From Candidatus Daviesbacteria bacterium (GTDB lineage: Bacteria > Patescibacteriota > Microgenomatia > Daviesbacterales > UBA10151), in assembly GCA_016187025.1 (NCBI GenBank), contig JACPKM010000004.1:99637-163636 (forward strand): a DNA stretch of 64,000 bases, in the 5' to 3' direction. Within the stretch, counting starts at the first letter, position 1, and each line of letters starts with the position of its first letter. The position numbers and the translations under genes are program-made. This document shows positions 1-64,000 of the stretch, piece by piece. The notes beneath the pieces were generated by a model that worked only from the letters and a program-made list of their open reading frames with translations, did not search any database and was not told the origin of the DNA.

Positions 1-587
1 CAAAAGAGCTGGCAGGGCAAGAAATTACACTTACCCTTTCTGACCCTCAAAAAATTGAGACTAGACTAGTAGGTATCACCCCAAGAAAAGACCCTCCTCC
101 AGGAGAAGGGGCAATGGGAATAGCACTGGCTCCTATTGAAACTGTCACTTTGCACTATGAAACACTTTTACAAAAAGTTTTTTCAGCTCAAGTCCATTCT
201 TGGAATATTATTTCTTACTCTGGAAAAATTCTAGGTAATTTAATTTTCCAATCCTTGAGTCAAAAAAACATTGAACCAGTATCTCAAACTATTTCTGGAC
301 CAGTTGGAATTATCTCACTTGCCAATGCAGTTTTAACATCAACAGAAAATCCTCTAATTCCTTATTTAGATTTTGTGGCACTTTTATCTTTAAATTTAGC
401 TGTAATGAATCTGCTGCCAATTCCTGCTTTAGATGGGGGGAGATTATTTTTCCTGCTTATAGAAGCTACTACCAGAAAAAAAGTGCATGCAGAAGTTGAA
501 AGATGGGTTCATGCAGTAGGTATGGCTTTGCTTTTGGCGCTTACAGTTTTGATAACCTTTTCAGATATAAGAAAATTTTTCAGTTAA
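1..587 (+). CDS. rseP: RIP metalloprotease RseP (site-2 protease), C-terminal part; 5' end outside the window
   Basis: The frame is open from the window start. The PDZ-like region and the C-terminal LPIPALDGGRLFF motif are typical of the RseP C-terminus. Confidence 0.7.
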   Translation, partial: KELAGQEITLTLSDPQKIETRLVGITPRKDPPPGEGAMGIALAPIETVTLHYETLLQKVFSAQVHSWNIISYSGKILGNLIFQSLSQKNIEPVSQTISGPVGIISLANAVLTSTENPLIPYLDFVALLSLNLAVMNLLPIPALDGGRLFFLLIEATTRKKVHAEVERWVHAVGMALLLALTVLITFSDIRKFFS

Positions 588-640
588 TCTTTGCGCGATT
601 GATCTTCCCTTTTCTTGTAAAAATAAGTACAATTGATCTC

Positions 641-2374
641 ATGCTATATTCAAAACTTTTTCCAAAAACTATAAAACAGACTCCGCAAGATGCTAGTTTA
701 GTGTCACATAAACTACTGTACCGTGCAGGATTTATTAGAGAATCCACTGCGGGCAGATACTATATGCTTCCTTTGGGAATGAGAGTCCAACAAAAAATCC
801 AAAAGATCATCAAAGAGGAGATGGATAAAATAGGTGGGCAGGAGATGATCACTCCTGTTTTGCACCCTAAAGCCTTATGGGCAGAAACCAACAGAACCAC
901 CTCAGTAGGGTTTGAGCTAATGAGTATAAAAGATAGGAATGAAATGGAGTTTGTACTGGGTGGAACTGCTGAGGAAATGTTTGTTGATTTGGTAAGAAAA
1001 TTTCAGATAAGTTATAAAGATTTGCCGCTTAACTTATACCAGTTTTCTACTAAGTTTAGAGATGAGCTTCGAGCGCGTGGAGGATTGCTTAGGGTGCGTG
1101 AGTTTTTAATGAAAGATGCTTACTCTTTTGATATTTCAGAAGAGGAGTTTAGGGTAACCTATGAGCTGATGCGGCAGACCTATTCAAAAATTTTTGAGCG
1201 GGCGGGTTTAAAAACCTTGGTGGTTGCCTCAGACAATGGCTACATCGGTGGAGAGTATTGCCATGAGTTTGTAGTGGAATCAGAGGTGGGTGAAAGCAGA
1301 TTCTTTGTAAATCCTGATAATTCATATTGTGCTCATGAGGATATAGCAGAATTCATCCCGGATAAGAAAAACTTAGATGAGCAGGAAAAAAGCTTGCAGG
1401 AGGTTGAAGCAGTGAGGGGAACTACTATGGAGGATGGGGTAAAGCTTCATAGACTGCCTTTATGGCAGCAGATTAAAGATGTTTTATTTGTGGATGAAAA
1501 GGGTAGGTTTATTTTGGCAATTATCAGGGGAGATTTTGATGTTAATGAAATAAAGCTTCTTCATGCAATCAAAGCCTATCAGCTAAGACCTGCAACAGAA
1601 GAAGAGATCAGAAACAAAATTCATTCAGAGCCTGGGTTTATATCTCCTGTAGGTATCAAAGAGTTGATAGAAAAAGATGTTGAGTTAGTAATTGTGGCAG
1701 ATGAATCCTTGCATACTGTTAAAAACGCCTATGGCGGTGCAAATAAGAAACATAGGGATTTACTGAATATGAACTTAGGTAGGGATTATAAGCCTGATAT
1801 AACTTCTGATATTGCTATGGCCAAAGAAGGGTTTCTAGCTCCAGATGGCAGTGGCCCTTTGACTGCCAAAAAGGGAATTGAGGTTGGTAATATTTTCCAG
1901 CTTGGTTTTCATTACTCATCAAAAATGAGAGGAGCAAACTTTGTAGACAAGAATGGTAAACCCCAGCCTTATTATATGGGCTGTTATGGCATAGGATTGG
2001 GTAGAACTCTGGCTTCCGTAGCTGAGGTATCTTGTGATGACCAGGGGATTATCTGGCCTTTGTCTGTAGCCCCTTTTCAGGTTCATCTAGTGGGGTTGGA
2101 TTTAAAAGGGGAAAGCGTAAAGCGTGAAGCGGAAAGAGTATATAAGTTGTTGCAAGTAGAAGGGATTGAAGTTTTGTTTGATGATCGGATAGATGTCTCA
2201 CCTGGAGCAAAGTTTGCAGATGCGGATTTAATAGGAGTTCCTTTTAGGGTGGTAATATCTAACAAGACTGGAAAGACTTTGGAGGTCAAAAAACGCGGCT
2301 CAAAGCAAACTGAGTTTTTAACCCTAAGCTCGTTAATAGAAACAGTGAAAAATAGGGAATGGTTGATTTTATAG
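641..2374 (+). CDS. proS: Proline--tRNA ligase
   Basis: The N-terminus MLYSKLFPKT...SHKLLYRAGFIRE matches the ProRS start. Class II aaRS motifs and an anticodon-binding C-terminus are present. The ORF-track start at 503 overlaps rseP; the ATG at 641 is chosen instead. Confidence 0.88.
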   Translation: MLYSKLFPKTIKQTPQDASLVSHKLLYRAGFIRESTAGRYYMLPLGMRVQQKIQKIIKEEMDKIGGQEMITPVLHPKALWAETNRTTSVGFELMSIKDRNEMEFVLGGTAEEMFVDLVRKFQISYKDLPLNLYQFSTKFRDELRARGGLLRVREFLMKDAYSFDISEEEFRVTYELMRQTYSKIFERAGLKTLVVASDNGYIGGEYCHEFVVESEVGESRFFVNPDNSYCAHEDIAEFIPDKKNLDEQEKSLQEVEAVRGTTMEDGVKLHRLPLWQQIKDVLFVDEKGRFILAIIRGDFDVNEIKLLHAIKAYQLRPATEEEIRNKIHSEPGFISPVGIKELIEKDVELVIVADESLHTVKNAYGGANKKHRDLLNMNLGRDYKPDITSDIAMAKEGFLAPDGSGPLTAKKGIEVGNIFQLGFHYSSKMRGANFVDKNGKPQPYYMGCYGIGLGRTLASVAEVSCDDQGIIWPLSVAPFQVHLVGLDLKGESVKREAERVYKLLQVEGIEVLFDDRIDVSPGAKFADADLIGVPFRVVISNKTGKTLEVKKRGSKQTEFLTLSSLIETVKNREWLIL

Positions 2375-2466
2375 GGTATTTCTGTTAAATTACAATCCAG
2401 ACAATCCTGATCCACCGGCCAAGTTTACTGTTAAACAGATGGCGGACAGGATATTTTAAAGGAAAA

Positions 2467-3537
2467 ATGTTAAATAAAACAATTACAAATCAGCCAAAAT
2501 CAATTATTGAGGTGCAAATCACTGTACCTTGGTCAGATTTAGAGCCAAAGTGGAATGAAACATTGCAAAGGTTAGCTGAAGATGTAGAAATGCCTGGTTT
2601 TAGAAAAGGCAATGTTCCTTTGAATATGGTTGAAGCAAATTTGGCCGGTAAGCTCCAGGATGAGGTTTTAAAGGTCGCTATGCCTCAATTTTTAATAGAA
2701 GCTTTAAAAGGAACAGATATAGTTCCAATTGATTATCCAAAATATGACCTAGTTTCTTTTGTAAAGGGTCAGCCGTTGCAATATAAAACCACAGTGACAA
2801 ATAGGCCTCATGTCAGCATCGGCAATTATAAAACTATCAAAGCTACAAGACCAACACCAAAACCAGTTACAGATGAAGAGGTGCAAAAAGTAGTTGATGA
2901 TTTATACAACAGATGGAAAAATAAGCCTGGAATAGGTAATCCAGCGGCTGGTCCTTCTGGGTCAATAGATTTCCAAAAGCCACAAAACCAACCTGACTCA
3001 ACTAAATCTTCAACAAGCCCTGATGATGAGTTTGCCAAAGCCATGGGTGCTACCAGTCTTGCCGATCTAAAAGACAAAATCAGGAAAGACTTGCAAGATA
3101 ACATTGGTTACAATAACGAGCTTGACTATGAGGAAGCAATCCTGCAAGAAGTGGAGAAAATGACAGCTGTTGAGTTACCAGAAGTTTTAATTCAGGATGA
3201 GCTAAACCGGATGCTAGTGTCACTGCAAAGAAGAGTAGCAGATATGGGACTACTTCTGGATGATTACTTAAGAGGTCAGGGTAAAACTTTAGAACAGATT
3301 AAAAACGAGTGGAGACAGCAAGCTGAGAAAAATGTACGTATGGAACTTGGACTGGCAGAAATTGCAAGATTAGAAAATGTAAATATTTCAGACCAAGAGC
3401 TTCAGGCAGAAGTTGATAAAATTCAGGATGCCCGGGTTAAAAAACAATTTGACTCTCAAGAACCAAGACTGCATTTAAAACATGCCTTAAGACAAACTAA
3501 AACCTTAGACCTTCTAAAAAAGCTTGTAACTGGGTAA
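2467..3537 (+). CDS. tig: Trigger factor, apparently reduced and lacking an FKBP PPIase domain
   Basis: The N-terminal ribosome-binding domain carries the PGFRKGNVP signature and a C-terminal chaperone arm is present. The middle is a Pro/Gly/Ser-rich linker where the PPIase domain would be. Confidence 0.7.
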   Translation: MLNKTITNQPKSIIEVQITVPWSDLEPKWNETLQRLAEDVEMPGFRKGNVPLNMVEANLAGKLQDEVLKVAMPQFLIEALKGTDIVPIDYPKYDLVSFVKGQPLQYKTTVTNRPHVSIGNYKTIKATRPTPKPVTDEEVQKVVDDLYNRWKNKPGIGNPAAGPSGSIDFQKPQNQPDSTKSSTSPDDEFAKAMGATSLADLKDKIRKDLQDNIGYNNELDYEEAILQEVEKMTAVELPEVLIQDELNRMLVSLQRRVADMGLLLDDYLRGQGKTLEQIKNEWRQQAEKNVRMELGLAEIARLENVNISDQELQAEVDKIQDARVKKQFDSQEPRLHLKHALRQTKTLDLLKKLVTG

Positions 3538-3559
3538 CTCAGGCAGTATAATTATCCGC

Positions 3560-3967
3560 GTGGAAGACTGTATTTTCTGCAAAATCATCATAGGTGATAT
3601 TCCTTCTAACCGAGTGCATGAAGATGAGGATGTAGTTGCTTTTTTGGAATTACACCCCTCAGCACCTGGACATGTAATGGTGATTCATAGACGACACGGT
3701 AAAACAGTTTTAGATTACTCGGAAAAAGAACTAGGAAAGATTATGACTGGTGTCCAGAAAGTGGCTGAAAAAGTTGAAAAAGGGCTAAAGTGTAATTCAA
3801 TTACGATTGGTATCAATCACAATGAACGCAGAGGTGTACCACATTTACATATCCACCTGGTTCCTAGGTGGGAAGGTGACAGAGGTGGTATCATACAGAC
3901 AGTTGTAAACAATCCTCCTCAGGATTCCCCTGAGGTCATAGCAGAGAAAATACGTAAAGCAACCTAA
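3560..3967 (+). CDS. HIT family hydrolase
   Basis: N-terminal CIFCKI and the histidine triad HLHIHLVPR. Confidence 0.85.
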   Translation: MEDCIFCKIIIGDIPSNRVHEDEDVVAFLELHPSAPGHVMVIHRRHGKTVLDYSEKELGKIMTGVQKVAEKVEKGLKCNSITIGINHNERRGVPHLHIHLVPRWEGDRGGIIQTVVNNPPQDSPEVIAEKIRKAT

Positions 3968-3991
3968 AAAGGAGGTGTTTTTTTAAAAAAT

Positions 3992-4189
3992 ATGTCAATA
4001 ATAGTTAAAGCGGGTCCGAACGATTCAACAGATGCAGTAATAAAAAAGTTTCAAAAGCGGGTAATTGCTGAAGGTATTGTGCAAGAGATTCGCGACAGAT
4101 CTGTTTATAAAAAACCTTCACAAATGAAACAAGAATATTTAGCAGAGAAACGCAGAAAGATTAAGCGTTCGAGACGTTTGAATAGGTAA
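3992..4189 (+). CDS. rpsU: 30S ribosomal protein S21
   Basis: A 65-aa basic protein with the KRRKIKRSRRLNR tail typical of S21. Confidence 0.85.
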   Translation: MSIIVKAGPNDSTDAVIKKFQKRVIAEGIVQEIRDRSVYKKPSQMKQEYLAEKRRKIKRSRRLNR

Positions 4190-4191
4190 AA

Positions 4192-4635
4192 ATGCTTACA
4201 GAAAAAATCCAAAATGATTTAAAAGAGTCGTTAAAGAGTCGTGATCAGGTAAAGGTTTCTACCTTAAGGATTCTTTTGGCAGAAATTAACAATACTAGGA
4301 TTGCAAAAGGCATAGAGCTTGCAGATGAGGATATTATTTCTGTAATTCAAAAAGAGGTCAAGAAAAGAAAAGAAGCAGCAGAGGGTTTCCGCTCTGGAGG
4401 TCGGGAAGAGTCTGCTCAGGTGGAAGAGCAAGAACTGGCTGTTTTAGAGTTTTACCTACCAGCACAATTATCAGATGAAGAGTTGACTAAAATTGTTGAA
4501 AGCACTATAACTGAGGTAGGAGCCAATTTGATTTCTGACATGGGTAAAGTAATAGGTTCGGTTATGGGAAAAGTCAAAGGTAGGGCAGATGGAGCAAGAG
4601 TAAGTGCTTTGGTTAAACAGAAATTATCAAGCTAG
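4192..4635 (+). CDS. yqeY: GatB/YqeY domain protein
   Basis: The LKESLKSRD...VSTLRILLAEI pattern matches the YqeY family. Confidence 0.75.
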   Translation: MLTEKIQNDLKESLKSRDQVKVSTLRILLAEINNTRIAKGIELADEDIISVIQKEVKKRKEAAEGFRSGGREESAQVEEQELAVLEFYLPAQLSDEELTKIVESTITEVGANLISDMGKVIGSVMGKVKGRADGARVSALVKQKLSS

Positions 4636-4646
4636 GTTGTTAAATT

Positions 4647-5060
4647 ATGATCAACATCATTGTAAACTCAGATCCACGCTATAACATAGATAAAGCAGCA
4701 ATCCGAGCAGCAGTAATTTCTGCTCTTCAAAAGTATAAGGTCACCACCAGAGTCGAGGTTGGCGTAAATATTATTGGTGATAGAAAAATGCATGAGCTAA
4801 ATAGAACGTTCAGAGGTATTGATTCCACCACCGATATTTTAACTTTTGCTCTTGAGGATCCGCAAACACCAACCTTGCAACATATTCCCCGGGTTGGGTT
4901 TGTAGCTGCACCTGATAAGTGGTTAAGGCTGGGAGATATTGTTATTTCTTATCCTCAGGTAGTGGAAGATGCATCTTTGGAAGGTATATCAGTTGATGAG
5001 GAGATTAGAGTTTTGGTAGAGCATGGGGTAAACCATCTTTTAGGTGTTCATCACGATTAG
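4647..5060 (+). CDS. ybeY: Endoribonuclease YbeY (rRNA maturation factor)
   Basis: The C-terminal HGVNHLLGVHHD motif (H-x-x-x-H...H) is the YbeY zinc-binding site. Confidence 0.8.
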   Translation: MINIIVNSDPRYNIDKAAIRAAVISALQKYKVTTRVEVGVNIIGDRKMHELNRTFRGIDSTTDILTFALEDPQTPTLQHIPRVGFVAAPDKWLRLGDIVISYPQVVEDASLEGISVDEEIRVLVEHGVNHLLGVHHD

Positions 5061-5084
5061 AAATCTCTGCCCAAAATCAAAAAT

Positions 5085-6704
5085 ATGCAGGATACTAAGT
5101 CAGCCTTCTATTTAAAATATCGTCCTCAAAGCTTAAATGATTTAATTGGCCAGGAAACAGTTAAAAAGATTTTGCAATCAGCTTTTTCTCTAAATAGACT
5201 TTCTCACGCATATATATTTGTTGGACCAAGGGGAACAGGTAAAACATCAACTGCCCGGATTTTGGCAAAGATGGTGAACTGTGAAAAGGGCAAAGCCCTG
5301 CCTGCCGGCAGGCAGGGGGAAAGCGGAAAAAGTGAATTACCTTGCAACAGCTGTTCGGCATGCCTTTCTATTACTGATGGCACTAATTTGGACCTTATAG
5401 AAATTGACGCAGCATCAAACAGAGGAATTGATGATATTAGATCACTGCGGGAAAGAATCAATTTAGCGCCTACAAATGCCAAGAAAAAAGTGTACATCAT
5501 AGATGAGGTGCACATGCTTACAACCGAGGCGTTTAACGCCCTTTTGAAGACTTTAGAAGAGCCTCCTGCCCATGCTTTGTTTATTTTGGCAACTACCGAA
5601 GGCTCAAAAGTTCCCCAAACAATTCTTTCCCGCTGCATAAGATTGGATTTTAAACTAGCCAGCCAGCAGGAGCTTGTACAAGTTTTAAGTATTATCACAA
5701 AAGAAGAAAAAATAGAAATAGATGAAGATAGTATTAAAATTGTTGCTCAAAAAGCTGATGGGAGTTTCCGGGATGGGGTTAAGCTTTTGGATCAGGTATC
5801 ATCATGGAGTGGAAAAATTACAGCCGTAAAGACTCAAGAGAGCCTGCGTTCATCCAAGTTTGAACAAACAACTAAAGTTTTAGAGCATCTTTCCCTCAAC
5901 AGCACAAAAGAGGCTTTGCTTGAGATAACAAACCAGACAAAAGAAGGCATAGATACAAAAGGATCTATCACCTCTTTAATGGAGGCCATGCGGCATTTTG
6001 TCTTTATCAAAAGTGGTTTGGTAAAAGAGCTGGTAGAACCATTCTGGGGTGAGGAAAAAACTAAAGTTTTAATATCTTTATCTGAAAAATTTGATACAGG
6101 AGCGCTAATAAAAAATTTAGATTTACTCCAAACTGCACTGGAAAAGCTTAAAACTTCCTCAATTGAGGCATTACCGCTTGAACTGGCAGTTGTCCAAATG
6201 TGCAGATATGAACCAGAATCAGCAGTTATGAATCGAGAATCAGAGGATTTAGAAATACTTCCTGTGACAAGTGAAATAAATATCCCTGTTTCCGAGACAA
6301 AGTTGGTAATGGATAAATCTGCTAAAGAGCCTAAATTGGATGGTCAAGATATGTCAGATTTATCCAAGGTAAAAGAAAAATGGAACTTTGTACTAGAAAC
6401 TGTCAGACAAAATAATTTCTCTTTGGAAGCACTTTTGCGCTCTGTAGAGCTGGGAGACTGCAGTGGTTCAACTGTTGTTATCAAAGTACCCTATTCTTTT
6501 CATCAGAGAATATTAGATGCTCCCAAAAACAGAGAACTGGTGGAAGCAATCATTTCTGATATTTTAGGACGGAGTATTAAAATTACAACCTCAGTTGGGA
6601 TAAGACGGCCTAGAAAAGAGGATATTGCCAATATTGAGGTGGCAGCAGATGATGAGGTAATAAGAATTGCCTCAGAAATTTTCAGTTCAGAAACAGTCAA
6701 TTAA
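5085..6704 (+). CDS. dnaX: DNA polymerase III subunit gamma/tau
   Basis: AAA+ P-loop GPRGTGKTS and zinc module NCEKG...CNSCSAC. Carries an extra ~12-aa loop encoded by a GC-rich palindrome (see findings). Confidence 0.88.
   Translation: MQDTKSAFYLKYRPQSLNDLIGQETVKKILQSAFSLNRLSHAYIFVGPRGTGKTSTARILAKMVNCEKGKALPAGRQGESGKSELPCNSCSACLSITDGTNLDLIEIDAASNRGIDDIRSLRERINLAPTNAKKKVYIIDEVHMLTTEAFNALLKTLEEPPAHALFILATTEGSKVPQTILSRCIRLDFKLASQQELVQVLSIITKEEKIEIDEDSIKIVAQKADGSFRDGVKLLDQVSSWSGKITAVKTQESLRSSKFEQTTKVLEHLSLNSTKEALLEITNQTKEGIDTKGSITSLMEAMRHFVFIKSGLVKELVEPFWGEEKTKVLISLSEKFDTGALIKNLDLLQTALEKLKTSSIEALPLELAVVQMCRYEPESAVMNRESEDLEILPVTSEINIPVSETKLVMDKSAKEPKLDGQDMSDLSKVKEKWNFVLETVRQNNFSLEALLRSVELGDCSGSTVVIKVPYSFHQRILDAPKNRELVEAIISDILGRSIKITTSVGIRRPRKEDIANIEVAADDEVIRIASEIFSSETVN
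5296..5317. repeat. 22-bp perfect GC-rich palindrome CCCTGCCTGCCGGCAGGCAGGG, in-frame inside dnaX
   Basis: Read directly from the sequence. The same 20-bp core occurs inside prmC at 50116-50135. It is highly atypical GC content for this AT-rich window. Confidence 0.9.
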
Positions 6705-6774
6705 GAGTTTAGGTTCTAAGCAACTTTTTCCTACTTGTTAACTTATTAATTCTTGTTATATTATCTTTCCATTC

Positions 6775-8082
6775 ATGGCATCAAAAGTTTTTAAATTAGA
6801 AAAGTCTGATCCTAAGGTGTATAAACTTATTAAAGGGGAAGAGACTCGCCAGAAAAATGGTATGGAGCTTATAGCTTCAGAGAACTATGTTTCTGAGGCT
6901 GTACTTGAGGCGTTAGGAACAGTGTTTACTAACAAATACTCTGAAGGTTATCCTGGCAAGCGATATTATGGAGGGCAAGATTTTACTGACCCTCTTGAGT
7001 CGTTAGCTATAGAGAGAGCGAAAAAACTTTTTAACTGTGATCATGCAAATGTTCAACCGCTCTCTGGTGCTCCTGCTAATGTAGCTGTATATTTCTCTTG
7101 GCTTGAGCCTGGAGATACTGTTTTAGGGATGGATTTAACTCATGGAGGACATCTAACTCATGGTAGTCCGGTTACTTACATGGCAAAACTTTTTAATTTT
7201 GTTCGATACAAAATGAAGGACGTAGAAACCGGAGAAATAGATTACGAAGAGCTAAAAAAAGTAGCCAAAAAGAATAAAGCTAAGATAATCTTGGCAGGTT
7301 TTTCTGCATATCCTAGGGAGCTAGACTATGCCAAGTTTAAAGAGGTAGCTGACGAGGTGGGTGCTGTGGCCATGGCAGATATTGCCCATATAGCTGGTTT
7401 GATCGCAGCCAAGATCCTAAAAAACCCATTTGACTTTGGATTCCATGTAGTAACTACCACTACTCATAAAACTCTAAGAGGGCCAAGAGGAGGTTTAATT
7501 TTATCAAAAGGTAAAGTCAGTAATCCTTTAAAATCTGTTGAAAAAAATATTGAGAACCTACCAACTCTGATTGACCGATCAGTTTTTCCTGGATTTCAAG
7601 GAGGACCGCATATGAATAATATAGCTGCAAAAACAGTTGCCTTTGGTGAAGCTCTAAAGCCTCAATTTAAAGTATATGCACGACAGGTAGTAAAAAACGC
7701 TAAAGCTATGGCCGGTGAATTAATGAAGCAGGGTTGTAAACTAGTTACCAATGGAACTGATAACCATTTAATGGTGATAGACTGTGTAAAATCCTTTGGG
7801 GTAAATGGCAGGGAAGTTGAAAAGATTTTAGATCTGGTAGGTATTACTACCAGCAAAAGCACAATTCCAGATGATATTCTTCCACCCTATGCTCCTTCGG
7901 GTTTAAGATTAGGAACTCCTGCTATGACAACCAGAGGAATGAAGGAAAAAGAAATAATACAAATTGCTCGTTGGATTGTAGAGGCTGTTAATAACAGAGA
8001 AAACTTGAGAATGATTAGGAGAGTTAAAAAAAGTATCTTGGAGATGAGTCTTCAGTTTCCTGTTCCGGGAATTTCCAAATAA
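6775..8082 (+). CDS. glyA: Serine hydroxymethyltransferase
   Basis: SHMT motifs are present, including the PLP-lysine context TTTTHKTLRGPRGG. Confidence 0.92.
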   Translation: MASKVFKLEKSDPKVYKLIKGEETRQKNGMELIASENYVSEAVLEALGTVFTNKYSEGYPGKRYYGGQDFTDPLESLAIERAKKLFNCDHANVQPLSGAPANVAVYFSWLEPGDTVLGMDLTHGGHLTHGSPVTYMAKLFNFVRYKMKDVETGEIDYEELKKVAKKNKAKIILAGFSAYPRELDYAKFKEVADEVGAVAMADIAHIAGLIAAKILKNPFDFGFHVVTTTTHKTLRGPRGGLILSKGKVSNPLKSVEKNIENLPTLIDRSVFPGFQGGPHMNNIAAKTVAFGEALKPQFKVYARQVVKNAKAMAGELMKQGCKLVTNGTDNHLMVIDCVKSFGVNGREVEKILDLVGITTSKSTIPDDILPPYAPSGLRLGTPAMTTRGMKEKEIIQIARWIVEAVNNRENLRMIRRVKKSILEMSLQFPVPGISK

Positions 8083-8128
8083 GGTATAATGTGTTAAACT
8101 TTTAAAGTTTAAAAGGAGAGATTTAGAT

Positions 8129-8407
8129 ATGGGATTTATGGATTCAATGAAGCAGCTTGGTGATCTTAAAAAAATGAGAGATCAAGCTGTGGAAATACAA
8201 AAAAAGCTTGCTGATATTAGAATTACTGTTGAGCACAAAGGTGTAACTGTAGTTATGACAGCAGATCAAAAAGTAGTATCTATTTCTGGGGATAATGATT
8301 TAGAGAAAGTAAAAGAAGCAATTAATGAATCTTTAAAACAAGCACAAAAAGTAGCAGCTGAGGAAATGCGGGGTATGATGGGTGGTTTAGGTTTACCTGG
8401 AATGTAA
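8129..8407 (+). CDS. ybaB: Nucleoid-associated protein YbaB/EbfC
   Basis: A 92-aa YbaB-like sequence in the conserved position upstream of recR. Confidence 0.8.
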   Translation: MGFMDSMKQLGDLKKMRDQAVEIQKKLADIRITVEHKGVTVVMTADQKVVSISGDNDLEKVKEAINESLKQAQKVAAEEMRGMMGGLGLPGM

Positions 8408-9003
8408 TGGCTACAGTTCCAAAACCTGTACAAAATTTAATAGAGGCTTTTGAAAGACTTCCGGGAATTGGTCCTAAAACAGCCCAAAGACTTACCTATT
8501 ATCTTCTTCATGCTCCAAAAGAGGAAGCAGAGAAACTGGCTACTGCAGCTTTGGAGATGAAGGACAAAACTGTTATCTGTTCAGTTTGTTTTAATATTGA
8601 TGAAAAAGATCCTTGCTGGGTAGATCAAGACCAAAGTAGAGAAAAAGATAAAATTCTGGTTGTTGAAAATCCTTTGGATATTCTGTCGCTTGAGAGGGCA
8701 GGATACAAGGGTCTTTATCATGTATTACACGGGGTAATTTCTCCTTTGGAAAACATCGGCCCGGAACAATTGCATATCAGAGAGTTGTTGCCAAGGCTCA
8801 AGGATGGAAGCATAAAAGAGCTAATTTTGGCAACAAATCCCACCATGGAAGGTGAGGCAACAGCAATGTATATACAAAGATTACTATCTCCCTTAGGTGT
8901 TAAAGTGACAAGAATTGCAAGGGGACTACCAGTTGGTGGAGATATAGAGTATGCAGATGAGACTACTCTCTCAAGGGCTTTAGAAGGGCGTAAAGAATAC
9001 TAA
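8407..9003 (+). CDS. recR: Recombination protein RecR
   Basis: HhH LPGIGPKTAQRL, a C4 zinc finger (CSVCFNI...C) and a Toprim domain. Confidence 0.9.
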   Translation: MATVPKPVQNLIEAFERLPGIGPKTAQRLTYYLLHAPKEEAEKLATAALEMKDKTVICSVCFNIDEKDPCWVDQDQSREKDKILVVENPLDILSLERAGYKGLYHVLHGVISPLENIGPEQLHIRELLPRLKDGSIKELILATNPTMEGEATAMYIQRLLSPLGVKVTRIARGLPVGGDIEYADETTLSRALEGRKEY

Positions 9004-9028
9004 ATGTTTTTTGTGCTAATATTAGTTT

Positions 9029-9514
9029 ATGGCTGATGGATCAAGTGGTGGATTTAAACAATTTGCAGGTGAGATGGGAGAAACTGTAAAAGAGGTGGTT
9101 AAGGATACAAGTGGAAGTTTTCAAGATATGGGTCAGCAAGCAGCAGAGTCTTTTACCGGAAACTATCAAAATCCCCAAAAACAGGCTCAGCAGCAACAAG
9201 CCCAGCAGCAAAAAATAGATGAGCAAAAAAGGCTCAACTGGGCAAGAACTGTTATAGAACATCATAAAAAGTTAGCCAGTCAAATTAGGTATGTACGCGA
9301 ACAAAAAGAGCAACAATGGACCAAGCGCCAGCAAGAAGAGCAGCAAAAAAAAGAAAAAGAGCGAGCCGAGCAAGCACAAAGAAATCAAGTAATTTCATCT
9401 CCATCAGCTTCCAGAAAAGGCCCGGGGGTTCCGGGAAAACCTGCCAAACAAATGAGGGAAGATCTTGCCCGATCACAAGCAGAACTTCGCGCTGGCCGTG
9501 GCCAAGGAGGCTAG
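9029..9514 (+). CDS. Low-complexity Gln/Lys/Glu-rich hypothetical protein
   Basis: This is the longest ORF in the interval, and the alternative antisense ORFs are shorter. Function unknown. Confidence 0.35.
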   Translation: MADGSSGGFKQFAGEMGETVKEVVKDTSGSFQDMGQQAAESFTGNYQNPQKQAQQQQAQQQKIDEQKRLNWARTVIEHHKKLASQIRYVREQKEQQWTKRQQEEQQKKEKERAEQAQRNQVISSPSASRKGPGVPGKPAKQMREDLARSQAELRAGRGQGG

Positions 9515-9538
9515 CCCTCATTTACTATATCCCATAGT

Positions 9539-9567
9539 TTGATTTATACTGATGTTTATTCTATAAT
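9539..9567 (+). promoter_or_regulatory. Sigma70-like promoter TTGATT-17nt-TATAAT ending 6 nt before the ATG at 9574 (leaderless transcript likely)
   Basis: A consensus -35/-10 pair with optimal 17-nt spacing. There is no room for an SD before the start codon. Confidence 0.4.
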
Positions 9568-9573
9568 ATAGAT

Positions 9574-10434
9574 ATGCCTGAAGTTATAGTTAACCAGAAA
9601 TATTTAGAAACTCATCCTTCTATAGAGAAAAGTCAGTTAGTAGATAAGCTTTTGTATGGTGTGTGGAGTCTGCCTGTATTTGGATCAAATCAATGGATGC
9701 CATGGATGGGGACAACGGGTCATAAAGCTATGCCTAGCTCAATATCAGTTAATGGTAAGGCTATTGATATTTTTGCAAAACCTTTTACAGAAGGGTCCAA
9801 TTTTATGGCGGGAAGAGAATTTACAAATGCAGGTAAGGTAAGATCGCGGAACATAAACACACCAGGCATGATAGCTATAGTTGATATTGATGATTATTAT
9901 TCGGTATTAGTGGGTGAATTATTGCATTATGTAGAGCCTTTTAGTGCTAGAGACATGAAATTTAGTCTGACAGACCCAAGAGTTTATAGCCCCTCTGATT
10001 TTCTACAAGACGTCCTGCAAGCTGTAGCAGATATTCACAACAAAGGTGTTGTTCATAACGACCTACATTTAGGTAATTTAGGCCACCAGTTTCGTAAAGA
10101 CCATCCTCCTAAAATCATTTTTTTTGATTTCGAGATAGCTGATATTTTAAGTGACCATGATCTCATGTTGAAAAATAGAGGGACGTTTCAGTCACCAGAT
10201 CAACAAGAAAAGTTGTTGAGATTTGAAGAAAAAGCTGTTGGGGATATCGGTGTATTTCTAGCTCATTTGATTATGGATGATTTTCCCATAAAAGACGATT
10301 TATTAAAAGTATCAGCGCAGTTGTATCTGCCTCACAGAAAACAATCCTATGGTTTGATGAGTGTTGAACAGTTGCATCAGATGTTAACAACGCGCTGTAT
10401 TAGCAGTTTGAAATCTATCAAAAGGAATACTTAA
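9574..10434 (+). CDS. Hypothetical protein with protein-kinase-like / phosphotransferase catalytic motifs
   Basis: VVHNDLHLGNL (HxDxxxxN catalytic loop) and IIFFDFE (DFG-like) resemble the APH / Kdo-kinase fold. Confidence 0.4.
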   Translation: MPEVIVNQKYLETHPSIEKSQLVDKLLYGVWSLPVFGSNQWMPWMGTTGHKAMPSSISVNGKAIDIFAKPFTEGSNFMAGREFTNAGKVRSRNINTPGMIAIVDIDDYYSVLVGELLHYVEPFSARDMKFSLTDPRVYSPSDFLQDVLQAVADIHNKGVVHNDLHLGNLGHQFRKDHPPKIIFFDFEIADILSDHDLMLKNRGTFQSPDQQEKLLRFEEKAVGDIGVFLAHLIMDDFPIKDDLLKVSAQLYLPHRKQSYGLMSVEQLHQMLTTRCISSLKSIKRNT

Positions 10435-10486
10435 TTTTACTACATACCCCTTGTTTTAACTGGTAGTTTTCGTATACTTTATTCTT

Positions 10487-11872
10487 ATGCTCAAGCTTTA
10501 TAATACCTTAACCAAGAAAATTGAAGAGTTTACCCCATTAAATCCACCAAAGGTTGGAATGTATACCTGTGGACAAACAGTTTATGACTATACCCATGTT
10601 GGTCATTTAAGAACTTATATTGGTGAGGATATTTTAAGAAGGGTGTTGGTTTCAAATGGATATGATGTAAAGCATGTACAAAATGTCACTGATGTTGGAC
10701 ATTTAACCTCTGATGCTGATGAGGGAGATGATAAATTAGATAAAAGAGCCAAAGAACGAGGGCAGACGGTTTGGGAAGTAGCCAGATTTTTTGAAAAATA
10801 TCATTTTGACTCTTTAGAGCAAGTTAATGTTTTAAAACCTAGTGTAATTTGTCGTGCTACAGAACATATTAATGAGCAGATTAAACTTATAGAACAGCTT
10901 TTTAAAAAAGGTTACACCTATCAAAGCGAGCAAGCTATCTATTTTGACACTAGTAAACTAGCTGATTATGGAAAGTTAACAGGACAAAAGTTAGAAGAAA
11001 AAAAGGTAGGGGTGAGAGATGAAGTAGTGGTAGATCCAGACAAAAAACATCCAGCAGATTTTGCTTTATGGTTTTTTACTGTAGGCCATTTTAAAGATCA
11101 TACCATGAGATGGTCTTCTCCCTGGGGTGAGGGTTTTCCTGGTTGGCATATTGAGTGTTCTGCTATGTCTATGGAATATTTAGGAAATACTTTGGATATC
11201 CATGCTGGAGGAATAGATCATATTCCAGTTCATCACACTAATGAAATTGCTCAATCAGAGGCTGCTACTGGTCAGCAGTTTTCAAGATACTGGGTGCACT
11301 TTGGCTGGCTTTTAATTGATGGAGAAAAGATGAGCAAATCAAAGAAAAATTTTTATACAATAGATGAAATTTCGGACAAAGGATTTGACCCACTGGCTTT
11401 AAGATATTTATTTATGACCGCACACTATCGGGATATGCAAAACTTTACCTGGGAATCTTTGGAGGCTGCGCAGAACGCTTTAAACAAAATTCGTGAGGAG
11501 ATTAGAGCATGGGAAAGCCCTAAAATAGGTTGTGCTGAGTTTCAGCAGAGGTTTTTGGAGGCTGCTAATAATGATTTAAATATGCCACAAGCAGTTGCGG
11601 TGCTACATGAGTTAATCCGCTCCGATTATCCAACATCTAGTAAAGCCAGATCAATTTTAGAAATGGATAAAATCTTGGGCCTTAAACTTGATGAGTATTT
11701 AGGCAAGCCTTTAGAAATTCCGGAAGAAGTTAGAAAACTTGTAGAACAAAGAAAAAAAGCGCGTCTAGATAAAGACTTTAAGAAATCCGATGAGTTGCGA
11801 AAAGAGATTAAGGCTCTAGGGTTTGAAGTGGAAGATACCCCAGATGGTCCAAAAGTAAAGACTCTCAACTAA
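10487..11872 (+). CDS. cysS: Cysteine--tRNA ligase
   Basis: HIGH motif (HVGHLR), KMSKS motif and CysRS-specific Zn-binding cysteines. Confidence 0.92.
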
Positions 11873-11904
11873 ATCTTTTAAGCGTATTGATCTTCGTATA
11901 AAAT

Positions 11905-13062
11905 TTGGGTATAGTAGTGTGGATGGTACCTCTTGCAGACAGATTAAGACCACAAAGATTAGAAGATATTGTCGGGCAAAAACATATACTTGCTCCGGAT
12001 AAATTATTATATAAAACTATCAAGTCAGGAAGTCTTTTTTCAATGATACTCTGGGGTCCTCCGGGAACCGGAAAAACAACTTTGGCAAGAGCAATTGCTC
12101 ATCAGGCAGGATTGGAATTTTTGGAGTATTCCGCAGTCACAACAGGTATTGTAGAGCTTAAAAAAGTTTTTGAAAGAGCCCGGGGACAACTGCAGCCTCC
12201 CTTGGTATTTATTGATGAGATACATAGGTTTAATAAAGCCCAACAAGATGCACTGCTTCCATACGTAGAAAACGGAACAATTATTTTTATAGGTGCAACT
12301 ACAGAAAATCCCAGTTTTGAAATAATCGGTCCGTTGCTTTCCCGAACCAGGGTTTTGGTTTTAAATCCTTTATCAGAGGATGATTTATCAGAACTTATAA
12401 AGCGTGGTCTAAAGGAGTTAAAAGTTAAAATTGATCAAAAGGCCAAGCAACTATTGATGGAGCTATCAAGCGGAGATGCTAGGGTTGCTCTTAATACTTT
12501 AGAAATAGCAGCAGGATTAAATACGTACATAAGTATTAAAGAGATTGAGGAGGCTTTTCAGAAAAAGGCTTTGATGTATGATAAGGCAGCAGATGAGCAT
12601 TACAACACTATTTCAGCATTTATTAAATCCATGAGAGCATCAAATGTTGATGGGGCGCTATATTATTTAGCTCGGATGGTATCTGCAGGTGAGGATCCGT
12701 TGTTTATTGCGAGGCGTATGGTGATATTTGCCTCGGAGGATATTGGTATGGCCCAACCTACTGCTTTGGTTGTAGCAAATGAGGTTTTTAAAGCTTGTGA
12801 GACAATAGGTTATCCTGAATGCCAGATTAATCTTGCCCATGGGGTTGTCTATTTATCCTTGGCCAAAAAGGATAGAGGAGCCTATGAAGCCTACTTTAAG
12901 GCGCTTGAGGATGTGCAAAAGCATGGTAGCCTACCCATACCACTAAATTTGAGAAATGCTCCAACAAGTCTTATGAGGAATCTAGGATATGGCAAAGGAT
13001 ATGAAAAATACACAAAAAAGGATTTGCTCCCTGATAAACTTAAAGGGAAAAAGTATTATTAA
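11905..13062 (+). CDS. rarA: Replication-associated recombination protein A (AAA+ ATPase RarA/MgsA)
   Basis: LWGPPGTGKTTLA Walker A and the MgsA C-terminal domains. Confidence 0.85.
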   Translation: MGIVVWMVPLADRLRPQRLEDIVGQKHILAPDKLLYKTIKSGSLFSMILWGPPGTGKTTLARAIAHQAGLEFLEYSAVTTGIVELKKVFERARGQLQPPLVFIDEIHRFNKAQQDALLPYVENGTIIFIGATTENPSFEIIGPLLSRTRVLVLNPLSEDDLSELIKRGLKELKVKIDQKAKQLLMELSSGDARVALNTLEIAAGLNTYISIKEIEEAFQKKALMYDKAADEHYNTISAFIKSMRASNVDGALYYLARMVSAGEDPLFIARRMVIFASEDIGMAQPTALVVANEVFKACETIGYPECQINLAHGVVYLSLAKKDRGAYEAYFKALEDVQKHGSLPIPLNLRNAPTSLMRNLGYGKGYEKYTKKDLLPDKLKGKKYY

Positions 13063-13126
13063 AATTTTTTTTAATTTGTCTTCAGGAATGGTTTTAAATG
13101 ATAAATTGTGATAAACTCTATTACCA

Positions 13127-13798
13127 GTGAGCACCGATATAATAACTATCGATGGTCCAACATCATCCGGCAAAAACTCAGTCGGATTTTTATTGGCCCA
13201 AAAACTCAACTTTCAATATGTAGATACCGGTATGATTTACCGTGCCGGATGTGTAGCAATTCTTAAAAACAACATCCCTCTATCAGATAAGGATAAAGTC
13301 CTTGAAATTTACAAAAGCCTCAATATTGAATTTAAAAGCGAAGACTCCGAAAGGAGGCTTTTTTTAGATGGAGAAGATGTCACAGATATTTTACACTCCG
13401 CCCAGGTTACTAAAATCGTTCCCATTGTAGCAGCCATTCCTGAGGTAAGGGAGGTTATGAAAGGTCTGCAAAGAAAGATTGGTTTAAAAGAAAATATGGT
13501 GATGTCAGGTAGAGATATTGGCTCAGAAATTTTTCCAGATGCAAAGTATAAATTCTTTTTAACAGCAGACCCTGAGGTGAGAGCAAAAAGGAGATTTGAG
13601 CAACTGGCCAAAAAAGATCCAGGTGTCAAATTTGAAGATGTTCTAAAGGATATGTTGGACAGGGATGAGAAAGACACCAACCGGAAAGTTTCTCCCCTGC
13701 GGGTTCCTAAAGGCGCAAAGCTAATAGACACCACTAATTTATCAGTTGAAGAAAGCGTCGATAAGATGCTTTCTTACATGACTCAATCCTTTAAGTAA
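13127..13798 (+). CDS. cmk: Cytidylate kinase
   Basis: IDGPTSSGKNSVG P-loop and Cmk-like lid; GTG start. Confidence 0.85.
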   Translation: MSTDIITIDGPTSSGKNSVGFLLAQKLNFQYVDTGMIYRAGCVAILKNNIPLSDKDKVLEIYKSLNIEFKSEDSERRLFLDGEDVTDILHSAQVTKIVPIVAAIPEVREVMKGLQRKIGLKENMVMSGRDIGSEIFPDAKYKFFLTADPEVRAKRRFEQLAKKDPGVKFEDVLKDMLDRDEKDTNRKVSPLRVPKGAKLIDTTNLSVEESVDKMLSYMTQSFK

Positions 13799-13885
13799 AA
13801 AGGAAATAGTAATTCCTGCTGCTTAAAGAGATTGTGTGATAAACTATTGTTTTCTCTCTGGTAACTTTGTTAGACTATTCAGGTT

Positions 13886-15148
13886 ATGCACCAGATAAAA
13901 CAGCTAAAAAATGGTTTAAATCTCATTACAGTTGATCTTCCTGAGTTAAAATCTGTTACCACGTTACTTGCTGTAGGAGCAGGCTCAAGATACGAAACAA
14001 AAAATATCAATGGTATTTCTCATTTTCTGGAACATATGTTTTTTAAAGGTTCCAGAAAATACCCCACTGCTGAGCAAATAGCTACATTGATTGATGGAAT
14101 TGGGGCTGCTAATAATGCAGCAACAGACAAGGAGGTAACCTATTACTGGATTAAATCAGCAGCCAAACATTTAGAACTGTCAACCGATGTTTTATCCTCA
14201 ATGGTCAAAGAATCACTTCTTGCAGAAGATGAGATTGAAAAAGAAAAAGGAGTTATTATTGAGGAGTTGAGAATGAGAAGGGATAACCCAGCAATTCTAG
14301 TATGGGAACAGTATGAACAGCTTCAGTTTGGAGATCAACCTTTGGGATGGGATATTGGTGGGGATGAAAAAACTATCCTTTCTATGAAAAGGACAGATTT
14401 CACTAAATATATAGACTCCCTTTATTCACCTAAGAATATGGTTTTAGTCTATGTTGGTAAACTGCCTAAGGATATTGAAAGTTTGGCTGAACAGTATTTT
14501 TCAGGTTTACCCAGCTTATCTCAGTTTAAACTGACTCCTTTTAAAAAATTAAAACAAACAAAACCAAAAGTAGGGGTTTATTTCAAAGATACAGATCAAG
14601 TCAATTTAATCTTTGGTGTTGAAGGATACGACCGGGATGATGATCGAAGATACGCAGCAAAGATTCTATCAGCAATTTTAGGAGAAGGAATGTCTTCAAG
14701 GCTGTTTATTCAAGTAAGAGAAAAACGGGGGCTTGCCTATAGAATTAGCGCTGGTCATGAACCATATATTGATACTGGAGCATTTGTTGTTTTTGCTGGA
14801 TTAAAACTGGAAAAAGTTGATGAAGGGTTAGAGGTAATCAAAGCAGAGTTGGAAAGAGTGGCAGCAGAAAATGTCCTTGAGGAAGAGTTAAAAAAAGCAA
14901 AAGAGATGATAAGGGGTAGGCTTGCACTGAGTATGGAATCAACAAACTTTTTAGCCGAGTTTTTCGGAACAAACTTTGTATTAGATAGAAAAGTAAAAAC
15001 ATTTGAGGAAATTCTCAAAAAACTTGACGCGGTAACCATTCAAGATGTCAGAAAAGTAGCAGAGGAGTTGTTTAAAAAGGAAAAGTACAACTTACAAATA
15101 GTTGGCCCCTTTAAATCTCCTGACAAATTTGCAAAAATATTAGAATGA
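13886..15148 (+). CDS. M16 family zinc peptidase (insulinase-like)
   Basis: The inverted zinc motif HFLEHMFFKGS (HxxEH). Confidence 0.8.
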   Translation: MHQIKQLKNGLNLITVDLPELKSVTTLLAVGAGSRYETKNINGISHFLEHMFFKGSRKYPTAEQIATLIDGIGAANNAATDKEVTYYWIKSAAKHLELSTDVLSSMVKESLLAEDEIEKEKGVIIEELRMRRDNPAILVWEQYEQLQFGDQPLGWDIGGDEKTILSMKRTDFTKYIDSLYSPKNMVLVYVGKLPKDIESLAEQYFSGLPSLSQFKLTPFKKLKQTKPKVGVYFKDTDQVNLIFGVEGYDRDDDRRYAAKILSAILGEGMSSRLFIQVREKRGLAYRISAGHEPYIDTGAFVVFAGLKLEKVDEGLEVIKAELERVAAENVLEEELKKAKEMIRGRLALSMESTNFLAEFFGTNFVLDRKVKTFEEILKKLDAVTIQDVRKVAEELFKKEKYNLQIVGPFKSPDKFAKILE

Positions 15149-16428
15149 ATACTTTTGATAGTGCTTTATCTCAGTTAAAAAAAGCCTCTGAGTATGCAGA
15201 TGTTGATCCATCAGTTATAAAATTACTCTCTGTTCCAAGAAGGCAAATTGAGGTTAGTTTGCCGCTAAAAAGAAATGATGGAAGTTTAGAAATATTTAAA
15301 GGTTTTAGAGTTCAGTATAATAATTGGCTAGGTCCTTTTAAGGGGGGGTTAAGGTATCATCCAAAAGTTGATATTGATGAGGTAAAAGCCCTATCATTTT
15401 GGATGGTTATCAAAAACGCCGTTGTTAATGTTCCTTTTGGTGGAGGTAAAGGCGGAATTGAAGTTGATCCAAAAAGACTCTCAAAAAAAGAATTAGAGGA
15501 GTTAACCAGGATTTTTACCCAAAGACTTTTTCCTAATATTGGGCCTTTAGGAGATGTTCCTGCTCCAGATGTGAACACTAACCCTCAAATTATGGGGTGG
15601 ATAGTAGAAGAGTATTCAAAAATTTTTAAAGAGCTTGATATGGACCCAAAAACTGAAGGAAACCCTACTGCAGTGGTTACAGGTAAACCTCTTGATAAGG
15701 ATGGGTCTGAGGGACGAGAAGAGGCAACGGGTTTAGGTGGTTTTTATATTTTTGAACAGTTGGTAAAAAAGCTTAATTTATCAAGGAAATCAACTATTGC
15801 CATTCAAGGTTTTGGGAATGTGGGTTCGCACCTTGCTAGGCTTTTATATGAGAATGATTACAAGGTTGTTGCTTTATCAGATTCCAAAGGTGGTATTTTT
15901 GATACAAAAGGCGAAGGTTTTAATATCAACTTAGTAAGAGAATGTAAGCTGGAAAAGGGCTTGGTTTCCGATTGTTACTGTATAGGATCTGTCTGCGATA
16001 TAGCAGAAGATAATGAGCGTATTTCAAATGAGCAGCTACTGGAATTACCTGTGGATATATTAATTCCAGCTGCTCTTGAGGGAGTAATTACTGCTGAAAA
16101 CGCAGATAAGATCAAAGCCAAGGTAGTGTTTGAGATGGCGAATGGTCCAACTACTTTTGAAGCAGATGAAGTATTGGACAAAAAGGGGATTACAGTTGTT
16201 CCAGATGTGCTGGCAAATTCAGGTGGGGTAACAGTTTCGTATTTTGAATGGTTCCAAAACATGCACAATGAAGCTTGGCAGATAGAAAAGGTAAGAGAAG
16301 AGCTTAAGAAATTAATGGTTGATGCATTTGATAATGTTTGGCAAATTTCCCAAGATAAAAAGATTAATATGCGTACCTCAGCCTATGTTTTAGCACTTCA
16401 AAGATTAGCTGCAAAATCTTTTCTCTAA
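15145..16428 (+). CDS. gdhA: Glutamate dehydrogenase (Glu/Leu/Phe/Val dehydrogenase family)
   Basis: FKGGLRYHP and GGGKGG motifs plus a Rossmann GFGNVG. There is a 4-bp ATGA overlap with the upstream gene. Confidence 0.85.
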   Translation: MNTFDSALSQLKKASEYADVDPSVIKLLSVPRRQIEVSLPLKRNDGSLEIFKGFRVQYNNWLGPFKGGLRYHPKVDIDEVKALSFWMVIKNAVVNVPFGGGKGGIEVDPKRLSKKELEELTRIFTQRLFPNIGPLGDVPAPDVNTNPQIMGWIVEEYSKIFKELDMDPKTEGNPTAVVTGKPLDKDGSEGREEATGLGGFYIFEQLVKKLNLSRKSTIAIQGFGNVGSHLARLLYENDYKVVALSDSKGGIFDTKGEGFNINLVRECKLEKGLVSDCYCIGSVCDIAEDNERISNEQLLELPVDILIPAALEGVITAENADKIKAKVVFEMANGPTTFEADEVLDKKGITVVPDVLANSGGVTVSYFEWFQNMHNEAWQIEKVREELKKLMVDAFDNVWQISQDKKINMRTSAYVLALQRLAAKSFL

Positions 16429-17130
16429 ATGTCGGATTTGAAAATCAATAAAAAATTTATAACAGAACAAACTAGTGTTTCAAAGTTTTCTTTTTTCCAC
16501 CGTTTTTTTACATTCAAAAATACTTTAATAGCGTTAATAACTGGTTTTTTTATTTTAACAATCTTTGCTAAGATTCACCCTTACTTTTACTTTGATTTAT
16601 ATATCACCATAAATATTCAAAAAATTAACTTCCCTTTATGGGGAGAGCTAATGTATCTAATAACTTTAGTTGGAAATCTTCCTTGGGTAATAGTTATAGT
16701 ATCAACTATCCTAATGATTTCGATAATATTAAAAAAGATAAAGGATAGTCTAATGATATTAATCTCGACAACAGGAGCAATAGCGATTAGCCATTTTTTT
16801 AAGTTTTTAATTAATAGGCCAAGGCCAGATAATCATTTGATAAATCAGTTTGATAAATTTGCCTATTCTGATAGTTTTCCCTCAGGGCATGTTTTATTCT
16901 ATATTGGCTTTTTTGGCTTTTTATTTTTCCTCACCTTTGCAAACTTGAAAAAAACCTGGCTCCGCCAGTTTCTACTGGTAATTTTGGGATTAATGATAAT
17001 TCTTATCGGTTTTTCCAGGATTTACCGGGGGGCACACTGGTTCTCGGATGTTTTGGGAGCTTATTTAATTGGTTTGGTCTGGCTTTTGGTAATGATTTAT
17101 ATCTACCCTAGGATAATAACTAAAAACTAA
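16429..17130 (+). CDS. PAP2 family phosphatase (integral membrane)
   Basis: KxxxxxxRP, PSGH and SRxxxxxHxxxD motifs (KFLINRPRP / PSGH / SRIYRGAHWFSD). Confidence 0.8.
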   Translation: MSDLKINKKFITEQTSVSKFSFFHRFFTFKNTLIALITGFFILTIFAKIHPYFYFDLYITINIQKINFPLWGELMYLITLVGNLPWVIVIVSTILMISIILKKIKDSLMILISTTGAIAISHFFKFLINRPRPDNHLINQFDKFAYSDSFPSGHVLFYIGFFGFLFFLTFANLKKTWLRQFLLVILGLMIILIGFSRIYRGAHWFSDVLGAYLIGLVWLLVMIYIYPRIITKN

Positions 17131-17476
17131 GATAGGGTAGAAATATTATCGTTCCGGCGATAGCAGCTGTAAGAGAAACTATTAAAACAGCACCTGCAGC
17201 TATATCTTTGGCAAGTTTTGCCCCAGGGTGCTCTTGAGAGGTTAAAGAATCAACAACAGTCTCAATAGCAGTATTTGTCAGTTCAAGTGCAATCACAAGA
17301 CCAATTAATATTATTAATAGAACCCAGTCGGTTAAAGATACCTTTAGTAAGGTTGCCAAAATTATAACCAGTAAAGCAATCAAACAATGAGTTTTTAAGT
17401 TCGGCTCTTCTTTTAAAGCTGCCCATATTCCTTCAAAAGCATATTTAAAAGATAAAACTTGACTATGATGACCCAT
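17120..17476 (-). CDS. dgkA: Diacylglycerol/undecaprenol kinase DgkA
   Basis: A 118-aa three-TM protein with the DgkA signature E..N.A.E. Confidence 0.8.
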   Translation of the reverse strand: MGHHSQVLSFKYAFEGIWAALKEEPNLKTHCLIALLVIILATLLKVSLTDWVLLIILIGLVIALELTNTAIETVVDSLTSQEHPGAKLAKDIAAGAVLIVSLTAAIAGTIIFLPYLSF

Positions 17477-17485
17477 ATATCAATT

Positions 17486-18289
17486 TTAAGATAATGATTT
17501 TAAATAAGCCAGGCCTCCGTAAAGACCGGCTTTTTCTTCCAGCTCAGCACGTTTTATTTCTGGTTTTTGGACAAAGACTTCTAAAATTTTATCTAAATAA
17601 GATCTAACTTTCTCAATATCAATACTTTTCATAACTGATCCTCCTAAAACAACTACCTCAGGAGACCAATGAACAATTGTATTGTTTAGTCCAATTGCCA
17701 GCAGTCTTGCTACTTCATCCCAAACCTTTGGATCAGTTATTTGTTCCGGTTTAATATTATTTCTTTTGTATAGAGCTTTGCCAGAAATGTAATCCTGAAG
17801 AATTGTTTCGTCTAAGCTTATGATTTGGTGTCCTGGCTCAAAACCAAGAGTATTTTGATCGATTTTACCATTAACTATACGAGATCCTCCGACTCCTGTG
17901 CTAATGGTTAGATAAGTTACAATTTTAAAACCTTTCCCTGCGCCATAAGTAGCTTCGCCTAAACCTCCAAGACCTGCATCGTTTTCTAAAAAGACTGTGG
18001 TATTAAAAACTTGCTCAAGATGTTTTTTTATGGGTTTCTGTGCCCAATCTGCTAAGTTACCTGATTTGACCATCATGGTATGTTGTGAGTCTAAAGGTCC
18101 TGCAATTCCTCCTGCAATGCTTTCGATCTTTTCTCCATTTGTTATCCTTTGGGCGGCTTGAATTAAGAGAGAAATTCCTTCTTCAAAGATTTGTGGGGTG
18201 GGTAATATTTCCAGGTTTAATAAGTTCTGGTCATCTCTTGAACTAGCCAGTCTCATACTGCTTCCACCAATATCAAATAGAAAATGCAT
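17486..18289 (-). CDS. ROK family sugar kinase (glucokinase-like)
   Basis: N-terminal DIGGS and ENDAGLGGLGE, the ROK signature. Confidence 0.75.
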   Translation of the reverse strand: MHFLFDIGGSSMRLASSRDDQNLLNLEILPTPQIFEEGISLLIQAAQRITNGEKIESIAGGIAGPLDSQHTMMVKSGNLADWAQKPIKKHLEQVFNTTVFLENDAGLGGLGEATYGAGKGFKIVTYLTISTGVGGSRIVNGKIDQNTLGFEPGHQIISLDETILQDYISGKALYKRNNIKPEQITDPKVWDEVARLLAIGLNNTIVHWSPEVVVLGGSVMKSIDIEKVRSYLDKILEVFVQKPEIKRAELEEKAGLYGGLAYLKSLS

Positions 18290-18431
18290 CCTATTTAGTT
18301 TAACAATAGCATTTACTCTTTACAAGACAACATCACCAAACACTTTTATCAAATCATTACCTATTTGTTACAAAATACTTAACCTTATCTACTATCTTGA
18401 AAAGGTTTAAACTTTAATGTTTACTTAAATT

Positions 18432-18683
18432 ATGAGTAATAATCACGACAAAACGCTTCATCTTGATAATGTGAACGATGAGGAGCTACAAAAGAGCTCC
18501 CCTGAGTTGGTTGATGAACAATCAGTTGGTGGACATGATACCAATCCGGAAGGAGTGGAAGGGGAATCCACCGTAGAGAGGGCACATGAGATGGGATTAG
18601 AAGGAGAAACAACTGATGAGGATGAGGGTTGGATGGGAGCTACTGGAAGTGATTTAGTAGGTAATCCCGATGATGAAGAGTAA
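18432..18683 (+). CDS. Small acidic (D/E-rich) hypothetical protein
   Basis: ORF only; an alternative antisense ORF exists. Confidence 0.25.
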   Translation: MSNNHDKTLHLDNVNDEELQKSSPELVDEQSVGGHDTNPEGVEGESTVERAHEMGLEGETTDEDEGWMGATGSDLVGNPDDEE

Positions 18684-18684
18684 G

Positions 18685-19794
18685 CTAAGAGCTTAAAAAC
18701 TTAGGTAAAAGTAGAGGATATTCATTTACAAGATCATGTTTAAGTAGTAGGTTAAACAAGTGTGGGTCTTTGGATTTATAAAATAACCTTATATCATTTC
18801 CGGAACTTAAAAATTCCTTAATTTTATTGTAACCCAGAATATATGCAGCATCTTTGGGAAACCCTCCAGGTTTAGTAGTATCTTTTAAGCCTCTTTTGAT
18901 TCTAAAAGTGACAATATATGCTTGCTTGCTAGATAAATCTTTGATTAATTCCTGATAAATTTCTCTAAAACTTTTATTAATTAAACCTGTGGCTTTGAGC
19001 CGGAAATAATAGTTATCGTAGGCTTGTTTAGTAATGGTTTTTGTTGATATTTCATTATAAACGGCAAGCCCTTCTGATAATAATTCGCCTTGTGCATATT
19101 TGTATAACTTGAGTAGTGGGTTATTAGACCTTTTAATATTTACAAACTGTAGGGCATGGCTTTCTACCTCGTGAACAATTAATCTTTTTAGATTACTACT
19201 GGATCTTTTTACTCCTTTTCCAACGACAACTTTTTTAGATCCAACCCTTATAGTAAATGGATTAAACCCGTCCACCTCCACCGGAAAATTAACAAGTCCG
19301 TAATCTTTATGAAGAATTTTTTGAAATGTATTTTTAATCTCGTCTGCCCCGTATAATCCGGCATCTTCCTTGTCTTCAATGTGTATGGAAGGTAGAATAT
19401 CCTCAAAGTTTTTTATACTTGATAAATCCCAAGAAAATAATTTTAATGCATACTTTGGAAAATTATCCGTCCCAATGGAGTTTATTGTAGCGTTTAATTC
19501 TTCCAGATCCTTTAAAAAAAGTAGTAGATATTCTTTTATCTCATCAGGTATTTTTAGTCTGTGGGTTTCAAGCACTAACTTTATAATTTCTTGGTTTTGG
19601 TCAGGAAATTTACTTGTGTGGTAGAAAAAAGTTGGATTATAGTACCTGGAGTTAAAAAATTTTTCTTTTTCCTCCTCATAATTTAAAGGAGTTAAGGTTC
19701 TGGTTCCCATTTTTAACTTGCTTTTTATTGTTGATGCTTTTGTAGTAAAAACTTTTAAATTGCTTATCATTATTTTTCTGTTTATCAGATACAC
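18685..19794 (-). CDS. DUF1704 / MATCAP-like putative metallocarboxypeptidase (atypical HExxxH, QEGLA-like motif)
   Basis: HEVESH matches the atypical HExxxH zinc motif. The SEGLAVYNE motif and ~370-aa length fit the DUF1704 (QEGLA-motif) family. Confidence 0.55.
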   Translation of the reverse strand: MYLINRKIMISNLKVFTTKASTIKSKLKMGTRTLTPLNYEEEKEKFFNSRYYNPTFFYHTSKFPDQNQEIIKLVLETHRLKIPDEIKEYLLLFLKDLEELNATINSIGTDNFPKYALKLFSWDLSSIKNFEDILPSIHIEDKEDAGLYGADEIKNTFQKILHKDYGLVNFPVEVDGFNPFTIRVGSKKVVVGKGVKRSSSNLKRLIVHEVESHALQFVNIKRSNNPLLKLYKYAQGELLSEGLAVYNEISTKTITKQAYDNYYFRLKATGLINKSFREIYQELIKDLSSKQAYIVTFRIKRGLKDTTKPGGFPKDAAYILGYNKIKEFLSSGNDIRLFYKSKDPHLFNLLLKHDLVNEYPLLLPKFLSS

Positions 19795-19817
19795 AATATA
19801 ACATAAAAAAATCCTAA

Positions 19818-20540
19818 TTAAATTTCTACTAGAATATAAGGTTTTTTTTTGTTTCTTCTTTCTTGTACAAAGATTGAAGCATTATAAACAGGTATACCTG
19901 TTAGTGTTTTACCTTCAGCAGAGCCAAAATGAGCATGTCCATGAAAAACCGCGTTAACTTTAAATCTGTTTATTGGCTCAACTAGTCTTGATGACCCTAG
20001 AAATGGGTGTATCTGGAGAGGTTCGCCAATTACCGTTTCGACAATTGGGGCATAGTGCAAAACAACTACTTTTTTTAGTGTGTGCAGCTGTGATAATTGA
20101 TTTTCTAAAACTAGTGATTCGCCGATTGCTTCCTGAACAAATTTTTTTAATGGTTCCTCTCCAAATGGACCTAGCATGTGGTCGTCAAATCCTCCGGCAA
20201 AACCCTTTGCGCCTGCAAAGCCAATATTTTTGATCTCAATGGGGTCTTTATCAAAGATCAACATTACTGGTGAAAGAATGTGTTTTATTTGATCTTGAAG
20301 ATTGTTTTCATAATCATGGTTTCCTAACACTCCAACTACTGGAATTGTACAAAAATGTAAATTTTTTGTCAGAGCCTCAGCTTGTTGAGTTAGTCCGTGA
20401 TCTGTTAAATCTCCACATAGTACTAAAATATCAGCACTTTTAGAGATATTTTCGAAAAGCTGGACGAATCTATCAGAATCTTCTTCTTTGGTATGAAGAT
20501 CTCCTATCGCTGCAATTTTTATTCTTGAATTTTTGGTCAT
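19818..20540 (-). CDS. Metallophosphoesterase (calcineurin-like)
   Basis: IAAIGDLHT, GNHDYEN and GHAHFG motifs. The start is at the second Met and overlaps the upstream stop by 4 bp (ATGA). Confidence 0.8.
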   Translation of the reverse strand: MTKNSRIKIAAIGDLHTKEEDSDRFVQLFENISKSADILVLCGDLTDHGLTQQAEALTKNLHFCTIPVVGVLGNHDYENNLQDQIKHILSPVMLIFDKDPIEIKNIGFAGAKGFAGGFDDHMLGPFGEEPLKKFVQEAIGESLVLENQLSQLHTLKKVVVLHYAPIVETVIGEPLQIHPFLGSSRLVEPINRFKVNAVFHGHAHFGSAEGKTLTGIPVYNASIFVQERRNKKKPYILVEI

Positions 20541-21271
20541 ATCTGAGTTGGGTTGTGGAAGTCTTGGTATCCCCACTCTTCAACATCGATCATGTACTGA
20601 TTTCTGGAAATTAAAGGACCGCGGCATACCTTTTGTTGAGGGATTGGAGTTGTCAGCTGTAAGTTTAGTCTATTTATTAACTCATGCATAATCCATTTAG
20701 GTACTTTTTCTCTATCAGAAGGATAGACAAACCTAAAATTTATCAAATGGGCTAGTAAAATTTCCCAGTGTATCTCCATTCTCGATAAAAGCTTTTTCCA
20801 GTCAAGCTCTTTTCCTAGTTTTAGGATCAAGTGGTGGATGTCTGCTCCGTCATAGTGACTTCTATCTTGGACATATGCTTTGCTCCATATAAGTTCAACA
20901 GGAGGAATTAGCTTTGCCTTAATCCCGAAAATATTTGTGGGAGGCGCATTCTTAAACCATCTTTCCTCAACATGCCAAAGCCCTTCTGATGTACCGAAGA
21001 TTAAATCCACATATATACCTTTGTGAAAAATCTTTGCTATCCATCTGGCATCGGTAATTTCTGTTTTAAGTCCATGTTTTTGCATTATTCCAATAATCTT
21101 TAAGTAATCACCTGCCTTACAAAAAATGTCTAAATCCTTTGTGGGACGGTTAATACCTGTATACTTCATCACAGCAATTGTTCCTCCTAGCAACACAGGT
21201 ATTTTATTGTCGTTTAAAATTTGCAAGACTTTTGCATAAAATGCCTCAGTATCTTTATCAAACAAATTCAT
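20537..21271 (-). CDS. Minimal Pol-beta-like nucleotidyltransferase fold protein
   Basis: LGGTIAV...KDLDIF (G[GS]x~14DhD) with a third acidic position at YVDLIFG. Confidence 0.5.
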   Translation of the reverse strand: MNLFDKDTEAFYAKVLQILNDNKIPVLLGGTIAVMKYTGINRPTKDLDIFCKAGDYLKIIGIMQKHGLKTEITDARWIAKIFHKGIYVDLIFGTSEGLWHVEERWFKNAPPTNIFGIKAKLIPPVELIWSKAYVQDRSHYDGADIHHLILKLGKELDWKKLLSRMEIHWEILLAHLINFRFVYPSDREKVPKWIMHELINRLNLQLTTPIPQQKVCRGPLISRNQYMIDVEEWGYQDFHNPTQI

Positions 21272-21375
21272 AAACTTAAGATAAGATCTGGAGATTAAGG
21301 GTAAATAAAGATCTAGTAATAAACTAGAAAGAGAAATTAAAGATTTTAGAGTAAAAAAAGCATAGAATATTAAAT

Positions 21376-22008
21376 ATGAAATTTGAAAGCCGAAAAAGTG
21401 CAGGGATTGCCTTATCTGATAAGCTGTCTAGGCTGAGTTTAGAGGATCCAGTGATTCTTGCTTTGCCCAGAGGGGGAATTCCAGTGGGGTATGAGATAGC
21501 AAAAAAGTTGAATGCACCTTTAGATATTTTAGTTGTAAGAAAGCTAGGAGCTCCTTTACAAAAAGAGTTTGCCATAGGAGCAATTGCCGAAGGTGATATC
21601 AAAGTTCTAGACGAGGATTCAATCGGTAAGCTCAACATCACAAGGGAGCAACTGGGAAAAATTATCCTACAAGAAAAACAGGAGCTTGAAAGAAGGATCA
21701 AGATTTATAGAGGTGACAAAACCATGCTGAATGTAATAAATAAAGATGTTATTCTGGTTGATGATGGTGTTGCGACAGGTATAACCTCACTTGCTGCAAT
21801 AAAATTTTTAAAAGCTCATTTCCCAAAACAGATAATTTTGGCCACTCCGGTTTGTTCAAAAGAAGCTTTTTTGCTTTTGTATGCTTCTTTAGATAAATTT
21901 ATCTGCCTGATAGTGCCTACCAGATTCAGAGCCGTGGGTAGCTGGTATAGGAGCTTTGGGCAGTTATCAGATACAGAGGTTGTGAATTTGTTAAATTCTA
22001 CAAGATAA
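21376..22008 (+). CDS. Phosphoribosyltransferase domain protein
   Basis: PRPP-binding loop VILVDDGVATGIT. Confidence 0.75.
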   Translation: MKFESRKSAGIALSDKLSRLSLEDPVILALPRGGIPVGYEIAKKLNAPLDILVVRKLGAPLQKEFAIGAIAEGDIKVLDEDSIGKLNITREQLGKIILQEKQELERRIKIYRGDKTMLNVINKDVILVDDGVATGITSLAAIKFLKAHFPKQIILATPVCSKEAFLLLYASLDKFICLIVPTRFRAVGSWYRSFGQLSDTEVVNLLNSTR

Positions 22009-22089
22009 AGTTTTACTCTTTACTTACCTTATTCTGGTCTCATTTTTACTACTGATGCATATCCTTATATTTAAGGAGGTCTGAAGGAT

Positions 22090-22260
22090 ATGTCAAAAGG
22101 AGAACACTTGCCCAAAGTAGGAAGTAAGGAGCAGAGGATGTATGAGCATATTTTAAGTAGTGCCAAAAAGTTGGGTAAATACAAAGGCAGAGAACAAGAA
22201 GTTGCAGCCCGGACTGTTTTCAATCATCATCAGCAGGATAAGCACAAAGCAGGAACATAA
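22090..22260 (+). CDS. Small hypothetical protein (56 aa), possibly ChaB-like
   Basis: Strong SD (AGGAGG, 9 nt upstream of the ATG). Not in the ORF track because it is under 60 aa. The sequence is [21 protein letters not shown]...EVAARTV. Confidence 0.45.
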
Positions 22261-22312
22261 GGAGTTGGAGAATAAAATCTTCATTTATGTTTGTATAATA
22301 TTTTTTGTATAT

Positions 22313-22708
22313 ATGGATGTGCAAAATAACAATTACTGGAAGAAAAAATTAACTCCAGAGCAATACAAGGTTTTAAGAGAAAAAGAGACCGAGACTCCAT
22401 TTAGCGGAAAATATGTTAATAATCACGAAGATGGAATGTATCATTGTGCAGCATGCGGAGCAGTTCTATTTTCCTCTGGTGCCAAATTTGATTCTGGTAC
22501 AGGTTGGCCTTCATTCGAAAGGGCTGAGAACTTAGAACATATATTATTAAGGGATGATAATTCTTTTAATATGCACAGAACAGAAGTGGTTTGTAAAAAC
22601 TGCGGATCACATCTAGGTCACTTATTCGATGATGGGCCTACGCAAACTGGTAAAAGATATTGCATAAACTCCTGCGCTTTAGACTTCAAAGGAGAAAAGA
22701 CTATTTAA
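22313..22708 (+). CDS. msrB: Peptide-methionine (R)-S-oxide reductase MsrB
   Basis: Two CxxC pairs ([16 protein letters not shown]) and the GWPSF motif. Start taken at the internal ATG. Confidence 0.88.
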
Positions 22709-22787
22709 AAACTTTCTTTTTAAATATTTCATATACATTGGTTGATTGACACTACTTACCAATTTGAGCTACTCTAGATTTAGTGCC

Positions 22788-23186
22788 ATGAATGAGATTT
22801 TTCATAAGGTATCTTCAAAAGTATCAGCAGTTACTGGTTCTCCTTATGCTTTTTTAGTCGCCTTTCTTGTAATTATTATCTGGCTTATTAATGGGCCAGC
22901 GTTTAACTATTCAGATACATGGCAACTGGTTATAAATACCAGTACAACAATAATTACTTTTCTGATGGTGTTTTTGATACAAAATACCCAAAATCGAGAT
23001 GCCAAGGCAATTCATCTAAAGCTAGACGAGCTATTAAAAGCAGCAAAAGGTGCTAGAACCGGACTTGTGGATATAGAAGATTTACCAGATGAGGAGCTGG
23101 GAAAACTACAACAGGAGTTTAAAGATCTACACGAAAAATATTCAATGGAAGTTGAAAAGAGAGGAAAATCATCTGGTACAAACTAG
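22788..23186 (+). CDS. Low-affinity iron permease family (PF04120-like) small membrane protein
   Basis: MNEIFHKVS...SDTWQLVINTSTTIITFLMVFLIQNTQNRDAKAIHLKLDELL matches my recollection of this family. Confidence 0.55.
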   Translation: MNEIFHKVSSKVSAVTGSPYAFLVAFLVIIIWLINGPAFNYSDTWQLVINTSTTIITFLMVFLIQNTQNRDAKAIHLKLDELLKAAKGARTGLVDIEDLPDEELGKLQQEFKDLHEKYSMEVEKRGKSSGTN

Positions 23187-23202
23187 CTAAACAGCATCTT
23201 TC

Positions 23203-24252
23203 ATGAATATCCAAACTGTCACCCACAACAAATTAACTTTTTTAAATATTACTAGTCTACGGGAGTTAGAGTCAAAAGAGTTAAGAAACCACTATCATTT
23301 TAGCCAAATCCATATAGATGATTATCTAAGTGGTCAACAAGTGCCAAAGATTGAGCTAAACAACTACTATACCCTGATAGTATTAGACTTTCCTTTTGTT
23401 GAACAGGCTACTGATACACTAAATGAAACTGGTCAACATGGTAATGGTGATAGTAATGGAAATGGAAAAGGTAATGTTATAAAAGACCTAATAACAAAGC
23501 CTGTGATTATCCCTAAAATCCTTTTTTCTAAAGATGAAAAAAGAAGAATTCGTACTGGGCATGTAAACTTTTTCATCGGCAAAGACTTTTTAGTTGTTCT
23601 ACATGATGAAAAAACTCCACAGATAGATGGTATTTTTACAGATTGCCAAAAAACTCTTAAAAAAAGGGAGGAGTTAATGTCTCCGGGTCCTTCCTATCTT
23701 TTTTATAGAATTATTGATGTCTTGGTGGATTCTACATATGGGATTATGAATGAGATTGTGACATCAATTGATCAAATTGACCTGCACCTTTTAGGCAATT
23801 ATTCACCTTTGACAATAGTAGAAGAGATTTCAGTTACCAGAAGAAATTTAGTCTTTTTAAAGTCAATGCTTTCTCCTGCCTCAAATATATTCTCAGATTT
23901 AGCTCATGAAAAACGTAAAAAATTTGATGACTTAAATGTTTCTTACTGGTTTAGTATCCTAGATCACATCAGAAAGATTAATACTAGATTAGAAAGTAGT
24001 GTGGAGTTAATCGAAGGGATTGCAAGAAGCCATGAGTCATTGCTGACTGCAAAAACTAATGAAATAGTAAAGGTGTTAACTATGTTTACAGCAATGCTTT
24101 TGCCTTTGACTTTTATCACCGGGATTTATGGAATGAATGTGGTAGATTTACCTGGGGCCTCAACCCCCGGTGTCTTAGGGTTGCTTATTTTAATGATGAC
24201 TGGTATAGCTGGAGCTATGGCTTTGGTCTTCAAAATTAAAAAATGGCTTTAA
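23203..24252 (+). CDS. corA: Magnesium/cobalt transporter CorA
   Basis: Two C-terminal TM helices and the YGMN motif. Confidence 0.85.
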   Translation: MNIQTVTHNKLTFLNITSLRELESKELRNHYHFSQIHIDDYLSGQQVPKIELNNYYTLIVLDFPFVEQATDTLNETGQHGNGDSNGNGKGNVIKDLITKPVIIPKILFSKDEKRRIRTGHVNFFIGKDFLVVLHDEKTPQIDGIFTDCQKTLKKREELMSPGPSYLFYRIIDVLVDSTYGIMNEIVTSIDQIDLHLLGNYSPLTIVEEISVTRRNLVFLKSMLSPASNIFSDLAHEKRKKFDDLNVSYWFSILDHIRKINTRLESSVELIEGIARSHESLLTAKTNEIVKVLTMFTAMLLPLTFITGIYGMNVVDLPGASTPGVLGLLILMMTGIAGAMALVFKIKKWL

Positions 24253-24280
24253 TAATAGAAGATTCCTCTTGAGAAGAATT

Positions 24281-24580
24281 TTACTCAAAGCCCCCATTAT
24301 TTTTAATAGATTGAAAAGTTTGAGCTAATCTATTTTTTACCTTTTCAATATTACCAGTTCCCGAGATTCCTATTTGGTGTTTTTTATATCTTAACCACTC
24401 TTGCGATGTTATTCTGTTTGCAGCTCTAACCACAATACTATCTTGGGACCCTGTCTCCCAGCTGATAATTTTAACCACCAACTTAAATACCTTTTCTCTG
24501 GCTTCTTGAGCTTTTAAAACGGCTAGTTTTCTCTCGTCTTTGGTCATTAACAAACTTGACTTCAGATCTGTTTTAGGCAT
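24281..24580 (-). CDS. Hypothetical protein (99 aa)
   Basis: ORF sits between the RRM gene and corA; no recognisable motif. Confidence 0.4.
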   Translation of the reverse strand: MPKTDLKSSLLMTKDERKLAVLKAQEAREKVFKLVVKIISWETGSQDSIVVRAANRITSQEWLRYKKHQIGISGTGNIEKVKNRLAQTFQSIKNNGGFE

Positions 24581-24585
24581 GAAAT

Positions 24586-24921
24586 TTATCTCCTGTCTCT
24601 TTTGTAAAAGTTTCTATTATTATCTCTATAATTATCTCTGCCTCGATTATTATTTGAATAAGAATTAGATCTTTCTTCTCTAGGTCTTGCAACTGAAACA
24701 CCTAGTCTTCTGCCTTCTAAATCTGAACCATCAAGCTTTTTTATAGCTTCTTGTGCTGCTGCGTCATCTGCCATTTCTACAAATCCAAAACCTTTGCTTT
24801 GATTGGTAAATTTATCTGTTATAACATTGGCAGATAAAACTTGCCCAAACTGAGAAAATAACTCATTTAGTTTTTGATCATTAATTGAATAGGGAAGTCC
24901 CCCAACAAATAACTTAGTCAT
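24586..24921 (-). CDS. RRM-type RNA-binding protein with Arg/Asn/Asp-rich tail
   Basis: RNP2 LFVGGL and RNP1 KGFGFVEM. Confidence 0.85.
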   Translation of the reverse strand: MTKLFVGGLPYSINDQKLNELFSQFGQVLSANVITDKFTNQSKGFGFVEMADDAAAQEAIKKLDGSDLEGRRLGVSVARPREERSNSYSNNNRGRDNYRDNNRNFYKRDRR

Positions 24922-24944
24922 TTATGTATCCTCCTTTCTAAATA

Positions 24945-26222
24945 TTAACTATCTATAAACGTTAAAGCATAACCCATTTTTCCAGCTCTTCCTGTTCTTC
25001 CAATTCTATGAATATAATCTTCATAAGTTTGTGGTAGGTCATAGTTTATCACATGTGTTACATTATCTATATCTAACCCTCTTGATGCAACATCTGTTGC
25101 TAAAAGAATCTTGATTGCATTCTGTTTAAAGCTTTGCAAGACTCTTTGTCTTTGAGATTGTCTTTTATCTCCATGAATTGCTCCTACTTTGAAACCTCGG
25201 AATTCCAGCTCCTTGTTTAGCTTTTCAATGCCATGCTTGGTTCTTCCAAAAATTAAAACTTTATCAAAGCCATCTTGTATTAAAAGATCATGGAGCTGAT
25301 CTAGCTTTTTTTGGTTACTGATTACTTTAACAACATCTTGTTCTACATTTTCTGGGGTATCTGTCTTTTTTACAGAAATAGTCACTGGATCAGCTACAAA
25401 AGATCTAAGTATATCTTGTATCTTAGGTGAAATGGTTGCTGAGAAAAAAAGTGATTGTCGCACCGCTGGCATACGAGAAATAAAGTATTTAATATCATTT
25501 ATAAATCCAATATCCACCATTAAATCCACCTCATCCAGAACAAAGTTTGAATAATCCTCGAGATGAATTAGTTTGCGCTCTATTAAGTCTTTTAGTCTTC
25601 CAGGTGTTGCAATTACCACATGCGGAGATCTTTTTATATCTTTAATTTGTCTGTTAATGTTGGTTCCTCCAATGGTTACTGCGGAGTAAAGCTTCATATC
25701 CCAAGTAAGGTTTTTAAACTCGTCTCTAATTTGTAAAGCTAACTCTCTGGTTGGGGCGATAATTAATACTTGCTGGTTGCGATCCGAATAGATTTTTTGA
25801 ATAAGAGGAATTAAAAACGCTGCTGTTTTACCTGTACCTGTTGTGGCAAGTCCAATGACATCTCTTCCCTGAAGGATTGGACCGATTGTCTGGGATTGTA
25901 TCGGAGTGGGTTTTGTAAATCCACGACTTGCAATATTTTGTTGTAAGGCTTGAGCAAGATTAAAAGATTCAAAATTATGAGATTCAGCTTGCTGGAATTC
26001 CATAGAAGGATTGGCTTTGCGGATAAACATGTTAATATTTGCTCCTTCTAGCGTGCTTTTCCTGGGACCTTTGCCTCTGCTATAGGAAGAAAATCTGGGT
26101 CTGTTAAACCTGCCATCTTGATTATGGCTATGGGAAAATCCGCCTGAGGATCTATTGAACCTGTTTGGAGATCCATGACCAGTTTGGAACTGGTTCTGTT
26201 TAAATCTTTGCCTGTGAAACAT
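24945..26222 (-). CDS. DEAD-box ATP-dependent RNA helicase with an N-terminal Arg/Gly/Ser-rich extension
   Basis: ATTGTGKT, PTRELA, DEVD, SAT and HRIGRTGR motifs. Confidence 0.88.
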   Translation of the reverse strand: MFHRQRFKQNQFQTGHGSPNRFNRSSGGFSHSHNQDGRFNRPRFSSYSRGKGPRKSTLEGANINMFIRKANPSMEFQQAESHNFESFNLAQALQQNIASRGFTKPTPIQSQTIGPILQGRDVIGLATTGTGKTAAFLIPLIQKIYSDRNQQVLIIAPTRELALQIRDEFKNLTWDMKLYSAVTIGGTNINRQIKDIKRSPHVVIATPGRLKDLIERKLIHLEDYSNFVLDEVDLMVDIGFINDIKYFISRMPAVRQSLFFSATISPKIQDILRSFVADPVTISVKKTDTPENVEQDVVKVISNQKKLDQLHDLLIQDGFDKVLIFGRTKHGIEKLNKELEFRGFKVGAIHGDKRQSQRQRVLQSFKQNAIKILLATDVASRGLDIDNVTHVINYDLPQTYEDYIHRIGRTGRAGKMGYALTFIDS

Positions 26223-26463
26223 AAAAGAATTAATATTGAGAAAATATAAGGGAGCTACTTGAAAAGTCTAATCCGTGAGGAAAGGAACAATCTAATAACT
26301 CAAATTCTTAAAATTACGTTGATAAGTTTATCACGAATTTACTAGTTTAGCAAATATTAGGTTAACATATATATGTAACATTCCAAGTAGATCTTTCTCA
26401 ACTCTTTCTCTTTTAGAATTAGGGTGGACGTAGACTTCAACTCTCACCTATTAATATTATCAA

Positions 26464-26501
26464 AAAAGTCCCTATTATGCTGAGCACTAGTCGAAGTATA
26501 A
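26464..26501 (+). repeat. 38-bp conserved motif, copy 1 (AAAAGTCCCTATTATGCTGAGCACTAGTCGAAGTATAA)
   Basis: Matches 33313-33350 at 35 of 38 positions. It lies immediately upstream of the ATG at 26514. Confidence 0.8.
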
Positions 26502-26513
26502 AATTTGCTTACT

Positions 26514-27323
26514 ATGGCAGATGAAGAACGTCTTGGGCCTTCTACTATCTTGAGACCCCATGTTGAGTATTATCCTGAAGGTTTAGCGAAACGGGATGAA
26601 TTTCCAGAACATTTAAGATCTCGATTTAATCAACTTGCCAAAGGTATTTACCCTGAAAATATCATAAACCCGTTAAAGAGCGCGGCTTATCAACCCACAA
26701 TTGTTGGGTATAAACATGGCCGAGATAAAACCAGTTTGCCCCCTATTAAAAAACGACTTGAACTGCTAAAACAAGCAAATCCTGGTAAAACACTAAAGGT
26801 GGCTTTTGAAATCATTCCACCTGAACAGCTCCAATACATTATGCATTATTTAGCAGATATGGAATATAGAAAAAGTGGTGGTGTTCAAAATAGAAAAATC
26901 ACAATGTCACCAGAGGAATACCGGAGCAAGTTAATGAGTCATCATGCAGAAAATTTGGCATTATGGATGCTGGAAAATGGTTTTAATGTAATCCCCATTG
27001 AGAGTAAACAGGTCAAAACATGGATTCAAGAAGCAAGGGCTTTATATCCTGTAGAGGAAGATTTCTGGGGAGAGCGCGAACCAGTTGAAAGAGAGGCTTT
27101 TTCCGCTATTAAAAGAGATCAATATGGTTTAGGGGTAATTGCAGCAGAAAGACCAGATGTTATCGCTGTAGGATTTTCTCATGCTCTTAAATATGATCTG
27201 CTGTTGCAAAGAGATGGAGAACGTAGTTTTTATATCATGAAGGATGTTATTAACTGGGAACAAGACATACAATTATGGGAACGTGTACATAGGACTTTTA
27301 AGGCTCAAGGAGCGCTTAAGTAA
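26514..27323 (+). CDS. Hypothetical protein
   Basis: ORF with no recognisable motif. The track start at 26505 is TTG; the ATG at 26514 is chosen. Confidence 0.5.
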   Translation: MADEERLGPSTILRPHVEYYPEGLAKRDEFPEHLRSRFNQLAKGIYPENIINPLKSAAYQPTIVGYKHGRDKTSLPPIKKRLELLKQANPGKTLKVAFEIIPPEQLQYIMHYLADMEYRKSGGVQNRKITMSPEEYRSKLMSHHAENLALWMLENGFNVIPIESKQVKTWIQEARALYPVEEDFWGEREPVEREAFSAIKRDQYGLGVIAAERPDVIAVGFSHALKYDLLLQRDGERSFYIMKDVINWEQDIQLWERVHRTFKAQGALK

Positions 27324-27419
27324 ATTTCCATACCCTTTATGCTCATAGCTATAGAAAGTCCTAAAATTTACTTTTACCTTTCATAGAATCTGGCGTTTTT
27401 AGTGAAATACGGAGAAATT

Positions 27420-28175
27420 TTAACCTTCAATAGGGTTCATGGAAACGCAGCCGGTTACAGGTTCGTCTTCATTATACAAAGCAGTATTACCGATATATTC
27501 TTCCCAAGATTTGTATAGGGCTTTAATTTTTGTAAAGGTTTCTTCTTTGATTGAGGGATCAAGATAGGCAAATGGACAAATGTGTTGGGGTGGACTTCCG
27601 CCTTTTAAAATGCCAATTTCCACAATTCCAAAACCCGGAATGTTTTTATTAAAATCACTTACCTCAGCAATAACTTGGCCTGCTTTAACTTTATCTCCTT
27701 TTTTAACTTTGGGATTGATAATATGTTCTGTTTCATACATCCACTTTCCATACTGACCATCAGCACTAACTAAGATGGAATAATCTTTACTCCAAAGTGT
27801 TGGAATGTTCACCACAACTCCATCAACTATAGAAAGGACCTTTGTGCCTAGTGGCAAGATAAAGGTGGGTTGGGGGTTTGCTTTGTTTTTACCAGTGCTG
27901 CTAAATTTGGCTGGTATTACGTATCCAAATCCCATAAAAGGCATCTCAAAACCAGTTAGATATGCCTTTGAAAAAACAATATCATCTAAATTTACTCCAA
28001 TGCTTTTTAAAAGAAGAGGAGGTTCATCATCAGAGGCTTTTGGTGGAAAAATAGAGAAGGTGTTTTGTTGGGAAGTTTGTTTGGTTGGAGAGTAATTTTC
28101 AAAAGGATTTTTAAAAACTACTATGAAGGCTATTAAAATAAGGGTAGTAATACCTACAATTAGTGCTTTGGGCAT
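27420..28175 (-). CDS. Membrane-anchored hypothetical protein with a degenerate LytM/M23-like motif (paralog A)
   Basis: N-terminal TM. WMYETEHI...VKKGDKVKAGQVIAEV resembles an M23 barrel but lacks the His ligands. Confidence 0.45.
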   Translation of the reverse strand: MPKALIVGITTLILIAFIVVFKNPFENYSPTKQTSQQNTFSIFPPKASDDEPPLLLKSIGVNLDDIVFSKAYLTGFEMPFMGFGYVIPAKFSSTGKNKANPQPTFILPLGTKVLSIVDGVVVNIPTLWSKDYSILVSADGQYGKWMYETEHIINPKVKKGDKVKAGQVIAEVSDFNKNIPGFGIVEIGILKGGSPPQHICPFAYLDPSIKEETFTKIKALYKSWEEYIGNTALYNEDEPVTGCVSMNPIEG

Positions 28176-28190
28176 TAAATAAATATTATC

Positions 28191-28985
28191 ATGTTTGACT
28201 GGTTATCTAAAATCTGTCAAACTGGATCTGTGGTCCTAAAAATTTTAATTGGTATTGGAATTTTAATTCTGGTTTTAATATCGGGAGCATTTCTTTTTAT
28301 TAAATACAATCAAAACTACCCTCCTCCTAAACTTGTTGCCAACTTTGTTGATATGAAAAAGGTAAAAGAGGTTTCCAAATATAGATCCTGTGCCGGCCAT
28401 ACAGTTGTGCCGCAAGATGGACGGGAGATGAAAAGAAACATGAAGCACTATGTTAAAGTTTATCCGCAGTACAAAAAGGAAAATACAGTGGAACTCTACT
28501 CTCCTTATGATGGGTTTGTATCACTTATTCGTGCGGATATGGGAGATCGTTTAGAGGGGGAGCTTTGGATTGCTCCGGGTGAGACAATGCCACCATTACT
28601 ACCTTTTGGAGTGTGGATGTTTAGTTTTGAGCACATGCAGCCAAGAAAGGACTTGAAGATGGGGAGTAAGGTTAAGGCAGGAGAGCTTGTAGGTTACGCT
28701 TCTTTTTTGGTGACAGAAAGAGATGCTACATTTGATGCAGTCTATGGAAAAATGGGGTTGCCTATGAAGACTATAGACAATTGGAACTCTCCATTTGCGG
28801 ATTTAGATTCTCTTTTTTATCATATGTCAGATACTGTTTTGGCTCAGTTTGAGCAAAGAGGTATAACTCAAGAAAAAATAATAATAAGTAAAGAGGAAAG
28901 AGATGAGAATCCTTGTGTATATACAGGCGAAGGACCTTATTTTACCAACCATGATGATACAGCTAATTGGGTAGAGTTAAAGTAA
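28191..28985 (+). CDS. Membrane-anchored hypothetical protein (paralog B of 27420-28175)
   Basis: N-terminal TM. WMFSFEHM...KMGSKVKAGELVGYAS is collinear with paralog A. The two are divergent with only a 15-bp gap. Confidence 0.45.
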   Translation: MFDWLSKICQTGSVVLKILIGIGILILVLISGAFLFIKYNQNYPPPKLVANFVDMKKVKEVSKYRSCAGHTVVPQDGREMKRNMKHYVKVYPQYKKENTVELYSPYDGFVSLIRADMGDRLEGELWIAPGETMPPLLPFGVWMFSFEHMQPRKDLKMGSKVKAGELVGYASFLVTERDATFDAVYGKMGLPMKTIDNWNSPFADLDSLFYHMSDTVLAQFEQRGITQEKIIISKEERDENPCVYTGEGPYFTNHDDTANWVELK

Positions 28986-29011
28986 TCTTAAAAACTTGTT
29001 ATACTAAAATA

Positions 29012-29494
29012 ATGTCTATTAACATTCCAAAACTTATTCTCTCCATTAGTCTTTGTTTAGGAGCAGGGATAATAGGATCATTTTTTACAGTCTCCTCAAT
29101 TCCTACCTGGTATGCAACTTTAAATAAACCCTCATTTTCTCCACCAAATTGGGTCTTTGGACCTGTTTGGACAATTCTTTATATTTTAATGGGAATTTCC
29201 CTATATCTGGTCTGGACAAAGAAAAACCCTTTGATTACGCTCAGGGCCATGGGAGTTCCAGCTATTTTTTGGGTTCAGCTAATTTTAAATACTACTTGGT
29301 CGATACTATTTTTTGGTACGGAAAATCCTACGCTAGCTTTATTTGATGTTGTAGCTCTATGGATAGCAATTTTATTAACGATTAAATCTTTTTACAAAAT
29401 TTCCAAATTAGCTGCCTATCTTTTATATCCTTATCTTGCTTGGGTGACCTTTGCTGCCTTACTTAACTTATCCATTGTCATATTAAATCCATAG
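29012..29494 (+). CDS. tspO: TspO/MBR family tryptophan-rich sensory protein
   Basis: Five TM segments, Trp-rich, with SFSPPNWVFGPVWTILY. Confidence 0.8.
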   Translation: MSINIPKLILSISLCLGAGIIGSFFTVSSIPTWYATLNKPSFSPPNWVFGPVWTILYILMGISLYLVWTKKNPLITLRAMGVPAIFWVQLILNTTWSILFFGTENPTLALFDVVALWIAILLTIKSFYKISKLAAYLLYPYLAWVTFAALLNLSIVILNP

Positions 29495-29495
29495 A

Positions 29496-30098
29496 TTAAG
29501 ATGTCTGAATAGAATAGTTCAACTTATGCTTGATGCTATGCATCACAATATCCACCAAGGTTTTGAGTAGTAAAAATATTATCAAAGAAGATTGGCCTAG
29601 GATTGCCCCAAAAACAATGATTAGATGCATCGGGATAATTCTGGCGTAAGGTGAAAACATTAACTGACCTATATTTTGTTTCTTAGCCTGATCTAGTATC
29701 CTGTTGTGGTGGTAAGAAAACAAGTGGTTGATAAAAAATATAAATCCTCCTAGGAATAAGTAGGGAAAATCAAGAGGTTGTTTTATAAAGAAATTAAATA
29801 GAAAGATGGCGTAAATAAAATGAAAAAAACCATAGTGGAAAGCGAAGAAAAAAGCAGTGAAGGTTTTGGTTTGAGTGGTAGGGGATACTGGCTGATTGTT
29901 AATAGTAAAATTTTCAGCGGAGAAGTTTTTTAAAGATAAAATCCTCAAAAATTGGAAAGAGCCAATAATCACAGATTGCATCCAATAAACCCAAAGCACC
30001 GTAGCCACCTCCCAGCCCTGAACCAGAGCCAGAATGATTACCAGGATATTAGAAAAGAGTAAACTAATAACAGAAGGCTTTAAAGGCAAGCTTTTCAC
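29496..30098 (-). CDS. Polytopic membrane protein, unknown function
   Basis: Several hydrophobic helices; no recognisable motif. Confidence 0.45.
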   Translation of the reverse strand: MKSLPLKPSVISLLFSNILVIILALVQGWEVATVLWVYWMQSVIIGSFQFLRILSLKNFSAENFTINNQPVSPTTQTKTFTAFFFAFHYGFFHFIYAIFLFNFFIKQPLDFPYLFLGGFIFFINHLFSYHHNRILDQAKKQNIGQLMFSPYARIIPMHLIIVFGAILGQSSLIIFLLLKTLVDIVMHSIKHKLNYSIQTS

Positions 30099-30742
30099 TA
30101 GTTAACCTTTGGAGCCAATGTTTTCTGGGTAAAAATTCTAAGATATCCTGCAGGGACATGTTCTTCGGACGTACACTTATCGCTGACATAAGTCCACAGA
30201 GTTCCCTGATCCATATCAACTAATCCTTTATCAGTTTTACAAGCAGAGAATACCTCAGCAGATTTAGATTTGCACTCACCTCCTGCGTTTGTGGAATTAT
30301 CAACATAGACTGAGAAACAATTTCCCTCTCCCGAAATAATCACTCCGTTACCTTTCTCGGAAAACTCTTTTTCTTCCCGACCTTTGACAATATAGGTTAC
30401 GGTATTATTATCTTTTTGATCACGGAATGTATAGTCCAAACTTATGACATTAAAAAAATATCCTACAGGATCGTATTTAACAACCTGGTTTTTAAAAGCA
30501 TAAGTACCCTCAATGTTTGGAGGGTTTGTTCCGGTATAGATATTCATGCCATTATCATCTAATTTTTGTAAGTTTTCCTCACTTAGGAAAGACTTAACCT
30601 CGGATGGAACTTTAGTCAAATCGACTGTTTGTTTGTGGGGGGTAGTGTTTTCTTGAATTTTTTTCTGGAATCTATACTCAATGACGCGAGAGACTGCACT
30701 TAGGATTATGGCCACTCCTACTACAGAGACAACAATCTTCAT
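30098..30742 (-). CDS. Cys-rich secreted/anchored hypothetical protein
   Basis: Signal-anchor MKIVVSVVGVAIIL. Start taken at the internal Met to leave a plausible divergent promoter gap. Confidence 0.4.
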   Translation of the reverse strand: MKIVVSVVGVAIILSAVSRVIEYRFQKKIQENTTPHKQTVDLTKVPSEVKSFLSEENLQKLDDNGMNIYTGTNPPNIEGTYAFKNQVVKYDPVGYFFNVISLDYTFRDQKDNNTVTYIVKGREEKEFSEKGNGVIISGEGNCFSVYVDNSTNAGGECKSKSAEVFSACKTDKGLVDMDQGTLWTYVSDKCTSEEHVPAGYLRIFTQKTLAPKVN

Positions 30743-30882
30743 TGGCAGTGATAATGCCCGGAAGGTTTTTATGGCATTAAAAACAAGCTTTTGTATGTTC
30801 ACTGATTTCAGTATTCTATATCCAGAATAGTTTGTCAAATTATTTGACTTATCATTTTTATCAGTGATATTCTGGTGTCAGA

Positions 30883-32097
30883 GTGAAAAAATTCCTCCTG
30901 CCCATATTGCTTATTTTTTTAACCCTGCTTTTTTTACCTTTGACGGTTAGAGCGCAAACAAACGTTGATTGTCATAGTCCCTTTGATAAGGAACTTCAAA
31001 AATGTTTGGTAGAATCAACGGAATGTATTAATTCTTGTGTCGATAAGGCCAGGGCAGCCATGAGCCTTACGGTAGATGGGGGTAAAGTTAACCTTGAGTG
31101 TCGAAAAAATGTCTGTGAGCCGGCTTCGAAGGCTTGTAATGATCAGGCTACGGCAAACTTTAGAGCCTGTCAGGATGCGCGAAAAGCTAAGGAAAAGTCA
31201 GTCCCGGAAGCCAATAAAGAAACTCCAAACCCTGTCTTTATCGGCGAATGGTTTTCCAGATTTTCTAAAGCGATTGATGGTTTAATAGTTTTGCCGGGTG
31301 CCTTTGATGCTGTTTTGGATAACAAATTTTATATTGCTCCGGATGTACCGGATCTTTCAGAGCTTAGTTTGGAAGAGATGTTCCAGGGACATTGGTATCC
31401 AAATAAAGATGAAGAGGAGTCATATAGAGCACCAAATTTGACTACTGAAGACGAACAAAAGGCCTGGGCGTTTTTGCCAAACTATATCCCGGGTGAGGAA
31501 AATATAACTGTTATTAAAGGGCAAGGTGAGATAAAAATGCCGACTTCAAGTGATTTTATTCCGATAACGTCTAAAGGTGGTGATACTTTACAAGTTACCT
31601 ACCTTGATTCAACTTTGAGGCCTACTTCAGATATGGTTCAGCTTGGGTACACCTGGTCTGCTGACTCCGGGTCAGTAATTAATGTCCCCAAATGGTCAGA
31701 GATTAAATTTCAAGAATCGGTGGAGGTTAAAGGATTTACTTCACATGCGGTGAAATTAGAGCAAGGGGAAATAGAGGTAAAGGTAAAAAATAACAAACCT
31801 GCTGAAAATCAATTTGGTGTAGATGCAGGTTGGTTGGGCGTGACAGTTAGCAGAACGCATTTTTGGATCAGTCAAAGCCAGAATAAAAGGTTAGCAGTTA
31901 TAGGTGTTTATGAAGGAGAGGTGGAAGTGAACACCCGGGATGGACAAACAATTAAGGTTAGTCCGGACGGAGGTAAACCGGGGGTGGTTGTAGTTTCCCG
32001 ACAACTTTCAGTTTTTAAACTTGCTATTGCTGGTGTGATACTGGCAGTGATTGTAGGTGGGATATTTTGGGTTGTTAAAAGAAAAAAGAGAAGATGA
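30883..32097 (+). CDS. Secreted Cys-rich hypothetical protein with a C-terminal TM anchor and KRKKRR tail
   Basis: Signal peptide MKKFLLPILLIFLTLLFLPLTVRAQ and a C-terminal hydrophobic segment followed by a basic tail. Confidence 0.5.
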   Translation: MKKFLLPILLIFLTLLFLPLTVRAQTNVDCHSPFDKELQKCLVESTECINSCVDKARAAMSLTVDGGKVNLECRKNVCEPASKACNDQATANFRACQDARKAKEKSVPEANKETPNPVFIGEWFSRFSKAIDGLIVLPGAFDAVLDNKFYIAPDVPDLSELSLEEMFQGHWYPNKDEEESYRAPNLTTEDEQKAWAFLPNYIPGEENITVIKGQGEIKMPTSSDFIPITSKGGDTLQVTYLDSTLRPTSDMVQLGYTWSADSGSVINVPKWSEIKFQESVEVKGFTSHAVKLEQGEIEVKVKNNKPAENQFGVDAGWLGVTVSRTHFWISQSQNKRLAVIGVYEGEVEVNTRDGQTIKVSPDGGKPGVVVVSRQLSVFKLAIAGVILAVIVGGIFWVVKRKKRR

Positions 32098-32585
32098 GTT
32101 CTACACAATTTTGGGTAGGAATGCTGGTACCGCCATTTATTAAATGGGCAAACCCATACCTTAAAAAATTTTTCAAACTTACTGAATTTGACGAAGAAAC
32201 AAAGAAAAGGGTTTCTATCAAAACATATCCTTTTTATTTTAGCTTCTTATATGGGTTTTGGATTATGTCGCTGCTTAGCACGGGATTTATAGCACTTATC
32301 TGGTTCATAATTTCTGGCCCGGCTATTTTTCCGGATAAAAGTTATGCAATCCCGGTCTTTCTGGGGCTAATAAATATGATCGGAGTATGGTTTATTTTTG
32401 GGGCAATTTTGGACGCACTATTTTGGCAACTATCCCCGGAAAATTTTCGGGATTATGTAAGATTGCGGCAACTCAAATTAGGATGGGGATATGATATAAG
32501 CCAGCAAATAGCTACCTTATTTAAAATTGGGACAGTTTACTATCTGCTTTTCTTGCCAGTTATATTATACTTGCTGCTGAGTTAA
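32094..32585 (+). CDS. Membrane protein, unknown function
   Basis: Four predicted TM helices, with a 4-bp overlap with the upstream gene. Confidence 0.45.
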   Translation: MSSTQFWVGMLVPPFIKWANPYLKKFFKLTEFDEETKKRVSIKTYPFYFSFLYGFWIMSLLSTGFIALIWFIISGPAIFPDKSYAIPVFLGLINMIGVWFIFGAILDALFWQLSPENFRDYVRLRQLKLGWGYDISQQIATLFKIGTVYYLLFLPVILYLLLS

Positions 32586-32641
32586 GCAGAAGAATCTAAC
32601 TATTGTCAATATTACTGTTTTGGTTTAATCTTAATATTAGT

Positions 32642-33289
32642 ATGTCTGTCCGACAACAGCAGGGAATAGCGCCAATTGTACTCATCATAATAATTTGTTT
32701 TGGTTTTTTTAGTTTCCTGCTTTTTAAAAATTATTCTAAATTCAACCTTAATATTTGGAAACAAGCTCCATCCCAAACTTCTTCTCCATCCGGTACACCA
32801 GCCGCTACCCAGCAGAAATTATCCTTAAAGGAGCTTTGCATCGCTGAGATTAATAGTGTGCCCAAATTACCCTTCCGTTATCAAAGTGAAGATAAGGCAA
32901 CTGGGACATTACGGCCTACTTTTAAAAAGGAAAGATTTGAAGGTGCCAAAAATACAGCTTCCTGTTATATAGGTTTTATGTTTAATCGGGTAATAGAACA
33001 GGCTTATGCTGACATGGGGATTCAATATTACGAAAAGGGCCTCAATGGCACTAAATTCATTAAACCAGGTGCTCCTGAAGCATTCGAGAAAGCAGTAGAT
33101 AACGCATTTGATGCTAGCTTGAAAAAAGCGGGATGGAATAGGATAACCCAGTATGGGGAAAAAAGCAAACTGCTGCCGGTTATACTACTTTCTAAACAGA
33201 AAGATGGGAAAGAGTATTTTCTTGAGGTAACACATTCAGGGTACAGCGGTGTAGCAACTTCATACATTATTACGGTTGTTGAAAAATAA
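32642..33289 (+). CDS. Hypothetical exported protein with a QQQGIAP-hydrophobic N-terminus
   Basis: It shares its N-terminal motif, and a DNA-level ATG-YCTGTCCG start, with the genes at 35501 and 34800(-). Confidence 0.45.
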   Translation: MSVRQQQGIAPIVLIIIICFGFFSFLLFKNYSKFNLNIWKQAPSQTSSPSGTPAATQQKLSLKELCIAEINSVPKLPFRYQSEDKATGTLRPTFKKERFEGAKNTASCYIGFMFNRVIEQAYADMGIQYYEKGLNGTKFIKPGAPEAFEKAVDNAFDASLKKAGWNRITQYGEKSKLLPVILLSKQKDGKEYFLEVTHSGYSGVATSYIITVVEK

Positions 33290-33312
33290 TTTTATTCTGG
33301 ACAATATCCCCC

Positions 33313-33350
33313 AAAAGTCCCTATTGTACTAAGCACTAGTCGAAGTATAA
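33313..33350 (+). repeat. 38-bp conserved motif, copy 2
   Basis: Matches 26464-26501. It lies between the convergent 3' ends of two genes. Confidence 0.8.
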
Positions 33351-33427
33351 GAGACCCTTTTAAAAGTTTAAGCATAAAACTGAAGTTTGATGAAATCCAG
33401 CCAGTTTTTTTGCCATGTCTTCATGTA

Positions 33428-34123
33428 TTAGAACTTTGGGGCATTTGCGTCTTTGTAGAAATAATCACAAAGGTCATAGTTTGAAAGCGTTTCACCGGTT
33501 TTAATTTCTGCTTTTCTTAAAACACGTTGTTTTTCATCCCCACAGGTTTCCTCCTTACCAGTTGGGCAAACCGTGCTGGAATAACCAATAAAATTCTCTG
33601 TTACGAAGTATCTTAAATAATAATCTCCTTCTTCCAGTTCAAAGGCATAAGGCTGTGGCTTCGTGGCTAAACTGCCTTTATAATTTTGGACAAAAATTTT
33701 TCCGTCTGATAGTCTTTTTGCTTCAATTTTCCCTTCAGGTAAAACCTCAGATGGGTAACAAAGCTTTCCTGTCACAGTTCCAGTCTGGTTTTGTTTAACT
33801 TCAAATTCAGGTGTGACTTCACCGCTTTTGATACTTACCCGATACCAGTTATGTGTGGCTGTGTGACCATCTTTTATTTCGTAAGTATGAACATTATATT
33901 CCCCCATAATCTCGTTATCTACCTCAATGATTGCATTGGGTACATTTTTTAGATATTCCTGCACCTCAGGCAATTGCTTAACATTTTCTATAGCTTGGTT
34001 TTCTGTTATTCCATTGGTAGAGGGGATAAATTTCTCAGGGATAATTTCTTCCAACGGGGTATTTTTAAAATACAAAAATCCGCCTGTTATCAAAACTATA
34101 AATACTAAAATAATAATTTTCAT
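33428..34123 (-). CDS. Secreted hypothetical protein
   Basis: Signal-anchor MKIIILVFIVLITGGFLYF and C-terminal cysteines. Confidence 0.45.
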   Translation of the reverse strand: MKIIILVFIVLITGGFLYFKNTPLEEIIPEKFIPSTNGITENQAIENVKQLPEVQEYLKNVPNAIIEVDNEIMGEYNVHTYEIKDGHTATHNWYRVSIKSGEVTPEFEVKQNQTGTVTGKLCYPSEVLPEGKIEAKRLSDGKIFVQNYKGSLATKPQPYAFELEEGDYYLRYFVTENFIGYSSTVCPTGKEETCGDEKQRVLRKAEIKTGETLSNYDLCDYFYKDANAPKF

Positions 34124-34542
34124 CTAAAATATTTTTTCAATAAATTTGCATCTTTGTTAATGTATGCAAGACCAAAAACATTGCCGATTAAAACAAGAAA
34201 AACTGCTGCAACGGCTGGCAGGCTGACAACTTGATAGCCCAGATTATCACTTAACCTTATCATCTCTACAAAAATTAAGACAGAGTTTATAAAATTTAAA
34301 ATGACAACTAAAGTATTAAAGGATTTACCGGATAGTAAAAGTAAAATTTGAATAAAAGATACTGCCGGAAATAGCTTTGAACCAACAAAAAACCCCAATA
34401 AAATTTGGGCACAAAGCAAACCTAGAAATATAAGTTTTAGCTGCTGCTTGGTTTCTTTTTTCTGGCTTGAAGCAATCCTCAAAACAAAAGGGGAAATTAT
34501 CAAAACAGCAGCGAAGATAATTACATAAGTAAGATCAATCAT
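34120..34542 (-). CDS. Small polytopic membrane protein
   Basis: Four TM helices and a 4-bp overlap with its neighbours, suggesting an operon. Confidence 0.4.
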   Translation of the reverse strand: MIDLTYVIIFAAVLIISPFVLRIASSQKKETKQQLKLIFLGLLCAQILLGFFVGSKLFPAVSFIQILLLLSGKSFNTLVVILNFINSVLIFVEMIRLSDNLGYQVVSLPAVAAVFLVLIGNVFGLAYINKDANLLKKYFR

Positions 34543-34787
34543 TTCTTACCTGTTAACTTATTAGTAATAAGTCCTCCAACGGTTTTACCCCAAAGTTTTT
34601 TAGCTCCCCAAAAGTAAACCACCAATAATACGATCCATAGAATTAATCCTGTATCTTTTAATTGAAGACTGAGTCCTGTACTACTAAGACTTTTACCCGT
34701 CATAATTTGGGTGGTTAAAATTGCAGTTCCTAAAACACCAAGTAAGATATTAAAAATAACAGTTAATACTGTTCCCAAATTTATCAC
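34539..34787 (-). CDS. Small membrane protein (82 aa)
   Basis: Two TM helices. Confidence 0.35.
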   Translation of the reverse strand: MINLGTVLTVIFNILLGVLGTAILTTQIMTGKSLSSTGLSLQLKDTGLILWIVLLVVYFWGAKKLWGKTVGGLITNKLTGKK

Positions 34788-34799
34788 CCCCTTCTTTAC

Positions 34800-35435
34800 T
34801 TAATTGATTGAAAAAGATTTAATGATTTCTGAAGTGATGGGTTGGTTAATTTCTTTAGTGATTTGAGTGTAAGCTCTATGTAACCGCATGCCTCTGCCGT
34901 TTTCTGCTACCTTAAATCTTTCCTCAAATAATATTTTCTTCTCTGTTGGAGGTTCTTTTCCTTCATCAAGATATTCTCCCTCTGCAAGATATCCACTGGT
35001 ATCTCCTTCAGTTTTTATATTAGAGCTAGCTACTTTTATATTGGTATCTTTCTTGAGTTTTTCCTCCATAAGTTGAGCAACTTTCTCTGTTTCTCCTGCA
35101 GCCAGTCTTGAACCGCCAATTGCTTCAATGATTACAAAAGCAGTTTTATCTGAAGCTGTGACTTTAATGATTCTGGAATTTTGCCCGGAGGAATTTTCTA
35201 CAGTCCACCCTTCAGGGTGTTTAATTGAATAGCCGCGTTCTTCGTTTTTATAAGTTTTCCATTGGGTAGTAGGTTTAGGTGTATCAGTATTATCTTGTTT
35301 ACTCTCTTGTGTTTGAGTGTTTTTCTGGGAGTTATTGGAGTTTTGGGAAATAAAATAAATTACGCCAATAACAATTACTGCAATAATGGCAATTGCAAGA
35401 GGCGGTACAGCTCCTTTTTGGTCAAGTTTGGGCAT
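34800..35435 (-). CDS. Hypothetical exported protein with a DQKGAVPP-hydrophobic N-terminus
   Basis: Start taken at the internal Met (MPKLDQKGAVPPLAIAIIAVIV). Confidence 0.45.
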   Translation of the reverse strand: MPKLDQKGAVPPLAIAIIAVIVIGVIYFISQNSNNSQKNTQTQESKQDNTDTPKPTTQWKTYKNEERGYSIKHPEGWTVENSSGQNSRIIKVTASDKTAFVIIEAIGGSRLAAGETEKVAQLMEEKLKKDTNIKVASSNIKTEGDTSGYLAEGEYLDEGKEPPTEKKILFEERFKVAENGRGMRLHRAYTQITKEINQPITSEIIKSFSIN

Positions 35436-35500
35436 TGACTTAACATTAAAGTAAAAATCATACCTTGTCAAATCCACTAAATTTATATACAGTTTAAGTA

Positions 35501-36286
35501 ATGCCTGTCCGTTTAAATCAAAAAGGAATAGCTCCGGTTGTCATAATACTCATCTTGGCTGTAACTGTCATTGGGGGTTTTGGTGTTTATAAATCAAGTA
35601 AAAAAATAAGCATCAGGGAGGATAAAACAACCGAAACAACAGGGGGTAATCTATATCCAAAAACTCCAAGCTCTAATACAATAAATTTGGCAAATAGCGG
35701 GAGTTTGGCTGCTAAAGCTGTTGAAGTTAGTGTTGATGAAAAATCACCCGAGGCTCCTAGGTTTTCTATTAAGCCTCCTGCAGGTTGGGACAGCTTGAGC
35801 GCAAATGGGAGCATAGTCATAGAATTTCTCTCTCCTGCCAAAGATACAATAGAAGAGGGTTTAGCTTATTTTGATATTCAGCCTAATATCACTGTTTTTG
35901 TTGCTAAAGGGGATTACGAGAGCTTGGATGAGGCAAGTAATGCTTTTGGAAGTAAAACCAGTGAAAATATCAGCAAACAAAAAACCACTATAAATGGGCA
36001 GGAAGCAATAGTAACGGAATCAACAAAAGATGTTTCTGGTTTATTAAGAGATACGCTTGAGCCTCAGATTAAGCAGGAACTTACTAAAGCGGCCACCAAA
36101 ATTTCAGAAAAGGATTTGCATAATGATGTAGAGAAACTTTTAAAACAGGCAAAAGCAAAGGTCATAAGTTACTCATTTTACAAAGATGGATATTATATTA
36201 ATGTTGCGGGTAAAGCCTTAGAAATTTTTTGGGATAAACGTGAGGTGCAGCTTAAAAAATCAATGGATACTTTTAAGTTAGAATGA
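35501..36286 (+). CDS. Hypothetical exported protein with an NQKGIAPVV-hydrophobic N-terminus
   Basis: MPVRLNQKGIAPVVIILILAVTVIGG, followed by a soluble domain. Confidence 0.5.
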   Translation: MPVRLNQKGIAPVVIILILAVTVIGGFGVYKSSKKISIREDKTTETTGGNLYPKTPSSNTINLANSGSLAAKAVEVSVDEKSPEAPRFSIKPPAGWDSLSANGSIVIEFLSPAKDTIEEGLAYFDIQPNITVFVAKGDYESLDEASNAFGSKTSENISKQKTTINGQEAIVTESTKDVSGLLRDTLEPQIKQELTKAATKISEKDLHNDVEKLLKQAKAKVISYSFYKDGYYINVAGKALEIFWDKREVQLKKSMDTFKLE

Positions 36287-36290
36287 TTTT

Positions 36291-36368
36291 ATAAAATGGG
36301 AGGCGTTGCATATAATACGCAGTCATATGTTCGTTTCTCCCCAGTGATAAATGCATTTTATCATAAGC
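36291..36368 (+). repeat. ~80-nt structured repeat, copy A (GGGAGGCG...hairpin...CGTTTCTCCC, then TGATAAAT...ATTTTATCA)
   Basis: About 85% identical to 41679-41757. It contains a GGGAG/CTCCC outer stem and an internal hairpin. Confidence 0.8.
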
Positions 36369-36900
36369 TTCAGCAATTACTGCTTCAAAGGATGGGGAGA
36401 ATTATGAAGCATTAGTATTTATTGATGGTTTACAAAAAAGTGAGGTTAAGAAAGTAGCCACTGGTTTGAGAAGAATAGGAGTACATACAGAAAAAGTCCG
36501 TGGACTTAGAGATGAAAGTGATGAGTTTATAAGGTTAATGGATGCAATTGCAGGACTAATTAGAGAAAATGAGGAAGGCATACAATATGCAAAAAAACTT
36601 TACAAACTAGGTTTAGAGAATAAAACGCTTATTACTGTTTAAAACCAAAGAAAAACCCACATAGCTTTCGCCAGAGGTGGGAACAACCTAGTTCTTTCGA
36701 ACACCCGCCAATACTGGTAGTATTCGGTTGCGATTTAGCTGAATTTTACCATATTTCATTTATAACGCAAATTTATGTGTGAGTGAGCTGACCACATAGG
36801 TAACATCTGATGCAAAATATTGTAGCAAGGGATGAGTTTGGAGGAATTCTACATTCAAAGCCTCCTCGATTTACAATTTAATTGGTATACTGTCAGTATT

Positions 36901-37401
36901 ATGGTTATCTTAGGTATTGATCCTGGAATTGGTAAGGTAGGATGGGGAGTAATTAAAGATGAATCTGGTAAACAGCAGGCTTTGGAATATGGTTGTTTTG
37001 AGACGCCGTCAAAGATGGATCTAGATGAGCGCCTGGCCAAGATTTATGACTTTACACTTAAGCTCATTGAAAAATTCACCCCGGAGGTATTAGCTATTGA
37101 ACAGTTATATTTCGCTGCTAATTCCAAAACCGCCTTAGTAGTTGGACAAGCCAGAGGAGTCATACTTCTGGCAGCTTCAAAGTCTAATCTTCCCACTGCC
37201 TCATATACCCCTCTTCAGGTAAAACAGGCTTTAACAGGTTATGGACAAGCTTCTAAAAATCAGGTTCAAAGCATGGTGGGGGTAGTCCTACATCTGCCTA
37301 AGAAGGTAACTCAGGATGATGCAGCAGATGCTTTAGCTATTGCCATAACTCATGCTTTCTCATATAAACTACGTAAGATCTCTGAATATAAATTAAAATA
37401 A
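36901..37401 (+). CDS. ruvC: Holliday junction resolvase RuvC
   Basis: MVILGIDPGIGKVGWGVI N-terminus and catalytic acidic residues. Confidence 0.88.
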   Translation: MVILGIDPGIGKVGWGVIKDESGKQQALEYGCFETPSKMDLDERLAKIYDFTLKLIEKFTPEVLAIEQLYFAANSKTALVVGQARGVILLAASKSNLPTASYTPLQVKQALTGYGQASKNQVQSMVGVVLHLPKKVTQDDAADALAIAITHAFSYKLRKISEYKLK

Positions 37402-37402
37402 A

Positions 37403-37984
37403 ATGATTGGATTTTTATCTGGCAGTATACATTCAAAATCTAATGAGCAAATTATTCTACTTACCGGTGGAGTAGGCTATTTAGTAACTATTCCTCCAAA
37501 TTATCTAAGTCTACTTAAAGTATCTGTACCTGCTGAACTGTTTATCTATACTCATGTCAGGGAGGATACTCTTGACTTATATGGATTCCTTACTGCTGAT
37601 GAACTGAAACTGTTTAAACTGGTATTAACTGTCTCCGGAGTAGGCCCTAAAACCGCACTACTAGTGATTGATAAAGGAGTAGGAAAGGTTGAAGGAGCTA
37701 TTAAAAATGCTGATACTGACTTTTTTACAACAGTCCCCAGACTGGGGCATAAAAACGCCCAAAAGATTATCATTGAGCTTAAAAACAAACTGGGAGGGTT
37801 AAAAGAGCTGGATCTAACTTCAGAGAGTGAAGAAAGTACGGAGGCTATTGAGGCTTTACGTAACTTAGGATATACCAGACAGGAAGCAACACAATCAATT
37901 CAAGCCGTACCGGCATCTGAGAAAACCCTTGAACAAAAAATAAGTTATGCGTTGCGTCAATTAGGTAAGGCTAAATCAAAATAG
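37403..37984 (+). CDS. ruvA: Holliday junction branch migration protein RuvA
   Basis: MIGFLSGS N-terminus and HhH SGVGPKTAL. Confidence 0.88.
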   Translation: MIGFLSGSIHSKSNEQIILLTGGVGYLVTIPPNYLSLLKVSVPAELFIYTHVREDTLDLYGFLTADELKLFKLVLTVSGVGPKTALLVIDKGVGKVEGAIKNADTDFFTTVPRLGHKNAQKIIIELKNKLGGLKELDLTSESEESTEAIEALRNLGYTRQEATQSIQAVPASEKTLEQKISYALRQLGKAKSK

Positions 37985-37990
37985 TTGTGA

Positions 37991-38263
37991 TTATTTAAAC
38001 TGAATTTGAAGAGTGGTATTAAGGGCTGTTGCTAAACGTTTCAGAAAAGAAATAGATGGTGTAGTGTTTGCTCCTTCGAGACGTGAAATCGCTGATTGTC
38101 CGGTATGCAATTTATCTGCAAGTTGCTTTTGAGTAAGACCATTTTCGATACGGGCACGGATTACTGTTTTGGCAATCTCGAACTCAACCCGGGTTTCATC
38201 ATAGAGTTTTTTAAACTCAGGATTTTTTAGTAATTTTTGTTTGTGTTTTTCAAAATCATCCAT
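37991..38263 (-). CDS. XRE-family HTH protein (HigA-like antitoxin)
   Basis: HTH LTQKQLADKLHTGQSAISRLE, located immediately downstream of the toxin-like gene. Confidence 0.7.
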   Translation of the reverse strand: MDDFEKHKQKLLKNPEFKKLYDETRVEFEIAKTVIRARIENGLTQKQLADKLHTGQSAISRLEGANTTPSISFLKRLATALNTTLQIQFK

Positions 38264-38301
38264 GGTATAATATTATCACAAAATTGTAATATTGCAAGGT
38301 A

Positions 38302-38646
38302 TCAATTTTGATCTTTTGACTGATACTCAACCAATCTTTTTAGCGCAATATTTATTTCCTTTTTATCGGTTTTCTGCTTTTTCTTTTGAAATCCATAAAG
38401 GAAGAGAAAAACTTTACCTGTATGGGTAACATAGAAAATACGGATACTGTCCTGTCCTACAATCCGGAGTTCCCATAAAGTTGTTCCTACTACTTTCTTT
38501 ACGTGGGGCAGACTCAAACTAATTCCATATTCTTTAAGTAAACCAATTGTATCGAAAACCTTAATTTGCGCTTTTACCTCTAATTCGTCAATAAATTCCT
38601 CAACAGGAGAGTTTTTACTTGTGGTTTTGTAATATTCAATTTTCCA
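38302..38646 (-). pseudogene. HigB/RelE-like (Gp49-type) toxin gene, apparently frameshifted near the start
   Basis: Translation gives W-KIEYY...PVEEFIDEL...GTTLWELRIVGQDSIRIFY...GFQKKKQKTDKKEI, a Gp49/HigB-like pattern. The only upstream ATG is out of frame by +1 (ATGGAAAATTGA); the first in-frame start is a TTG at 38517. Confidence 0.5.
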
Positions 38647-38708
38647 TTAATCAATATTTAGTTTAAAAAAAAGACTATAATTAAGAAGGTAAAAATGAAT
38701 AAGTAGGA

Positions 38709-39221
38709 GTGTTAGTGAAATTATATAGATTCAGCCCTATTAAAACTAAAGATGAGTTGTTTGAAGCTATTAAGCACATTCATCTTGAGTCATACAAGCT
38801 TTGCAAACAATCATTTGGTCACTATCTACCAAATGCTGGAAATATGGGAGTATTTTGTCACTATAATGACGAATTTGAGTTTCTCATAAACCTTGGAAAA
38901 GAATTAACTGACCTCTCTGATAGTGTTTATCAAAAGTATTTCCGGTTACATAAGCCAATTATTATTTCACCTCAAGGTGATATTCCGGAAACTACCTATA
39001 CTTACCTATATATAAGAAAACCGGATCCATATCGCTCTCACGCTGGTGATGCGGATTTTTATTTGGAACTGGAAAAATATGCCGAGCTTAAGCAAGCTAT
39101 GTTAAATGGCAAGAAAATAACAGGCGCCAGAGTATTAGAGAGAGCTGACCCGGATATGATTGAGCTATATGATCCTGATATAGATGTTTTAGCCTATGTG
39201 AGTACAAAAAAAATGACGTAA
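38709..39221 (+). CDS. Hypothetical protein (170 aa) inserted between ruvA and ruvB
   Basis: ORF with a GTG start after AGGAG; no recognisable motif. Confidence 0.45.
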   Translation: MLVKLYRFSPIKTKDELFEAIKHIHLESYKLCKQSFGHYLPNAGNMGVFCHYNDEFEFLINLGKELTDLSDSVYQKYFRLHKPIIISPQGDIPETTYTYLYIRKPDPYRSHAGDADFYLELEKYAELKQAMLNGKKITGARVLERADPDMIELYDPDIDVLAYVSTKKMT

Positions 39222-39249
39222 ACAGTTAGAATATCAAGAATTTTAAAAT

Positions 39250-40311
39250 ATGAATAAAGATACTAAACATATTATTAATGAACCTCAGGTTTTGGAGACT
39301 GCAGTAGAGACTGTTGAGGAGGAGGAGAAATTATTTAACTCTCTTAGAGCCAGCGATTGGGATGAGTTTATCGGTCAGGAGAAGATTAAAGAGTCGCTTC
39401 ATATTGCTATCACTGCTGCTAAAAAAAGAGGGGAGGCAATGGAGCATACCCTGCTTTATGGCCCTCCCGGATTGGGTAAAACAACATTGGCTCATTTAAT
39501 AGCTAAAGGAATGGGCAGTAATATCAGAGTCACCTCCGGTCCGGCCATTGAAAGAGCCGGAGATCTGGCTGCTATTTTAACCAGCCTGGAGCCTCATGAT
39601 ATTTTATTTATTGATGAAATCCACAGATTAAGTAAGGTAGTGGAAGAAACCCTTTATCCTGCGATGGAAGATTTTGCTTTGGATATGGTAATTGGTAAAG
39701 GCCCATCAGCCAGAACTTTAAGATTGGAACTACCACAGATTACTATTATCGGAGCAACTACCAGAATTGGCATGGTTTCCTCGCCTTTAAGGGATCGTTT
39801 CGGAGTAATTCATAGATTATCTTTCTATACCCCGGAAGAGCTTTCTCAAATTATTAAGCGGGCTGCTAAAAAACTCAAGGTTCCGATAGACCAGGAAGAA
39901 GTTACTCAGCTTTCTAAAAGAGCCCGCGGTACACCAAGAATTGCCTTAAAACTTCTCAAAAGAGTGAGAGATGTGACAGAAGTACACGGACAAGGAAAAG
40001 TTACCAAAGAGCTTCTTAGCCAGACCCTGGATTTACTTGAAGTTGACCCATTAGGACTGGATGATTCAGACCGAAGATTACTCCTAACTATTATTGATAA
40101 ATTTAACGGCGGACCGGTTGGAATAGAAACTCTGGCAGCCACTATCTCTGAGGATATTGGTACCATTGAAGAAGTCATTGAACCATATCTTATGCAGGTA
40201 GGCTTTTTGAAACGAACTTCCAGAGGAAGAGTAGTCACTGAGTCAGCTTATCTACACTTAGGTAAACCCGCACCTTCATTAACAGAACAGAAATCGTTAT
40301 TTGAAAAATAA
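39250..40311 (+). CDS. ruvB: Holliday junction ATP-dependent DNA helicase RuvB
   Basis: [14 protein letters not shown] Walker A and the RuvB sensor and winged-helix regions. Confidence 0.92.
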
Positions 40312-40401
40312 ATGAGTGACCCAGCAACTGTAGTATATAAGAATAGTATGATCACAAGACAAATAACATGCTAACAAACAAGAGGAAGCACTAATTGTCT
40401 A

Positions 40402-40430
40402 TTGACAACGGCTAGTTCATAGAGTATTGT
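40402..40430 (+). promoter_or_regulatory. Candidate promoter TTGACA-17nt-TATTGT
   Basis: A -35/-10-like pair upstream of the 40457 gene. Confidence 0.25.
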
Positions 40431-40456
40431 TAATACAATGCTATCAACAAAGGGAC

Positions 40457-40852
40457 ATGCAAGTTAATGCTATGAAATTTGAGCCATTTCAAGGTAAACA
40501 TAAAAGATTCAGCCGTAATTCGATAAGCATTACAATAGTTTGCGGTATTGGTTTTAACTCTGGTTTTTATTTCAGAAATAAAATTGAAAATTTTGATTAC
40601 GTGCTTTTATTTTTCGACAAAGAACAACAAGCAATTGGGTTCCAATTTCTAAAAGACGGAAAAGTTCCGGGAGTATTAAAAATAAATCATGAGCCAAGAG
40701 GTAATTCAGGATCTACCTCGGCATCAGCTTTTTTCAAAGCTTATGATATTGATGCTAAAACTTCTAAGGGTAGGTATGAACCAAAGGAACACGTCGATCA
40801 AAAATTAGGCAAGATATTCTATATTTCCTTAAAAGAAAAAATTAAAGAGTGA
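40457..40852 (+). CDS. Hypothetical protein; first gene of a three-gene nuclease operon
   Basis: ORF with the start placed at an ATG with an AAGGGA SD. The ORF-track start is a TTG at 40427. Confidence 0.4.
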   Translation: MQVNAMKFEPFQGKHKRFSRNSISITIVCGIGFNSGFYFRNKIENFDYVLLFFDKEQQAIGFQFLKDGKVPGVLKINHEPRGNSGSTSASAFFKAYDIDAKTSKGRYEPKEHVDQKLGKIFYISLKEKIKE

Positions 40853-41124
40853 AGACTAGCTATTATCATATAGATTATATTAATCAGCTACCTACATTTT
40901 CTGGCATTTATTGGTTATTTGAATCAAGCAACGGAATATTAAATCTTGTTTATCTTGGTAAAAGCCGAAATATACGACAGCGATTAAGAGATCATAGTCA
41001 ATCAAAATCACATAGATTTGATTTTTTTACTTATGAATTTTACCCAGAAAGAAAATTGAGAAAGAAATGTTATCAGATTATAAACAAAGATTCGAACATT
41101 TACCTAGATACAATAAACAATTAG
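40849..41124 (+). CDS. Small GIY-YIG nuclease domain protein
   Basis: SGIYWLFE...LVYLGKSRNIRQRLRDH (GIY...YLG...R...H). The GTG start overlaps the upstream stop (GTGA). Confidence 0.65.
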   Translation: MKTSYYHIDYINQLPTFSGIYWLFESSNGILNLVYLGKSRNIRQRLRDHSQSKSHRFDFFTYEFYPERKLRKKCYQIINKDSNIYLDTINN

Positions 41125-41137
41125 GTTAATTCTACTT

Positions 41138-41674
41138 ATGGCAAAAAAAGAGAAGAGATCAAAAACAATGAAAATTTATGCTTTTATTGATAGTCAAAAT
41201 TTAAATTTAGGGACAAGCAAAGATATTTTTCATGGAAGGAAACTAATTTATAAGGGCTGGAAACTAGATTTTAAAAAATTTAGAAAATATTTATCAGATA
41301 AATTCCGTGTAGACAAGGCGTTTCTGTGTATTGGATATATAAAACAGAATGAGAAATTATATAAGCACCTCAAATCTTTTGGATATGAACTTGTATTTAA
41401 GCCTACAGTGAAAGATAATCAGGGTAAATCAAAAGGCAATGTTGATGCAGAATTAGTTTTGCACGCAGCAGCAATACAATTTTCTGAATATGATAGAGCA
41501 GTAATTGTATCAGGAGATGGTGATTTTTACTGCCTGTATGAATTCTTAGAAAAGAACAAAAAGTTATTTAAAATCATAATCCCAAATAGGAAATCAGAAT
41601 CTTCCTTACTCAAACAATTCCAGGATTACAAGATATTTTTGATTAGGGATAAGGATAAAGTTGAAAGAAAATGA
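41138..41674 (+). CDS. NYN/LabA-like (PIN-fold) predicted RNase
   Basis: IYAFIDSQNL...GNVDAELVLHA...VIVSGDGDF are the acidic motifs of PF01936. Confidence 0.7.
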   Translation: MAKKEKRSKTMKIYAFIDSQNLNLGTSKDIFHGRKLIYKGWKLDFKKFRKYLSDKFRVDKAFLCIGYIKQNEKLYKHLKSFGYELVFKPTVKDNQGKSKGNVDAELVLHAAAIQFSEYDRAVIVSGDGDFYCLYEFLEKNKKLFKIIIPNRKSESSLLKQFQDYKIFLIRDKDKVERK

Positions 41675-41678
41675 GCAA

Positions 41679-41757
41679 ATAAAATGGGAGGCGTAGCAAT
41701 ATGACACGTAGTCATATGGTCGTTTCTCCCTAGTGATAAATCTATTTTAACATAACA
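41679..41757 (+). repeat. ~80-nt structured repeat, copy B
   Basis: Matches 36291-36368. Its inner hairpin is ATATGAC-ACGTA-GTCATAT. It ends 37 nt upstream of the ychF start. Confidence 0.8.
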
Positions 41758-41794
41758 AGGGGTAAAAATTCAATATCATGAATATAAAGAAAGG

Positions 41795-42883
41795 TTGGGT
41801 TTTGTTCTGAAAGTGGGAATAGTAGGTCTTCCGAATGTGGGGAAAAGCACACTTTTTAATGCTTTGTTGAAAAAAAGGGTGGCTTTATCCGCTAATTATC
41901 CTTTTGCCACGATTGAGCCAAATGTGGGGGTGGTGGTTGTTCCTGATGACAGGTTAAACAAACTGGCTGAGCTGGTTAAGGAAGAAGAAAAGATGGATTT
42001 TTTGCCCCCTTTGGTCCCCGCTGTTGTAGAGTTTTTAGATATTGCGGGTTTGGTAAAAGGCGCTTCAACCGGTGCCGGTTTAGGGAACCAATTTTTATCA
42101 CATATTAGAGAAGTAGATGCAATTGTCCACGTGATTAGAGATTTTGAAGATGTTGTGGTGATTAGGGAAGGTAGTGTGAATCCTGAAGAAGATAAGTTAA
42201 CCATAGAAACAGAATTAGGCTTGGCTGATTTGCAGACTATAGAAAAAGGTCAAAGGTCAAAGTTCAAAGTTCAAAATGAAAGTTCAAAGTTCAAAAATTC
42301 TGCAATAGAAAAAATTAGTGTGGCTTTAAACAGTGGACAAATGGCAAATGAAGCAGATCTAACGGATGAGGAAAAAGAGGCGGTTAAGGAATTACACCTA
42401 CTTACTTTCAAACCAATTTTATATGTTTATAATGTTTCTGAGCAGGGTTACAATGAATCGCTGGAGCGATCAGATGTAACCGAGGATAGCTTGGTAATTA
42501 GTGCAAAACTTGAAGAAGAACTGGCAGATTTTTCGGAAGAGGAGAGAAAGAATTATTTAAAAGAGTTGGGGATTGAGGAAACAGGGTTAGAAAGGTTGAT
42601 TAAAAAAGCTTATGCGTTTTTAGGTCTAATTTCGTTCTTAACTGTCGGAAAAAAGGAAGTTAGAGCCTGGACCATTAAAAAAGAGACCAAAGCTCCGCAA
42701 GCCGCAGGGGTAATCCATACTGATTTTGAGAAAAAGTTTATCAGAGCTGAGGTTATAGAATATGAAAAGCTAGTTGACGCAGGATCTCGTGCAGCAGCCA
42801 AGCAGAAAGGTTGGGTGAGGACTGAGGGTAAGGATTATGAGGTAAAAGATGGTGATGTTATTGAGTTTTTGGTTTCTGCGTAG
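41795..42883 (+). CDS. ychF: Ribosome-binding ATPase YchF (Obg-like)
   Basis: GIVGLPNVGKST and a C-terminal TGS domain; TTG start. It contains a heptamer tandem repeat at 42246-42298. Confidence 0.88.
   Translation: MGFVLKVGIVGLPNVGKSTLFNALLKKRVALSANYPFATIEPNVGVVVVPDDRLNKLAELVKEEEKMDFLPPLVPAVVEFLDIAGLVKGASTGAGLGNQFLSHIREVDAIVHVIRDFEDVVVIREGSVNPEEDKLTIETELGLADLQTIEKGQRSKFKVQNESSKFKNSAIEKISVALNSGQMANEADLTDEEKEAVKELHLLTFKPILYVYNVSEQGYNESLERSDVTEDSLVISAKLEEELADFSEEERKNYLKELGIEETGLERLIKKAYAFLGLISFLTVGKKEVRAWTIKKETKAPQAAGVIHTDFEKKFIRAEVIEYEKLVDAGSRAAAKQKGWVRTEGKDYEVKDGDVIEFLVSA
42246..42298 (+). repeat. Tandem heptamer repeat (AAAGKTC)x~7 inside ychF
   Basis: AAAGGTC AAAGGTC AAAGTTC AAAGTTC AAAATGA AAGTTC AAAGTTC, encoding KGQRSKFKVQNESSKFK. 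Confidence 0.7.
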
Positions 42884-42897
42884 CATTATATTAGTTA

Positions 42898-44289
42898 ATG
42901 AGTAGGTTAAAACTCTCTTCAATCGATTCACTTGTATTTACCTGTTTGATTTTATCTCTTCCGCTTTTTTTTTATAAATTAGGACAATCCTCATTAGTGT
43001 CTTGGGATGAGGCATGGTATGCAGATATTTCACAAAATATTCTAATAAGAGGCGATTTATTTAACCTTGTATTTAATAGCCGGCCATTTGTAGATCAGCC
43101 ACCAGGGGGGTTTTGGATGACCGCCACTACTTTTAATATATTCGGCTTAACGGAATTTTCTGCCCGTCTCTCATCAGCAGTTCTAGGATTCTTATCTTTG
43201 TATGTACTATATCTCTTGGGGAGAAAGTTATTTAATAGGTGGGTAGGGTTTGCATCATCCATAGCGCTGTGTTCTTCATTTTGGTTTTTAAATAGGGCAA
43301 GATCAGGCAATTTAGACATTCCTTTAACCTTCTTTTTCCTACTAACCCTTTACCTTGGGTTACTTGCATCTAAAAATAGAAATTTTTTTATTCCATTTTC
43401 TGCAAGTCTGGCATTTTTATATATTGTTAAATCACTTTTACCTTTTGCCATACTTCCTGCACTTTTGATTATTTTTTGGAAGAACAAAATCTATAAATTA
43501 AAAGATTATTTAATTCCAGCTTTATTTGTCTTTGCCTTTTATGGGATCTGGTTAATATTACAGCTTATTAACGATGTATCACTTGTCCAAAGGCATCTTT
43601 TTCATAGTACAAGAGGAGCTTCACTTGGAAATGATTTTTTAAATAGTCTTAGGCTGTTTAAAACCTACCTTCATAATGGCATAGGGAAATGGTTTTGGCC
43701 TGGGATGTTAGGTATAGTGATGGGATTATCTTTTATAAAAGAAAAAAGATTTTTGCTGCTTTTGGTATTTTTCTTCTCATATGCAACTCCCTTTGTGTTT
43801 TCCCAGCAGCTTCATATCTGGCATTTAATACCTCTTCATCCAATAGTTATATTACTGTTTTTTGGTGGTTCATTTAATTTAGGTACTAAGCTGTTTAATT
43901 TGCTAAAGATTAAAGCTAGTTCATTGCTTTTGGGGAGTCTGCTTATGGCTTTTTCACTATATTTCGCATATCTGCAGATTAAAACCAGTTGGTATCAGTT
44001 TATTGACATACCAGCTTTTGTTTCAGATGAGGCTATTTTGTCCAGAGAAGCTAGCAAATATCCGGGTAAAATTTACATAGATGGAGATTTTGATCCAGCA
44101 GCCACTTTTTATTCTAGAAAAGAGGTGGAAAAGATCAAAAAAGAGCAGTTAAAGCAGGTAATAGATCAGGATAAACAATTTCTTGTAATAACAAATACTT
44201 GGAGACTTGAGGTAGAAAAAATTGATCCGCAAATTTATGAGATTTTAAAACAGGATAGGGACAAAGTCTTGGTTCGGAACATAAACTAA
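42898..44289 (+). CDS. GT-C family glycosyltransferase (GT39/ArnT/PMT-like)
   Basis: A polytopic membrane protein with an N-terminal DE-containing loop (SWDEAWYADI) and a C-terminal soluble domain. Confidence 0.65.
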   Translation: MSRLKLSSIDSLVFTCLILSLPLFFYKLGQSSLVSWDEAWYADISQNILIRGDLFNLVFNSRPFVDQPPGGFWMTATTFNIFGLTEFSARLSSAVLGFLSLYVLYLLGRKLFNRWVGFASSIALCSSFWFLNRARSGNLDIPLTFFFLLTLYLGLLASKNRNFFIPFSASLAFLYIVKSLLPFAILPALLIIFWKNKIYKLKDYLIPALFVFAFYGIWLILQLINDVSLVQRHLFHSTRGASLGNDFLNSLRLFKTYLHNGIGKWFWPGMLGIVMGLSFIKEKRFLLLLVFFFSYATPFVFSQQLHIWHLIPLHPIVILLFFGGSFNLGTKLFNLLKIKASSLLLGSLLMAFSLYFAYLQIKTSWYQFIDIPAFVSDEAILSREASKYPGKIYIDGDFDPAATFYSRKEVEKIKKEQLKQVIDQDKQFLVITNTWRLEVEKIDPQIYEILKQDRDKVLVRNIN

Positions 44290-44343
44290 TGTTTCTATCA
44301 AGCTATTGAATTTCTGGTGGTTAACTAGTAAAATTACACGGTC

Positions 44344-44625
44344 ATGCAAAATTATTATTTAACTCTGGTGCTAAAACCTGATTTAGAAGACAAAGATAAA
44401 GACCGTATTTTGGATGCGGTTAAAAAGCGTGTTGTGGGGGAAGAAGGCAAAGTCAGCAAAGAAGATAAATGGGGAAGCAGAGATTTAGTTTATCCAATAA
44501 AGAAAAACTCTAAAGGATTTTATATGCACTATGAGATAGAAACAGAACCAGCTCGGGTAAAAGGCCTTGACAAATTTTTACAACTAGAGGAAGATATATT
44601 GCGGTACCTGTTGGTACGAGTCTAA
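44344..44625 (+). CDS. rpsF: 30S ribosomal protein S6
   Basis: MQNYYLTLVLKPDL...GFYMHYEIE, in the rpsF-ssb-rpsR arrangement. Confidence 0.88.
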   Translation: MQNYYLTLVLKPDLEDKDKDRILDAVKKRVVGEEGKVSKEDKWGSRDLVYPIKKNSKGFYMHYEIETEPARVKGLDKFLQLEEDILRYLLVRV

Positions 44626-44641
44626 GTAAAAAGGCAAAAAG

Positions 44642-45166
44642 ATGGCGAGTAGAAGTTGGAATCGGGTTGAGTTAATAGGAAATCTTACAAGAGATCCAGA
44701 GCTTCGATATACTCCAAATGGTGCTGCTGTTTGTACTTTCGGACTGGCTACTAACCGCTCGTTTGTTTCAGAGGGAGAAAGAAAAGAAGAGGTAGATTTT
44801 CATCGTCTTGTTGCTTGGAATAAATTAGCTGAGCTTTGTAATCAACTTTTGAAAAAAGGATTAAAAGTGTTTGTTTCTGGAAGGTTACAAACCAGGTCTT
44901 GGGAGGGACAAGATGGACAGACCAAGCAAGTAACAGAGATTGTAGTTGAAGATATGATAGTACTTTCACCCAAAGGAGAAGGATTATCAGTGCAGGCAAG
45001 TGAAGAGGTTAGTCTCGATGAGGTATCTGCTCCTAGGGAAAAGACTGAACGCTCTGTTGTTAAAGAAACTTCTCTTGAAGAAAAGAAAGAAGAAAAGCCA
45101 AAGGTTGCTGCTTCTGCTCCAAAAGAAGAGGTTAAAGAAGAAGAAATTGACGACCTTCCATTTTAA
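44642..45166 (+). CDS. ssb: Single-stranded DNA-binding protein
   Basis: OB-fold N-terminus and an acidic tail ending DDLPF. Confidence 0.88.
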   Translation: MASRSWNRVELIGNLTRDPELRYTPNGAAVCTFGLATNRSFVSEGERKEEVDFHRLVAWNKLAELCNQLLKKGLKVFVSGRLQTRSWEGQDGQTKQVTEIVVEDMIVLSPKGEGLSVQASEEVSLDEVSAPREKTERSVVKETSLEEKKEEKPKVAASAPKEEVKEEEIDDLPF

Positions 45167-45206
45167 AATCTTGATTAATACCAACAAATATGGCAAAATT
45201 GTCGGC

Positions 45207-45572
45207 ATGAAAAAAGAAATACCTGTACAAGCCAAAAAAGCAATTATCCCTCTGGGGGCAGTTTCCCGTAGGCAAATTAAGCCTATTGCTCCTCGCTCAG
45301 ATGCTGATGCTGTTGGAACAGAAGATAGCTTCTCAGTTGAAAAAGAAATTAGTGTTACCTCAGTCCAAACTAAGAGAAAATGCTCTTTTTGCGCTGCAAA
45401 AGCAACACCTTCCTATACAGATATAGCTACCTTAAAAAGGTACCTAACAGACCGGGCAAGAATTGTATCTAAAGAGAAATCCGGTATTTGCTCTAAACAT
45501 CAACGCAGAATTACTAAAGAAATTAAACACGCAAGACATCTGGCCTTGCTTTCATTCACCCCCAGAGTTTAG
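45207..45572 (+). CDS. rpsR: 30S ribosomal protein S18 with an N-terminal extension
   Basis: CSFC...RISKEKSGICSKHQRRITKEIKHARHLALL. The upstream K-rich part of the long ORF overlaps ssb and was discarded. Confidence 0.8.
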   Translation: MKKEIPVQAKKAIIPLGAVSRRQIKPIAPRSDADAVGTEDSFSVEKEISVTSVQTKRKCSFCAAKATPSYTDIATLKRYLTDRARIVSKEKSGICSKHQRRITKEIKHARHLALLSFTPRV

Positions 45573-45613
45573 TAGAATTAATGAAGAGTTGGGAATATTC
45601 TTAACTCATATTT

Positions 45614-46255
45614 ATGCCTGCCTTAAAGGGAATTTTTGAGCAATTTGAAGATATAGAAAATCTTTCGGTGACAGATTTATCTCACTGGCTAAATCCCATC
45701 CAGCAAATAACAAATATTGAAAATCACATTGCAAATCGCATTCTTTACCCCCAAACCTTACCTGTAAACAAAGATGATTTTAAGATTGATTTGGCGATAT
45801 TAAGGGAAGCTTTAAAAAGAGTCGGTATGGCAAATAAGGCAAATCGCTTTATTGATAAACAATCACACAAAATATTGATCCCAACTGATTTTATAAAATT
45901 TATCCCCAATCTAAACCAGCTAGTTTGGGCTTTTGTAGATGGATTATTTTCTGAATTGAATAAATCTGATGGTTCAAATGACTTATGGCTGATAGTTTTA
46001 TCAGGCGATTCCAATGAAATTGTGGGAACACTTTTAATTCCCAATTTTCAAGGCGGAGGAGATTTATTGGAACTTGGTGTGCAAGGAAAGATTTTTAAGA
46101 TTAAAGCTGGAAGTTTGAGTGTTATCCCTTGTTTTTCTGACAGCTGCCGTGTGGTGTTTAAGGTAAATAAAGGATTATTACTAGGCTCACAAGAGAGTGC
46201 AATTGATTTAAGAGGTGGAAAGCTTGGAATTATGATAGATGGAAGGATTAAATAA
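45614..46255 (+). CDS. Hypothetical protein (213 aa)
   Basis: ORF coupled to the next gene by a TAATG overlap. Confidence 0.45.
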   Translation: MPALKGIFEQFEDIENLSVTDLSHWLNPIQQITNIENHIANRILYPQTLPVNKDDFKIDLAILREALKRVGMANKANRFIDKQSHKILIPTDFIKFIPNLNQLVWAFVDGLFSELNKSDGSNDLWLIVLSGDSNEIVGTLLIPNFQGGGDLLELGVQGKIFKIKAGSLSVIPCFSDSCRVVFKVNKGLLLGSQESAIDLRGGKLGIMIDGRIK

Positions 46256-47394
46256 TGCAGTTTGTTTACAAAAGGGTAAGAATTGAAAAAGACAAGATAA
46301 TTAGAATAGAAAGAAGCATTTTTGGATCAGGTAAAATTTTGGTTCAAGTTGGGCAAGAAGTTTCTCCGGCTGAGCTTATTGGAAAAACCATAACTACTGG
46401 AGGGTATAAAAAGATCAATTTAGCAATTACTCTTTCTGTTCATCCCAAACGAGTGAAAGCTTTTCTACAAAAAAGTTTGGGACAACGAATCTATAAAGGT
46501 GAGGTCTTGGCAAGAAAAAAAGGTAGTCTTTTTGTTAAAGAAAAAATTATTCTTGCCTCAAGTGATGCTTTAGTTGATTCCTTAGATGAGCAAACAGGCG
46601 AGGTAAAGCTGAGTTTGCTTCCCAAAACCTCAGAGATACCTGCTGCTGTTTATGGCGTGGTAGAAGAAGTAGATCCAATTAAAGGTAAAGTAGTCATCAA
46701 AACCAAAGCTGATCTTATTTTTGGTATATGCGGCAGTGGTAGACAAAGAGAGGGTATGCTGCAAATCTTTGATGAACGTGGGGGATTACTTAACAAAAAC
46801 CAGATTCCAACAGGAAGCTTTAATCATATTTTGGTAGGTGGAGGATTGGTTTACAAAGAAGCAATTGCTAAAGCTATTTCAGAGAATGTAAGCGGGATAA
46901 TTGCCGGAGGGATAAATGTTTCTGATTTTAGAGGAATCGGGGGAGGTAGACTCCAGTTTAACGGTCAAAGATCTAGTGACATTGGGACATCAATTGTGAT
47001 TACAGAAGGCTTTGGGTCGCTATCAATAGGTGAAGATATTTATAATGTTTTAAAAGGTCATGAACATAAATTTGCTTTGATTGATGGTAACAAAGGCTTG
47101 GTTATTTTACCTGCCTTTGATGAAGCCAGTTTGTCAACAATTAAAAAGACCCAGCTTCCTAAAGTTGAAATTTCTTTGCATTCACCAATTTCTTCTAAGC
47201 TAGAATCAATTGAACTCAAATTAGGCCAAACTGCAAGAATAATAGCCCCTCCATATATGGCTGAACAGGGCAAAATAATTGCAATTGATAAAACACAAAC
47301 TGAGTTACCATCTGGTTTAAAGTCATTTTTGATAACTTTGGAGACCCCTACCCGCAAGATTAAGGTTCCTCCTTTTAATATTGAGGTAATTTAG
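46255..47394 (+). CDS. Hypothetical protein (379 aa) with Gly-rich segments
   Basis: ORF with no family recognised. Confidence 0.45.
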   Translation: MQFVYKRVRIEKDKIIRIERSIFGSGKILVQVGQEVSPAELIGKTITTGGYKKINLAITLSVHPKRVKAFLQKSLGQRIYKGEVLARKKGSLFVKEKIILASSDALVDSLDEQTGEVKLSLLPKTSEIPAAVYGVVEEVDPIKGKVVIKTKADLIFGICGSGRQREGMLQIFDERGGLLNKNQIPTGSFNHILVGGGLVYKEAIAKAISENVSGIIAGGINVSDFRGIGGGRLQFNGQRSSDIGTSIVITEGFGSLSIGEDIYNVLKGHEHKFALIDGNKGLVILPAFDEASLSTIKKTQLPKVEISLHSPISSKLESIELKLGQTARIIAPPYMAEQGKIIAIDKTQTELPSGLKSFLITLETPTRKIKVPPFNIEVI

Positions 47395-47410
47395 AGTAAA
47401 ATACAAAATT

Positions 47411-48667
47411 ATGAATAAGGCTCTGGAACAAATCAAGAACCTTTTCCTAAAAATTAACACAGGGGTTTTGCTTGTCACCATTTTAGCTTTTATTTTAGGC
47501 TGGCAACTGGGACATAAGGATGTAGAGCTTAAATGGCAAGGCTTTAGGTCTAGTATTAATGTAGAAAATAAAGAACCACCAAGAAATATCAATATCGATT
47601 TTAAGCTTTTTTGGGATACTTGGGATTTAGTAAATAAGCACTACTTTGATAAATCTGCTCTGGATCCAACAAAAATGTTTTATGGAGCAGTTCAAGGTAT
47701 GGTAGCAGCAATAGGTGATCCTTACACAGTATTTTTACCCCCAACACAACAGAAAGTGAGTAAAGAGGAGTTAAATGGTAGTTTTGAAGGGGTTGGGATA
47801 CAGCTTGGATTCAATCAAGACAAAAGATTGGTAGTAATGTCTCCTTTAAGCGGTTCTCCTGCAGAGAAAGCTGGTATCCAGCCAGAAGATATTATTGTGA
47901 GAATTGACGGTAAAGACACCAGTAATATGACTCTTCCTCAGGCAGTGGAGGTTATCAGGGGTCCAAAAGGAACTGAGGTTGTATTAACAATTTTTAGAGA
48001 AGGTGATACAGATACCAAGGATTATACTCTCATAAGAGATACGATTATTGTAAAAAGTGTTGAGCTCTCTTATAAAGATTCTACGGCTGGTAAAAAGATT
48101 GCCCATATAAAACTTACCAGGTTTGGTGAAAGAACCGAGGATGAGTGGAATCAATCGATTACTGATGTTATCTCAAAAAACGCAGAAGGTGTAGTTTTAG
48201 ATGTCCGGAATAATCCAGGAGGTTATTTAGAAGGTGCTGTATTTATTGCTTCAGAATTTCTGGATGGAGGAGATGTGGTGTTGCAGGAAAATAATAGAGG
48301 AGAAAGGATGCCTTATAGGGTAAATAGGAGTGGGAAATTACTTAAGCTGCCTATGGTGGTTTTGATAAATAAAGGTTCTGCATCAGCTTCAGAAATAGTT
48401 GCAGGTGCTCTGCAAGACAGAGACAGAGCAGAGCTTGTAGGGACTAAGTCCTTTGGTAAGGGGACTATACAGGAGGCTCAAGAACTTCCCGGTGGTACAG
48501 GTATTCATATTACGGTTGCTAAATGGTTAACACCAAAAGGTAGTTGGGTAAATGACAGCAAGGGCCTTGAGCCAGATGTTAAAATAGAAATGCCAAAGCC
48601 TGAGAATGGTGTTGTTGATGCTACCAAAGATCCGCAGTTTGACAAAGCTTTAGAGCTACTAGATTAA
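47411..48667 (+). CDS. ctpA: Carboxyl-terminal processing protease (S41)
   Basis: N-terminal anchor, PDZ domain, and catalytic Ser/Lys regions (GSASASEI). Confidence 0.85.
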   Translation: MNKALEQIKNLFLKINTGVLLVTILAFILGWQLGHKDVELKWQGFRSSINVENKEPPRNINIDFKLFWDTWDLVNKHYFDKSALDPTKMFYGAVQGMVAAIGDPYTVFLPPTQQKVSKEELNGSFEGVGIQLGFNQDKRLVVMSPLSGSPAEKAGIQPEDIIVRIDGKDTSNMTLPQAVEVIRGPKGTEVVLTIFREGDTDTKDYTLIRDTIIVKSVELSYKDSTAGKKIAHIKLTRFGERTEDEWNQSITDVISKNAEGVVLDVRNNPGGYLEGAVFIASEFLDGGDVVLQENNRGERMPYRVNRSGKLLKLPMVVLINKGSASASEIVAGALQDRDRAELVGTKSFGKGTIQEAQELPGGTGIHITVAKWLTPKGSWVNDSKGLEPDVKIEMPKPENGVVDATKDPQFDKALELLD

Positions 48668-48669
48668 TT

Positions 48670-49803
48670 ATGATGGATTTATCAAAATATAACTTACCAA
48701 AACCAAGTATCACCGGACTTTTAATAAGTATTTCACTAGGGGTTATAGTGGCAGTAGCTTTATACCAAGCGCAAGTTAGAGGCATTTTGCCTAGTAATGA
48801 TTTTAAGTTACCTCAAATCCAAACTCAGGAGAAAAAAACAATAGTACAGGAAGAAAATGCCATTATTTCTGTTGTTGATGCTGTGTCCTCCTCTGTTGTA
48901 GCAATTGGTATAACAAGGAGGGTAGTAAACCCTTTAGACCCTTTTTCCTTGCCACAAAAACAAGATAGTACTATAGGTACAGGATTTGTAGTTTCCAAAG
49001 ATGGAGTTATAGTCACAAACAAGCATGTAGTATCAGATCCAGATGTAAAGTTTATGGTTATTACAAAGGATGATCAAAAGTTTGAAGTTAAAAGAATCTA
49101 TAGAGATACAGTATTGGATTTGGCACTGGTGCAGATTGATGCTTCGGATTTAAAGCCTGTTGATTTGGGAGACTCAGCTAAGCTACGGATTGGACAGACA
49201 GCTATTGCCATTGGTAATGCCTTAGGAAGATTTACTAACACTGTTACAACGGGAGTAATTTCCGGGTTGGGAAGGGCAGTGATAGCTGGTGATCCGTTTG
49301 AAGGTTCAGTTGAAAGATTGGACAATTTAATTCAAACAGATGCTGCCATTAACCCGGGTAACTCTGGAGGGCCTCTTTTAAACTCTGGGGGTCAGGTGAT
49401 AGGGGTCAATGTGGCAACAACCGAAGGAGCGCAAAATATTGGTTTTGCGATTCCTATTAACTCTGTTAAACCTATTGTTGATGAGTTTTTAACAACAGGT
49501 TCAGTCTCGCGTCCATATCTTGGGATAAGATATAGGTTTGTTTCCCGCGATGTGGCAATTTTAAATGAGGTGCCTCAGGGGGTATATATTCAGGAAGTAT
49601 TAGATGACAGCCCGGCTAAAAAAGCAGGTATTGAAGAAGGGGATATAATTACAAAAATTAATGGTCAAGCTATAGACCAAGAGAATAAGGTATCAGATAT
49701 TGTGGCTGATAGTAATATAGGCCAAAACGTAAACTTAACTGTATGGAGAGACGGGAAGGAACTAAATATGACAGCAACTGTGGGTAATTCTCCGAGTCAA
49801 TAA
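48670..49803 (+). CDS. htrA: HtrA/DegP family serine protease with PDZ domain
   Basis: Trypsin-like catalytic triad context (TNKHVV, GNSGGPL) and a C-terminal PDZ. Confidence 0.88.
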   Translation: MMDLSKYNLPKPSITGLLISISLGVIVAVALYQAQVRGILPSNDFKLPQIQTQEKKTIVQEENAIISVVDAVSSSVVAIGITRRVVNPLDPFSLPQKQDSTIGTGFVVSKDGVIVTNKHVVSDPDVKFMVITKDDQKFEVKRIYRDTVLDLALVQIDASDLKPVDLGDSAKLRIGQTAIAIGNALGRFTNTVTTGVISGLGRAVIAGDPFEGSVERLDNLIQTDAAINPGNSGGPLLNSGGQVIGVNVATTEGAQNIGFAIPINSVKPIVDEFLTTGSVSRPYLGIRYRFVSRDVAILNEVPQGVYIQEVLDDSPAKKAGIEEGDIITKINGQAIDQENKVSDIVADSNIGQNVNLTVWRDGKELNMTATVGNSPSQ

Positions 49804-50504
49804 CAAATCAACAATACCCTTTGTTTTTTGGCCAAATCTGTTTTTACCTCAACTTGAGCTTTAGGAAAATACTTTAAGGATTCAGATATTGCCAGTTCTC
49901 CATGAGTATAGTCAATTTCACCAACAATGAGCTTGGGATTTATGTTTGCCTTTTTAATTTGTTTAAAAAGCTTGCGGTAAAGTTCAAAACCATCTTTCCC
50001 TCCGTCAAGTGCAATATTGGGTTCATAATTTTTAACTGAAGGATCCAAATATGGAATTCTTTCTGATGGGATGTAGGGGAGATTAGTAATGATAATTAGG
50101 TTGTAGGTTGTAGGTCCTGCCTGCCGGCAGGCAGGTTGTAGGGGGTAGTTAGCAAGAAGATTGCTTTGGATAAATTTAATTTGGTTTTCAACTCCATGTA
50201 GTTTTGCGTTTTTTTGAGCTACTTTTAAAGCCCGAGAGGAGATATCTGTTGCGAAAACTTTCACACCGGGTGCATTTTTAGCAATTGATATGGCAATATT
50301 TCCAGATCCTGTACCAATATCGATAACTAATATGTTTTTTTCTTCAACCTTACTACTTAATACATCATACTTAATACTTTTTAGTACCTCATCTACCAGT
50401 AACTCAGTTTCCGGGCGGGGAATTAGCACATCAGGGGTTAGCTTAAGTTTTAACTTATAAAATTCAGCAAATCCTTGTAAATACTGCTTAGGCGGTTGAT
50501 TCAT
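49797..50504 (-). CDS. prmC: Release factor glutamine methyltransferase PrmC/HemK
   Basis: SAM motif [12 protein letters not shown] and an N(L)PY catalytic motif. An extra loop PACRQAGPT is encoded by the GC-rich palindrome. Confidence 0.85.
50116..50135. repeat. 20-bp perfect GC-rich palindrome CCTGCCTGCCGGCAGGCAGG inside prmC, flanked by TTGTAGG/CCTACAA direct repeats
   Basis: Read directly from the sequence. The same core is in dnaX at 5296-5317. Confidence 0.9.
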
Positions 50505-51441
50505 TTTGCTCTTTTTCCCGCAGGGCAGAAATTACATCTTCTAAACTACCTTCCATAATTTCCTCCAAGTTGTACCAGGATTTGTTAATCCTGTGATCTG
50601 TTATTCTATTTTGCGGATAATTATAAGTCCTGATTTTTTCGCTTCTGTCACCTCCACCAACTTGTAAAGATCTTTGTGAATCCAGCTCGCCAAAGGTCTT
50701 TTTTTGTTTAATTTCCCACAGCTTGGCTCGAAGTAGTGCAAAAGCATACTCTCTGTTGGCAAGCTGACTTCTTTCTGTCTGGGCAGTCACAACAATGCCT
50801 GTAGGCAGATGTTTAAGTCTGACAGCAGTATTTACTTTATTTACATTTTGTCCTCCTGCCCCGCCTGATCTAAAGGCTTCAAACTCAATGTCTGCAGGGT
50901 TTATAACAAACTCACTTTCTACAACTTCAGGTAAAACAGCCACTGTGGCAGTTGAGGTATGTATCCTTCCTGAAGATTCTGTTACGGGAACTCTTTGTAC
51001 TCTATGCACTCCAGATTCAAACTTTAGTCTATTGTAGACATCTTTGCCGGTAATTTTTAAAATAACCTCCTTTATTTGTCCAAGCTTGCCTTCTGATCTG
51101 TTCAGCTCCTCGGTTTTCCAGTTATTATTTTGAGAAAAGCGGGTATACATTCTTTGTAAGTCTCCGGCAAAAAGTCCTGCTTCATCTCCTCCCGCAGCAG
51201 ATCTAATTTCCAATATGGCTATATTTTGTTTAACTCCACCCAAGCTTCCAGGTTCGTTACTTGATGAGGAATTATGGCTCATAGGGGTTGAGGCTGAGTC
51301 CATAAGTTCTTGCTTTTGACTTTCAATCTCAGCTATTTCATCTTTGGCAAGTTGGGACAGTTCAGGATCCTCAAGCAAAGGCTGTAAATCAGCGATCCTT
51401 TGATCAAGTTCTTTTATTTGTTGTTGAATATAATCGTCCAT
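50488..51441 (-). CDS. prfA: Peptide chain release factor 1
   Basis: PVT tripeptide, GGQ motif ([11 protein letters not shown]), and an N-terminal Ser-rich insertion. Confidence 0.88.
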
Positions 51442-51471
51442 GACTATCCAGTGCTGTTTGTTTCCTGAATT

Positions 51472-51798
51472 CTAACTGGCTGCTTGTTTGCGGGCTCTTA
51501 GAAGCATATCTTTGAGTGAGGGGCGGTCTTGTTTCTTTTCTTCTATCTTTAACTTTCTTGCTTCCACAATTTTCTTTCTTTCTTCTTGTTTTACTTTTGA
51601 GGCTTCAGTTTTTTTCTGGAATCTTTCAACTTGACCTAAAGTATCAATAAGCTTTGATTGACCAGTAAAGAAGGGATGACATTTGCTGCAAATCTCTACA
51701 CGAATCTCCCCCAGAGTAGATCCGGTTAAAAAAGAATTACCACAAGCGCAAACTACCTTAGCTTGCTCATTCCATTGAGGGTGAATTCCTTGTTTCAT
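51472..51798 (-). CDS. rpmE: 50S ribosomal protein L31 with a Lys-rich C-terminal extension
   Basis: MKQGIHP..., CxCG...[10 protein letters not shown]. Confidence 0.82.
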
Positions 51799-51840
51799 AG
51801 CGGATTGTAGTATAGCAGGCTAAGAATAAAAAATCAAAGA

Positions 51841-52800
51841 TTAAACCCGGTGGAATTTATAGCCTTTATGGTGAATTTCTTTTGCCAAAGTTCCTAAAAA
51901 TACCCCTATGCCTATAAAGACTGATCCTATCAAAAATGGAATAGTTATCTTCTCAGATAGTATCAGTACTGCAAAAAATGCAGCAACAAACGGTTCGATG
52001 TATTGAAAAAGCTGGGCTTGAGTTATATTTGTTTTAGCAAGGCCCCATTCAAATAAAAGATACGCTGAAATAGAGGATAAAAGTGCCATATAAAAAATAC
52101 CAAATATTCCAATTGCACCAACCCGAGTAGGCCAAGTTGGATCTACAAAATATTCTCTTAAAGCAGGTACAAAAAAGGCTACTGTTCCTACTATAAAAGC
52201 TATGGCAGTAACTGTTAAGGAAGGGTACTTTTTTAACATTCTTCGGGAAAATACAGATCCTACGACAAATGAAACAGATGCCAAAAATATTAAAAGATTC
52301 CCAAAAAGAGTAGTCAAAGAATAGTCGCCAAGTATGATTTGAGGTAGTCCGATAATAAGTAAAGCTCCCATCAAACCAAGGGTCAGGCCAAATAAGTTAA
52401 TCAAGTAGATCTTCTCTTTTAAAAACCACCATCCTGCCAAAACTGAAAGTACGGGAATAATCAGAGTGATAACAGAGGCATTAATGGCAGTTGTTCTAAT
52501 CATTCCTTCAAAGAAAAAAACAATGTTTAAAGTGACGATAAATACTCCTATTGCAACCAGTGTTGGCAGGTCCTCTTTTTTAATGGTTACTTTTTTGCCT
52601 CCGAATGAGGGGCGTGTTGTTTCAGCCAGGAAAAAAGGTGCCAGGAAAAGTGAGGCTACTGCAAATCTCAAAAACGCTAAAGAAGAAGGGGGGATCTCCT
52701 CAAGGGTAAGTTTGGCAACCACAAAACTGGCTCCCCAGATAAGATGCGAAACTAGCAAAGCAATGTAGGGGAGAGGCTTTTTTACAATTTGGGAACTCAT
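51841..52800 (-). CDS. EamA/DMT superfamily transporter
   Basis: Ten TM helices and duplicated EamA domains. Confidence 0.75.
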   Translation of the reverse strand: MSSQIVKKPLPYIALLVSHLIWGASFVVAKLTLEEIPPSSLAFLRFAVASLFLAPFFLAETTRPSFGGKKVTIKKEDLPTLVAIGVFIVTLNIVFFFEGMIRTTAINASVITLIIPVLSVLAGWWFLKEKIYLINLFGLTLGLMGALLIIGLPQIILGDYSLTTLFGNLLIFLASVSFVVGSVFSRRMLKKYPSLTVTAIAFIVGTVAFFVPALREYFVDPTWPTRVGAIGIFGIFYMALLSSISAYLLFEWGLAKTNITQAQLFQYIEPFVAAFFAVLILSEKITIPFLIGSVFIGIGVFLGTLAKEIHHKGYKFHRV

Positions 52801-52860
52801 GTGGAAATAATTTGTAAATAATAGTTACTCAGTTAAGAATAACTCAAAACCCACCAATCA

Positions 52861-54081
52861 TCAATCTTTAACCGATCCGATAGCTTCATCGATAGTAACT
52901 ACTTCTTGCGTTCTGTTTTTCAAATCCTTCAAAACTAATTTACCTGATTTAGCTTCATCCGGGCCGATAATAATTGCATAAGGGATGCCCTTTTGATCAG
53001 CATATTTAAGCTGTTTGTCTAATTTGGCTTCAGTATCTAACCAAACTTCAGTATTAACATTACTTGCACGGAGTTTGGAGCTTACTTCTAAAGAATTGTT
53101 TTGCAAATCTTGAGAAAATATTGTTACTAAAACTTCAGTAGTAGTTAAATCCTTGGGGAAAAGATTTAACTGATTCATGGCTTCTATTATCCTGTCAAAA
53201 CCATATGCTATTCCTACAGCAGGAATATCTCTACCACTAAACATACCAACTAGTTTGTCGTATCTTCCGCCCCCCGCAAGCGAACCGCTTTTGTAATCAT
53301 CGGAGACCAATTCAAATATTGTTGATGTGTAGTAATCTAAACCTCTAGCCAGACTTGCCTTATAAACATAATCTACCCCTTCTTTAAAGCCTAAGTTATT
53401 CAAAAGGTCAAATATCTTTAGAACCAGTGCGGTTGGCTTTGAATCATCAAAGGAGCGAACTAGTTTTTCCGCATCCTGTTTATTCATACCTTTGGTTATC
53501 AATTCAGAGATAACACCCTCTTTCCCTATCTTTTCCAGTTTGTCGATAGCAGATACAAATTTTGGTTCTAAGCCTCCAAAAATAGCTCTATCATTAATTA
53601 ACATCTGAACATTCTTAAAACCTAATTCCTTAACAGAAGTTAGTACACAAGCTATGATCTCTACATCGGCCACAAGAGAACTTGACCCAACTGTGTCTAT
53701 ATCGCACTGCAACAATTCTCTAAATCTACCTTTTTGGGTGTTTTCCGCCCGCCAAACAGTTTGGATTTGGTATCTTTTAAATGGGGTGGGGAGTATATTT
53801 GAGTATTGGGCTGCAACGCGGGCTAGGGGGACGGTTTGATCGTAACGCAAAGCCACTTTTCTGCCCCCATTGTCCTTGAAACGATACATTAACTTATCGC
53901 CTTCCTCGCCGTATTTACCCATTAACACTTCTTCATATTCCAGAGCAGGAGTTTCTAAAGGCTCAAAACCAAAGGATTCAAAAATACCTGTGAGCTTGCT
54001 TATGACATATTGTCTTTTCCGGGTTTCACCCGGCAAAAAATCCCTAAATCCTTTTAATGTTTGTGCTTTAATCTTTTGCAT
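52861..54081 (-). CDS. hisS: Histidine--tRNA ligase
   Basis: Class II motifs and the HisRS-specific GGRYD and anticodon-binding domain. Confidence 0.9.
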   Translation of the reverse strand: MQKIKAQTLKGFRDFLPGETRKRQYVISKLTGIFESFGFEPLETPALEYEEVLMGKYGEEGDKLMYRFKDNGGRKVALRYDQTVPLARVAAQYSNILPTPFKRYQIQTVWRAENTQKGRFRELLQCDIDTVGSSSLVADVEIIACVLTSVKELGFKNVQMLINDRAIFGGLEPKFVSAIDKLEKIGKEGVISELITKGMNKQDAEKLVRSFDDSKPTALVLKIFDLLNNLGFKEGVDYVYKASLARGLDYYTSTIFELVSDDYKSGSLAGGGRYDKLVGMFSGRDIPAVGIAYGFDRIIEAMNQLNLFPKDLTTTEVLVTIFSQDLQNNSLEVSSKLRASNVNTEVWLDTEAKLDKQLKYADQKGIPYAIIIGPDEAKSGKLVLKDLKNRTQEVVTIDEAIGSVKD

Positions 54082-54492
54082 AATTTCTCCTATATTATCA
54101 GTTGATAAGTTTTTTTACCACCTCTTTTGCCGAAGTACAGTTTTTTCTAGACTTTTAAGGTGGTCTTCCAGATCGGACGGAAAGAGGATCTAGAACGAAC
54201 TTTATCTTAGGGTATGCTTTTTTTATCGAATTGATGATTTCTTTAAGATCTTGAAACTCCTCATTCACTTTTTACTATCGGCTCAAAAATAAAAGGTGTT
54301 TTTTGTGTTATATTTAAATTATGCCTTTTGAATACTTTCTTATATTACTAAGCTTATTTTTAGTCTTTCGGGTTATTCAAAAGATTAATAAGATAAGGAT
54401 TTTCAAAAATATTAAACAAGCACTTTTTTTCTACTGAAAAAAACTTGATCTTAGGCTTGTTTTTTGAAAATTAAAGTTGTAGAGTAATTAAC

Positions 54493-55614
54493 ATGCGCGC
54501 ACCGGAAAATGCATATGCAGTTATTTTGGCAGGAGGTGGAGGCACAAGACTTTGGCCAAAATCACGCAAAAATCACCCTAAACACTTATTAAAACTTGTC
54601 GGTAAAAAAACTCTTTTAAGGGATACCTTTGAAAACTTTAATAAACTTTTTCCCAATGAAAGAATTATTGTCATTACTCTTAAAAGCCATGTAGATCAGG
54701 TAAAACAGCAGCTTCCAGAAATTCCTGATAACAATTTTATTATAGAACCGGAAAGTAAAAATACTGCTTTGGCAATGGGAACTGCAGCAGCCTATATTCA
54801 CCAGAGAAACCCTAATGCTGTGATTATTAATGAAGCTGCAGATCATCTATATCAAGACATCGGGCGTTTTCAAGCTATAGTTTTAGCAGCTTTGGATGTT
54901 GCCTTATCTTTTGATTATATAGTTTCAATAGGTATAAGACCGACTTTTCCTCATACGGGACTTGGGTATATTTGGGTTGGAGAACAGTTGGGTCATGTTA
55001 AAGTCTACTCTGATGAAAAAAGCAGAGATATATATACTTTTAAAGCACTTGGTTTTAAAGAAAAACCAGATTTGGCAACTGCACAATCCTTTATTGCAAC
55101 AGGTAAGTATTTATGGAATGCAAACCTTTATTGCTGGTCAACAAAAACTATATTAGATGCTTTTAAAAAACATTCACCAAAAATTTCTGAAGGTTTAGAA
55201 AAAATATTATCAGCAATAGGGACAAAGGAAGAAGATGAAGTAGTTAAAAAAGTTTATTCAGAAGCCCCAACTGAACAAATAGATACAGCTGTTTCTGAAA
55301 AGGCAAAAAATTTAGTAGTTATTCCAGGTGATTTTGGATGGAGTGATATTGGAGATTGGAATATTGTTTTTGACAGTTTAAAAAAAGATGAGTTTGGTAA
55401 TGCTATAGCTGATACGAATGGAAACCATTTAAGTATGGATACCCGCGACTCGCTTATTGAAACAAATGGTCGATTGGTCGTAACAATAGGGGTTTCTGAT
55501 CTGGTTATTATAGACACAGAAGATGCAGTTTTGATCTGCCCTAAAGACCGGACCCAAGAGGTTAAGAAAGTAGTCGAGAAACTAAAAGAATTAAAAAAAG
55601 ACAAATATCTTTAA
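54493..55614 (+). CDS. manC: Mannose-1-phosphate guanylyltransferase (sugar nucleotidyltransferase)
   Basis: AVILAGGGGTRLWP and an NTP-transferase fold. Confidence 0.8.
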   Translation: MRAPENAYAVILAGGGGTRLWPKSRKNHPKHLLKLVGKKTLLRDTFENFNKLFPNERIIVITLKSHVDQVKQQLPEIPDNNFIIEPESKNTALAMGTAAAYIHQRNPNAVIINEAADHLYQDIGRFQAIVLAALDVALSFDYIVSIGIRPTFPHTGLGYIWVGEQLGHVKVYSDEKSRDIYTFKALGFKEKPDLATAQSFIATGKYLWNANLYCWSTKTILDAFKKHSPKISEGLEKILSAIGTKEEDEVVKKVYSEAPTEQIDTAVSEKAKNLVVIPGDFGWSDIGDWNIVFDSLKKDEFGNAIADTNGNHLSMDTRDSLIETNGRLVVTIGVSDLVIIDTEDAVLICPKDRTQEVKKVVEKLKELKKDKYL

Positions 55615-56372
55615 TTTTTCTTGGAAGACGGAGTAGAGATTTGTGCCGAAGGTGTTGCTAGCTTTTTTGGTCTTAGTATTCCGCCTTGAGGAATAAGGTA
55701 AACAAATTCTGTTTCGACAACATTTTTTTCATTTGACCCCCCAGTAAAAATTATAAAATCATTTGTATCTAAGGTCTCAAAGCTTACTTTGTTTTTTCCC
55801 TCAAAAATCTCAGCTTCGGGATCAACAAAGACAGTGTAGCTTTTATATTCTTTATCTTTTAGGACCAGCTTTCTTCCTGAAACCGAAATAATTTGTCCCC
55901 AAAAATGCTTCTTACTATCTTGAGAAGAGTTCAAAAGCACTATTTTTTTAGCTGTTAAGATCCCACCATCGTCCGCATCTCCTAAAGCAGCAACATAATC
56001 TTCCCCGGCTAAGGTTTTAAATGAAAATTTTGTCTTTGATTTTTTTTCACTTTCAAACTCAGTGTCTTCGCTGATGCTAATAACTTTGGGGCCATTTAAT
56101 GTTGTCAGAGTTATAGAGCTTGCTGTTTTTGTTTTAACTGGTCCTATATATGCTTTATTTTGTAATTTCTGGGTAATTTCTTGCTTTAGCTTCGCCGCTT
56201 TAGAAGCAATATCTTTTTTTAACTCCTCAAGCTTAGATTTAACATCTGCCGAAGGTGAGGATTCTGTAGCCTTTGCACTATTTGTGAAGAAGAATTGATT
56301 AATTAGCAAAATAACTACCAAGGTAAGAATAATATTTTTAAGTATTAATTTATGGATTTTTAGCCTTTTCAT
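55611..56372 (-). CDS. Secreted hypothetical protein
   Basis: Signal-anchor N-terminus. It is convergent with manC, with overlapping stops. Confidence 0.45.
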   Translation of the reverse strand: MKRLKIHKLILKNIILTLVVILLINQFFFTNSAKATESSPSADVKSKLEELKKDIASKAAKLKQEITQKLQNKAYIGPVKTKTASSITLTTLNGPKVISISEDTEFESEKKSKTKFSFKTLAGEDYVAALGDADDGGILTAKKIVLLNSSQDSKKHFWGQIISVSGRKLVLKDKEYKSYTVFVDPEAEIFEGKNKVSFETLDTNDFIIFTGGSNEKNVVETEFVYLIPQGGILRPKKLATPSAQISTPSSKKN

Positions 56373-56803
56373 TAGATTTTCTCCTTTGAGTAATATACTG
56401 TTCTTGTTTCAAATCTTGAATCGCCATTTACATCGAATACAGAAATAGTAATTGTATTAACTCCAGGTTCAAGTTCTAGGGTGGATGAAAATTGCCCATC
56501 AGATTTTGAGTTAATTACTAAGTTACTTGATTCTGTTGAGATTACTATTGGTAAATTTGGTGTGGTTTTTCCGGATACTAGGATGGATGGTTTAAATACC
56601 AAGCGGTCATTATCTGGCTCCTCTACTGAGATAAGCAGAGAGCGTGGTTCACTGGTTACTGGTCCTCCTCCAGGGGAATAGAGAGCTATAGTAGGAGGGT
56701 TTTGGATATTTAAAACATAGTAAAGCAGGCTAATAAACACTAAACCAAGCAGTAAGATTAAACACTGAGAAATCACAAAGGTTTTAGTAGAAAGCTTCTT
56801 CAT
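56372..56803 (-). CDS. Membrane-anchored hypothetical protein
   Basis: N-terminal TM. Confidence 0.4.
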   Translation of the reverse strand: MKKLSTKTFVISQCLILLLGLVFISLLYYVLNIQNPPTIALYSPGGGPVTSEPRSLLISVEEPDNDRLVFKPSILVSGKTTPNLPIVISTESSNLVINSKSDGQFSSTLELEPGVNTITISVFDVNGDSRFETRTVYYSKEKI

Positions 56804-56864
56804 TGGCCGTTATATATTAATTCTATCTTGTTTGAGATTCAACAGCTATGTTAAAATTCAAAGC

Positions 56865-57521
56865 ATGGATATTTATTGGTTAGGTCAAGCTTGTTTTAGA
56901 CTCAAGGGTAAAAATGCTTCGGTTGTGATAGATCCTTTTGATCCAGACTTTACAGGGTTAAAACTACCTAAAGATTTTCAAGCAGACTTTGCTTTATCAA
57001 CCCACTCTCATCAAGATCACAACAACACTTCAGCTGTTAAAACTACCTCAGGTGAGCAGGCAATGGTATTTAATGGTCCAGGGGAGTATGAGGTGAATGG
57101 GGTTGTGGTTACAGGTATTGAATCTTTTCACGATAACTTAGGTGGATCAGAAAGAGGAAAAAATGTTATTTTCCACCTGCTTTTTGACAACTTGAACATT
57201 GTTCACCTTGGGGATTTAGGCCAGGATCAACTGAGTGAAGAGCAGCTTGCAGAGATTGGTCAAACAGATATATTACTGATTCCGGTAGGATCTGTTTATA
57301 CCATAGATGCAAAAGTTGCAGCAAGCATAGTTTCCCAACTTGAACCAAGTATTATTATTCCCATGCATTATAAAATAGAGGGCTTAAAATTTGATTTAGA
57401 TCCTCTGGATAACTTCTTGAAAGAAATGAGTTTAGAAAACATCGAGTCCCTGCCTAAGCTCTCCATTACCAAAGACAAGCTTCCAGAAGAGCCACAGGTT
57501 GTGGTATTAAGCAAGGTATAA
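56865..57521 (+). CDS. MBL-fold metallo-hydrolase
   Basis: HSHQDH motif; start at MDIYWLGQACF. Confidence 0.75.
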   Translation: MDIYWLGQACFRLKGKNASVVIDPFDPDFTGLKLPKDFQADFALSTHSHQDHNNTSAVKTTSGEQAMVFNGPGEYEVNGVVVTGIESFHDNLGGSERGKNVIFHLLFDNLNIVHLGDLGQDQLSEEQLAEIGQTDILLIPVGSVYTIDAKVAASIVSQLEPSIIIPMHYKIEGLKFDLDPLDNFLKEMSLENIESLPKLSITKDKLPEEPQVVVLSKV

Positions 57522-57540
57522 AGCAAGATCAGTTAAATAT

Positions 57541-58890
57541 ATGTCTGTTTCTACAAAACTGCCTCCACAAAATATAGAGGCTGAACAATCCCTTTTGGGA
57601 GCCTTGCTTATTGATAAAGATGCCATAGTAAGGATTGCAGAGCTAATAAACCCCACAAACTTTTATAGAACAGAACAACACGGCTCTATTTATGCGGCTA
57701 TTCAATCCCTTTTTGACAAAAGAGAACCAATTGATTTAGTTACTTTAACTGAGGAGCTAAAAAGAAAAGGAGTTTATGATAAGGTTGGGGGATCTGCATA
57801 TTTAACATCTTTGGTAAACACTGTTCCTACCTCTGCGCATATCGAACAATATGCAAGGATTGTTAAAGAACATGCTCTCAGGCGCAATTTAATTGTTCAA
57901 GCGACAAAACTGATTGAGAGAGCATACGATGATGGTGAACTTGTGTCTGAACTTCTAGAATATGCAGAAAGTAGCCTCTTTGCTATTTCACAGGATAATG
58001 TTAAAAGAGACTTTATTCCTATTAAAGATGTTTTGACTGAGTCTTTTGATAGGTTAGATGAGTTGCAAAAAAATGCAGGTAAGCTAAGAGGAGTACCAAC
58101 TGGTTTTAGGGATTTAGATAATAAACTGGCTGGAATGCAAGATTCCAACTTGTTAATATTGGCTGCCAGACCCGGTGTGGGAAAAACTTCCCTTGCTTTA
58201 AATATTGCTCAATATGTTGCAGTGGTGGTAGGTCTGCCAGTAGGGATTTTCTCCCTGGAAATGAGCCAAGAAGAGCTTGTAGACAGGTTGTTGGTGGGAC
58301 AGGCTGATATTGATGCCTGGAAGCTAAAAACCGGAAGGCTTGACGAGAAAGACTTTGACAAATTATCTATTGCCATGGGAGAGCTTGCGGAGGCCCCGCT
58401 TTTTATTGATGATACTCCTGGTTTATCTATTTCTGAGCTTAGAACAAAGGCCCGTCGTTTACAGGTAGAGCATGGACTTAAGTTTCTGGTTGTTGACTAT
58501 TTGCAACTTATTCATGGAAGAAACTTGGAAAATAGGGTACAAGAAGTATCAGAAATTTCCCAAGCTTTGAAAAATCTGGCAAGAGAGCTAAAAATTCCAG
58601 TTTTGGCTCTTTCGCAGTTATCAAGGGCAGTAGAAAACAGAGGCACAAGAAGACCTCAGCTGGCTGATTTAAGGGAGTCAGGAGCCATAGAGCAGGATGC
58701 TGATGTAGTGATGTTTATATATAAAGAAGATCCTGAACAGCCGGAAAACATGACCTTGGATATTCAAAAGCATAGAAACGGCTCGATAGGAGAGATTCAA
58801 CTATTCTTCAGGGGTGATAGAACCAAGTTTTATGGAGTGGAAAAAGCCCGAGTCAGTAAACCACCTGAGTCAAAGCCAAGCAGGCTTTAG
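57541..58890 (+). CDS. dnaB: Replicative DNA helicase DnaB
   Basis: N-terminal DnaB domain and RecA-like Walker A ARPGVGKTS. Confidence 0.92.
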   Translation: MSVSTKLPPQNIEAEQSLLGALLIDKDAIVRIAELINPTNFYRTEQHGSIYAAIQSLFDKREPIDLVTLTEELKRKGVYDKVGGSAYLTSLVNTVPTSAHIEQYARIVKEHALRRNLIVQATKLIERAYDDGELVSELLEYAESSLFAISQDNVKRDFIPIKDVLTESFDRLDELQKNAGKLRGVPTGFRDLDNKLAGMQDSNLLILAARPGVGKTSLALNIAQYVAVVVGLPVGIFSLEMSQEELVDRLLVGQADIDAWKLKTGRLDEKDFDKLSIAMGELAEAPLFIDDTPGLSISELRTKARRLQVEHGLKFLVVDYLQLIHGRNLENRVQEVSEISQALKNLARELKIPVLALSQLSRAVENRGTRRPQLADLRESGAIEQDADVVMFIYKEDPEQPENMTLDIQKHRNGSIGEIQLFFRGDRTKFYGVEKARVSKPPESKPSRL

Positions 58891-59478
58891 AACTTGTTCG
58901 GTGAATTTCTCAATTTCTTTTTTAAACTCATCAAGCGTATTGTTATTGACAATTTTATAATCTGCTTTAGATCCTATCTTAGGAATTAGAAGCTCAGTTT
59001 GTATTTTTTCTTCTTCCATGAATTGTGCCAAAGAGACTCCAGCCTCACCAACTTTGTCACTTTTTAATTTTAGCCTTTGGTAACGTAACTGCACCTTAGC
59101 TGTGATATATACCATTAAGTTATTGGGAGATTGTCTGATCATGTTACCATCCTCAAGCCACCTGACACCATCAATTAAAATAATATCAGCTTTTTGATTT
59201 TGTATCCTTTTACTCATGGTATGGGTAAGGGTACCACGTCCGTAGCCTGTGTTCATAATAATAGCTAGCTGCTGAAGGTTACTTCTGGTGTTGGGAATGT
59301 CCCAAAGATCTAAAGTTTCTGCTAGGATATCAGAGAACCGGAGCTGTACAATTTTTCTCTGAGGGGTAAGCTTTTTCAAAAACTTAAAAAATGTTTCCTT
59401 GCCAGATCCTTTTTCGCCGACTAAACCAATCACCAGTTTCACAAGATGTTTGTAACAGAAAAAGGGGAGGGTAGTCAA
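58870..59478 (-). CDS. P-loop NTPase, putative small-molecule kinase (CoaE/dNK-like)
   Basis: GLVGEKGSGKET Walker A, a ~200-aa kinase-sized protein. Confidence 0.45.
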   Translation of the reverse strand: MTTLPFFCYKHLVKLVIGLVGEKGSGKETFFKFLKKLTPQRKIVQLRFSDILAETLDLWDIPNTRSNLQQLAIIMNTGYGRGTLTHTMSKRIQNQKADIILIDGVRWLEDGNMIRQSPNNLMVYITAKVQLRYQRLKLKSDKVGEAGVSLAQFMEEEKIQTELLIPKIGSKADYKIVNNNTLDEFKKEIEKFTEQVLKPAWL

Positions 59479-59545
59479 TTAGAAATTAGTAAGTGCATAA
59501 CCCAGATTTGACAAATAGTTTATAATAACGGTTATAGGTTAACAT

Positions 59546-60466
59546 ATGCCGGAAGTAGTAAATCCTTATTACGTCAGATACAGCATCTCAGCAGCTAGTG
59601 TTCTCTACGGCGTGAACGGCGTGAGCAAATTTACCGTAGCTGATATTGCAAATTGGGCAGATTTTGAAGACGTTGAGGGGTTTGCTGAACGATTAGGATA
59701 TGAAAAATCTAGCTGTGTTCTTACGCAAAGGGGGCGTTGGGAAGTATGGAGCCGCTTTAACCATGCTGTGCCTAATTTTCCGGCAGGTTCAACCACAGTA
59801 CATTCGATGGTTGCTTTATATGATGGCAGATTTCCTGCGGAGCATGCTTTGGCCCGGACTAATATTGAGAATGGACCATCTTTCCGGCCGGAGCAATTTA
59901 TTGACGATCTAAAAAGGCTTACTAGATTTTATATTGAGAGGCCAGATTTTCCACGCCTCCCTATAAGTATTGCAGAAATACCTCTTTTACATCCTTTAAG
60001 CGCAGCTCTTTTAGGAGGTATAGTCTTTGCAGGCATTAGCTTACTTCCTCCGGAATTTGACAGGGCCCGTACTCTTTATGGATTAGGAGGCGGGTATCTT
60101 TTAGGCATACTAACTCCGTATGCAGCATTGGGGTGGAATAAACTCAGTGAGGTAGCCATGAAAGACGGAATTAACCATAAGGAATATAGTGCGGGCTATC
60201 AGGTCCCGAAACTGTTACAAAGAGAAGAAGAGCATACCCTCAATGTACTTGCTGAAAGAGATTTATTTCAAGCTTTGGAAGGCAGGGATATTATCCTCAA
60301 TCCGGATGAATTCCTAGAAAATGTATATAGACCCTTAGCTAACAGCGCATTACTTGCTCCAAGACTAGAAGAAATTAGAGAACAAAGAGGTAAAGACCCC
60401 ACGGAGACATTGGCAAATTCTCCTGCCAGAGAAAAATTAATAAAAGCCGCAGTTGCTTTGCTTTAA
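59546..60466 (+). CDS. Hypothetical protein with noticeably higher GC than its neighbours
   Basis: ORF that is Ala/Arg/Gly-rich, with no recognisable motif. Confidence 0.45.
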   Translation: MPEVVNPYYVRYSISAASVLYGVNGVSKFTVADIANWADFEDVEGFAERLGYEKSSCVLTQRGRWEVWSRFNHAVPNFPAGSTTVHSMVALYDGRFPAEHALARTNIENGPSFRPEQFIDDLKRLTRFYIERPDFPRLPISIAEIPLLHPLSAALLGGIVFAGISLLPPEFDRARTLYGLGGGYLLGILTPYAALGWNKLSEVAMKDGINHKEYSAGYQVPKLLQREEEHTLNVLAERDLFQALEGRDIILNPDEFLENVYRPLANSALLAPRLEEIREQRGKDPTETLANSPAREKLIKAAVALL

Positions 60467-60532
60467 ACAAACCACCAATTGGATACAAAGCCTTTATAGA
60501 GCACAATTAGTCATATAAGCGGTTAGTTGAGC

Positions 60533-60877
60533 TTAAAGATCAGATGGAGGAGTAAATTGTAGTTTAAGAGGCACATCAACTCTTGCTTTTTCTTCCAGTG
60601 TTTCTAATCTCTTTTCTGCTTTTCTTATATTAGTATCATTTGCCTGGTATGAATCAGCATAACCTTTGATTGTACTTTCAAGTCCTACAATAGCTGCTGT
60701 ATTGGTATCCAATCTATCATTTATTCTTTTTAGCCCTGTATCGGGATCTTCTAATCTTCCTTCAACACCTTCTAATCTTCCATTTATAGCCACAAGCCCC
60801 GTTTCTGGATTATTAAGTTGGTCTAGTATAGGTTTAATAGCTTCCCCAATAATACTTTTTAATTTGTTTTCATCCAT
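60533..60877 (-). CDS. Coiled-coil repeat hypothetical protein
   Basis: Internal repeats PETGLVAINGRLEGVEGRLE / PDTGLKRINDRLD. Confidence 0.4.
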   Translation of the reverse strand: MDENKLKSIIGEAIKPILDQLNNPETGLVAINGRLEGVEGRLEDPDTGLKRINDRLDTNTAAIVGLESTIKGYADSYQANDTNIRKAEKRLETLEEKARVDVPLKLQFTPPSDL

Positions 60878-61023
60878 AAGATCTATCTTATTATCCTAAC
60901 CTTTAAAATACAAGGTAGAATTTGTATATCAAAATACGGTAGCAAGAATGGTAATAATTGATGAACTTTAATTATGCACAAGACTTGACCTATAGAGCGT
61001 TTCTTCCTTTTTGTCACGAAATG

Positions 61024-61107
61024 TGCCGAGAGAGGGAGTCGAACCCTCACGGGCGTAAAGCCCAGTAGTTTTTGAGACTACCCTGTATACCATTCCAGCA
61101 CCTCGGC
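61024..61107 (-). tRNA. tRNA-Leu (anticodon CAA), class II with a long variable arm; CCA not encoded
   Basis: Manual fold of the reverse complement gives acceptor GCCGAGG/CCTCGGC, an anticodon stem GTAGT/ACTAC with loop CTCAAAA, and a long extra arm GGGCTTTACGCCC. Confidence 0.75.
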
Positions 61108-61196
61108 TCATTGATCCTGTAAATTATATCAGTTTTTTAGAAAGCGTGAGGATATACTAGACATAATCAACTTGTTTGGGTATAACTAGTAAACTT

Positions 61197-63770
61197 ATGA
61201 GGATAACAAAAACGGAGATTAGACTACCTATCCATATTTCTCCAGAAAGATACAAAATCACCTTAAAACCTGATTTGAAAGAGTTTAGCTTCTCAGGCGA
61301 GGAGACTATTTATCTTAAATTAGATAAAGAGAGTATTGAAGTTACTCTTCATGTGAAAGATTTAAAAATAAGTGATGCTTGGTACCTTCATAATGGTAAA
61401 GATCATCTAAAGGCAGTAGTTTCATATAACGCAAATAAAGAGACAGCAACATTTAAGTTCCCAGAAAACTTACCAAAAGGCAAGGGAGAGTTAAAGCTTA
61501 AATTTAGTGGTATCTTATCAGATAAGCTGAAAGGCTTTTATAGAAGCAGATACGAGGTAAATGGAGAGGAGAGATTTTTGGCTACCTCTCAGTTGGAAGA
61601 AACACACGCCCGCAGTGTTTTTCCATGCTTTGATGAGCCTTCACAAAAAGCAATTTTTGATGTAACCTTGCATATTCCATCGGATAAAACTGCTATCTCA
61701 AATACCATAGAAACAGTTGTTGCAGAGCATGAGAGTGGAATAAAGGTGGTGGAATTTGCCCCAACTCCTAAAATGTCTACTTATCTCCTAGCTTTTATAG
61801 TGGGAGAGTTTGAAAGTATTGAAGCCAAAACCAAAAATGGTAGTTTGGCTCGGGTTTTTACAACTCCCGGTAAAAAACACCAAGCAGAATTTGCCTTGGA
61901 AACCACTGTTAGGTGCTTAGAGTTTTATGAGGAATATTTTGATATTCCTTATCCATTGCCTGTAATAGATATGATAGCAATTCCTGATTTTGCATCAGGT
62001 GCTATGGAAAACTGGGGAGCAGTGACATACCGGGAATCTATGCTTTTGGTGGATCCAGAGCATTCTTCAACTGCCACAAAGCAATGGGTTGCCTTAGTAA
62101 TAGCTCATGAACTAGCTCATCAGTGGTTTGGAAATTTAGTGACAATGAAGTGGTGGACACATCTTTGGTTGAATGAAGGATTTGCAAGCTACATAGAGTT
62201 TCTGGCTGTGGCGCACCTTTTTCCAGAGTGGGATACCTGGACTCAATTTGTGTCTTTGGAGCACGGCAGTGCTTTAAAACTGGATTCTTTAAAAAGTACC
62301 CATCCAATAGAGGTTGAGGTGCATCATCCAAATGAAATAACAGAGATTTTTGATGCAGTTTCTTATTCAAAGGGTGCAAGTATTATCAGAATGGTTGCAG
62401 ATTATTTAGGTGAAACTACCTTCAGAAATGGCTTAAGGCATTATCTAAAAAAGCATGCATATGCCAATGCTGAAACAGAAGATTTATGGCTTGCCTTAGA
62501 AGAGGTTTCAAAAAAGCCGGTTAGAAAAATCATGAAGGATTGGGTAATAAAACCTGGATATCCAAAAATTACAGTATTGGAAAGAGAAGACAAGCTGACC
62601 CTTTCCCAATCCAGGTTTTTTGCAAGCCCGATATCAAGAAAGAGAAGCAAAGATAATACCCTTTGGCAGGTTCCAGTCCATATTAGAAGAGGAAGTGGGG
62701 CTCAAGAGCGTTTACTATTGAAAGGAAAAAGTATTGATATTAAAAAAAGCAAAGAAGGGGAGTGGATTAAGGTTAATGCTGGTGAAAGTAGTTTTATCAG
62801 AGTTGATTACCCAGCAAAATACATTCATTTGTTGAAAAAACCAATAGAGGATAAAAAATTAGATGTTTTAGATAGATTAGGACTGATAAGAGATGCTTTT
62901 GACCTTGCTGAAGCAGGACAGTTGCCAACACATGAGGTACTTAACTTGCTACAAAGCTACACAAATGAAGATGATCTCACGGTTTGGATGCCAATTTCCC
63001 AAGCTATAGGAAAAATTGAAATATTAATTTATAAGGAGCCATTTTATCCTGTGTATAGAGAGTTTGCCCAATATATCTTTTCAGATATTGCCAAAAAACT
63101 AGGTTGGGAGAAGAGGAAAAATGAAAAGCATACAGATACACTTTTAAGAAGCCTTGCTTTATCAAAATTTGGAAGGTTTGGTGATGAGGAAACTGTCAAA
63201 ACAGCACAGGGGTTATTTGTTAGCTATTTTAAAGGCCAAATATCACTTGATGCTGATTTAAGGGGAGTAGTGTATTCCTTAGTTGCAGAAACCGGAGGAG
63301 AAAAAGAATACTTGCAACTTAGGAAACTGCATAGCAAAACTAGTTTAGCAGAAGAGAAAAATAGAATTGCCAGAGCTCTTGGTTCTTTCAAAGATAGAAA
63401 GCTCCTTTTAGATACCTTAAAATTTTCCTTGTCAAAATCGGTAAGGGTGCAAGACGCTTTAATTGTTATAGGTAGTGTATGGAGAAACCCAGAAGGAAAA
63501 TATCTAGCATGGGAGTTTGTAAAAAATAATTGGGAAAAGCTTTTAGGCTTTTATGGGGGTAGTTATCTGCTCGGAAGACTTGTTGAAGATATAGAGGTTT
63601 TTAGCAGTGAGCAAAAAGTAAAAGAGATTGAGGAGTTTTTCCAAAAAAATAAAGCGCCGGGTGCTCAAAGAACCATTGCGCAAGGGTTAGAAACAGTCAA
63701 ATCAAATATCGACTGGCTAAAAAGGGATAAAGATGGGATTGAGAAGTTTTTAAGAGAATGGAGAGGGTAA
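61197..63770 (+). CDS. pepN: Aminopeptidase N (M1 family)
   Basis: GAMENWG and HELAHQWFGN...WLNEGFA zinc motifs and a C-terminal ERAP1-like domain. Confidence 0.9.
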   Translation: MRITKTEIRLPIHISPERYKITLKPDLKEFSFSGEETIYLKLDKESIEVTLHVKDLKISDAWYLHNGKDHLKAVVSYNANKETATFKFPENLPKGKGELKLKFSGILSDKLKGFYRSRYEVNGEERFLATSQLEETHARSVFPCFDEPSQKAIFDVTLHIPSDKTAISNTIETVVAEHESGIKVVEFAPTPKMSTYLLAFIVGEFESIEAKTKNGSLARVFTTPGKKHQAEFALETTVRCLEFYEEYFDIPYPLPVIDMIAIPDFASGAMENWGAVTYRESMLLVDPEHSSTATKQWVALVIAHELAHQWFGNLVTMKWWTHLWLNEGFASYIEFLAVAHLFPEWDTWTQFVSLEHGSALKLDSLKSTHPIEVEVHHPNEITEIFDAVSYSKGASIIRMVADYLGETTFRNGLRHYLKKHAYANAETEDLWLALEEVSKKPVRKIMKDWVIKPGYPKITVLEREDKLTLSQSRFFASPISRKRSKDNTLWQVPVHIRRGSGAQERLLLKGKSIDIKKSKEGEWIKVNAGESSFIRVDYPAKYIHLLKKPIEDKKLDVLDRLGLIRDAFDLAEAGQLPTHEVLNLLQSYTNEDDLTVWMPISQAIGKIEILIYKEPFYPVYREFAQYIFSDIAKKLGWEKRKNEKHTDTLLRSLALSKFGRFGDEETVKTAQGLFVSYFKGQISLDADLRGVVYSLVAETGGEKEYLQLRKLHSKTSLAEEKNRIARALGSFKDRKLLLDTLKFSLSKSVRVQDALIVIGSVWRNPEGKYLAWEFVKNNWEKLLGFYGGSYLLGRLVEDIEVFSSEQKVKEIEEFFQKNKAPGAQRTIAQGLETVKSNIDWLKRDKDGIEKFLREWRG

Positions 63771-63825
63771 AATAAAGCTTCTTTGTTGAACAAACAAAAG
63801 ATAGCTGCTAAAATAATCAACTTGT

Positions 63826-64000
63826 ATGGCAATGTTAAGCGTTACGGAGCTTAGAAACGGCACTTTTTATAAAGAGGGGAATAATACTCTCCTGGTTTTA
63901 ACATACGAACACGTTAAAACAGGTAGAGGTTCCGGAAATATCAAGCTCAAAGTTAGAAATATCAGGTCAGGGGCTGTTGTGGAAAAATCCTTTATTACCG
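63826..64000 (+). CDS. efp: Elongation factor P, N-terminal part; 3' end outside the window
   Basis: ELRNGTFYKEGNNTLLVLTYEHVKTGRGSGNIKLKVRN matches the EF-P KOW domain. Confidence 0.75.
   Translation, partial: MAMLSVTELRNGTFYKEGNNTLLVLTYEHVKTGRGSGNIKLKVRNIRSGAVVEKSFIT

Follow-up and report, generated by a model that had tools for sequence, protein, structure and literature searches.

The window, a 64,000-nt stretch of a contig from the CPR bacterium Candidatus Daviesbacteria, contains three minus-strand open reading frames in the same orientation, as an earlier note on this DNA had described. They code for a nucleotidyltransferase (NTase), a metallophosphoesterase (MPE) and a MATCAP-like peptidase (MATCAP; Table 1), and to judge from homology searches these are genes and not chance ORFs, because each has many homologs (1143 matches for NTase, at least 8000 for MPE and 95 for MATCAP). 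Both flanking genes lie on the opposite strand, one encoding a phosphoribosyltransferase-domain protein and the other an acidic protein that has no match in Pfam or NCBIfam, and the three genes therefore form a discrete, co-oriented block.

The ATGA overlap of the NTase stop and MPE start codons, also noted earlier, is present, as read from the sequence, and indicates translational coupling of the two genes. The spacing to MATCAP has to be corrected, as the 23-bp gap proposed in the earlier note assumes initiation at a GTG codon (19794), whereas the 361-residue NCBI product and the N-terminus of the closest ortholog (MRSNQ..., at locus L093) support the ATG at 19770, leaving a spacer of 47 nt. 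Neither a sigma-70-like promoter nor a terminator-like site was found on the minus strand of this spacer in a scan with consensus signals (CPR promoters are poorly known), and counts were not above those in shuffled sequences. Given the ATGA overlap, the 47-nt spacer and no minus-strand terminator-like site between the genes, NTase, MPE and MATCAP are probably co-transcribed in this genome.

Table 1. Features of the NTase-MPE-MATCAP locus (positions within the window)
Feature	Coordinates	Strand	Basis or remark
Acidic protein gene, 83 aa, C-terminus NPDDEE	18432..18683	+	Flanking, convergent; context; ORF
MATCAP/DUF1704-family Zn metallocarboxypeptidase homolog, 361 aa	18685..19770	-	Pfam MATCAP; phmmer against PDB
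47-nt spacer, MPE stop to MATCAP start	19771..19817	-	Sequence
MPE, calcineurin-like metallophosphoesterase, 240 aa from ATG	19818..20540	-	Gene 2 of conserved pair; Pfam Metallophos
ATGA stop/start overlap, NTase/MPE	20537..20540	-	Read from sequence (...CAG ATA TGA CC...)
NTase, Pol-beta-fold nucleotidyltransferase, 244 aa	20537..21271	-	Gene 1 of conserved pair; Pfam DUF2204
Divergent intergenic (putative promoter) region, common to NTase and the phosphoribosyltransferase gene	21272..21375		Aligns with L093
19-nt block CTCCAGATCTTATCTTAAG inside the divergent intergenic region	21275-21293		Exact match in L093
Phosphoribosyltransferase-domain gene	21376..22008	+	Flanking, divergent; context, outside the unit; Pfam Pribosyltran 57 bits

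Families, active sites and folds of NTase and MPE

Profile searches uphold the family assignments made previously, with all three proteins scoring above the Pfam cut-offs: NTase matches DUF2204 (PF09970; 33.5 bits, cut-off 20.3), MPE matches Metallophos (PF00149; 61.6 bits, cut-off 21.5), and MATCAP matches the family of that name (PF08014, formerly DUF1704; 74.7 bits, cut-off 27, residues 45-334). NTase also scores below threshold against NTP_transf_5 (PF14907; 29.0 bits, cut-off 31.2), although some of its homologs pass. Its Pol-beta-type active site is complete (G29-G30, D46-L-D48 and D89), corresponding to the hG[GS] motif, the [DE]x[DE] metal pair and the third carboxylate on an adjacent strand that define the superfamily, and G30, D46xD48 and D89 are invariant among 20 homologs. 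The C-terminal 120 residues are family-specific, with invariant D144, H147, W158 and W169 and an NFRFxYP motif. Relatives of NTase occur in at least 560 species genomes, and at E<=1e-30 the two-gene module falls into some 180 clusters of sequences (50% identity). The isoelectric points of NTase family members range from 5.4 to 9.4 and are uninformative as to a nucleic-acid or small-molecule substrate.

An AF2 model of NTase (pLDDT 89.5) has MenT1 (E 6e-7, TM 0.52-0.55), ANT(2'')-Ia and LnuA (both E about 1e-6) and TM1012 as its best Foldseek matches in the PDB, and no CD-NTase, GGDEF, DAC or RelA/SpoT-type structure is among the top 50. The structure prediction called for earlier thus places the modelled fold with the ANT/Lnu/MenT-like enzymes and not with the CD-NTases. 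Structural similarity is of a moderate degree (TM 0.5-0.6) and extends to enzymes whose acceptors differ greatly. On one reading NTase would modify a small molecule (an antibiotic or xenobiotic) in the manner of ANT(2'')/Lnu enzymes, and the phosphodiesterase would be an accessory. The catalytic aspartates are similarly spaced, a profile search of the PDB returns LnuA/LinB (E 0.0015), and NTase scores 22.2 bits with Pfam Aminoglyc_resit, barely over its cut-off of 21. However, the matches do not reach beyond the first 80 residues, Lnu(C) of NCBIfam scores 17, far below its cut-off of 300, and resistance NTases act alone and typically reside on mobile elements, whereas this family is chromosomal, slow-evolving, obligatorily paired and stress-regulated (see below). 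We consider a resistance function extremely improbable.

MPE has all five canonical motifs of its superfamily (D14xH16, G43-D44, G73-N74-H75-D76, H162 and G201-H202-x-H204), invariant or nearly so in the homolog alignment, together with an invariant family-specific motif, GFAGxKGFxGGF. Its AF2 model (pLDDT 88.9; segment 116-123 of the glycine-rich insert is modelled at low confidence) is most similar to Rv0805, MPPED2, purple acid phosphatase and GpdQ (E 7e-10, TM about 0.6), with Lmo2642 also among the closest structures. NCBIfam gives 22.6 bits for CpdA against a cut-off of 225 and weak matches to cAMP and 2',3'-cNMP phosphodiesterases, and many homologs are named 'Icc-related predicted phosphoesterase' by JGI. 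From the modelled fold, MPE is a probable phosphodiesterase.

The proximity of MPE to the cyclic-nucleotide phosphodiesterases Rv0805 and Lmo2642, and its weak cAMP and 2',3'-cNMP profile matches, would also suit a second-messenger module in which NTase, under stress, would synthesize an (oligo)nucleotide signal, linear or cyclic, for MPE to degrade, and enzymes for the synthesis and degradation of a signal are often paired. We regard this as quite unlikely, as none of the signal-synthesizing folds named above is among the top 50 matches of NTase, no conserved effector or receptor gene lies nearby, and a strict stoichiometric coupling or fusion of synthase and degrader is unusual without a sensor domain. 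For CBASS there is no PADLOC match and no conserved effector gene beside NTase.

Conservation and stress regulation of the pair

An MPE ortholog (183-300 bits) lies directly downstream of NTase in 76 of 80 species loci, which span the Alphaproteobacteria, CPR, Bacteroidota and Solirubrobacterales, and across 65 other loci the median distance from the NTase stop codon to the beginning of the conserved MPE core is 24 nt; the four loci with an NTase but no adjacent MPE are all from CPR. Look-ups starting from MPE homologs found an overlapping NTase directly upstream in three of three cases. In one MAG the two are joined in a single 510-aa ORF (P0380), a fusion whose MPE part is an ortholog at 46% identity and whose NTase part is one at 39%. 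On the evidence of these gene arrangements NTase and MPE are a conserved, translationally coupled two-enzyme module, whose CPR and alphaproteobacterial versions share about 50% identity. All-versus-all clustering of ORFs within 5 kb in the 80 loci revealed no third neighbour conserved across taxa, and synteny is stable at the genus level only (e.g. about 24 Microvirga loci). A link to DNA repair, considered from the adjacency of LigD in L174, was dropped, LigD being present in that locus only. Homologs of the phosphoribosyltransferase are found near NTase(-MPE) in L001, L013, L014, L021 and L174, and adjoining MATCAP in L093. In this CPR genome the pair sits among other putative stress-related genes (MsrB and a phosphoribosyltransferase).

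The motif GGAAC-N16-17-CGTT is present upstream of NTase in 20 of 66 high-GC loci, against about two expected from a background of 0.03 matches per 370-nt stretch, and a lenient EcfG-type motif is present in 37 of the 66. Alphaproteobacterial copies of the pair thus stand behind EcfG-type general-stress promoters. The orthologs in Sinorhizobium meliloti are SMb20082/SMb20081, for which the gene coordinates agree with the homology match; they are induced by log2 4.0 and 2.2 on RpoE2 overexpression (PMC6180224 supplement) and also appear alongside a table of the RpoE2 regulon (PMC3616915 supplement). These measurements of a link to stress come from Alphaproteobacteria and not from CPR. SMb20089/90, an alternative assignment from strand patterns, was ruled out by the published promoter sequence and the gene coordinates, and the nucleotidyltransferase in the Caulobacter GsrN paper is an unrelated small gene. 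A literature search on DUF2204/PF14907 and SMb20081/82 found no functional study of either NTase or MPE.

With two tightly coupled genes, and MenT1 as the top structural match of one of them, a toxin-antitoxin or defence pair has to be weighed, in which a MenT/AbiEii-like NTase nucleotidylates tRNA 3' ends and the co-translated phosphodiesterase is an enzymatic antitoxin that takes the added nucleotides off again, as in DarT-DarG. Weak matches of NTase to AbiEii (PF08843, DUF1814, 13.2 bits; PADLOC AbiEii, E 0.004) and of MPE to the PADLOC candidate PDC-S10 speak for it, as does the spread over distant phyla at about 50% identity, which suggests horizontal transfer. The Pfam AbiEii score, however, is under its cut-off of 22.5. 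PADLOC-DB v2 contains no defined defence system that fits, with nothing for MATCAP and as its sole hit the weak one of MPE to PDC-S10, a single-gene candidate, at 49.8 bits, against the 200-300 bits of true orthologs. No copies of the pair turned up in phage records or viral contigs, and its plasmid matches are rhizobial megaplasmids or chromids. Both proteins evolve slowly in stable genus-level synteny and are under the control of the general stress sigma factor; MPE and NTase can be covalently fused, as in P0380, and the CPR loci with NTase but no adjacent MPE are awkward for a toxin. A toxin-antitoxin function is therefore unlikely, and the defence cassette suggested in the earlier note finds no signature in PADLOC, phage records or viral contigs.

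The MATCAP-like peptidase and its relation to the pair

MATCAP is related to human MATCAP1/KIAA0895L, a microtubule-associated tyrosine carboxypeptidase of eukaryotes (PDB 7z5g; phmmer against PDB, E 5e-7), and the HEVESH and SEGLA motifs pointed out in the earlier note align to HEIGTH and EGLA of 7z5g. Among 21 homologs H200, E201, H205, E233-G-L-A, R290, K292-R-G, K306-D and Y310 are invariant. The subfamily to which MATCAP belongs is centred on CPR/DPANN, with proteins of about 365 aa, and MATCAP is a relative but not a member of NCBIfam TIGR02421 (87.6 bits, cut-off 338.65), the equivalog of the 'flavohemoglobin expression-modulating QEGLA motif protein'. ATP-grasp partner genes are reported near proteobacterial DUF1704 genes. 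None is present in the 16 kb of the window that were annotated or in the gene tables of L007-L012, the MATCAP loci beyond these having been screened for the five window proteins only. A literature search on DUF1704/QEGLA found no functional work. The adjacent acidic protein is kept beside MATCAP in L093 with 71% identity and the same C-terminus, and more speculatively a CPR MATCAP homolog might trim this tubulin-tail-like tail (...NPDDEE).

The earlier note had combined all three genes into a module for writing and erasing a nucleotide or peptide tag, or a signalling or defence cassette; spelled out, NTase would write a tag, MPE would erase it, and MATCAP would trim the C-terminal residue of the same target. 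Strand, ATGA overlap and the 47-nt spacer are in keeping with this, and the same order NTase-MPE-MATCAP recurs in the CPR contig L007. It recurs once only, however, and because L007 shows loose synteny with the window (RecR and M50 are nearby), this case does not count as independent. None of the 80 NTase loci contains MATCAP, and none of the 80 MATCAP loci contains NTase or MPE; the latter set includes 16 loci of CPR type in which 1.5 kb or more of upstream sequence is available. In Alphaproteobacteria the pair is kept but MATCAP is not with it, and MATCAP homologs stand alone in L008, L009 and L011. L093 is syntenic with the window for more than 10 kb and retains the phosphoribosyltransferase, an intact, conserved MATCAP and the acidic-protein gene, lacking exactly the NTase-MPE pair. 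The neighbourhood census largely refutes the three-gene cassette, which we find highly improbable; of the operon proposed previously, probable co-transcription and the conserved pair stand, and a conserved trio does not. By these gene neighbourhoods MATCAP is an independent evolutionary unit that neighbours the pair.

The intergenic region between the phosphoribosyltransferase gene and MATCAP in L093 aligns with the window region upstream of NTase, including an exact match to the 19-nt block (E 3.7e-6). The putative promoter region upstream of NTase here therefore adjoins MATCAP in L093, and MATCAP probably shares the transcript of the pair in this genome. The 19-mer was considered as a regulon operator and rejected, as it is unique both in the window and across the loci. 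A deletion may have removed the pair from L093; the trio could then be ancestral in Microgenomates, and MATCAP and the pair could be functionally linked in this lineage. The sequence hint for an ancestral trio and a deletion in L093 is weak.

Proposed functions and comparison with known systems

We favour, with a probability of roughly 0.7, two separable units that probably use one promoter: a stress-induced NTase-MPE module for nucleotidyl transfer and phosphodiester hydrolysis, and a stand-alone MATCAP. In this scheme stress would switch the module on. NTase would most likely move an NMP from an NTP onto an acceptor hydroxyl (RNA 3' ends, small molecules and protein side chains are the candidates), and MPE would most likely hydrolyse a phosphodiester or cyclic phosphate in the same substrate cycle. 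By analogy, MPE could either prepare the acceptor end before nucleotide addition, as does the phosphoesterase domain of the CCA-adding enzyme, or remove the nucleotidyl group, as does the HD domain of GlnD. MATCAP, a putative zinc carboxypeptidase, is a stand-alone neighbour that is probably on the same transcript here and is kept without the pair in relatives.

A bolder interpretation, which we put forward tentatively and regard as rather doubtful, is that the pair is an unrecognised, horizontally spread stress system of CPR and Alphaproteobacteria that performs reversible nucleotidylylation, or end-healing plus tailing, on a macromolecule (damaged tRNA or RNA 3' ends during dormancy, for example). 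Such a system would use a MenT/ANT-like NTase and a calcineurin-like phosphodiesterase in place of the HD-domain solution of the CCA-adding enzyme and GlnD.

As a system, the three-gene 'tag writer/eraser' is better dropped. The two-gene module is clean and testable, and in the genetically tractable S. meliloti the general stress sigma factor induces it strongly. General-stress regulons are rich in 'hypothetical' genes, among which a catalytically intact NTase/phosphodiesterase pair is a rare obvious biochemical handle, and that reduced CPR genomes contain it suggests that it is of use to them. A further outcome is the description of a CPR/DPANN subfamily of MATCAP peptidases from organisms without tubulin.

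Residue by residue against 7z5g, the peptidase shares with MATCAP1/KIAA0895L the atypical HExxxH zinc motif, the EGLA glutamate and a KRG...PG.F.KD..Y block, but identity is low and local and the host offers no tubulin substrate; from the bacterial 'QEGLA motif' proteins it differs in falling far below the equivalog cut-off. ANT(2'')-Ia and Lnu(A)/LinB are the nearest solved relatives of NTase by sequence profile, are among its top fold matches, and have the same GG...DxD...D active-site layout, but the likeness is limited to the N-terminal catalytic half and NTase has no resistance-gene context. With the MenT/AbiEii toxins NTase has in common a similar size and a minimal Pol-beta core followed by a helical C-terminal domain, but its partner is a metallophosphoesterase and not an AbiEi/MenA-type antitoxin, and its context is chromosomal. 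MPE has metal-binding motifs identical to those of its top fold matches among the class III cyclic-nucleotide phosphodiesterases and promiscuous diesterases (Rv0805, CpdA/Icc, GpdQ and MPPED2), but it is only about 20% identical to them, falls far under every NCBIfam equivalog cut-off, carries the glycine-rich GFAGxKGFxGGF insert, and is obligatorily coupled to an NTase.

The bacterial CCA-adding enzyme consists of an NTase and an HD phosphoesterase, and GlnD of a uridylyltransferase and an HD uridylyl-removing domain. The pair described here may be analogous, in that an NTase is tied to a phosphoesterase that would act on the same substrate, the tie being operon coupling and the P0380 fusion. 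It differs from both in that the phosphoesterase is calcineurin-like in fold where theirs is HD, the NTase is of the minimal ANT/MenT-like kind, and the two activities usually reside on separate polypeptides.

Gene content of the block

The NTase, MPE and MATCAP open reading frames are arranged head to tail on the minus strand, and the three are flanked on both sides by opposite-strand genes, a divergent phosphoribosyltransferase-domain (PRTase) gene upstream and a convergent gene for a small acidic protein downstream. The products of NTase, MPE and MATCAP are each 100% identical to NCBI entries named Candidatus Daviesbacteria (CPR/Patescibacteria). The earlier note had described these three co-oriented genes and an ATGA overlap of the NTase stop with the MPE start (...CAG ATA TGA CC...), and both are read in the sequence. 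Its 23-bp gap between MPE and MATCAP is revised, because the 361-aa MATCAP product at NCBI and the N-terminus of the closest ortholog (MRSNQSLILF...KLRMGTKTLTP vs MISNLKVFTT...KLKMGTRTLTP in the window) place the MATCAP start at the ATG at 19770, and the spacer following the MPE stop is therefore 47 nt. No promoter or terminator was found between the three genes by a consensus scan that performed no better than on shuffled sequences. The family assignments and a probable operon hold, and co-transcription is likely in this genome, as the PRTase-side promoter region is common to the window and the collinear locus L093.

Coordinates of the gene block and of related features at other loci
Feature	Location	Strand	Remarks
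NTase ORF	window 20537-21271	minus	244 aa
MPE ORF	window 19818-20540	minus	240 aa counted from ATG
MATCAP ORF	window 18685-19794/19770	minus	361 aa; start is ATG 19770 after correction
PRTase-domain gene	window 21376-22008	plus	Pfam 57 bits; upstream of block, divergent
Acidic protein gene	window 18432-18683	plus	83 aa; downstream of block, convergent
Acidic protein gene	L093 6091-6345	minus	convergent to MATCAP
19-mer CTCCAGATCTTATCTTAAG	window 21275-21293	minus	ends 3 nt ahead of NTase ATG
19-mer CTCCAGATCTTATCTTAAG	L093 4871-4889		exact match; ~100 nt ahead of MATCAP
PRTase homolog	L001 7430-8185		beside/near NTase(-MPE)
PRTase homolog	L014 7049-7744		beside/near NTase(-MPE)
PRTase homolog	L021 999-1655		beside/near NTase(-MPE)
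PRTase homolog	L013 1153-1779		~4 kb from NTase
PRTase homolog	L174 8530-9231		beside/near NTase(-MPE)
PRTase homolog	L093 4130-4780		collinear locus, next to MATCAP
PRTase homolog	L166-L168 7910-8560
MPE-NTase fusion P0380	L178 4001-5533		single ORF, NCBI MAG contig
MPE ortholog in two ORFs	L006 1640-2592
MPE ortholog in two ORFs	L085 6569-7447
LigD	L174 5827-8520		same strand as pair
SMODS nucleotidyltransferase and SLATT_4	L001 1722-3186		~3 kb upstream of pair
Helicase, RRM-type and 99-aa genes	window 24586-26222	minus

All three families that the earlier note had recognized score above their Pfam cut-offs: DUF2204 nucleotidyltransferase for NTase (33.5 bits, cut-off 20.3), Metallophos for MPE (61.6 bits, cut-off 21.5), and MATCAP, formerly DUF1704, for the third gene (74.7 bits, cut-off 27), the last lying well under the TIGR02421 'QEGLA' equivalog cut-off (87.6 vs 338.65). 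The proposed DUF1704 likeness of MATCAP is borne out by its HEVESH and SEGLA motifs, which a phmmer search against PDB aligns to HEIGTH and EGLA of human MATCAP1/KIAA0895L (7z5g, E 5e-7); H200, E201, H205, E233 and a KRG...PG.F.KD..Y block are invariant across 21 homologs. This subfamily of ~365 aa is found in CPR, and its distant relatives (28-32% identity) are labelled nanoarchaeal.

The adjacent acidic protein (83-85 aa, no family match) is kept convergent to MATCAP in L093 with 71% identity, and in both places is very acidic and ends in ...NPDDEE. This terminus resembles the acidic tails of tubulin type on which peptidases of the MATCAP family act, and, speculatively, the protein may be a candidate MATCAP substrate.

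Other genes near the block in the window include those for MsrB, a low-affinity iron permease and the PRTase. A separate group codes for a DEAD-box helicase with a long basic N-terminal extension, directly followed by a 111-aa RRM-type glycine/arginine-rich RNA-binding protein and then by a conserved 99-aa protein without a family match.

Conservation of the NTase-MPE pair and its separation from MATCAP

At least 560 species encode an NTase relative, as judged from a pattern scan run on a single genome for each GTDB species. In a phmmer census of the best 80 loci, which cover Microvirga, Phenylobacterium, Azospirillum, Inquilinus, Sphingomonas, several lineages of CPR, and one MAG each of Bacteroidota and Solirubrobacterales, an MPE ortholog (183-300 bits) is immediately downstream of NTase in 76; the remaining four, all CPR contigs, have no directly downstream MPE. 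From the NTase stop to the start of the conserved MPE core the median distance is 24 nt, and in 64 of 65 loci it is no more than 70 nt, leaving no room for an independent promoter, and look-ups from the MPE side found NTase directly upstream and overlapping in three of three. An exhaustive HMMER search (179 clusters at 50% identity, E<=1e-30) includes a 510-aa protein, P0380, in which residues 1-216 correspond to the window MPE (46% identity) and carry the family-specific GFAGVKGFGGGF motif, and residues 257-485 correspond to the window NTase (39% identity). As this domain order is opposite to the operon order, the fusion is not a simple read-through. The gene-neighborhood comparison sustains the NTase-MPE half of the arrangement put forward in the earlier note. 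Another protein, P0340 (694 aa), has two tandem NTase domains of the same family, and the MPE orthologs broken into two ORFs in L006 and L085 are frameshifts, either pseudogenes or assembly errors.

The three-part system as a whole is not supported. MATCAP is present at none of the best 80 NTase loci, and clustering of all neighboring ORFs there gave no other conserved neighbor beyond genus-level synteny. Reciprocally, NTase and MPE are absent from all 80 loci obtained when metagenomes were scanned with the MATCAP alignment, 28 of these loci being CPR-type close relatives. The pair is also absent from a set of 16 loci, made up of 13 of those close relatives plus L008, L009 and L011, in which the upstream sequence extends for 1.5 kb or more. 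The most informative locus, L093, with a MATCAP 59% identical to that of the window, is collinear with the window for more than 10 kb at 51-88% protein identity (CorA, iron permease, PRTase, MATCAP, acidic protein, ROK, DAGK, PAP2, GDH, M16 peptidase), and exactly NTase-MPE is missing.

The PRTase-side intergenic region common to the two loci includes the exact 19-mer CTCCAGATCTTATCTTAAG, which is found once in the window, contains the palindromes AGATCT and CTTAAG, and is a candidate operator or 5' UTR element. Because this block is common, the pair corresponds to an insertion or deletion of ~1.5 kb, located between a single promoter region and MATCAP. Similarity in L093 runs weakly for ~23 nt beyond the NTase start (17/23 positions), tentatively hinting at a deletion in L093 rather than an insertion in the window. 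Two CPR contigs in the same syntenic frame lack MATCAP: L173 has NTase-MPE and then directly DAGK-PAP2-M16, and L016 has NTase followed by DAGK-PAP2-GDH, also without MPE. All three genes recur only in L007, which is not an independent occurrence since RecR and an M50 peptidase are near the block in both L007 and the window. The conserved unit is the NTase-MPE pair and not the trio, and MATCAP is an independent CPR/DPANN-type peptidase merely adjoining it.

The PRTase-domain protein (~210 aa) also recurs: homologs adjoin the pair in L001, L014, L021 and L174. Taken together, they are beside or near the pair in CPR loci and one 56%-GC non-CPR contig, as well as beside MATCAP homologs, and are absent within 5 kb of the pair in alphaproteobacterial loci. 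This recurrence may reflect a common stress island or regulon rather than direct partnership. Full-length LigD (phosphoesterase, ligase and primase-polymerase domains) is directly downstream of the pair in L174 only, followed by the PRTase homolog. The 1-Mb contig L001 carries a SMODS nucleotidyltransferase and a SLATT_4 membrane protein, a CBASS-like two-gene defense pair that appears unrelated to NTase-MPE. Several contigs of low GC content (35-40%) under the title 'uncultured Gammaproteobacteria bacterium' (L013-L018, L021, L023, L032) have CPR-type synteny, and protein P0017 on L013 is named Candidatus Daviesbacteria at NCBI; these titles look taxonomically unreliable.

Stress regulation in alphaproteobacteria

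In high-GC alphaproteobacterial loci the NTase core is preceded, at a distance of 100-220 nt, by the EcfG general-stress consensus GGAAC-N16-17-CGTT. Its strict form is present in 20 of 66 loci vs ~2 expected (background 0.03 matches per 370-nt stretch) and a relaxed form in 37, counts that are not independent within a genus but represent several families. A tblastn search found NTase on 126 megaplasmids or chromids of rhizobia, Sphingobium and Azospirillum. None was found on phage records by tblastn or on IMG/VR contigs, and the defense cassette suggested in the earlier note finds no support.

The NTase match on Sinorhizobium meliloti pSymB falls within SMb20082 (93442-94344, minus), which overlaps by 4 nt the MPE ortholog SMb20081 (92735-93445; coordinates from PMC3616915 supplement). 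An annotated ortholog pair in strain R28, with GGAACTT-N13-GTGTTG upstream, confirms this assignment. Upon RpoE2 overexpression SMb20082 is up by log2 4.0 (adjusted p ~1e-26) and SMb20081 by log2 2.2 (PMC6180224 supplement), and the pair is stress-induced in this model alphaproteobacterium. No open paper found by literature search discusses the function of either gene. The surrounding SMb20079-SMb20096 (also L177 3864-4598) is a general-stress gene island, as the published data show RpoE2 induction for nearly every called gene (the probes of SMb20088 and of a few more genes were not seen); members include DUF1328, PepSY and phospholipase D genes, and the small hypothetical SMb20083 has its own RpoE2 motif.

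A toxin-antitoxin relationship between NTase and MPE is weakened by this sigma-factor control, by slow evolution and stable synteny, and by the existence of both solo NTases and the MPE-NTase fusion. The feature of interest is an uncharacterized NTase-phosphodiesterase stress module, not a three-gene system.

Possible activities of the pair

Both NTase and MPE are catalytically intact, and the two enzymes are obligatorily coupled and in one protein fused. The Pol-beta signature of NTase is complete (G29-G30, D46xD48 and D89, all invariant), and its helical C-terminal half is conserved, with D144, H147 and NFRFxYP invariant. The AF2 model (pLDDT 89.5) best matches MenT1, a tRNA nucleotidyltransferase toxin, as well as ANT(2'')-Ia, LnuA, TM1012 and JHP933, with CCA-adding enzymes lower in the list. 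The structure prediction proposed in the earlier note for classifying NTase accordingly gives an assignment, with the predicted fold pointing to an ANT/Lnu/MenT-like enzyme; the CD-NTase class was rejected, as no CD-NTase is among the top 50 structural matches. In MPE the five metallophosphoesterase motifs are all present, along with a glycine-rich insert of the family, and the best matches of its model (pLDDT 88.9), Rv0805, MPPED2, purple acid phosphatase, GpdQ and Lmo2642, are phosphodiesterases of nucleotides and small diesters.

NTase would presumably transfer an NMP to a hydroxyl acceptor, and MPE would act in the same substrate cycle by hydrolyzing a phosphodiester or cyclic phosphate. 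With MenT1 and CCA-adding enzymes among the fold matches, we lean slightly towards an RNA 3' end as the acceptor, tentatively and with a probability of about 0.3. That the pair reversibly modifies a protein or a small molecule is slightly less likely, and the remainder of our estimate is spread over rivals. There are two established precedents for joining an NTase to a phosphoesterase: in the bacterial CCA-adding enzyme the phosphoesterase domain acts first, clearing ends that are 2',3'-cyclic or phosphorylated, and nucleotides are then added, and in GlnD a second domain takes off the nucleotidyl group.

What the first reader, a model, noticed from the sequence alone, without database searches (positions are those of the whole stretch)
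36291..41757. Two copies of an ~80-nt structured repeat bracket the ruvCAB region and its inserted genes
Copies at 36291-36368 and 41679-41757 are ~85% identical and in the same orientation. Each has a GGGAG...CTCCC outer stem enclosing a hairpin (copy B: ATATGAC-ACGTA-GTCATAT), followed by a TGATAAAT...ATTTTATCA segment. Between them, the normally contiguous ruvC-ruvA-ruvB is interrupted by a HigBA-like pair and an unknown gene, and is followed by a GIY-YIG/NYN operon. The repeats could be a small RNA family, att-like recombination sites, or MITE remnants marking a hotspot for cargo insertion.
Basis: seen in the sequence. Interest (0 to 1): 0.6.

Follow-up and report, generated by a model that had tools for sequence, protein, structure and literature searches.

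The report
Small RNA gene paired with NYN nuclease
The two ~80-nt repeats are two copies of an apparently undescribed ~57-nt small RNA gene, read from the opposite strand, that sits tail-to-tail against an NYN nuclease gene in many candidate-phyla-radiation (CPR) bacteria; this gives a first handle on what these uncharacterised nucleases do.

Summary
Two direct copies (36289-36366 and 41677-41755) are 85-88% identical, and chance expects none. They are not MITEs or att sites.

Each copy is a compact small-RNA gene on the minus strand:
- a start at an invariant AUCAC
- a two-tier hairpin
- a U-tract ending at the stop codon of the upstream plus-strand gene

The element was found in 31 reference genomes of Microgenomates and other CPR lineages, usually once per locus. 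It lies on the minus strand directly after the NYN nuclease gene (Pfam PF01936) in 76 of 77 metagenomic NYN loci that have room for it.

- **Structure:** 12 of 15 base pairs show compensatory changes.
- **Strand:** G·U versus A·C counts are 24 to 1 in favour of the minus strand.
- **Known families:** no Rfam family matches.

Copy B is an intact NYN+RNA module next to ychF. Copy A belongs to a different subtype. It is an orphan whose NYN gene has been deleted, and it has two private substitutions.

The region is a real cargo hot spot, but the break point lies in ychF codons 6-7, not in the repeat.

Function is inferred: the RNA is most likely an antitoxin-like partner of NYN.

The parts
41680..41737 (-). 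Small RNA copy B (~57 nt): 5' AUCACUA, hairpin 41730->41686 (GGGAG...CUCCC around AUAUGAC-UACGU-GUCAUAU), then AUUUUAUUU tail ending 6 nt from the NYN stop codon (41672-41674)
   Evidence: Alignments A2 and A4, covariation counts, covariance-model hit of 101 bits
41744..41773 (-). Promoter of copy B: TTGAAT (41773-41768), 18-nt spacer, TG-extended TAAAAT (41749-41744); predicted start at A 41737
   Evidence: Promoter scan. The same -35/-10/AUCAC layout occurs in 85 of 110 homologous loci, against 2.4 expected in shuffles and 0 on the other strand
41138..41674 (+). NYN (PF01936, LabA-like) nuclease gene, convergent partner of copy B; probable start at 41168 (MKIYAFIDSQNL...). The acidic residues in the conserved AFIDSQN, GNVDAE and SGDGD motifs are invariant in the alignment
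   Evidence: Pfam E=1.2e-14; alignment A3; PDB 2QIP E=3.6e-10
36293..36348 (-). Small RNA copy A (orphan, subtype 2): hairpin 36341->36298 and U-tract 36296-36293. It has two private substitutions: A->G just 5' of the outer stem, and G->A that breaks the loop-closing C-G pair
   Evidence: Covariance-model hit of 82 bits with the broken pair marked; the CA cell; nearest relatives L009/L010
36355..36388 (-). Promoter region of copy A: TG-extended TAAAAT (36360-36355). The only -35-like hexamer is TTGAAG, 17 nt from an alternative -10, TATGAT (36388-36360), so the canonical -35 position is lost
   Evidence: copy A fails the full promoter pattern
36367..36400 (+). Decayed remnant of the junction unit 'U' (ychF-like start plus leader-peptide ORF) that precedes cargo genes in relatives
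   Evidence: Local alignment to the L010 unit
36400..36642 (+). C-terminal fragment of a DUF3800 gene (pseudogene). Full-length relatives are about 190 aa
   Evidence: PF12686 for P0128
36643..36800 (+). Conserved 3' untranslated region of the DUF3800 cassette, with two hairpins; nearly identical in L001 and L002
36808..36878 (+). 3' part of the leader-peptide ORF (MQNIVARDEFGGILHSKPPRFTI*), directly before the true ruvC start (36901)
   Evidence: tblastn E=7e-6 to 3e-5 against L003/L001/P0134
36901..40311 (+). ruvC (36901-37401), ruvA (37403-37984) and ruvB (39250-40311), interrupted by higA/higB-like genes (37991-38517, minus strand) and an unknown 170-aa gene (38709-39221)
   Evidence: Pfam; contiguous ruvCAB in L005/L007
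40427..41124 (+). Unknown 141-aa gene plus a short GIY-YIG gene, upstream of NYN. This cargo was not found next to NYN in any other locus
41778..42883 (+). Short upstream ORF (uORF, 41778-41810) overlapping the TTG start of ychF (41795-42883), transcribed divergently from small RNA copy B

Best explanation
Each repeat is a gene for a ~57-nt structured small RNA transcribed from the minus strand.

**What the sequences show**
- A sigma-70 promoter (TTGnnn, 16-18 nt, TG-n-TAnnnT) fires 6-7 nt upstream of an invariant 5' AUCAC(U/G)A.
- The RNA folds into a 5-bp outer stem, conserved internal loops, an 8-bp covarying inner stem and an apical loop ending in GU.
- It ends in a U-tract that abuts the stop codon of a convergent NYN (PF01936) nuclease gene.
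- NYN and the RNA form a two-gene module that is inherited together, and apparently exchanged, among CPR bacteria.

**In this window**
- Copy B is an intact module (NYN + RNA) beside ychF.
- Copy A is the resident module of this Daviesbacteria lineage. Its NYN gene and about 700 nt were deleted, leaving an orphan RNA gene that has begun to drift.

**How it works (inferred, not shown)**
- Most likely (about 0.4), the RNA is the dedicated partner of the NYN nuclease. It binds the protein and restrains or directs it, like an RNA antitoxin.
- Less likely (about 0.2), it acts purely as a cis-antisense RNA against NYN transcripts that read through the hairpin.
For: **Distribution**
- An exact-pattern scan of one genome per species found 31 loci, one per genome, in Davies-, Woese-, Roizman-, Levy-, Shapiro- and Blackburnbacteria, CPR3 and others.

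**Structure**
- In the 32-sequence alignment, 98.3% of cells pair. There are 44 double-change cells against 11.3 in shuffles. Slid controls pair at 56% or less.
- In the 58-sequence NYN-ascertained alignment, 12 of 15 pairs carry compensatory changes. The outer stem covaries too: GGGAG/CUCCC, GAGAG/CUCUC, GGGGG/CCCCC.

**Strand**
- In the first alignment, G·U versus A·C counts are 15 to 4.
- In the second they are 24 to 1, leaving out one bulge-adjacent pair.
- The U-tract is on the minus strand only.
- The -35/-10/AUCAC pattern occurs in 85 of 110 loci, against 2.4 in shuffles and 0 on the other strand. It is found at both window copies.

**Linkage to NYN**
- In 24 of 33 RNA-ascertained copies (31 scan loci plus the two window copies), an ORF of more than 160 aa with the NYN C-terminus ends 0-46 nt before the element. 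tblastn shows that L012 also has an intact NYN.
- Of 77 NYN-ascertained loci with room downstream, 75 have the RNA by covariance model and/or by a motif-plus-fold test, and 1 more by eye.
- The single exception, L049, has a truncated RNA and an in-frame stop in NYN.
- Orphan RNAs next to a deleted or decayed NYN gene occur repeatedly: window copy A, L013, L016, L027, L031, L039.

**Mobility**
- NYN is 86-88% identical between lineages whose YchF is only 50-65% identical.
- The module occurs on two IMG/VR contigs.

**History of copy A**
- L010 has the ortholog of the 261-aa gene (73%), followed by a junction unit, NYN and the RNA.
Against: - There are no expression data, so the transcript, its ends and its strand are all inferred.
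- Folding of single sequences is slightly more stable on the plus strand (z = -2.4 versus -1.6 to -2.0).
- Nothing here tests RNA-protein binding or NYN toxicity.
- No conserved complementarity to the NYN translation start was visible.
- The module could be a housekeeping ribonucleoprotein rather than antitoxin-like.
- High NYN conservation could reflect constraint rather than transfer.
- The first locus set was chosen by requiring 22 invariant bases, which inflates the apparent sequence conservation. The NYN-ascertained set corrects for this.
Confidence: 0.72

Rival explanations
1. The element acts on the plus strand as a 3'-UTR structure or terminator of the NYN mRNA. The small 'promoter' would then belong to something else.
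For: - The element starts 0-10 nt after the NYN stop codon in most loci.
- The plus strand folds slightly better in single-sequence predictions.
- NYN transcripts probably do run through it, because no plus-strand terminator is seen.
Against: - No U-tract follows the hairpin on the plus strand.
- Covarying pairs show 24 G·U against 1 A·C when read on the minus strand, and these would be mismatches on the plus strand.
- The conserved TG-extended -10 and -35 boxes point into the hairpin on the minus strand.
- The element persists where NYN is deleted: window copy A, L013, L016, L027, L031.
Confidence: 0.1
2. The RNA is real but works only as a cis-encoded antisense RNA, like type I antitoxins. 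It would pair with the 3' end of read-through NYN mRNA and trigger its decay, with no specific protein contact.
For: - The arrangement is convergent and abutting.
- There is no plus-strand terminator.
- 3'-overlapping convergent antitoxin RNAs are known in Bacillus type I systems (own knowledge; reviews listed).
Against: - The invariant single-stranded 5' AUCAC, the loop-terminal GU and the internal-loop sequences are kept across NYN proteins only about 50% identical. A perfectly complementary antisense pair does not need this.
- Toxins of known type I systems are mostly small membrane peptides, not nucleases.
Confidence: 0.2
3. The repeats are DNA-level sites: att-like recombination sites, integron attC-like hairpins or MITE remnants that bound an inserted segment.
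For: - The two copies are direct repeats that bracket variable cargo.
- The neighbourhood is a hot spot.
- A few other loci carry a second copy: L012, L083, and weakly L039.
Against: - The element is normally present once per locus.
- No terminal inverted repeats or target duplications were seen.
- Cassette junctions in relatives lie in ychF codons 6-7, about 100 nt from the element.
- The module occurs in many contexts without ychF.
- Copies A and B are different subtypes.
- The G·U asymmetry argues for RNA.
Confidence: 0.04
4. The repeat is protein-coding: the 5' end of a small ORF (MGGVANRHAVYWSFLPSDK...), as called in one metagenome (P0136).
For: In L008 an ORF runs from the ATG inside the element through the downstream leader peptide, 92 aa in all.
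Against: - Copy B has an in-frame TGA in that frame, and copy A has a frameshift.
- The changes are base-pair compensatory, not synonymous.
- That ATG is the complement of the invariant CAU at the foot of the hairpin.
Confidence: 0.02

Closest known systems
Type III toxin-antitoxin systems (ToxIN, CptIN, TenpIN)
   Same: A structured small RNA is genetically locked to an endoribonuclease gene. The RNA gene survives when the nuclease is lost, and in the one locus where the RNA is truncated the nuclease is also inactivated. The module is found on mobile or viral DNA and among other toxin-antitoxin and defence-like genes.
   Different: The nuclease here has a PIN-like NYN fold, not the ToxN/AbiQ fold. 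The RNA is a single unit, not a tandem repeat array processed by the toxin. It is convergent and downstream with its own promoter, not upstream in the same operon. Toxicity and binding are untested.
Type I toxin-antitoxin pairs with 3'-overlapping convergent antisense RNAs (e.g. bsrG/SR4, txpA/RatA; own knowledge)
   Same: A short RNA with its own strong promoter and terminator is transcribed convergently toward the 3' end of the partner gene.
   Different: Known toxins are small hydrophobic peptides. Here the partner is a 170-aa nuclease, and the RNA lies entirely outside the coding region with strongly conserved unpaired nucleotides.
Bacterial LabA-like NYN proteins (PF01936, COG1432; PDB 2QIP)
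   Same: The partner protein matches PF01936 (E=1.2e-14) and 2QIP (E=3.6e-10). The acidic residues in its conserved motifs are invariant in the alignment.
   Different: These proteins are described as functionally unstudied, and are linked to tRNA/rRNA processing only through gene neighbourhood (PMC5499597). I found no report of an associated RNA. This clade lacks the OST-HTH RNA-binding domain often fused to such proteins.
Intrinsic (Rho-independent) terminators
   Same: On the minus strand there is a stem-loop followed by a U-tract.
   Different: A dedicated promoter sits about 7 nt upstream of the transcript start, so the hairpin is the transcript itself rather than the end of a gene. The loops and internal loops are conserved in sequence across phylum-level distances.
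Integron attC sites and gene cassettes
   Same: The neighbourhood carries variable, mostly single-gene cargo separated by a recurring junction unit.
   Different: The recurring junction is a ychF-like promoter and start plus a conserved leader-peptide ORF, not this hairpin. No integrase was identified.

Membership tests
Any Rfam 15 family | Match to a curated covariance model at or near its gathering score | tested here: not met
   The gathering scan of the window found only one tRNA. E-value scans of copy A, copy B, a CPR3 homologue and ten diverged loci gave only chance-level hits, all far below gathering scores.
Independent small RNA gene | Own promoter correctly spaced from a conserved 5' end | tested here: met
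   A TG-extended -10 lies 6-7 nt from the invariant AUCA. The full pattern occurs in 85 of 110 loci against 2.4 in shuffles. Both window copies were detected.
Independent small RNA gene | Conserved secondary structure supported by compensatory changes | tested here: met
   12 of 15 pairs have double changes, 94-98% of cells pair, and slid controls pair at 56% or less.
Independent small RNA gene | A discrete transcript is detected | not testable with these tools
   No transcriptome data were available.
MITE / REP-like dispersed repeat | Many copies per genome, terminal inverted repeats, target-site duplication | tested here: not met
   There are 2 copies in 64 kb and one per 8-kb locus in 31 genomes. 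The element is always at the same position relative to NYN. The whole-genome copy number for this organism could not be checked.
att / attC recombination site | Lies exactly at the boundaries of the variable DNA | tested here: not met
   Junctions fall after GTnGGGA in ychF codons 6-7, about 100 nt from the element. The module is also found away from any such junction.
att / attC recombination site | Cognate integrase nearby | tested here: inconclusive
   No integrase was found among the genes at 33-45 kb. The Pfam summary of 57 other window ORFs lists only the top 25 of 96 families, none of them a recombinase.
Type III toxin-antitoxin | ToxN/AbiQ-fold toxin; tandem-repeat RNA upstream in the same operon | tested here: not met
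   The partner has an NYN fold. The RNA is a single convergent copy. The module may work like such a system but is not a member of the known families.
Type III toxin-antitoxin | The toxin is growth-inhibitory and is neutralised by binding its RNA | not testable with these tools
   This needs expression and binding experiments.
NYN / LabA-like nuclease (PF01936) for the partner gene | Pfam match above the cut-off and conserved acidic residues | tested here: met
   55.5 bits against a cut-off of 24.2. D8, D93, E95, D117 and D119 are invariant in A3.

The most novel reading that the evidence does not exclude
NYN plus this RNA is a new class of RNA-controlled nuclease module. It would pair a PIN-like NYN toxin or effector with a convergent, structured RNA antidote or guide. 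It is spread by horizontal transfer through CPR bacteria and some of their viruses. In Daviesbacteria it travels as one cassette of a previously undescribed cassette array that inserts site-specifically into the first codons of ychF. Each cassette is headed by a copy of the ychF promoter and start plus a conserved leader peptide.
Probability: 0.25. Interest if true: 0.85.

Novelty: new variant of a known kind. Interest (0 to 1): 0.65.

Why it matters
- **A new RNA family.** It adds a well-supported RNA family (about 110 examples with strong covariation) from CPR bacteria. It is absent from Rfam 15, and I found no report of it in the literature I could search.
- **A handle on NYN proteins.** Bacterial PF01936 NYN proteins number in the thousands and have no tested function (PMC5499597). 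Here they get a concrete, testable partner, and binding, cleavage and toxicity-rescue experiments become obvious.
- **Corrected annotation.** Spurious or chimeric ORFs (P0121, P0136) are called across the RNA gene and the junction units.
- **A recombination hot spot.** It exposes a hot spot at the 5' end of ychF that shuffles toxin-antitoxin and defence-like cargo next to core genes (ruvCAB, ychF) in very small genomes.

Tried and rejected
- **Coding reading.** I first suspected the repeat was the 5' end of a decayed gene. A DUF3800 fragment follows copy A, and P0121 and P0136 contain translations of similar sequence. I rejected this because of the stop and frameshift in the two copies and the compensatory changes.
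- **L001 homology.** I thought the 5' region of L001 was a diverged copy of the element. It is in fact a ychF-like start.
- **Link to ychF.** I tested whether the RNA is tied to ychF. Only 14 of 70 informative loci have ychF adjacent, so the link is to NYN.
- **Pairing with the NYN start.** I looked for complementarity between the RNA's 5' end and the NYN translation start and saw no conserved site.
- **Known RNA shapes.** K-turn, tRNA-like, SRP-like and hammerhead-like readings of the sequence were considered by eye and dropped. Rfam gave nothing.
- **Folding energy.** Single-sequence z-scores did not discriminate between the strands.
- **Exact-protein look-ups.** Look-ups for RuvB and the 58-aa ORF found no contig, so the source genome itself could not be fetched.
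- **Literature.** Searches on NYN, CPR small RNAs, and DUF3800 in Patescibacteria found nothing relevant.


Full report
**1. The observation**

The two copies are present at the stated coordinates, in the same orientation. The repeat finder splits them into families D3 and D4 because of one 1-nt indel. MAFFT shows the similarity running from about 36289 to 36366 and from 41677 to 41755, and stopping there.

A 31-nt core pattern occurs exactly twice in the window, with none in 100 shuffles. The outer GGGAG/CTCCC stem and the inner hairpin are predicted on both strands.

The genes between the copies are as described:
- ruvC; the true start is 36901, not the 36832 given by the ORF list
- ruvA
- an HTH_3 plus Gp49 pair on the minus strand (HigBA-like)
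- an unknown 170-aa gene
- ruvB
- an unknown 141-aa gene
- a short GIY-YIG gene
- an NYN gene

YchF homologues place the organism in Candidatus Daviesbacteria, in the CPR/Microgenomates group.

**2. A false lead worth recording**

Copy A is followed by a C-terminal fragment of a DUF3800 gene. Some metagenomic gene calls (P0121, P0136) translate straight through similar sequence, so I first suspected a decayed coding region.

Three things rule that out:
- In that frame copy B carries a TGA, and copy A a frameshift.
- The differences between copy B and its ortholog in L004 are three adjacent base-pair flips in the inner stem: ATATGAC/GTCATAT against AATAGAC/GTCTATT.
- The 'ATG' is simply the complement of the invariant CAU at the foot of the hairpin.

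**3. Distribution**

I scanned one genome per bacterial and archaeal species with ATGGGAGGCGT-N20-30-TCGTTTCTCCC. This returned 31 loci, each in a different genome. They come from Davies-, Woese-, Roizman-, Levy-, Shapiro- and Blackburnbacteria, CPR3, 'Parcubacteria' and several evidently mislabelled MAGs.

In 24 of 33 copies (the 31 scan loci plus the two window copies), an ORF of more than 160 aa with the NYN C-terminus ends 0-46 nt before the element. tblastn shows that L012 also has an intact NYN. The remaining copies have NYN remnants, no NYN, or a contig end.

**4. Strand and gene anatomy**

Read on the minus strand of the window, all copies share the same layout:
- a -35 box (TTGACA, TTGAAT or TTGATT)
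- a 16-18 nt spacer
- a TG-extended -10 box, with T, A and the final T at 90% or more
- 6-7 nt to an invariant AUCA
- the hairpin
- CCCAUUUU(U)AUU

The full -35/-10/AUCAC pattern is present in 85 of 110 loci. Shuffles give 2.4 and the opposite strand gives 0. The simple promoter scan also picks it up at both window copies: TTGAAT-18-TAAAAT with TG at 41773-41744, and TTGAAG-17-TATGAT at 36388-36360.

Its palindromic look in copy A is not conserved.

G·U pairs settle the strand:
- In the first alignment there are 15 G·U against 4 A·C, and the A·C cells are bulge-alignment artefacts.
- In the second there are 24 against 1, once one bulge-adjacent pair is set aside.

Single-sequence folding energies do not help and slightly favour the plus strand.

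**5. Structure**

The RNA has these parts:
- a 5-bp outer stem
- an AAA-by-C internal loop
- a 2-bp CG/CG step
- a second internal loop
- an 8-bp inner stem, with an optional bulge
- a 5-nt loop, U-N-N-G-U

| Alignment | Cells paired | Compensatory change | Controls |
|---|---|---|---|
| MAFFT, 32 sequences | 98.3% | 44 double-change cells | 11.3 double-change cells in shuffles; slid partners pair at 56% or less |
| NYN-ascertained, 58 sequences | 94% | 12 of 15 pairs | Slid partners pair at 51% or less |

In the second alignment the outer stem also covaries: GGGAG/CUCCC, GAGAG/CUCUC, GGGGG/CCCCC, and GGGGG/CUCCC with a G·U pair.

No Rfam 15 family matches any form of the RNA.

**6. Linkage to NYN, tested from the protein side**

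A metagenome scan with an alignment of the NYN proteins returned 80 loci with 52-88% identity.
- The covariance model finds the RNA on the minus strand, abutting the NYN stop, in 42 of the 44 loci with NYN at 62% identity or more. One exception is a contig end.
- It also gives weaker hits at the same position in 15 of the 36 more distant loci.
- The remaining distant loci carry a visibly homologous but diverged RNA: TTGACA-17-TAnAAT, then AUCACGAUGAGAGG...CCUCUC-UUUUU with an inner CC-UAA-GG...CC-GAA-GG module.
- A motif-plus-fold test finds the gene in 68 of the 77 loci with room downstream.

Combined with the covariance model, 75 of 77 loci have the RNA, and one more has it by eye. The single exception, L049, has a truncated RNA and also an in-frame stop inside the NYN catalytic motif, DS*NL.

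Across the whole family, four features are conserved: the 5' AUCAC(G/U)A, the outer stem, the 3' internal-loop sequence (UACGCC or UAAUGCC) and the loop-terminal GU.

**7. The two window copies are not a recent duplication**

Over the RNA region:
- copy A is 95% identical to L009, L010, L026 and L027 (subtype GAAC...UGCAACG)
- copy B is 98% identical to L021, L032 and L035 (subtype GACC...UUGCUACG)
- copies A and B share 88%

L010, another Daviesbacteria genome, has this order: the ortholog of the window's 261-aa gene (73%), a junction unit, NYN, then the RNA. In the window, the stop of the 261-aa gene is followed 6 nt later by the tail of copy A. So about 700 nt, including NYN, have been deleted.

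Copy A has two private changes, one of which breaks the loop-closing C-G pair. It has also lost the canonical -35 box. It is an orphan, possibly still expressed from its extended -10.

Copy B has an intact NYN. The acidic residues in NYN's conserved motifs are invariant in the alignment.

**8. Is the module mobile?**

- NYN is 86-88% identical between this genome and L023, L032 and L035, whose YchF is only 50-65% identical. Fellow Daviesbacteria L010 and L022 carry the other NYN subtype at 78-81%.
- The module sits next to ychF in only 14 of 70 informative loci.
- It occurs on two IMG/VR contigs.
- Its neighbours repeatedly include HigBA pairs, the 170-aa gene, DUF3800 and, in L071, ruvAB.

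This pattern fits an accessory, exchangeable module better than a housekeeping one. Strong constraint on NYN cannot be excluded.

**9. The hot spot**

Relatives show that the cargo is variable:
- L005 and L007 have ruvC-ruvA-ruvB contiguous, then a 257-aa gene and ychF. They have no HigBA, GIY-YIG or NYN there.
- L004 has NYN, the RNA and ychF.
- L040, the closest relative on the copy B side, has a complete DUF3800 cassette inserted after CTGAAAGTAGGGATAG in ychF.

Across loci the break point is always after GTnGGGA, in YchF codons 6-7. Each cargo is headed by a recurring unit: a TATAAT promoter, a ychF-like start, and about 150 nt encoding a conserved peptide (...PFELIINLPKPRYERNIVxRDxxGRIIHSKPP). 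That peptide is under protein-level selection, shown by AGA/CGT arginine codon swaps.

The window holds remnants of this unit at 36367-36400 and 36808-36878.

**10. Mechanism**

*Shown by the sequences:*
- the gene anatomy
- the structure
- the strand
- the near-obligate linkage to NYN
- persistence of the RNA after loss of NYN
- joint decay in the one locus where the RNA is broken

*Inferred:* the RNA is the dedicated partner of the nuclease.
- I favour direct recognition by NYN (about 0.4). Unpaired nucleotides stay invariant across NYN proteins only about 50% identical, which a perfectly complementary antisense pair would not need.
- Pure antisense control of read-through NYN mRNA is the main alternative (about 0.2).
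- A housekeeping ribonucleoprotein role remains possible.

PF01936 proteins are described as experimentally unstudied (PMC5499597). A CRISPR-associated NYN protein has since been shown to be a Mn-dependent single-stranded-RNA nuclease (bioRxiv 10.1101/2024.04.08.588522). This makes an RNA-restrained RNase plausible.

**11. Verdict**

- The element is a new small-RNA family, absent from Rfam 15 and from the literature I could search. It forms a two-gene module with an NYN nuclease.
- It resembles RNA-antitoxin systems in logic but fails the membership tests for the known type I and type III families.

Noticed in passing
window 36367-36400 and 36808-36878; L008 240-445; L010 5700-5860 and 6480-6640; L020 79-243 and 7799-7951; L034, L040, L003, L001: A recurring junction unit precedes many different cargo genes: DUF3800, NYN+RNA, a three-gene set with an AAA_5 gene, and others. 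The unit consists of a TATAAT promoter, a ychF-like start (ATG..TTAAAAGTrGGGA) and an ORF for a conserved peptide (...PFELIINLPKPRYERNIVxRDxxGRIIHSKPP*). The break point is always after GTnGGGA in ychF codons 6-7. This looks like a cassette array targeted to the 5' end of ychF. No recombinase was identified.
   Followed up: partly
L010 ~6487-6500; L008 ~257-270 (ATG AGT TTA AAA GTA): The leader-peptide frame is -1 relative to the ychF ATG. Some loci have their own in-frame ATG (ATGGGATATGAG). Others have none but carry the classical slippery heptamer U_UUA_AAA in the ychF frame, so a programmed -1 frameshift is conceivable.
   Followed up: no
window 36400-36800; L001 844-1200; L002 919-1154: A DUF3800 C-terminal fragment, 95-96% identical at protein level to fragments fused to unrelated N-termini in other samples (P0121, P0123). 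It is followed by a highly conserved 3' untranslated region with two hairpins (CCCACrTAGCTTTCGCCAGAGGTGGG and CCAATACTGGTAGTATTCGG). No Rfam DUF3800 motif matched.
   Followed up: partly
window 26464-26501 and 33313-33350: A second repeat in the window: 38 nt, 92% identical, intergenic (AAAAGTCCCTATTrTrCTrAGCACTAGTCGAAGTATAA). It reads like a promoter (TTGTAC-16-TATAAG) with a shared operator-like core. It is unrelated to the finding.
   Followed up: partly
window 37991-39221; L068 3320-3827; L003 156-398; L016, L042, L044, L048: The HigBA-like pair and the unknown 170-aa gene that split ruvA from ruvB recur next to NYN+RNA modules or in other contexts in other genomes. They are therefore mobile cargo rather than lineage-specific genes.
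   Followed up: partly
L012 3775-3864 and 5301-5390; L083 1601-1694 and 1735-1827; L039 2371-2459: A few other genomes also carry a second, diverged copy of the RNA gene near the first. In L083 the two copies are in tandem, about 40 nt apart. Duplicate RNA genes are thus not unique to this window.
   Followed up: no
L120 ~3470-3560; L121 ~3465-3560 (IMG/VR contigs of 21 and 35 kb): Two predicted viral contigs carry the NYN gene (about 50% identity) with the same convergent RNA gene. More distant phage NYN homologues (23-29%) lack it.
   Followed up: partly
L049 216-716 and 720-800: This is the only NYN locus with a truncated RNA gene. It also has an in-frame stop in the NYN catalytic motif (DS*NL), and a tRNA gene lies just beyond.
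   Followed up: yes
window 41778-41810: An 11-codon upstream ORF (uORF, MNIKKGWVLF*) overlaps the TTG start of ychF in another frame. The same arrangement is seen in L004, L022, L024 and L026. Other lineages start ychF with ATG TCN AGT TTA AAA.
   Followed up: no
window 36832-36900: The mechanical ORF for ruvC starts 69 nt too early, because it runs through the tail of the leader-peptide remnant. Homologues start at MVILGIDPG (36901).
   Followed up: yes
diverged RNA type, e.g. L088, L096, L101, L118: The inner module CC-UAA-GG...CC-GAA-GG matches the UAA/GAN internal-loop motif known from large structured RNAs (own knowledge). This hints at a defined tertiary fold.
   Followed up: no
window 61024-61107 (-): An 84-nt tRNA with a long variable arm is the only Rfam hit in the window.
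   Followed up: no

Follow-up and report, generated by a model that had tools for sequence, protein, structure and literature searches.

The 64,000-nucleotide stretch of a Candidatus Daviesbacteria genome that we analysed, here called the window, carries three short genes in close succession, which encode an unannotated protein (ORF1), a small GIY-YIG nuclease and an NYN/LabA-like RNase. We asked whether these genes act together as one coupled operon of the defence or abortive-infection kind, as had been proposed in an earlier note on the same DNA. The answer towards which we lean is that the locus instead consists of two accessory modules, independent of each other and lying side by side between ruvB and ychF, one made up of the ORF1 and GIY-YIG genes (module A, 40402-41129) and the other of the NYN gene together with a convergent gene for a predicted small RNA, or sRNA (module B, 41138-41773). 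That leaning applies to the joint reading, in which module A would be a decayed homing-type nuclease and module B a toxin-antitoxin-like NYN-sRNA pair. The features of the locus are collected in Table 1.

Table 1. Features of the two proposed modules and of a second sRNA copy, with positions counted from the first letter of the window.
Feature	Position	Strand	Basis or remark
ORF1/GIY-YIG promoter, TTGACA-17-TATTGT	40402-40430	+	10/12 matches
ORF1, 131 aa	40457-40852	+	unannotated family; candidate DNA-binding subunit of nuclease
GIY-YIG ORF as now read, 91 aa, GTG start	40849-41124	+	PF01541, 2.6e-6
10-bp deletion junction, frameshifts GIY-YIG gene	41052/41053		alignment A3, columns 683-692
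Ancestral GIY-YIG C-terminal coding segment, now out of frame, EKEMLSDYKQRFEHLPRYNKQLG and stop	41058-41129	+	frame translation
NYN/LabA-like nuclease, 178 aa, alternative start 41168	41138-41674	+	PF01936, 1.2e-14
Predicted sRNA gene, 65 nt, convergent with NYN	41675-41739	-	covariance model, 92.8 bits
Predicted sRNA promoter: -35 TTGAAT, 18-nt spacer, extended -10 TGtTAAAAT	41744-41773	-	
Orphan second sRNA copy, without NYN	36287-36350	-	covariance model, 72 bits

The three gene models proposed earlier were all confirmed, and the promoter assigned to them was found to be real, its -35 and -10 boxes being kept at the same place in the homologous loci L001-L004. Both nuclease domain calls were likewise upheld in Pfam, where the GIY-YIG match scored 28.1 bits against a cut-off of 22.6. 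As had been described, ruvB lies directly upstream of the ORF1 gene. A HigB/Xre toxin-antitoxin pair was found close by, between ruvA and ruvB, and the locus could rightly be called variable, being surrounded by toxin-antitoxin genes and having a GC content of 25-30% (minimum 25%), as compared to 37-43% in the flanks, i.e. 10-15 points lower. The ORF1 and GIY-YIG genes overlap by four nucleotides (GTGA), and 13 nt separate the GIY-YIG ORF from NYN. Because a scan of the window revealed neither a terminator nor an obvious NYN promoter between the latter two genes, their transcription together with ORF1 as a single operon is plausible from the layout. Across genomes, the NYN gene was found without the ORF1/GIY-YIG pair in 21 of the 23 distinct loci having a readable upstream region.

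The NYN protein is a clear sequence match to the LabA-like family (COG1432, PF01936; E 9.5e-10 to PDB 2qip), in which four or five acidic residues are kept, and its own acidic active-site residues D18, D103, E105, D127 and D129 are intact and invariant. Translation could start at ATG 41168 or 41138, both being possible as judged from homologs, for a protein of 168-178 aa. What sets it apart from LabA-like NYN proteins at large is that it belongs to a tight subfamily specific to the candidate phyla radiation (CPR), with at least 120 clusters at 73-100% identity, and that this subfamily has an obligate sRNA neighbour. By the time of the 2017 classification (PMC5499597), none of the LabA-like NYN proteins had been examined for nuclease function, our literature search for NYN proteins in CPR or Patescibacteria found nothing relevant, and no obligate sRNA association is described for the family in the NYN/LabA literature that we searched.

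The sRNA gene, conserved on the minus strand at 41675-41739 and absent from the earlier note, begins one base past the NYN stop codon and is predicted to encode a 5-6-nt leader and a 46-nt extended hairpin followed by a terminator-like U-tract. Its fold had 96% of cells paired (z = -3.3), and covariation was minimal, at a single pair, as the sequence hardly varies. A σ70-type promoter was found at a fixed distance in all of 35 distinct loci (8-12 matches of 12), with spacers that were not conserved. NYN together with the sRNA was found again in over 35 loci, the majority of which lack the ORF1/GIY-YIG pair. In seven of the seven loci found by way of the protein the sRNA abutted the NYN stop codon, with no NYN gene lacking the sRNA seen among these, and in seven loci the NYN ORF extends 10-20 nt into the sRNA gene. 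Conversely, in about 10 of 34 assessable sRNA loci the NYN gene was frameshifted, truncated or absent while the sRNA and its promoter were intact; these degenerate copies came from a search seeded with the sRNA, and the reverse direction rests on the seven protein-seeded loci. One such orphan sRNA lies in the window itself, directly after the stop codon of a 261-aa ORF (35501-36286), and at another locus (L005) a homolog of that upstream gene is followed by NYN and the sRNA.

The 65-nt hairpin RNA gene is apparently undescribed, as judged from sequence comparison. Rfam release 15, including the DUF3800-I to -XI models, gave no match at gathering thresholds in the window and nothing over 41675-41745 even at E ≤ 10. 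Two other identities of the hairpin were considered and rejected, namely a peptide gene (the frame from an internal ATG varied from 14 to 89 codons and was unconserved) and an integron attC site (the attC consensus was not evident by eye). Pairing of the sRNA in trans with the NYN mRNA was also rejected, the best duplex reaching -26.5 kcal/mol as compared to a shuffle mean of -27.5, and the sRNA was no more complementary to the NYN 5' region than expected by chance.

Module B, with the sRNA gene having its own promoter and terminator, would work like a toxin-antitoxin (addiction) pair. NYN would be held in check by the sRNA, which might pair in cis, as an antisense RNA, with the 3' end of the NYN mRNA or might be bound by the protein as a decoy. 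The near-invariance of the sRNA, loops included, suggests that it is recognised by a protein and does not simply pair as an antisense RNA. What we observed are the gene structures, the homologies, the frameshift and the fusion described below, the co-occurrence counts and the layout of hairpin, promoter and terminator, from which we infer that NYN would be toxic, that the sRNA would be expressed and act as its antitoxin and, for the nuclease genes treated below, that ORF1 would bind DNA and that homing would take place.

The conservation of NYN could alternatively mean that it is a housekeeping RNA-processing enzyme of Microgenomates, acting for instance in rRNA or tRNA maturation, with the hairpin serving as regulatory element, terminator, substrate or cofactor and with nothing selfish about the pair. 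This alternative we find unlikely. The protein retains 86% amino-acid identity between lineages where YchF retains 58%, with four-fold-site identity at 0.49 and thus largely diverged, which together imply strong purifying selection, and a role in tRNA or rRNA processing has been proposed for bacterial NYN proteins (PMC5499597). The gene adjoins ychF in Daviesbacteria, Blackburnbacteria and other lineages. No close match for NYN, or for ORF1, GIY-YIG or the sRNA, was found in phage, plasmid and viral collections, and a phage, plasmid or viral origin was rejected on this ground; for NYN, this result also agrees with a housekeeping role. However, a housekeeping gene would hardly be decayed or deleted in about 10 of 34 loci, one of them in this same genome, nor would it be expected to change its genomic location between lineages, as NYN does elsewhere, to have a GC content so far under that of its flanks, or to have a hot spot of selfish nuclease genes as its 5' flank. 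Moreover, its four-fold-site identity exceeds the 0.27 of YchF, which suggests a common ancestor more recent than the host genomes.

Reading module B as toxin-antitoxin-like, we compared it with the known classes having an RNA component. In type I systems with convergent antisense RNAs overlapping at the 3' end, such as txpA/RatA and bsrG/SR4 of Bacillus, the small RNA gene has its own promoter and is complementary to the mRNA 3' end, and orphan RNA copies outlast the protein gene. By its predicted anatomy the NYN-sRNA pair would be similar in these respects. It differs in its overlap, which takes in the 3' UTR and 0-20 nt of the coding region, and in that NYN is a soluble nuclease of about 170 aa and not a small hydrophobic peptide. 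In type III systems (ToxIN, CptIN and TenpIN) a tandem-repeat RNA is encoded upstream on the same strand, with a terminator between the RNA and the toxin gene. The pair shares with these an endoribonuclease-type protein next to a small structured RNA, but NYN is unrelated to ToxN and its RNA is a single hairpin that is encoded downstream and on the opposite strand. RNA motifs associated with DUF3800 genes were described by Weinberg et al. 2017. These motifs, DUF3800-I to -XI, are structured RNAs near a small protein gene, in either orientation and often with their own terminator (PMC5737381), and the tight association of the NYN gene with a nearby structured RNA resembles them, although the protein here is NYN and the RNA fits none of the Rfam DUF3800 models.

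Turning to module A, the GIY-YIG gene encodes a catalytic domain only, in which the motifs SGIYWLF ... VYLGKS ... RQRL are present and conserved in five homologs. It had been described as a minimal GIY-YIG nuclease of 91 aa, and this description had to be revised, as the ORF is a frameshifted copy of a protein that in its intact homologs has 96-97 aa. As assembled, the window copy has a 10-bp deletion relative to all four homologous loci, so that its first 68 residues, with the GIY, YLGK and Arg motifs, are authentic and its last 23 are out-of-frame sequence. The catalytic Glu and the Asn of PRYN (EKEM...PRYN) are now found in the +2 frame, whereas they are in frame in the homologs P0125-P0128, for which the C-terminal consensus is IEKEMLSDYxQRFxHLPRYNKQLG. 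Since the deletion thereby moves both residues out of frame, the protein, although a family member by descent, is probably inactive in this genome, and a working three-part nuclease system is therefore unlikely here. The product annotated by NCBI as a 91-aa 'GIY-YIG nuclease family protein' is thus a frameshifted relic.

For ORF1, the earlier statement that it is unannotated was borne out, with zero matches in Pfam, NCBIfam, PHROGs and PADLOC and no Pfam match for its family either. The possibility that it is noncoding could be dismissed, because it is a member of a family of beta-rich proteins of about 125-135 aa, which numbers 474 clusters at E ≤ 1e-3, and because AF2 gave a confident model (pLDDT 94, pTM 0.83) from a 75-sequence alignment, a 3-sequence input having given pLDDT 38. 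The model consists of one compact domain without a disordered tail, in which two β-β-α-β-β halves are packed together; an internal duplication was considered and rejected, the N-half and C-half matching in hhalign at a probability of 5% with no sequence repeat. The sole PDB profile match was to AbrB, weak and not significant (E 0.68), and the best PDB structural matches were plant B3 domains, also without significance (TM 0.42-0.50, Foldseek probability 0.47). Phage relatives of ORF1 were found at E 5.8e-6 and TM 0.60. On account of the weak AbrB/B3 resemblance of the predicted model, we suggest a putative DNA-binding role with AbrB/B3-like topology. Most family members stand alone or have low-complexity tails only, and many lack a nuclease neighbour; the longer members were rejected as enzyme fusions, their extra parts being low-complexity Q/P-rich tails, and a genome scan with a narrow ORF1 alignment found three loci, none of them with GIY-YIG.

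The coupling of the ORF1 and GIY-YIG genes is real. A gene of the ORF1 family overlaps the GIY-YIG start in five of five independent GIY-YIG loci, and a cassette of about 730 bp with its own promoter recurs at about 85% nucleotide identity in four other CPR contexts, an identity that spans Daviesbacteria, Levybacteria and other contigs. The DNA homology has sharp edges, starting at the -35 box and stopping at the GIY-YIG stop codon. Downstream of the pair in these contexts (L001/2, L003/4, L009 and L010) we found DUF3800 or other genes but never NYN, with DUF3800 genes holding the position of NYN beside the cassette in L003/4, L010 and L013. Of the coupled trio proposed in the earlier note, the ORF1/GIY-YIG pair thus stood while NYN was not part of the unit, and genes found apart in this way are what the earlier note had itself named as refuting its proposal.

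In one further lineage (L043) the pair appears as a single protein of 230 aa, which resembles ORF1 in its N-terminus (hhalign 97%, E 6e-11) and carries GIY, YIGK, R, E and PFYN motifs in its C-terminus, the end of which overlaps the NYN start. The C-terminus had no Pfam GIY-YIG match and reached 7.6% in hhalign against a 5-sequence alignment, although all motifs were aligned, and the domain call at this locus thus rests on the motifs. Being a fusion of the Rosetta stone kind, this protein gives a probable role for the unannotated ORF1 family. Module A would be a site-specific enzyme of the type of free-standing homing endonucleases, encoded by two genes under their own promoter, with two translationally coupled subunits that are fused into one protein in this other lineage, where ORF1 would recognise DNA and the GIY-YIG protein of about 96 aa would only catalyse.

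Four-fold-site identity of the cassette between lineages was 0.54-0.81, as compared to 0.27 for YchF, with an amino-acid identity of only 65-84%, which argues for recent transfer together with relaxed selection. The cassette would have moved horizontally between CPR lineages, landing here directly 5' of NYN and then decaying by way of the 10-bp deletion; no matched empty-site allele was recovered for it. The frameshifted copy in the window fits the cycle in which homing-endonuclease genes invade, become fixed and then decay. Elsewhere, the slot 5' of NYN is taken by other endonuclease-like genes, such as one for a 297-aa protein with a homing-endonuclease-associated repeat, which overlaps the NYN start by four nucleotides in L033, L045 and L053, and in L046 a remnant of a GIY-YIG C-terminus lies upstream of NYN. 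The earlier idea of a linkage between nuclease genes and NYN held in part, inasmuch as such genes, the L043 fusion among them, recur immediately 5' of NYN, but we read this recurrence as homing into a conserved target and not as a sign that the genes share a role in defence.

Free-standing GIY-YIG homing endonucleases of T4-like phages, i.e. the Seg proteins and the I-TevI family (see also PMC2988022), share several features with module A, namely a catalytic domain of the GIY-YIG type accompanied by a distinct module for DNA recognition (putative here), a small self-contained unit between or beside conserved genes, a sporadic distribution with near-identical copies in unrelated contexts, and frequent decay. 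The module differs from them in that recognition would reside on the separate, coupled ORF1 polypeptide, which is N-terminal when fused, whereas I-TevI and the Seg proteins have their GIY-YIG domain at the N-terminus and bind DNA by a C-terminal domain, in that the fold of ORF1 is not known from the DNA-binding domains of homing endonucleases, and in that the host is a CPR chromosome rather than a phage, homing being only proposed here. As judged from its genomic contexts, the cassette shows the trait of free-standing homing endonucleases of occurring sporadically near conserved genes, with similar copies in unrelated contexts. The ORF1 fold also resembles, weakly, the B3-like pseudobarrel of BfiI and EcoRII and the swapped-hairpin fold of AbrB and MraZ, likewise in conjunction with a nuclease domain, but unlike BfiI and EcoRII the locus has no methyltransferase partner and the ORF1 halves have no detectable sequence repeat.

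The same gene pair could be seen as a type II toxin-antitoxin system, with ORF1 as a DNA-binding antitoxin like AbrB or MazE that would control its own TTGACA promoter and counteract a GIY-YIG nuclease toxin. We judge this to be distinctly unlikely, even though a small upstream gene overlapping the nuclease gene, the conserved promoter of the pair, neighbourhoods rich in MazE, Fic, ParE, BrnT/CopG and HigB/Xre, and the weak AbrB profile match would all agree with it, as would an inactivated GIY-YIG next to an intact ORF1, a common decay pattern for such pairs. The L043 fusion is built like a nuclease equipped with a DNA-binding domain, an architecture unusual for an antitoxin joined to its toxin, the ORF1 model lacks a separate disordered toxin-binding tail, many ORF1-family members are found without a nuclease neighbour, and our literature search gave no GIY-YIG toxin with an AbrB-type antitoxin.

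The defence-system screen with PADLOC-DB v2 matched no system model and gave domain-level matches only, of GIY-YIG to PDC-S14 (about 40 residues within a model of 300 aa) and of NYN to a LabA-like model (confined to its C-terminal third). A single three-gene defence or abortive-infection operon is very improbable and largely refuted by co-occurrence, since for all its single promoter, tight gaps without a terminator, accessory low-GC region, NYN-overlapping fusion in L043 and domain-level PADLOC matches, the trio occurs in only two of the 23 NYN loci (with a remnant in a third, L046), the pair is found in four further contexts that lack NYN, the DNA homology ends precisely at the junction of the GIY-YIG and NYN genes, selection is relaxed on the pair and strongly purifying on NYN, the constant partner of NYN is the sRNA, the GIY-YIG gene is frameshifted here, and no PADLOC system model was matched.

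A more far-reaching joint reading, which we would put forward only tentatively and as doubtful, is that the NYN toxin and its sRNA would form a new RNA-antitoxin addiction module, widespread and strongly selected in CPR, and that the conserved 5' end of NYN would be a homing site for several endonuclease families, including a GIY-YIG enzyme of a new kind, split or fused, that would use a previously unrecognised, ORF1-family DNA-binding domain with phage relatives.

With regards to the biology of these organisms, the proposed operon would come apart into two selfish elements of ordinary kinds and is of less interest as a new defence system. To our knowledge, few sRNAs are known from CPR genomes, to which the locus adds a predicted small RNA gene that is very well conserved and apparently unannotated. 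Within the very large family of LabA-like NYN proteins, the subfamily found here has an obligate predicted sRNA partner with a defined anatomy, and the pair thus offers a testable handle, as the RNA may be bound by the nuclease, cut by it or silencing it. The link between ORF1 and GIY-YIG, finally, hints at a circulation of homing endonucleases among the chromosomes of CPR bacteria, which would bear on how the reduced genomes of these bacteria exchange DNA.

We found all three open reading frames (ORFs) downstream of ruvB, together with the GTGA overlap and the TTGACA-17-TATTGT promoter, as the earlier note had described them, and Pfam supported both of its nuclease domain calls, so that as an observation it was largely right. 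GC content was 25–30% over 40800-41600, compared with 37–43% in ruvB and in ychF, which lies on the far side of the locus. An inserted toxin–antitoxin pair and one more gene (37991-39221) separate ruvA from ruvB. The genome belongs to the candidate phyla radiation (CPR); identical proteins in NCBI carry the name Candidatus Daviesbacteria and are encoded on a 300-kb contig.

Features of the locus and its neighbourhood in the window
Feature	Coordinates	Strand	Evidence or remark
Cassette promoter, TTGACA-17-TATTGT	40402-40430	+	Promoter scan
ORF1	40457-40852	+	No match in Pfam, NCBIfam, PHROGs or PADLOC
GIY-YIG ORF, GTG start, GTGA overlap with ORF1	40849-41124	+	Pfam GIY-YIG 2.6e-6, above gathering score
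NYN ORF	41138-41674	+	Pfam NYN 1.2e-14
sRNA promoter	41773-41744	-	Promoter scan
sRNA, ending one base from NYN stop	41739-41675	-	Conserved hairpin and U-run
Orphan sRNA copy	36287-36350	-	Covariance model 72 bits; directly after stop of 261-aa ORF 35501-36286
Xre-type HTH antitoxin	37991-38263	-	Part of ruvA/ruvB insertion
HigB/Gp49-like toxin	38302-38517	-	Part of ruvA/ruvB insertion
170-aa ORF in ruvA/ruvB insertion	38709-39221		No match in Pfam, NCBIfam, PHROGs or PADLOC

A search of 5.8 billion protein clusters gave three close relatives for ORF1, five for the GIY-YIG protein and at least 8000 scored candidates for NYN, the best 120 of which were 73–100% identical and came from Daviesbacteria, Levybacteria, Curtissbacteria, Shapirobacteria, Blackburnbacteria and Parcubacteria. 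Every GIY-YIG homolog had an overlapping ORF1-family gene on its 5′ side, and the gene following this pair varied between loci (designated here by L and a number), being DUF3800 in L003/L004, a convergent DUF3800 gene in L010, an unknown gene of 208–230 aa in L001/L002, and an AEP fragment with BrnT/CopG in L009. In a five-way DNA alignment, the nucleotide identity of about 85% extended only from the −35 box to the GIY-YIG stop codon, NYN homologs lacking the pair were seen in many unrelated neighbourhoods, and no PADLOC system was matched by the proteins of the locus. With pair and NYN each occurring without the other, the proposal of a single three-gene operon for defence or abortive infection was not supported; the best reading is that of a decayed homing-type nuclease cassette, consisting of the pair and its own promoter, adjoining a conserved module of NYN and a small RNA (sRNA). 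DUF3800 genes, which take the NYN-equivalent position beside the closest relatives of the cassette, repeatedly adjoined ORF1-family or GIY-YIG genes (L003 2986-3708; L010 1888-2367, minus strand; L013 4715-5353). Such genes accompany 11 unrelated and enigmatic RNA motifs (PMC5737381), and the Rfam models of these motifs gave no match at the L003, L010 and L013 loci.

The GIY-YIG nuclease of the window is probably inactive, barring an assembly error at the deletion that affects it. DNA alignment with all four homologous loci revealed 10 bp absent between 41052 and 41053, because of which the annotated 91-aa ORF ends in unrelated C-terminal sequence; the original C-terminus, EKEMLSDYKQRFEHLPRYNKQLG, is still readable in the +2 frame (41058-41129) and holds the conserved Glu of the family and the Asn of PRYN. 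Four-fold degenerate sites of the cassette were 54–81% identical between the window and L002/L003, compared with 27%, that is saturation, for YchF as divergence yardstick between two of these lineages, yet amino-acid identity of the cassette was just 65–84% and codon positions 1, 2 and 3 changed at similar rates. This combination indicates recent horizontal transfer and relaxed or diversifying selection, a pattern that together with the frameshift is the life history expected of a homing-endonuclease gene.

An exhaustive profile search put 474 clusters in the ORF1 family, 132 of them at E≤1e-10; almost all are 120–140 aa long and none has a Pfam domain. The AlphaFold model, built from a 75-sequence alignment (pLDDT 94, pTM 0.83), had two β-β-α-β-β halves in a single compact domain. 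A PDB profile search with ORF1 returned AbrB only, weakly (E 0.68), and Foldseek of the model against PDB gave no significant match, the top TM-scores (0.42–0.50) being to plant B3 DNA-binding domains. Against predicted viral structures, Foldseek gave real matches among uncharacterised phage proteins, including Lactococcus phage KSY1 Gp105 (E 5.8e-6, TM 0.60), some of them being part of longer proteins of 230–310 aa. The key functional clue came from L043, which encodes one protein of 230 aa, ORF1-like at its N-terminus (hhalign 97%, E 6e-11) and carrying GIY, YIGK, R, E and PFYN motifs in its C-terminus. This fusion indicates that ORF1 and the GIY-YIG protein would act jointly as a single enzyme, most simply with ORF1 as a putative recognition subunit, which we infer to bind DNA, and the GIY-YIG protein as the catalytic subunit. 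In its probable mode of work the cassette most resembles a free-standing GIY-YIG homing endonuclease, from which it differs by an unusual recognition module, separate or N-terminal and of unrecognised fold. A distant member of the ORF1 family is encoded in L012 (3989-4372, within 2666-4372) behind a 356-aa ORF whose DPPY motif gives it the look of a DNA adenine methyltransferase, a hint that the family can also go with restriction-modification-type genes.

Nuclease-like genes recur at the 5′ end of NYN: the split cassette in the window, the fused protein in L043, whose stop overlaps the NYN start and of which L046 holds a remnant, and, in L033, L045 and L053, a 297-aa protein whose gene has a 4-nt overlap with the start of NYN, with a homing-endonuclease-associated repeat (PF18780, 1.5e-5) at 25.7 bits, just below the 26-bit Pfam cut-off. 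Intronless homing beside this highly conserved target may have brought the two modules together. Many other loci have an extended −10 box 8–25 nt 5′ of the NYN start; its place in the window is filled by the 3′ end of the GIY-YIG gene, so that NYN is probably transcribed from the cassette promoter, and the operon of the earlier note may thus hold transcriptionally, though not as a functional unit. A 333-aa gene 5′ of NYN in L034 (178-1179) gave weak TIR-domain matches (CAP12-PCTIR_TIR 5e-4, DUF4062 3e-3) and might be another accessory or defence-like gene in this flank.

When NYN loci of three candidate phyla were aligned, a stretch of about 60 nt past the stop proved more conserved than NYN itself. 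A metagenome pattern scan gave 39 such loci, all but three with NYN or a remnant of it directly upstream (two exceptions had no NYN match and one was cut by the contig end). The minus-strand order is promoter, 5–6-nt leader, 46-nt extended hairpin and U-run, with a σ70 promoter at fixed distance in 35/35 distinct loci (8–12 of 12 consensus matches), its −10 box being mostly of extended type, TGnTAnAAT, and its spacer not conserved. In the hairpin 96% of alignment cells pair (fold z-score −3.3), and the near-invariance of the sequence leaves minimal covariation, with AU/CG/UA exchanges at one pair. This anatomy is that of an independent sRNA gene of about 60–65 nt, convergent with NYN. Comparing ORF ends with motif coordinates, we found that NYN extends 10–20 nt into the sRNA gene in seven loci, and the transcripts would therefore be complementary at their 3′ ends. 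Rfam 15 gave no match to the sRNA even at E≤10. Its apical loop (41705-41711, minus strand), CUACGUG, or CUGCGUG in many loci, is superficially like a tRNA-Arg (ACG/GCG) anticodon loop, as would suit a decoy for a tRNA-cutting RNase; with a U in the place of position 37 and a 7-bp stem, the decoy is only an idea.

A covariance model of the sRNA placed it against the NYN stop codon in 7/7 loci found through the protein, and among the 34 sRNA loci that could be assessed, about 10 had a NYN that was frameshifted, internally deleted, 5′-truncated or absent beside an intact sRNA and promoter. The orphan copy in the window has one mismatch and one G·U pair in its inner stem, and NYN appears to have been lost there by a clean deletion, since in L005 a homolog of the preceding 261-aa ORF is followed by NYN and sRNA. 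Between this copy and ruvC lies a 78-codon open frame (36406-36642, plus strand; EALVFIDGLQKSEV...LITV*, first start codon TTG at 36466), probably a gene remnant, with no Pfam match. Two loci, L051 (551-1554) and L052 (933-1754), carry a divergent paralog of NYN (187 aa, 29% identical) upstream of 46 remaining codons of the conserved NYN and an intact sRNA, as though one NYN had replaced another and the sRNA was kept.

A protein never found without the RNA, in a protein-seeded direction covering seven loci, and an RNA sometimes found without the protein would be a toxin/antitoxin signature. A serious rival is that NYN is a housekeeping RNase. Its acidic active-site residues are kept, and for the same genome pair its amino-acid identity was 86% versus 58% for YchF, with four-fold sites at 0.49 versus 0.27; to judge from sequence, NYN is under strong purifying selection, which with the kept residues would fit a housekeeping enzyme equally well. 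The NYN–sRNA pair is like type I systems with 3′-overlapping antisense RNAs in geometry and like type III systems in joining an RNase with a structured RNA, while lacking defining features of both. We found no description of it in Rfam or the literature searched, and no copies in phage, plasmid and viral collections. Of the two modules, NYN–sRNA is of greater interest and merits experiments.
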